Virus record (IMG/VR): IMGVR_UViG_3300029288_000136
Direction: 5' to 3' (one strand)
Source of the DNA: a virus
Lineage: Duplodnaviria; Heunggongvirae; Uroviricota; Caudoviricetes
Length of the DNA stretch: 20,939 bases
Shown: positions 1 through 20,939 of the stretch, piece by piece
Layout of the letters: every line of letters starts with the position of its first letter
How positions within the stretch are numbered: position 1 is the stretch's first letter
The notes under the pieces: generated by a model
What the model was told of the DNA's origin: nothing
The model's database searches: none
Seen by the model: only the letters and a program-made list of their open reading frames with translations
Translations under genes and position numbers: made by a program

Positions 1-23
1 ACGAAAAAAAAACAACCAATCTA

Positions 24-37
24 TTTTTTTTTTTTTT
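24..37 (+). terminator. Oligo-T tract, candidate archaeal-type intrinsic terminator of the gene upstream of the window
   Basis: Run of 14 T at 24-37 on a coding strand that is otherwise T-poor. Confidence 0.4.
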
Positions 38-38
38 A

Positions 39-46
39 TTATATAA
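39..46 (+). promoter_or_regulatory. TATA-box-like element (TTATATAA)
   Basis: Matches the archaeal TATA consensus about 90 nt upstream of the ATG at 136. AT-rich context makes a chance match possible. Confidence 0.25.
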
Positions 47-135
47 TTGATGAATAGCGGCAAAAACAAGAGAGAAAAAGCCGACAAACATACGATAACC
101 AATAAAACAAACTAAAAAACGACAAACAAAAAAAA

Positions 136-1554
136 ATGGCAACAATGAGAACAACCAGTCTTGCCACTGAAAAAATATATGAGGCAAGAAGAGGGAAAAA
201 CATCAACTTCAAGAACAACGTAGAATTCGAGGGAACAGTACTGATAGAAGGAAACTTCACAATAGGAGACGCATCAGCAGACACCCTAACCCTTACCGGA
301 CTCACAACAGTATCAGATGACCAGAAGATACAGTTCAGAGACACAGGACTATACATATACTCAAGTGCGAATGGTCAACTAGACATAGTAGCTGACACAA
401 CACTGAAAGCAACCTCCCCAACAGTAGAACTGGAAGCATCAACTGGTATAACCCTGGATGGAGACGTGACCATAGACGGAGCACACACCCTCACCACAGG
501 AACCGGAGCCATATCAGTATTAGGGGATGCGACCTTTGGAACCACAAAGAAGGCATACTTCCGAGATACTGGGCTATACATATACTCCAGCGCAGACGGA
601 CAACTTGACATAGTAGGAGACACCACAGTAAAGACAACCGCCCCAACAATAGAGTTGGAAGGCTCCACAGCGGTAACCCTTGACGGAGACACCACAATAG
701 ATGGGGCGCACACCTTCGCAACAGGGACTGGAGACGTATCAATCAACGGAGATGCACTACTAGCAACAACCAAGAAAGTTCAATTCAGAGACACCGGGAT
801 ATACATCAATTCAGGAGCAGACGGAAAACTGACCATATCATCAGATGGAAGCGGAGCAGACGACATAACCCTGTCAGGGACCGTAACACTTGACGCAAAC
901 CTGACAACCCCCTCCAGGATAATATGCAGCACCGTAGGAACAGCATACACCGCACCAGCCCTAAGCGTAGGAGTACATGGAACACCCCTGGTAGACGCAG
1001 TAGCAGCAGACATGATAGCGTTCTCAGTAAATATAACTACCGCTACAAACAAAGGATCAGCTGAGAGTTCAATGGCGGCATACTTCGGAGCGGCCAACTC
1101 AACAGACACCGCGAACACAAGACTACAAAGCGTACTGGCAAGCACCACAGTAGCTGGAAACTGCTTCGACGCATACGGAGTACAAGGACACCTGACAATA
1201 AGTGGAGCAGCAACAGCAACCTCAAATGGAAACATGTGCGGAGGAAGCTTCAAAGTATCAGTTGGAGCCGCAGTTAACGCCACATTACAGGGATTACTGG
1301 TTACAGTAGATGGAGACAATGGTAATACCATAACAGGAACGTCATCCATGATCTACCTTGACTCAGTACACACAGTAACCAATGGTATACTGTTTGGACA
1401 ATGCGGCAATCTGACCAGCGCGTTCTATTTCTCCGCAGCATCAGGACCGATAGGAGCAGCAGTAACAGCATGCGGAGGATCTGACGCAAGCATAAAGGTA
1501 AACGTAGAAGGATCAGCATACTACATACCTTTATATGATAGTCTATCAGCGTAA
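136..1554 (+). CDS. Virion fibre-like protein (head or tail fibre) with 75-aa internal repeats
   Basis: 472 aa, rich in G/T/A/D/S beta-strand residues. Motif FRDTG(L/I)YI(Y/N)S.A.G.L.I occurs three times at an exact 225-nt period, and I recognise it from phage fibre proteins. Lies upstream of the head-completion genes. Confidence 0.6.
   Translation: MATMRTTSLATEKIYEARRGKNINFKNNVEFEGTVLIEGNFTIGDASADTLTLTGLTTVSDDQKIQFRDTGLYIYSSANGQLDIVADTTLKATSPTVELEASTGITLDGDVTIDGAHTLTTGTGAISVLGDATFGTTKKAYFRDTGLYIYSSADGQLDIVGDTTVKTTAPTIELEGSTAVTLDGDTTIDGAHTFATGTGDVSINGDALLATTKKVQFRDTGIYINSGADGKLTISSDGSGADDITLSGTVTLDANLTTPSRIICSTVGTAYTAPALSVGVHGTPLVDAVAADMIAFSVNITTATNKGSAESSMAAYFGAANSTDTANTRLQSVLASTTVAGNCFDAYGVQGHLTISGAATATSNGNMCGGSFKVSVGAAVNATLQGLLVTVDGDNGNTITGTSSMIYLDSVHTVTNGILFGQCGNLTSAFYFSAASGPIGAAVTACGGSDASIKVNVEGSAYYIPLYDSLSA
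331..850 (+). repeat. Intragenic tandem repeat, 225-nt unit, two full copies plus a partial third
   Basis: Phe codon of FRDTG at 334, 559 and 784. Units 1 and 2 share e.g. TLDGD.TIDGAHT..TGTG and .TTKK. Confidence 0.9.
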
Positions 1555-1576
1555 ATAGTTGATATATTATCAAATA

Positions 1577-1591
1577 TTTTTTTTCTTTTTT
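1577..1591 (+). terminator. Oligo-T terminator-like tract after the fibre gene
   Basis: T8-C-T6 about 20 nt after the TAA at 1554, preceded by the short inverted repeat TTGATA-tat-TATCAA (1559-1573). Confidence 0.45.
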
Positions 1592-1636
1592 ATACTAATA
1601 CAGATAATAAGATACTGAATAGAATACACACATAAA

Positions 1637-1957
1637 ATGAAGACAATACAAGTGAATAGATGGACAGTCGGAACAAACAACGAAACAGGAGAAGAGATAA
1701 CCGAAGACATAACAAAAGTACTGACAGTATTGATTAATTCTACCAAACCTGAGAAAATACCAAAAGGAATAGATAAATTCAGGCTATTCAATAGAATTGG
1801 GAAAGCATTCAATAAAGCAGATAAGACAAGTGTTTTAGAACTTGAAGAAGGAGACTACCAATTCCTAAAGAAAATAGTAGAAGAAGAAATAATTGGGATC
1901 TGGGGAATAAGAGAAGAAAGATCTCAGGCAATAGAAGACTTCATAACAGCCAAATAA
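1637..1957 (+). CDS. Hypothetical protein, possibly a fibre assembly chaperone
   Basis: 106 aa, A-rich leader, mostly helical C-half (LELEEGDYQFLKKIVEEE). The chaperone idea comes only from its position after the fibre gene. Confidence 0.5.
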   Translation: MKTIQVNRWTVGTNNETGEEITEDITKVLTVLINSTKPEKIPKGIDKFRLFNRIGKAFNKADKTSVLELEEGDYQFLKKIVEEEIIGIWGIREERSQAIEDFITAK

Positions 1958-1979
1958 TACAAACAAATAAATAATAAAG

Positions 1980-2645
1980 ATGACTTTATTCAATGAGATG
2001 AGAAGAGTATTCGATATGAGAGAAGAATTAGAGAACATACCCGGATACTTGCATGACACTGAAGGAATGGCTCTTTACTTGTTCTCAAAATATTCCAGAG
2101 GAGACATAATAGAGATAGGAAGTTTTCATGGAAGATCAACCACATGGATAGGGAGAGGACTTAAAGAAAGAGGAACAGGAAAAATATACTCAATAGACCC
2201 GCATATGGGGATAACAGACAAAGAATTCAAAGGGGTAGACTGTCCAGAGGAAAGACAAAGACACAAGATAGAATTTAATGTAGAAGACCCAACAGCCCAA
2301 TCATATGAAGGATTCCTGGAAACACTGAAAAAATATAAAATAAAAGACATAGTAGAGATCATACGGAAGACTTCGGAAAAGGCAAAGGAAGACCTACCTA
2401 GTGGTTTAACTGCAAGCTTGATCTTCGTAGACGGAGACCACACATATGAAGGGGTGAAAAAAGATATAGAGCTATACCTGCCGATGCTTGGAGAAGATGG
2501 AGTGATCGCTTTCCATGACTTCAACCAAACATTCCAGGGAGTATTCAAAGCAGTAACTGAATTGATAAGCACAGGAGAATACAACACACTACAATTCAAC
2601 TCCTTAGTGCTCTTAACAAAGAATAAATCAACAAAGAATAAATAA
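1980..2645 (+). CDS. Class I SAM-dependent methyltransferase, Methyltransf_24-like
   Basis: Motif I IIEIGSFHGRST and family-typical LIFVDGDHTYEGVKKD...LGEDGVIAFHD. Confidence 0.9.
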   Translation: MTLFNEMRRVFDMREELENIPGYLHDTEGMALYLFSKYSRGDIIEIGSFHGRSTTWIGRGLKERGTGKIYSIDPHMGITDKEFKGVDCPEERQRHKIEFNVEDPTAQSYEGFLETLKKYKIKDIVEIIRKTSEKAKEDLPSGLTASLIFVDGDHTYEGVKKDIELYLPMLGEDGVIAFHDFNQTFQGVFKAVTELISTGEYNTLQFNSLVLLTKNKSTKNK

Positions 2646-2666
2646 TTATCTAAATAAAAAACAAAA

Positions 2667-3065
2667 ATGGCAACAATAAAAGGACCAATAAAACTAGGAA
2701 AAGGACAACCAATACCTCAAGAAATACTATCCAAATTAAGACTACCCTTCACATGCAAGAGTATGACAGCAACCAAAGGAGTAGAGATACTAAAAGCCCA
2801 AGGAATAAACATAGTAGACAAGATAATACAGAAACCAAAAGAAGAAACAACAATAAAACCAGTAGAGAATCCAGTAAAACCAGTTGAAACAATTGATGAA
2901 ACACCAGTAGAAATACCTATTGAGATGCCAACAAAAATATCAACTGAGATCTCAACTGAAGAAGTAAAAGAAAGAAAGATCGAAGAATCAAAAACAGTTG
3001 AAACCAAACCAGATGAAAAAGACAAGAAAGAAGACTACAAAACCAAATACAAGAAGAAAAAATAA
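2667..3065 (+). CDS. Hypothetical protein with P/E/T/K-rich disordered C-terminal half
   Basis: 132 aa, leader aaaacaaaaATGGCA like its neighbours, low-complexity tail KPVENPVKPVET...KKKK. Confidence 0.7.
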   Translation: MATIKGPIKLGKGQPIPQEILSKLRLPFTCKSMTATKGVEILKAQGINIVDKIIQKPKEETTIKPVENPVKPVETIDETPVEIPIEMPTKISTEISTEEVKERKIEESKTVETKPDEKDKKEDYKTKYKKKK

Positions 3066-3132
3066 CACAAAACACAAAAATAAACTCTAATACTAGACTC
3101 TTGGTGGTTCCAGAGCCTGAAACACATACAAA

Positions 3133-3369
3133 ATGGGAATAGAACAAAGCCTGGAAACACAAGTAGCAGTGATAGCACAAAGAATAGAATCAATAGAAGG
3201 AACAGTAAACGAGATAAAAAGCAAATTAGAGAACGAATACATAACAAATGACAAACACGAACTACTATCCAAAAGAGTGGAACTACTTGAAAGAATAGTA
3301 TTCGGAGTAGTCTCAATAGTATTGATCGCGGTAGGAGGAGCAATAATAAGCTTAGTGATCCAAAGATGA
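3133..3369 (+). CDS. Small coiled-coil protein with C-terminal TM helix (XhlA/holin-like)
   Basis: Heptad-like N-part (QVAVIAQRIESIEGTVNEIKSKLE) followed by hydrophobic IVFGVVSIVLIAVGGAIISLVI. Confidence 0.55.
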   Translation: MGIEQSLETQVAVIAQRIESIEGTVNEIKSKLENEYITNDKHELLSKRVELLERIVFGVVSIVLIAVGGAIISLVIQR

Positions 3370-3854
3370 GCACAAACAAAGTAAACTGCGGAATATACGG
3401 ACACAGTTCACTAAACGAATGCAAACCAGGACACCTATACTACCTAAGCATACTAACAATAACCCTTGCAATAACCCTAATGTTCCTGGGAGTATGGATG
3501 CTATACATAGACTCAAACCCACCAGTAACCTTCATAGGAGAACCATTCAATGTAACAATATACAATAACACATATATGGGTGTAACACTATCATTCTGCA
3601 AACATACTGATGTGCCATCCAAGATAACAAGATGCTTCTCAGACGGATTAGTGTTCTGCACACCAGAAGAAGCAAGCGGAGCACTACCAAAAGGATGCCA
3701 CTACAACATAACAAGATACATACCAATACCAAGATCACTACCAAACGGAGAATACAAACTAATATCAGTGGCAAGATATGAGATAAATTCTCTTGCAACA
3801 AGGACTTCAACAATGGAAACACAAAAATTCACAATAAACAGAACAAACAAATAA
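3366..3854 (+). CDS. Membrane-anchored protein with Cys-containing beta-sandwich ectodomain
   Basis: ATGA overlap with the upstream stop, TM YYLSILTITLAITLMFLGVWMLYI, then FCKHT...GCHYN...IPIPRSLPNGEYKL...QKFTI. Confidence 0.65.
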   Translation: MSTNKVNCGIYGHSSLNECKPGHLYYLSILTITLAITLMFLGVWMLYIDSNPPVTFIGEPFNVTIYNNTYMGVTLSFCKHTDVPSKITRCFSDGLVFCTPEEASGALPKGCHYNITRYIPIPRSLPNGEYKLISVARYEINSLATRTSTMETQKFTINRTNK

Positions 3855-3887
3855 ACCAATCAATATATACCAATAATTAAAAATAAA

Positions 3888-4052
3888 ATGGCAGTAGCAA
3901 CAACAACATACGGAGCATGGACAACTCACCAAGGAACACTAGCTGAAGTAATGGCAGTAATAAAAGGATTAGGATCCTCACAGATACTAGCGATATACTA
4001 TGATACTGGAGCAAGCCTACACACAGCAATAGTAAACACCCAAAGCAGATAA
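3888..4052 (+). CDS. Small 54-aa protein not in the ORF track (MAVATTTYGAWTTHQGTLAEVMAVIKGLGSSQILAIYYDTGASLHTAIVNTQSR)
   Basis: Translated by hand from ATG 3888 to TAA 4050-4052. Leader aaaataaaATGGCA and A/C-ending codons match neighbouring genes, and it fills the gap between 3854 and 4121. Confidence 0.75.
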   Translation: MAVATTTYGAWTTHQGTLAEVMAVIKGLGSSQILAIYYDTGASLHTAIVNTQSR

Positions 4053-4120
4053 ACGACCAATATACCGATCAGACGAATAAGATAAGCATATAATGTAAAT
4101 ATAAATAAGACAAGAACAAT

Positions 4121-4819
4121 ATGGCAGAAGACGAAGTAATAGGACTATCAAGCACAAGCTTCATAACAGCGACAGATGTAAGGAATATTACTGCAGGATC
4201 CCTAACAGAAGACGACATAACAGATGAAGACATAGAACAACACATCCAATACTCCATAGGAGAAGTAATGGATAGAATATGTGTAAAAGTCTACAATGAA
4301 CAAATAACAAAGATAGACATATACAGACCAAATACAAGGGACGGAGTAAACAAAACATTCTACACACAAGACAGCTTCAACTACTACATAGGAGACCTGG
4401 ACGCAGACGGAGACATAGACAAAGAAGACCTCGAACTATACATCTGGGACCAGACAGCAAAGACCAGGACACTAGCAACAATAACCTCAGTAGATGAGAA
4501 CGGAACAATAACCATATCAGACAACTACGCATCAAACTCAAAGATGTACATAAACTACCTTAGAAGCCCAGTATCCCTGACAAACATAAACCTAAGAAAA
4601 GCAGTAGCCTACCTAACAGCATCACACATATTCTCAGGAATACACTCAAAAGACCTAAACAAGATATCAATAGAAGGATTCACTCTATCAGACAATCCAG
4701 TAGCAGAGAAAAAATTCAAAGACCTATATGAGACAACAATAGTTGGAATAAATACAAGAGATATTGCAATGTCAAAGGTACAAACCAACCTAAGATACCC
4801 CCTAGGACCATACCTCTAA
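4121..4819 (+). CDS. Head-tail adaptor (HK97 gp6/SPP1 gp15-like) with an inserted beta domain
   Basis: N-terminal FITATDVRNI...ITDEDIEQHIQ and C-terminal helix LRKAVAYLTASHIF match the adaptor pattern. Sits directly before the closure-like gene. Confidence 0.65.
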   Translation: MAEDEVIGLSSTSFITATDVRNITAGSLTEDDITDEDIEQHIQYSIGEVMDRICVKVYNEQITKIDIYRPNTRDGVNKTFYTQDSFNYYIGDLDADGDIDKEDLELYIWDQTAKTRTLATITSVDENGTITISDNYASNSKMYINYLRSPVSLTNINLRKAVAYLTASHIFSGIHSKDLNKISIEGFTLSDNPVAEKKFKDLYETTIVGINTRDIAMSKVQTNLRYPLGPYL

Positions 4820-4995
4820 GAAAAGATCAAAAAGACCAGGTAAATAAGCGAAAAAAGGGGAAAAAACAACCAAACAAGGGGAAAATAGAAGAAAAGGAAA
4901 GAAGAAAATAGAAAGAGAAGAAAAAAGAGACCAAATATAAATTATAAATAATTAAAAATCCTATTAGGAAAAAAAAATAATTTTATTATTAATTA

Positions 4996-5003
4996 TTTAT
5001 AAA
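4996..5003. promoter_or_regulatory. TATA-box-like TTTATAAA in a long AT-rich spacer
   Basis: Matches the archaeal TATA consensus about 63 nt upstream of ATG 5067. It is self-complementary, so direction is undetermined. Confidence 0.3.
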
Positions 5004-5066
5004 AAAAGAATAACCCTTTTTTTTGGTGAACATTGTTTAATCTATATTGTTTTAAAAATTTAGAAG

Positions 5067-5426
5067 ATGAGTGATTACACTGAAGATTTCCAGGAAGCAT
5101 TCACAAAGATGTGGGGAGTATTTGCAAGAGACATCACTCTAAGCACTGTTTCAATGACTACTAACGATGAGGGAGATGTTACTGAGACCAAGACAACAAT
5201 TAATACCAAGGGGATGGTAAAACACATAACTGACACTCATAGTATGGAGAACATGGGAGCACTTCTTAAAGGAGACACTATTCTTTTATTGAAACCAACC
5301 GAGTCAATAAATGAACAAGATGAGATAACTGTTGGAAGCACTACTTATTCCGCAGCAGAAGTGAAAACAGTTGACTACAAAGGAACCAATATCTATAAAA
5401 GAGTGATTATGTTGAGGAAAGTCTGA
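5067..5426 (+). CDS. Head closure / head-tail joining protein (SPP1 gp16, lambda FII-like)
   Basis: 119 aa all-beta pattern ITL...TNDEGDV.....KGMV, INEQDEITVGSTTYSAAEV, in the canonical position. Confidence 0.7.
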   Translation: MSDYTEDFQEAFTKMWGVFARDITLSTVSMTTNDEGDVTETKTTINTKGMVKHITDTHSMENMGALLKGDTILLLKPTESINEQDEITVGSTTYSAAEVKTVDYKGTNIYKRVIMLRKV

Positions 5427-5430
5427 TTCT

Positions 5431-6513
5431 ATGGCTATTGTATGGAGAAAAAGAGGAAGTGATCTAGTAAAATATAATACAAAAACCAAGGAAGTAATAG
5501 AAGATAATCTTACTCTAAGACAATCTAGATTCATCGATAAACAACAGAAACATTCTAAAGCAGTAATAAAAGATAATAAGATCAATAAAATTACTGAAAA
5601 AGAAGAAGTAAAAGAGTTAATCAAAGATAATAAGATCAGAACTGGATTAATAATTAAAGCAAACAACCTACTTCTAAGCCAACACGTACAAAACAGACAT
5701 TTCCATGATGCTAAAAGAGAACTAAATGACAGGGGAATACAATACTTAAGAAGAACTAAGACACAAGCCACCATAAGTAAAGATAGCATAAAATTTCTCA
5801 ATAACTTCAAGAGACTAAACAAACACATAAAAACATTCAATGATGAAAAACTTGAAGAATACTGCAATAATATAGTTATGAGAGCAAGACTAATGGCTCC
5901 TAATTCTCAGTTAAGCAAGTATTCACGAAATAAGTTGAGAAATTCCATAAGAACAAGAAAATTAAAGAGCGGAGAAAGAAAGATCAGTTTCGGAGCACTA
6001 GCCACCAGGAAAAGAGGACCAGAAGAAAAAAACCCCTCAATGATGCAATACGGATTATTCCAGGAAGGAGCATGGTTTAGGAAAATAGTTAAAAAAATTG
6101 ACGAAGACAATGCAATAGCCTCCTATCCAAGCACAAACTATTCAACAATTAATAAGAGAAGATTCGCCAAAGAAGGAAGCTTCATGAGATTCAGAGACAA
6201 TAGAACAAAGAAATGGGTAACGATCTCAGCAAAAGGAAGGATCAACTATGTAGATTCAATTGGAAGCGGACCAATTGGAAAGAAAACAACACACTTCATT
6301 GGAAGAGCATTCGCACAAGAAAGCGAGAAGTTCTTCAAGAAAGAAAGACTAAAGACCGGATTCGAAACAGAGATATGTAAGACATTAGGGATTAAGAAAG
6401 GAACAACCAACAAATCAGTAAAAGAACAACCAAAGATCAGTAAAGAGAAAATATCAGACCCATTCGCGGAATTAGCAAAGAACATAGCAAGTGGCTGGGG
6501 AAAGAAGAAGTAA
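5431..6513 (+). CDS. HK97 gp10-like neck/tail completion protein with long basic extensions
   Basis: ARLMAP...KLRNSIRT, YGLFQEG and THFIGRAF correspond to the gp10-like AP..TG.LR.SI / YA.Y.E.G / PF..PA pattern. Lies between closure and terminator. 360 aa is about twice the usual length. Confidence 0.55.
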   Translation: MAIVWRKRGSDLVKYNTKTKEVIEDNLTLRQSRFIDKQQKHSKAVIKDNKINKITEKEEVKELIKDNKIRTGLIIKANNLLLSQHVQNRHFHDAKRELNDRGIQYLRRTKTQATISKDSIKFLNNFKRLNKHIKTFNDEKLEEYCNNIVMRARLMAPNSQLSKYSRNKLRNSIRTRKLKSGERKISFGALATRKRGPEEKNPSMMQYGLFQEGAWFRKIVKKIDEDNAIASYPSTNYSTINKRRFAKEGSFMRFRDNRTKKWVTISAKGRINYVDSIGSGPIGKKTTHFIGRAFAQESEKFFKKERLKTGFETEICKTLGIKKGTTNKSVKEQPKISKEKISDPFAELAKNIASGWGKKK

Positions 6514-6658
6514 TTAAGACAACACACCAGTATAAGAATATCAATCAATATTTAAATATGATTAAACATAAGAACTAAACAATTGAGGTCTCCAGAGTCT
6601 CAGTACTCTGCAGATAAACAAGACTAAATCCCAACGGGGAGAACAACAAGACCCAACC

Positions 6659-7171
6659 ATGACATCAATAGCGGTAACCAAGAGCACACTAGGAAGAAAC
6701 GCAGTATACTTCATAGTCTCAGTTCTAAGACATAATCTAACAGACACTCAAACACCTGTAAGAAATGGAAAGGAGTGGATACTAAAATCAGAAAGCAAAG
6801 AAAATATAGACATAACAGATTTCCCAAAGATAGTGCTAAACGGAGAAATAGAATATGAATCCATAACACTTGACGGAGGAAAAAACCTGTCAAGAGACAT
6901 AGACATAATCTGCGACATATACACGCAAGGAGATAATGCCATAGCAAAAAGAGACGACTACTCAGACCAGATAAGAACAATACTATTCAACCCCGATAGC
7001 ACTGACGCAGATGGGACCACATTAAGACAATCAAACCTTATACTAAGAGAATTCACAGATGAAGTAACTGATTTCCCATACACCAGATCAGGGAATACTC
7101 AAGGAACGAAAGGAGGATCAGTGATAATAAGATCAAAAGCAATACATATGAGATTCAGATTCAAAGGATAA
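6659..7171 (+). CDS. Tail terminator (lambda U / SPP1 gp17-like)
   Basis: FPKIVL, IICDIY, helix AIAKRDDYSDQIRTIL and final strand AIHMRFRF. Immediately upstream of the tube genes. Confidence 0.65.
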   Translation: MTSIAVTKSTLGRNAVYFIVSVLRHNLTDTQTPVRNGKEWILKSESKENIDITDFPKIVLNGEIEYESITLDGGKNLSRDIDIICDIYTQGDNAIAKRDDYSDQIRTILFNPDSTDADGTTLRQSNLILREFTDEVTDFPYTRSGNTQGTKGGSVIIRSKAIHMRFRFKG

Positions 7172-7216
7172 CCAATACAACTAACTCAATGAATCAACAA
7201 TAAATAAATATAAAAG

Positions 7217-7507
7217 ATGAAAGTATTGATAACATATTTGGGTTATGGAATAGAAAGCATAGAAATACGAGCTGACTACTTCCACAGACTTGGAGGAAGC
7301 TACTCCAAGACGATAACCTGCGAAGCAACAGAAGAACAATACAATGAACTGAAAAAGAGAACAGACATCAAAATAGAAAAGATATCAGAACAAGACAAAC
7401 AAGATAAACAAGACAAATATGAGACGAAAAAACCAGTAAAAGAAACAGAAGAAAAAGTAGCAGAAGAGCGAGAAGAGAAGACAAACAGCAAAAACAAAAC
7501 CAGATAA
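7217..7507 (+). CDS. Hypothetical protein with charged low-complexity C-terminus
   Basis: 96 aa, A-rich leader, QDK x3 and an E/K-rich tail. Confidence 0.65.
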   Translation: MKVLITYLGYGIESIEIRADYFHRLGGSYSKTITCEATEEQYNELKKRTDIKIEKISEQDKQDKQDKYETKKPVKETEEKVAEEREEKTNSKNKTR

Positions 7508-7564
7508 GTATTGAAAAATTATTAAAACAATCAAATAAAAACAAATAAAAATAAATAAAACAAA

Positions 7565-8143
7565 ATGACAGACGCAGTAGATGCATGGACTGAGACCTGC
7601 CTTATAGGACTCGCCAAAAAGGACTCAACAGACACCCAAGTAAACGGAGTAACCGAGACAGTAGATATCGACTTAGGGGACAAAGACGCGGAATGGACCC
7701 CCTTACTCAACGGAGGAAGAGTAGTGAACTATACCCCGATGGCAGACACAAGCGTAACCCTGGAATGCTACTGCGTAGGAGCCAAACAAGCAGATGGAGC
7801 AACACAGCTAGGATTCTTCAATGCCATGATGGGAAACTCAACAGTGCAATCAGACAGGGTACACGACAAATACAGGTTAACCATCCTCTGGACAGATGAT
7901 ACCTCCATCACCACAGCAGGGGCCGCGATCACCACAACAGCTACTGCACTAAGGTTCGTTGCTGCAGAAGGGCATGTGACAAGCATAAAACCCTCTATGA
8001 CTGATGGAAGACTTAAATTCACGGTAACAATGAAGTTCCCTGCCTTTGATAAAGCAGGAAACGCGTGTATATTCTTCCAATCAGTAGGGACAACTGTGAC
8101 AATGGCTTCAGTAGCGGCATACGCAGGAACCACCTACAAATAG
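7565..8143 (+). CDS. Tail tube protein, paralogue 1
   Basis: 192 aa, beta-rich, between terminator and chaperone/tape measure. Tube-like N-terminal loop (GVTETVDIDLGDKDAEWTPLLNGG...) and MKFPAFD. Confidence 0.7.
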   Translation: MTDAVDAWTETCLIGLAKKDSTDTQVNGVTETVDIDLGDKDAEWTPLLNGGRVVNYTPMADTSVTLECYCVGAKQADGATQLGFFNAMMGNSTVQSDRVHDKYRLTILWTDDTSITTAGAAITTTATALRFVAAEGHVTSIKPSMTDGRLKFTVTMKFPAFDKAGNACIFFQSVGTTVTMASVAAYAGTTYK

Positions 8144-8213
8144 ATGAATCAATGAATGAGTAAATGAATAAACATAAACAAATATTAACATACAAATTGA
8201 GAGGTAAACAAAA

Positions 8214-8795
8214 ATGGTAGACGCATGGACTGAAACATGTCTAATACAGATGGCAAAAAAAGAAACCGCCTTAGCTTCAGAAGTACAAGTAAACGGAGTA
8301 ACTGAGACAGTAGACATAGATCTCGGAGACAAAGACTCTGAGTGGACCGCATTACTAAATGGTGGAAGAGTAGTCAACTACACCCCAATGGCCGACACCT
8401 CAGTAACACTTGACTGCTATTGCGTAGCTGCAACCCAGGGAGCAGGAGCCACCCAACTAGGCTTCTTCGACGCACTTATGGGAAACACCACAGTGCAATC
8501 AGATAGGGTACATGATAAATACCGCCTGACCATACTATGGACAGATGCCACAGCGATAACAACAGCAGGAGCAGCACTGGTAACAACCCAGACCGGGCTA
8601 AGATTCGTAGGAGCAGAAGGACACGTCACCAGTGTAAAGCCATCCATGACCGATGGAAGGCTTAAGTTCACGGTGACCATCAAGTTTCCAGCGTTCGACA
8701 AAGCAGGAAACGCATGTGTGTTCTTCGAATCATGCGACACCACTGGAACACTAGGAGCACTCCTTACCTACACTGGAACAACATATCTAAGATAG
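8214..8795 (+). CDS. Tail tube protein, paralogue 2
   Basis: 193 aa, same fold evidence as paralogue 1. GAGGT at 8201-8205 lies 8 nt before the ATG. Confidence 0.7.
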   Translation: MVDAWTETCLIQMAKKETALASEVQVNGVTETVDIDLGDKDSEWTALLNGGRVVNYTPMADTSVTLDCYCVAATQGAGATQLGFFDALMGNTTVQSDRVHDKYRLTILWTDATAITTAGAALVTTQTGLRFVGAEGHVTSVKPSMTDGRLKFTVTIKFPAFDKAGNACVFFESCDTTGTLGALLTYTGTTYLR

Positions 8796-8801
8796 ACCAA
8801 A

Positions 8802-8825
8802 CTATCTTATCTTATCTTATTTTTT
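8802..8825 (+). terminator. CTTAT x3 microrepeat ending in a T run, terminator-like
   Basis: ctat-cttat-cttat-cttat-ttttt just after the TAG of tube paralogue 2. Confidence 0.35.
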
Positions 8826-8862
8826 ACTTGAATAGAAATTTGAATAGATTGAACTGAAGAAA

Positions 8863-9777
8863 ATGGAAGAGAGAACAATTGAAGAGAACATAGAGAAAAA
8901 ACAATACAAGATACTGCTAGCATTCCCGACAAGCAAGGAAAAAGACTATGTATTGAAAGAATTCCTAGAAAACCTAAAACACTTAGACTATCCCTTTCAC
9001 ATATTCGCAGTGGACACCACACTGGGAGACCATGAGAATAAATATACCAACCACCTACGGTCCCTTGGAGTAGAGACTGTAAAATTCGAATGGGATCCCA
9101 GTGCTGTCCACACCACATACATGCTTTCTCAGGCAAGAGACCTTATAAGACAAAAAGCAGTTGATGAAGGATATGACTACTTGATGAGCGTAGACTCAGA
9201 CATGATAATCCCACACAACACGATAACAGACCTCATAAGATATGATAAAGACTGCATAGGATACCCCTACAACATATTCGCAAGAAAAGGACAAAGAAGC
9301 ACCCCCTGCGTAACCAGATCAGGAAAGATGTACATGCAGGACACACCCCAAACAGAAGGAAACAAGTATAGAAGAGGACTGGACCTGCTATCATGGAATG
9401 ACATAAGATATATTAAAGCAGACATAGCACGGGTATACGGAGCCGGGCTTGGATGCTGCTTAATCAAGAGAAAAGTGTTGGAGAACACACGATTCAGATC
9501 ACACCCCGACATATGCATAGGAGAAGATGTATGGTACTGGAATGAAGTCAACGAGAAAGGATACGAGATGTGGATAGTGCCAAGGAAAAGACCAATACAT
9601 AAGATGAAGACTTGGAAAGTAAAAGCAACCCAGCCACTAGGGGGAGTATTCATAAACCTGCACAAAGAAGGAGACAAAGTAGTAGGAGATGCTACAGTAG
9701 CCAAACTAACCAAGGATCAACTGGAAGAAGTCAGGAAACAGATGAAAGAAAACGAAGAAACATGGAATGAAGCATAA
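8863..9777 (+). CDS. GT-A fold (GT2-like) glycosyltransferase
   Basis: ILLAFPT, ARDLIRQKA..EGYDYLMSVDSD (DxD), GAGLGCCLIKRKVLE and GEDVWY. Confidence 0.88.
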   Translation: MEERTIEENIEKKQYKILLAFPTSKEKDYVLKEFLENLKHLDYPFHIFAVDTTLGDHENKYTNHLRSLGVETVKFEWDPSAVHTTYMLSQARDLIRQKAVDEGYDYLMSVDSDMIIPHNTITDLIRYDKDCIGYPYNIFARKGQRSTPCVTRSGKMYMQDTPQTEGNKYRRGLDLLSWNDIRYIKADIARVYGAGLGCCLIKRKVLENTRFRSHPDICIGEDVWYWNEVNEKGYEMWIVPRKRPIHKMKTWKVKATQPLGGVFINLHKEGDKVVGDATVAKLTKDQLEEVRKQMKENEETWNEA

Positions 9778-10165
9778 AATGAACCAACCAAACGAAGAAC
9801 CAAACAAACCAGTTGATAAAGAGATCAATGAAAGCCCACAGAAGAAGATACTTGACTCAGTGGTAAACAATGGACGGATCACTATATCAAGAATACCTGA
9901 GAACACCAAGAAACAATTCATAGACATATCCAATGAATACTTCTGCGGAGACTATGGGATGACAATAAAATTCTTCATAGACCAAGCTATAGAATACCAG
10001 ATAATGAAGGAAAGACTAGTAGACCTGGGATCAATGGAGGAAAGACTGTCAAACCTGGAATCAGAAGTAGAGATGATGATAGCCACCACAAGCATCAAAG
10101 ACCCAAAAGAAGAAGGACCAAAGATGCTAAATGGAAGAACACTAGGAACAAACAACACAAAATAA
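9767..10165 (+). CDS. Hypothetical protein, possible ribbon-helix-helix-like domain plus coiled coil
   Basis: Strand ITISRIP, helix ENTKKQFIDISNE, turn CGDY, helix GMTIKFFIDQAI, then heptads MEERLSNLESEVE. True start may be the Met at 9779. Confidence 0.5.
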   Translation: MKHKMNQPNEEPNKPVDKEINESPQKKILDSVVNNGRITISRIPENTKKQFIDISNEYFCGDYGMTIKFFIDQAIEYQIMKERLVDLGSMEERLSNLESEVEMMIATTSIKDPKEEGPKMLNGRTLGTNNTK

Positions 10166-10227
10166 ACAATACAATATCAAATACTTAACAACAATACAAT
10201 ATAATAAATAAATAAATAAAACAAAAA

Positions 10228-10656
10228 ATGACAAGCGGAATAGATATGATGAAGAGACATCTGGGAAAAGCGACAAACATTGAACTGACGAACGAAGACG
10301 GAAGCATAGACACATTCGAATTAAAACCCCTACCATTCGAATACTACCCCGAATACCTATGCGTAGTGGATCAGATAGTGAAGACAAGCGAGAAGAACAA
10401 AACAGACGTAAAGAAAACATACTCCGACCTCACAGACCTGCTTGTAGTATTCGTCAAGAACAGCGCGCCAAAAGGAACTGAAATAGGAGATGAAGAATAT
10501 GACAAACTCGTAAGGGAATTCGTAGTGAGAAACTTCCAGACAATATCCAATGCCTTAATGGAAGTAAACAACCCAACAGCATCAGACGACACCCGGATAA
10601 ACAAGAAACTGGAAGCACTAGAAAAAGCAAAGGAAAAAGCAGCAAAGAAAGAATGA
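10228..10656 (+). CDS. Tail assembly chaperone (lambda G-like)
   Basis: 142 aa. TFELKPLPFEYYPEYL strand-turn-helix pattern typical of these chaperones, in the canonical position upstream of the tape measure gene. Confidence 0.7.
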   Translation: MTSGIDMMKRHLGKATNIELTNEDGSIDTFELKPLPFEYYPEYLCVVDQIVKTSEKNKTDVKKTYSDLTDLLVVFVKNSAPKGTEIGDEEYDKLVREFVVRNFQTISNALMEVNNPTASDDTRINKKLEALEKAKEKAAKKE

Positions 10657-10659
10657 AGA

Positions 10660-10911
10660 ATGGTAGAGATAGAACAAGGGAGCACCCAAAAAATAATGGG
10701 TCTCATCCTTGGAAAAAAACAACAAGCACACCTTGAAAGAAACACAGTAGCGGAAATACATTATCAATTATGCAAGGAATTCAACACATACATACCGATT
10801 GAGGAACTGAACAAACAACCAATACCAACCATATTAAACCTGATGCAGATAGCAGACAGAGAAAACAAGAGATATAATGCGGAGATGAGGAAACATAACA
10901 GGAAAAGATAA
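10660..10911 (+). CDS. Tail assembly chaperone second part (lambda T-like)
   Basis: 83 aa. YIPIEELNKQPIPTILNL resembles T-type chaperone C-termini. Same reading frame as 10228-10656. Confidence 0.6.
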   Translation: MVEIEQGSTQKIMGLILGKKQQAHLERNTVAEIHYQLCKEFNTYIPIEELNKQPIPTILNLMQIADRENKRYNAEMRKHNRKR

Positions 10912-10929
10912 TACAGGATAATTGAATAA

Positions 10930-13900
10930 ATGACAAGAAAAGATATTGACATATATGTTGGGATAACCGCAGACACTAAAGAAGCGGATAAAGTAGTCAA
11001 AGCATCAGACAAGATAATCAATAACATAAAGAAGCTAAACAAGGAAGGAACCAAGAGACCAAAAGACGTACAGATGCCCAAGATAAAAGGATCCTTCTCA
11101 ACCATAAATCAACTAAAGAAACAAGCAAACCAACAAGCAGTAGCATCAACTCCGACAATATCCAAACTTAAAAACAAAGCAAAAGAAGTATTAAAAAACA
11201 ATAAAGGAGCGATCAATGGTCCAGGATTCAAGACATATAAGCCTTCAGAAGCAGCCAAAGAACAGAATAAAGCATTAACAGAAGCTGCCAAGAAAGCAGA
11301 GAAAGAGAAGATAAAACAAGATAAGTTAATTGAGAAAGAAGCCAAGAGAAAAAAAGACTTAAAGAAGAAGGCAGCAGAAAAACTATTGACAAATAAAGAA
11401 GTAATGGGGACAAAGTTTGCGACCCCTAAAAACGCCCCACAAATAGATTATGGAGGACCGATGGGTACTTGGAAGAAGTTCAAATACCAAAAGATGTTCG
11501 GAAAAGAAGTAGCCAACTCCAACATAGCCATGACCAAATTCCAGGGAACAACCGAAGCCCTCGGAGTAGGGGAAGCAAGACTATTTCAGCGGATGAAGAA
11601 ATCAGGACTACAACTAAACAAAGAAGGAAAATTCTACAGAACCATAGTTAATAAGCAAGGACAAAGACAGAAACTACATGTAAAAGACCAGAACGCCATG
11701 AAAAGACTCACCAAAGAGTCTAAGAAGTTCAACATGAACCTCCTATCAATGATGTTCTTTGGGATGAGCATATCAAGGATATTCAGGTCCTGGACCACCA
11801 CGCTAACAGACATGGCAGGGATAAGCGACGCATTCGCAGCCTCCCAACAGATAATCATGTCCTCAATGCTTGAGCCTGCCGTATGGGTTACCGAGCAAAT
11901 ACTCAATCTAACCGAAGCGCTTGATAAGATGACCATTGCCGGGATATCAGGATCACAGGCGGTAGCTGGATTCATGCTGGCAGGAGACGCGTTCGGAACC
12001 ATGCTATCAAGCGTAGGACAAGTGGGGTTGGGCATACAAGGACTGCAGAATGAGTTTGAAGACTTGTTCGTGATATTTGAGCCGGTCAAAGGAGCGATAA
12101 TAAGCGGATTAGATAAGATTGGGCTAGGTGGACTTGGAAAAATACTTGGAAATGTAGGTCCTGGAACAATGGCTGCAACTCTAGGAATAGCGGTTAACTC
12201 ACAACTACAGAAAGCATTGAATAATTTTTCAACCAAGTTCGCAAATGGAACACTGATACCGGATATGAGCAACGCATTTGACATCAATGGAGCAGTTGAC
12301 AAATCAAATACGTTCGCCTCAGATATCCTATCACTGGCGCAAGACATAAATAGAACCTTTACATTCATGCTCCCAGATAATATGAAGTATCTTGGAACAG
12401 ATATGGCTAAGACATTACTGCAAACACTTGGAGTAGGATTGGATGCTGTTACAGGAGGTCTTGGATCAACAGTACTAGCAGGGATAATGACTGGAACTGA
12501 GTGGAAGACTGGAGGTAAAGTGATTGGAGAGAGTATATTAGATACTCTTTCAAATCCTATAGAAGCAAGTGCTGGAGCAGTAACCAGTGTTTTAACTCCT
12601 TTGATTGATTTTGCTGAAGGTATCCCTATTTTAAATGAAGTTCTAAGTACGGGAGTAAATCTTGGACAACTTGCTGAATCATTTGTAAGTAATCCAGAAA
12701 ATGATCCTACTATTGGAGCATTACGATCACTTATTGGAGTTGTAGGTTTCTTTGGAGGATTACTTGTAGGTGTCGCTTCTCAAATAGCAAAACCAATAGC
12801 TGAAATACTTATTGAAGCAAGTGGAATAAATAAAGTAATAGAAGATTTGAAGACTGGACAGATCGCATTAAAGAATATTTGGGATAATCTAACTCCGACA
12901 TTCAATGGAATGTGGAGCGACATAGTAAGCATGAGTGGAAACATTGTATCTGGTATGAGCGACATATTGTTAAATACTTTCTCTTATTTAAGCACATTAG
13001 CGGAAGACATCGGAGTTAAGATAACCACATACCTATCTCCTGTTTTGGACCCATTAAAGAACACATTAGACGGAGTATGGAGTTCACTGGTGGAATTGGC
13101 AGGAAGAATAGGGATAAAATTACCTGGAACAGACACCAACGCAGGAGGAAGCACCGGGACTACGGCAACATCGACAAGCGTTGTGGAATGGGGCTGGAAT
13201 GCGCTCACCAATGCATGGGAACAGGTTGGTTCTTTTGTTTCCAATATGACTAACCTAGGTCAGGGAGTTGTAGCAGATAATATACTCCCATTTTCTCCAA
13301 TGATAAACCAAGGAGAACCAAATGTATGGACTGAGGGAACCATCCAATTCCCGATAAACTTCCTACTAGACGACAACGACATATTCGGAGATACCGCAGC
13401 CCTAGGACAATCAATAGCTATGAGGACTGGGGCGGCTATGGCAGACAACCCGGTAGAGCTTCCATTCTTCTACGTGGCCCAGAACGCATGGGAGCAAGCA
13501 GCCATAGACGCATACAATGAATCAGGTGCCAGGTATGGAAGCGGAGAAGAAGAATCATACGGTAGAGGAGAAGACCAGGGGGCATGGATGAGCGAATGGT
13601 TCAGGGTGCACTTAGAACAAGAGCAGGCATGGGCTGAAGTAGCGGACAAGACTCATATGACTCAGGAAGACATAGATGAGTTAACGAGCAAAGTAACCGG
13701 GTGGACAGCTGAAGACCTTCCAAGAGTACAGGAAGGACAATACTATAATGCCATAACTGGAACTATAAGGAATGAAGGGAATAATCCAGCATATGATTAC
13801 ACAAATGAAGGAGAAATACGAAGACAACAAGCTGAAAGAGCAGCATCCGATCTTACAAACATAGCTACATCAATACTTGGAGAAGAATATGTAGTTCAAT

Positions 13901-14634
13901 TAAGAAACCTAAACTCAAAAGTACACTCTAATTGGACCAATCAAGTGTATGGATGGGAAGCACTTGAAGACTGGTACAATAATGCCATAAAAGAAGGGAT
14001 AAGTTTGAATAAGATAAGTGAGGTAATGAATCAGATAATAGACAAATCAGAAGAATGGAGGGATACTGAATCATGGAAACATCAGGCAGAACAAATACTT
14101 GGATACCTATCACCTACAGTATCAACAAATCAAGGAACTGTAAATAAAGGAGCTATGGATGTGATTCCAAGAGTCATATCCAATCCAGTTAGCCAACCAA
14201 GCGGAGTAATCGAACAACCTAAAAAACCAATCACAAGTGTGTTAAGCTCAGTACAACAAGAGATAAAAGACAAATACGGATGGGCTACTGGGCACATAGC
14301 AACATTAAGCGATGTTATAAAAGGAACTGAGGACTGGGCAAACAATAAACTATCTCTTGCAGCAGTAACAAGTCTGACAAACTCATGGGGATCGGATATT
14401 CCAGTATATAAGAAAGGAGGATATGTTCCAAATACCGGGTTAGCATATCTTCACGCAGGAGAAACAGTGATACCGGCAGGACAAGGAGGGACACAGATAA
14501 TATACATACAACCGGATATAACATTGAATGTATCCCAGATATCAAGCAACATAGACGTAAAGAGGATAGGAGCGCAGTTAAGCGAGGAATGGGGAAGCGA
14601 GCTAAGGAGAAGATCAGCATACTTGGGGAGATAA
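10930..14634 (+). CDS. Tape measure protein
   Basis: 1234 aa after the chaperones. N-terminal IDIYVGITADTKEA, long helical A/G/L-rich body, hydrophobic segments, Trp at 11-residue spacing (WDNLTPTFNGMW) and C-terminal YKKGGYVPNTGLAYLHAGETVIP motif. Confidence 0.9.
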   Translation: MTRKDIDIYVGITADTKEADKVVKASDKIINNIKKLNKEGTKRPKDVQMPKIKGSFSTINQLKKQANQQAVASTPTISKLKNKAKEVLKNNKGAINGPGFKTYKPSEAAKEQNKALTEAAKKAEKEKIKQDKLIEKEAKRKKDLKKKAAEKLLTNKEVMGTKFATPKNAPQIDYGGPMGTWKKFKYQKMFGKEVANSNIAMTKFQGTTEALGVGEARLFQRMKKSGLQLNKEGKFYRTIVNKQGQRQKLHVKDQNAMKRLTKESKKFNMNLLSMMFFGMSISRIFRSWTTTLTDMAGISDAFAASQQIIMSSMLEPAVWVTEQILNLTEALDKMTIAGISGSQAVAGFMLAGDAFGTMLSSVGQVGLGIQGLQNEFEDLFVIFEPVKGAIISGLDKIGLGGLGKILGNVGPGTMAATLGIAVNSQLQKALNNFSTKFANGTLIPDMSNAFDINGAVDKSNTFASDILSLAQDINRTFTFMLPDNMKYLGTDMAKTLLQTLGVGLDAVTGGLGSTVLAGIMTGTEWKTGGKVIGESILDTLSNPIEASAGAVTSVLTPLIDFAEGIPILNEVLSTGVNLGQLAESFVSNPENDPTIGALRSLIGVVGFFGGLLVGVASQIAKPIAEILIEASGINKVIEDLKTGQIALKNIWDNLTPTFNGMWSDIVSMSGNIVSGMSDILLNTFSYLSTLAEDIGVKITTYLSPVLDPLKNTLDGVWSSLVELAGRIGIKLPGTDTNAGGSTGTTATSTSVVEWGWNALTNAWEQVGSFVSNMTNLGQGVVADNILPFSPMINQGEPNVWTEGTIQFPINFLLDDNDIFGDTAALGQSIAMRTGAAMADNPVELPFFYVAQNAWEQAAIDAYNESGARYGSGEEESYGRGEDQGAWMSEWFRVHLEQEQAWAEVADKTHMTQEDIDELTSKVTGWTAEDLPRVQEGQYYNAITGTIRNEGNNPAYDYTNEGEIRRQQAERAASDLTNIATSILGEEYVVQLRNLNSKVHSNWTNQVYGWEALEDWYNNAIKEGISLNKISEVMNQIIDKSEEWRDTESWKHQAEQILGYLSPTVSTNQGTVNKGAMDVIPRVISNPVSQPSGVIEQPKKPITSVLSSVQQEIKDKYGWATGHIATLSDVIKGTEDWANNKLSLAAVTSLTNSWGSDIPVYKKGGYVPNTGLAYLHAGETVIPAGQGGTQIIYIQPDITLNVSQISSNIDVKRIGAQLSEEWGSELRRRSAYLGR

Positions 14635-14635
14635 T

Positions 14636-15130
14636 ATGGACATTACATTAAGCGATAGCGGATGCTCAACAGCGAAGAAAATACATGGAGCAGGGACGAC
14701 AACGACGATAACAGTGTATGGAACACAGATATCTGAGAAACTAAAGAAGACCAAGATAATATATATTGAGAAGCCAAGAGCGCCGTCCAATTCAAGCGCT
14801 CCAGAGACCAAGATACTAGACCTGAATTGTGAAGACCACACATTTACCATAACCGGGGTACTGACAGAGGATAGTTCAAGCGGAGAATACTACACCGAGC
14901 TTGGAAGAATATCAACAGTAAAAGAATCAAGAGATGACTTATTGAGTATGTTCAGGATCAATGAAGTAAAACAGATGATCATAACTGATGATGGGACAAC
15001 AAGCACATATTCGGTAATATTCAATGATCTTACAATTGATAAAGCACCACACGATATTGACACCCCTTACAGGTATGATTTCACATTAACAGTAAGAGAA
15101 GCTCTTAACACCATAACTCCGACAATATGA
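14636..15130 (+). CDS. Distal tail (Dit)-like protein
   Basis: 164 aa directly after the tape measure gene. Beta-rich tube-like pattern ILDLN....FTITGVL and YRYDFTLTVRE. Confidence 0.6.
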   Translation: MDITLSDSGCSTAKKIHGAGTTTTITVYGTQISEKLKKTKIIYIEKPRAPSNSSAPETKILDLNCEDHTFTITGVLTEDSSSGEYYTELGRISTVKESRDDLLSMFRINEVKQMIITDDGTTSTYSVIFNDLTIDKAPHDIDTPYRYDFTLTVREALNTITPTI

Positions 15131-15153
15131 TCAATATAATATTATATTGATCA
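15128..15153. repeat. Perfect 26-bp palindrome TGATCAATATAATATTATATTGATCA
   Basis: Each half checked base by base (TGATCAATATAAT / ATTATATTGATCA). Overlaps a second inverted repeat ATCAAT-T-ATTGAT at 15150-15162. Confidence 0.95.
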
Positions 15154-15174
15154 ATTATTGATTAAATCTATAAA

Positions 15175-16155
15175 ATGGATCTAAACATGGATAACTTAAG
15201 ACAAATTATTGGAGTACTACTAATTGGACTAATCATCATAGCAGGTGCATTGTTTGTATATAACGCTTCTATAAATAGGATATCAGGTGATCCAATAAGT
15301 GAACAATTAAATGACTCCTATAATCCATATATTAATTACTCATTAAATGATCTGATAAATGAAGATATCACTGATATTAGTATCTCAGCAACTACAACCA
15401 ACCCAACTACAACAACCACTAATACAACCACCACTACCTCGACCACTACTACAACACTTGAAAATGACTGGATACAGGATTTATATACTATTCCAGAAAC
15501 AATAAATGTAAGCAGTAATGTAAGTATAATTTTAAGAATAGGAGGAGACTATGGATCATATCTATGCAATTACTCGATCAATATTAGCGGAATGATAAAC
15601 CAAACACTACTAGGATCAAGTGATGTTTACAATAACACTAATACAACACTATACCAGTTGAATAACACTGAATTCAGCGGAGGAGACAATATAAGCATAA
15701 GCGCAAGGTGTAAAGACAAACAAACAGGAGGAAGATACACCACCCCATGGTATCCGGTAGTCAATAAGACAGTAACACAGGAAGAAGAAGACGTGGAAGT
15801 GTTCATATGGGACGGAAGCTCTTGGAGCAGAGAAGACAACACCATGAAGTTCACCTGCAGATACGGGGGGGGACCATGCAAGGCCCTTACGCAGACATCA
15901 ACTCAGCCGGTTCTAACAGTCAAGAATACTGGAGTGAATGACGTAGAAGTTCAACTATCCCTAAATGAGACAAATGAATACCACACCATCAAATGCGCAT
16001 ATGAGAATGATGTGACTCAGGCAATGACCTTGAACACTTCATGGATAAGCATAGGAGAAGTTACAAGCGGGGACGGGGTGAGTTATTGGTGCTGGGACAG
16101 CATACTAAGACAGGCGCAGAGTTGGAGCTTCTCATTCAAAGCCAAGACCGCATAA
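15175..16155 (+). CDS. Membrane-anchored or secreted surface glycoprotein with Thr-rich linker
   Basis: N-terminal hydrophobic IIGVLLIGLIIIAGALFVY, poly-Thr linker, about 16 N-X-S/T sequons in 326 aa, Cys pairs and a C-terminal QPVLTVKNTG...YWCW domain. Confidence 0.75.
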   Translation: MDLNMDNLRQIIGVLLIGLIIIAGALFVYNASINRISGDPISEQLNDSYNPYINYSLNDLINEDITDISISATTTNPTTTTTNTTTTTSTTTTTLENDWIQDLYTIPETINVSSNVSIILRIGGDYGSYLCNYSINISGMINQTLLGSSDVYNNTNTTLYQLNNTEFSGGDNISISARCKDKQTGGRYTTPWYPVVNKTVTQEEEDVEVFIWDGSSWSREDNTMKFTCRYGGGPCKALTQTSTQPVLTVKNTGVNDVEVQLSLNETNEYHTIKCAYENDVTQAMTLNTSWISIGEVTSGDGVSYWCWDSILRQAQSWSFSFKAKTA

Positions 16156-16177
16156 ATATATTATAATCCAAAAGAAG

Positions 16178-20939: not shown

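What the first reader, a model, noticed from the sequence alone, without database searches (positions are those of the whole stretch)
7565..8795. Two full-length tail tube paralogues maintained in tandem
Seen: about 75-80% amino-acid identity, yet many codons for identical residues differ synonymously (gat atc gac tta ggg vs gac ata gat ctc gga). The duplication is therefore old, both copies look selected, and it is not an assembly artefact. Differences cluster at the N-terminal DST-DT/ETALASEV patch, GAKQAD/AATQGA and the C-terminal 20 aa, while the core is invariant. Only copy 2 has a Shine-Dalgarno-like GAGGT, and it has an extra Cys. Known: siphoviruses typically have one major tube gene, with variants often made by frameshift. 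Inference: a heteropolymeric tail with major and minor rings, alternating surfaces or differential glycosylation by the adjacent GT, or two tail types.
Basis: partly seen in the sequence, partly recalled or inferred. Interest (0 to 1): 0.72.

Follow-up and report, generated by a model that had tools for sequence, protein, structure and literature searches.

The report
Two adjacent tail-tube genes in virus
An uncultivated long-tailed virus carries two adjacent, old and intact copies of its tail-tube gene, which proves common in its virus family and is already noted, unexplained, in some cultured phages, so it is a solid new example rather than a new kind of system.

Summary
Window 7565-8143 and 8214-8795 encode 192- and 193-aa paralogues with 78% aa and 73% nt identity. 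Synonymous sites are near saturation (pS 0.72) and dN/dS is 0.06. No Pfam, PHROG or PDB sequence match exists. An AlphaFold model nevertheless matches solved tail-tube proteins and Hcp (Z 9-11.5), and the genes lie upstream of the chaperones and a 1234-aa tape measure.

The pair is not a one-off. In this unannotated tube family, about a third of related loci carry tandem pairs. These arose at least nine times, and two lineages kept them through speciation. Several pairs have one copy with inserted beta domains. The same slot holds a glycosyltransferase in 12 relatives, and both a pair and a glycosyltransferase here.

The window pair's 40 differences cluster in loops where relatives tolerate insertions, and in the C-terminus.

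Most likely both subunits build one tube with two outer surfaces. This is inferred, because there are no expression or virion data.

Two related major-tail genes are already reported as unexplained in actinophage clusters DJ and EL. This scan also noted tandem tube pairs on other DNA (e1-372252, e1-4528131). Verdict: a new member of a known, unexplained kind, of moderate interest.

The parts
7565..8143 (+). Tail tube (major tail) protein, copy 1, 192 aa, ends TAG
   Evidence: ORF. AF2 model pLDDT 77.9. Foldseek and VIA hits are all tail-tube/Hcp proteins, Z 9-11.5. Family HMM E 5e-81.
8144..8213 (+). 70-nt AT-rich spacer with GAGGT 8 nt before the copy 2 start. It contains stops in copy 1's frame, and copy 2 is in another frame, so no read-through fusion is possible.
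   Evidence: Sequence. Upstream table. No terminator-like site on the + strand between the copies.
8214..8795 (+). Tail tube (major tail) protein, copy 2, 193 aa, ends TAG, extra Cys174
   Evidence: ORF. 78% identity to copy 1. Family HMM E 4e-79. Sister of copy 1 in trees, support 100/100.
8863..9777 (+). GT-A-like glycosyltransferase occupying the variable slot after the tube genes
   Evidence: Pfam Anp1 and Glyco_tranf_2_3, both weak and below the curated cut-offs; PHROG 1574. Homologues directly follow the tube gene in 12 related loci.
9767..10165 (+). Conserved 132-aa gene that closes the variable slot; function unknown
   Evidence: Homologues downstream of the tube gene or glycosyltransferase in 28 related loci.
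10228..10911 (+). Two small genes in the position of tail assembly chaperones
   Evidence: Position before the tape measure. Homologues in 8 related loci. Function inferred from position.
10930..14634 (+). 1234-aa tape-measure-like gene
   Evidence: Length and position. Weak homologues in the same position in 21 loci. Inferred.
6659..7507 (+). Two small genes (170 and 96 aa) before the tube genes, too small for a sheath; probable head-tail or tail-completion proteins
   Evidence: ORFs. The 170-aa gene has homologues upstream of the tube gene in 3 loci. The role is inferred.

Best explanation
Both genes encode genuine major tail-tube subunits of a non-contractile (siphovirus-type) tail. They came from a tandem duplication, or possibly from capture of a homologous tube gene from a close relative, and both have stayed intact. 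The core that forms the ring and lumen is nearly unchanged. The differences lie in exterior loops and the C-terminal arm. Most likely both subunits are built into the same tube around the tape measure, in mixed or alternating order, giving it two outer surface chemistries. This would be the two-gene counterpart of SPP1 gp17.1/gp17.1*, and of the plain-plus-decorated paralogue pairs seen in this virus's relatives. Shown here: the fold, gene position, age, purifying selection, and recurrence and retention in relatives. Inferred: expression of both copies, co-assembly, and exterior location of the variable patches.
For: Fold: the AF2 model (pLDDT 77.9) matches only tube proteins. VIA gives Z 11.5-8.7 to SPR TTP, YSD1/Chi, HFTV1, 80alpha, lambda gpV, SPP1 gp17.1 and Hcp; see also Foldseek PDB and BFVD. 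A search independent of Foldseek, run on a related paralogue, gives the same fold. Position: the genes lie before the chaperone-like genes and a 1234-aa tape measure, and no sheath-sized gene is adjacent. Selection: dN/dS 0.058 with pS 0.72. All family-invariant residues are present in both copies. Divergence is symmetric: at differing sites each copy matches the family majority 12 times. Composition is equal, GC 0.48 in both. Recurrence: tandem pairs occur in 12 of 33 IMG/VR and assembly loci, and in 15 metagenome loci against 26 judgeable single-copy loci. The trees need at least 9 origins, and the AU test rejects a single copy-1 clade (p 9e-9). Two lineages have orthologous copy-1 and copy-2 clades, so those pairs survived speciation. 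All ten pairs tested have pS 0.57-0.77; dN/dS is 0.06-0.34 in the eight where dS could be estimated, and dS is saturated in L024 and L035. Surface diversification: in L007/9/16/44, L024, L034 and L035 one copy carries 70-140-aa inserts. These sit at P0001 positions about 92/93 and 117/118, and smaller indels sit at about 21 and 76, which are the window pair's variable patches. The modelled insert consists of two small beta domains. One of them resembles domains of lambda gpJ and of a tailspike (Z 8.3-8.7, borderline). Precedent for hetero-rings in this fold: Bacteroides Hcp heterohexamers (PDB 9vne; PMC13035841).
Against: There are no transcript, proteome or virion data for either copy. Each copy keeps every conserved residue, so each could form homohexamers and a tube on its own. 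If one copy was acquired laterally from a relative about 78% identical, the low dN/dS reflects selection in separate genomes, and co-residence could be recent. No closer relative exists in the databases to date the event. The exterior location of the variable patches is inferred from indel tolerance in relatives, not from a ring model.
Confidence: 0.5

Rival explanations
1. Positional specialisation. One paralogue builds the bulk of the tube. The other forms one or a few special rings, for example next to the distal tail protein or under the tail terminator, as tube-initiator and adaptor paralogues do in contractile systems.
For: Tube-fold paralogues with ring-specific roles are normal in contractile tails and injection systems; Afp1/Afp5-type chains both appear among the matches. 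The C-terminal arm, the most divergent part (11 of 40 differences), mediates ring-to-ring contact in some siphovirus tubes (own knowledge of SPP1).
Against: Known adaptor paralogues are far more diverged than 78%. Separate genes sit in the positions expected for the distal-tail and tail-completion roles (positions; Tail_completion_gp17 in relative L003). Two thirds of relatives manage with a single tube gene.
Confidence: 0.18
2. Redundant or transitional state. The second copy is a dosage duplicate, or a recently captured allele from a related virus on its way to replacing the resident gene. Only one copy is needed, and the copies do not cooperate.
For: In the L055-group pairs the two copies are not sisters, which fits lateral capture. 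Actinophage FortCran gene 22 is thought to be horizontally acquired (PMC12859696). No closer relatives are available to show long co-residence of this particular pair.
Against: Among 10 pairs examined none is young; all have pS of at least 0.57. Two lineages kept both copies through speciation. Both window copies are intact, with symmetric divergence and equal composition. The window copies are each other's sisters with 100/100 support.
Confidence: 0.2
3. Obligate alternating A3B3 rings. This would be the unfused equivalent of the pseudo-hexameric trimer formed by the fused double-domain tube proteins of T5 (pb6) and P74-26.
For: T5 and P74-26 tube proteins arose by duplication and fusion (PMC5717097, PMC10034513), so tandem paralogues are the expected intermediate. 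Hcp heterohexamers exist (PMC13035841). Duplication is recurrent in this family.
Against: No fused double-tube form was found among the long representatives; these are single cores with inserts. Differences lie in loops and the C-terminus rather than in conserved core strands. Nothing shows that homo-rings are disfavoured.
Confidence: 0.1
4. Assembly artefact, or two strain alleles joined in tandem by the assembler.
For: The contig is from a metagenome, and only one record of it was seen.
Against: The copies share 73% nt identity and have distinct flanks and leaders. The same tandem layout appears in many independent assemblies of relatives.
Confidence: 0.02

Closest known systems
[quoted passage not shown] Gordonia phage FortCran gp22/gp24; Microbacterium phage Damascus gp17/gp19)
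   Same: Siphoviruses with two paralogous major tail genes in the tail module, conserved across a whole cluster (all 56 DJ phages), with function unexplored (PMC12859696, PMC11080557).
   Different: In those phages the genes share 43% identity and are separated by one gene, and one copy looks horizontally acquired from its G+C content. Here they share 78% identity, are directly adjacent and have equal composition. The window genes belong to a different tube sequence family with no Pfam, PHROG or PDB sequence match.
SPP1 gp17.1 / gp17.1* (two major tail proteins from one gene by frameshift)
   Same: Two tube subunit species with the same core and different exteriors, co-assembled into one flexible tail (PMC7666168 and its cited Auzat 2008; the ratio and dispensability are from my own knowledge).
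   Different: SPP1 makes the variant by programmed frameshifting, which adds a C-terminal domain. Here there are two separate genes with their own starts, and in this virus neither carries an added domain.
T5 pb6 and Thermus phage P74-26 tail tube proteins (duplication plus fusion, pseudo-hexameric trimers)
   Same: They derive from a duplication of the tube domain (PMC5717097, PMC10034513). Fold match to P74-26: Z 7.5.
   Different: Those are fused in one polypeptide and very diverged (16% identity between domains in P74-26). Here the ORFs are separate, in different frames, with stops between them. No fused relatives were found.
Bacteroidales T6SS Hcp heterohexamers (Hcp2-Hcp3, PDB 9vne)
   Same: Same tube fold (Z 8.8). 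Paralogues co-assemble in one ring (PMC13035841, PMC13213661).
   Different: This is a secretion-system tube in which minor Hcps carry effectors, not a virus tail. The paralogues are far more diverged.
Earlier notes of this scan on other DNA (e1-372252 Synergistota phage; e1-4528131)
   Same: Tandem old tail-tube paralogues in siphovirus-type modules. In e1-372252 the second copy is decorated, like L007, L034 and L035 here.
   Different: Those are different genomes and probably different sequence families. No look-alike stretch outside this window was found by sequence.

Membership tests
Tail tube / Hcp fold superfamily (siphovirus major tail protein) | Beta-sandwich with flanking helix, superposable on solved tube proteins | tested here: met
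   VIA Z 11.5-8.7 over 130-155 residues to SPR, YSD1/Chi, HFTV1, 80alpha, lambda and SPP1 tubes and to Hcp; 138 chains at Z of 8 or more. Foldseek gives probability 1.00 hits only to tube proteins.
Tail tube / Hcp fold superfamily (siphovirus major tail protein) | Gene lies between head-tail joining genes and the chaperones/tape measure, with no sheath gene beside it | tested here: met
   Order is 170 aa, 96 aa, tube 1, tube 2, glycosyltransferase, 132 aa, 142 aa, 83 aa, 1234 aa. The same order occurs in relatives, with Tail_completion_gp17 upstream in L003.
Tail tube / Hcp fold superfamily (siphovirus major tail protein) | Sequence membership in a described tube family (Pfam, PHROGs, or a PDB sequence) | tested here: not met
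   No Pfam or PHROG family at E up to 1 other than noise. The profile of 26 sequences finds nothing in PDB sequences. It is therefore an undescribed sequence family within the fold.
Tail tube / Hcp fold superfamily (siphovirus major tail protein) | Polymerises as stacked hexameric rings around the tape measure and is present in virions | not testable with these tools
   Needs expression, EM or proteomics.
Two-major-tail-gene siphoviruses (actinophage DJ/EL type) | Two paralogous major tail genes in one tail module, conserved among relatives | tested here: met
   78% identity. Pairs occur in about a third of related loci, and orthologous pairs occur in two lineages.
Two-major-tail-gene siphoviruses (actinophage DJ/EL type) | Homology to the actinophage major tail proteins themselves | not tested
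   No sequence of FortCran or Damascus was on hand. The structural neighbours include Gordonia and Mycobacterium phage major tail proteins only at fold level.
Fused pseudo-hexameric tube protein (T5 pb6, P74-26) | Two tube domains in one polypeptide | tested here: not met
   Copy 1 ends with TAG, followed by a 70-nt spacer with further stops and a different frame. The long family members are single cores with inserts.
SPP1-type frameshift variant | Second tube species made by programmed frameshift from the same gene | tested here: not met
   There are two full-length genes, each with its own ATG.

The most novel reading that the evidence does not exclude
The two subunits form obligate alternating hetero-hexameric rings. 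The repeated duplications in this family would then be snapshots of the evolutionary path that led, by fusion, to the pseudo-hexameric trimeric tubes of T5 and P74-26. In that case a viral tail tube built from two gene products would be a regular design rather than an oddity.
Probability: 0.12. Interest if true: 0.75.

Novelty: new member of a known kind. Interest (0 to 1): 0.45.

Why it matters
Tail tubes are usually described as homopolymers of one protein. In this tube family, a second copy has been gained at least nine times and kept through speciation. The slot that takes it is also filled by a glycosyltransferase or by a decorated copy. This points to steady selection for varying the outside of the tail, which bears on adsorption, stability and recognition by host defences or antibodies. 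It also gives a tractable test case, because the two small proteins could be co-expressed and imaged, for a question left open in cultured actinophages with two major tail genes. Finally, it adds a sizeable unannotated tail-tube family (234 clusters at 50% identity) that annotation pipelines currently miss.

Tried and rejected
- Pfam and PHROG scans of both copies gave nothing usable, and a profile search of PDB sequences also gave nothing, so the identification rests on fold and gene position.
- The genome-contig scan gave only one 4-kb contig, binned with an Aminicenantes MAG, so it offers no host clue.
- A single ancient duplication with orthologous copies across the family is rejected (AU p 9e-9 and 1e-69).
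- Recent gene conversion is not supported. Sliding-window pS is 0.57-0.91 across the window pair, and orthologous copy-1 and copy-2 clades stay separate where they can be tested.
- A read-through or frameshift fusion of the two copies is rejected, because they are in different frames with stops in the spacer.
- I looked for fused double-tube relatives and found none.
- The sigma-70 and terminator scan showed nothing above shuffles between the copies.
- The Atlas look-up of the insert domain scored under 0.9 and was uninformative.
- Comparing contig C3 with the rest of the bin found no shared DNA or proteins, so the bin does not identify the host.
- Complex prediction was not run. Two proteins 78% identical and of tube fold would be expected to pass by likeness, a hexamer exceeds the size limit, and the result could not separate hetero- from homo-assembly.

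Full report
**Observation.** The + strand carries two ORFs, 7565-8143 (192 aa) and 8214-8795 (193 aa). They are separated by a 70-nt AT-rich spacer.
- BLASTP gives 78% identity (149/190, E 2e-106).
- On 189 aligned codons, nucleotide identity is 73% and third-position identity 44%. Of 150 codons for identical residues, 73 differ.
- Nei-Gojobori gives pS 0.72 (near saturation), pN 0.125 and dN/dS 0.058, with a bootstrap range of 0.03-0.11.
- The 40 residue differences are clustered (permutation p = 0.001). They fall at 15-24, 72-92, 112-128 and 172-187.
- At conserved family columns the differences are conservative (L/M, S/T, E/D).
- Each copy matches the family majority at 12 differing sites, so neither is decaying.
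- Composition is the same in both (GC 0.48). Copy 2 has an extra Cys174 and a GAGGT 8 nt before its start.

An assembly artefact is excluded by the divergence.

**What the proteins are.** Neither copy hits Pfam or PHROGs. A 26-sequence profile finds no PDB sequence. An AlphaFold model built on the family alignment has pLDDT 77.9 and pTM 0.74. Against solved structures it matches only tube proteins:
- Foldseek gives probability 1.00 to phage, tailocin, injection-system and T6SS tubes.
- VIA gives Z 11.5-8.7 to SPR phage TTP, YSD1/Chi, HFTV1, 80alpha, lambda gpV, SPP1 gp17.1 and Hcp, with 138 chains at Z of 8 or more.
- BFVD hits are major tail or tail tube proteins.
- A search that does not depend on Foldseek, run on a related paralogue, recovers the same fold (Z about 10).

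The gene order is 170 aa, 96 aa, tube 1, tube 2, glycosyltransferase, 132 aa, 142 aa, 83 aa, then a 1234-aa tape-measure-like gene. No sheath-sized gene lies beside the tube genes. In relative L003, a Tail_completion_gp17 gene lies upstream and HK97-type capsid genes further up. The rest of the 84.9-kb contig has terminase, a Mu-like portal and the capsid gene just before the window, so the window continues a circularly permuted virus genome. These are the major tail-tube genes of a siphovirus-type tail, and they belong to a sequence family that current libraries do not name.

**The family and the survey.** The 5.8-billion-protein search found 24 relatives at 38-49% identity and none closer. 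The exhaustive search found 234 clusters at E up to 0.001. I fetched loci from IMG/VR, assemblies and JGI metagenomes and scanned them with a family HMM.
- Tandem pairs occur in L003, L007/L009/L016/L017, L008, L020/L021, L024, L034 and L035, besides the window. Nineteen loci are single-copy.
- Among 80 metagenome loci there are 15 pairs, 26 single-copy loci with enough flank to judge, and 39 contigs too short to judge.

About a third of judgeable loci therefore carry a pair.

**Trees.** In the careful tree the window copies are sisters (100/100), as are the copies in L003, L008, L024, L034 and L035. The larger tree needs at least 9-10 origins of the two-gene state. The AU test rejects one clade of all copy-1 genes (p 9e-9). 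Two lineages behave differently. The L007/L009/L016/L044 group, and a group of about 14 metagenome loci (L055, L061, L065, L067 and others), have separate orthologous copy-1 and copy-2 clades. Those pairs were kept through speciation without homogenisation. In the second group the copies are not sisters, which fits capture of a tube gene from another family member. All ten pairs tested are old (pS 0.57-0.77). In the eight where dS could be estimated, dN/dS is 0.06-0.34; dS is saturated in L024 and L035.

**What varies.** In several pairs one copy carries an insert of 70-140 aa: L007-type copy 2 (333 aa), L024 copy 1, L034 copy 2 and L035 copy 2. Some representatives carry two inserts. The inserts sit after P0001 residue about 92 and after about 117. 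Smaller indels sit at about 21 and about 76. These are the window pair's variable patches. A domain cannot be inserted in the lumen or at a ring interface, so I infer these patches face outward.

The model of L007 copy 2 (pLDDT 80.5) shows two small all-beta domains at 87-154 and 160-225. The second resembles a domain of lambda gpJ and of a phage tailspike. With Z 8.3-8.7 and 67-71 residues aligned, this is borderline for so small a domain.

The slot between the tube gene and a conserved 132-aa gene is variable. It is empty in some loci. In 12 loci it holds a homologue of the window's glycosyltransferase, and 10 of those are single-copy. In others it holds a second tube gene. It holds both in the window and in L020/L021. 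Phage glycosyltransferases that modify capsid and tail-tube proteins are known in mycobacteriophages (Freeman et al. 2023, as cited in PMC11600133). The common theme is modification of the tube's exterior.

**Mechanism.** My best reading, at about 0.5, is that both subunits enter the same tube and give it two surface chemistries. This is a two-gene analogue of SPP1 gp17.1/gp17.1* and of the plain-plus-decorated pairs in relatives. The steps that are shown and those that are inferred are as follows.
- Shown: fold, position, age, purifying selection, recurrence and retention in relatives.
- Inferred: expression of both copies, co-assembly and exterior location of the differences.

The rivals are these:
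- One copy forms special rings at an end of the tube (0.18).
- The pair is redundant, or a captured allele in transit (0.20). This is weakened by the absence of young pairs and by the two lineages with orthologous pairs.
- The rings are obligate A3B3, an unfused stage towards the T5 pb6 and P74-26 design (0.10). Hcp heterohexamers show that the fold allows this (PMC13035841), but no fused relative was found.
- The pair is an assembly artefact (0.02).

One caveat applies specifically to this pair. With no relative closer than 49% identity, in-place duplication cannot be told apart from capture of a copy about 78% identical. The low dN/dS alone therefore does not prove selection during co-residence.

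**Comparison with what is known.** Two related major tail genes are reported as an atypical, unexplained feature of all 56 cluster DJ Gordonia phages. Those genes share 43% identity, are separated by one gene, and one copy is thought to be horizontally acquired (PMC12859696). The same feature is reported for clusters EL, AM, AU, AW, BI and CC (PMC11080557). T5 and P74-26 tubes are fused duplicates (PMC5717097, PMC10034513). HFTV1, the solved archaeal siphovirus, has one tube protein (PMC12494034). This scan has also noted tandem tube paralogues on other DNA (e1-372252, e1-4528131). The phenomenon is thus known but unexplained. What is new here is an unannotated tube family in which it is frequent, recurrent and linked to a variable surface-modification slot.

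**Host.** Earlier notes call the virus archaeal, on the basis of a captured chromosome fragment. I did not test that claim. The bin's only SSU rRNA scores higher with the bacterial model (1308 bits) than with the archaeal one (865 bits). The viral contig shares no DNA or proteins with the other contigs. The bin therefore does not establish the host.

**Verdict.** This is a new member of a known, unexplained kind. Interest is 0.45.

Noticed in passing
window 7565-8795 (residues 68, 70, 168 of both copies; 174 of copy 2): Both copies share three lineage-specific cysteines where the family has Ala (99/122), Pro (111/122) and Asn (111/122). They were gained before the copies diverged and kept in both. 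Disulfide cross-links within or between subunits are possible (compare the inter-ring disulfides of NBD2 gp39, per the abstract of PMC13576161, which I did not read in full).
   Followed up: partly
window 8863-9777 and loci L006, L012, L015, L019, L020-L023, L026-L028, L032: A glycosyltransferase homologue directly follows the tail-tube gene in 12 related loci, 10 of them single-copy. This suggests family-wide glycosylation of the tube or virion, independent of the duplication.
   Followed up: partly
L007:6593-7594, L009, L016, L024:5428-6237, L034:6616-7497, L035:6465-7553: In relatives, one tube paralogue carries one or two inserted small beta domains in exterior loops. The insert sites differ between lineages, so the insertions were independent.
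   Followed up: partly
window 9767-10165: A 132-aa gene of unknown function is conserved between the tube/glycosyltransferase slot and the chaperone-like genes in 28 related loci. It has no Pfam or PHROG match.
   Followed up: no
G000 C1:428217-429964 and contig C3: The bin's SSU rRNA scores 1308 bits with the bacterial Rfam model and 865 with the archaeal one, and is about 1.75 kb long. The viral contig C3 shares no nucleotide or translated similarity with the other nine contigs. Its assignment to this bin, and the archaeal host proposed in earlier notes, are therefore not settled by the bin.
   Followed up: partly
window, all 22 + strand genes: Most genes have A-rich leaders of the type AAATAAATAAA..ACAAAA-ATG and no Shine-Dalgarno motif. 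The two tube genes are the only ones ending in TAG; of the other 20 genes, 19 end in TAA or TGA and one runs off the window.
   Followed up: no
window 8144-8213: The spacer between the copies contains a short ATGAAT-type repeat (ATGAATCAATGAATGAGTAAATGAATAAAC). Its meaning is unknown.
   Followed up: no
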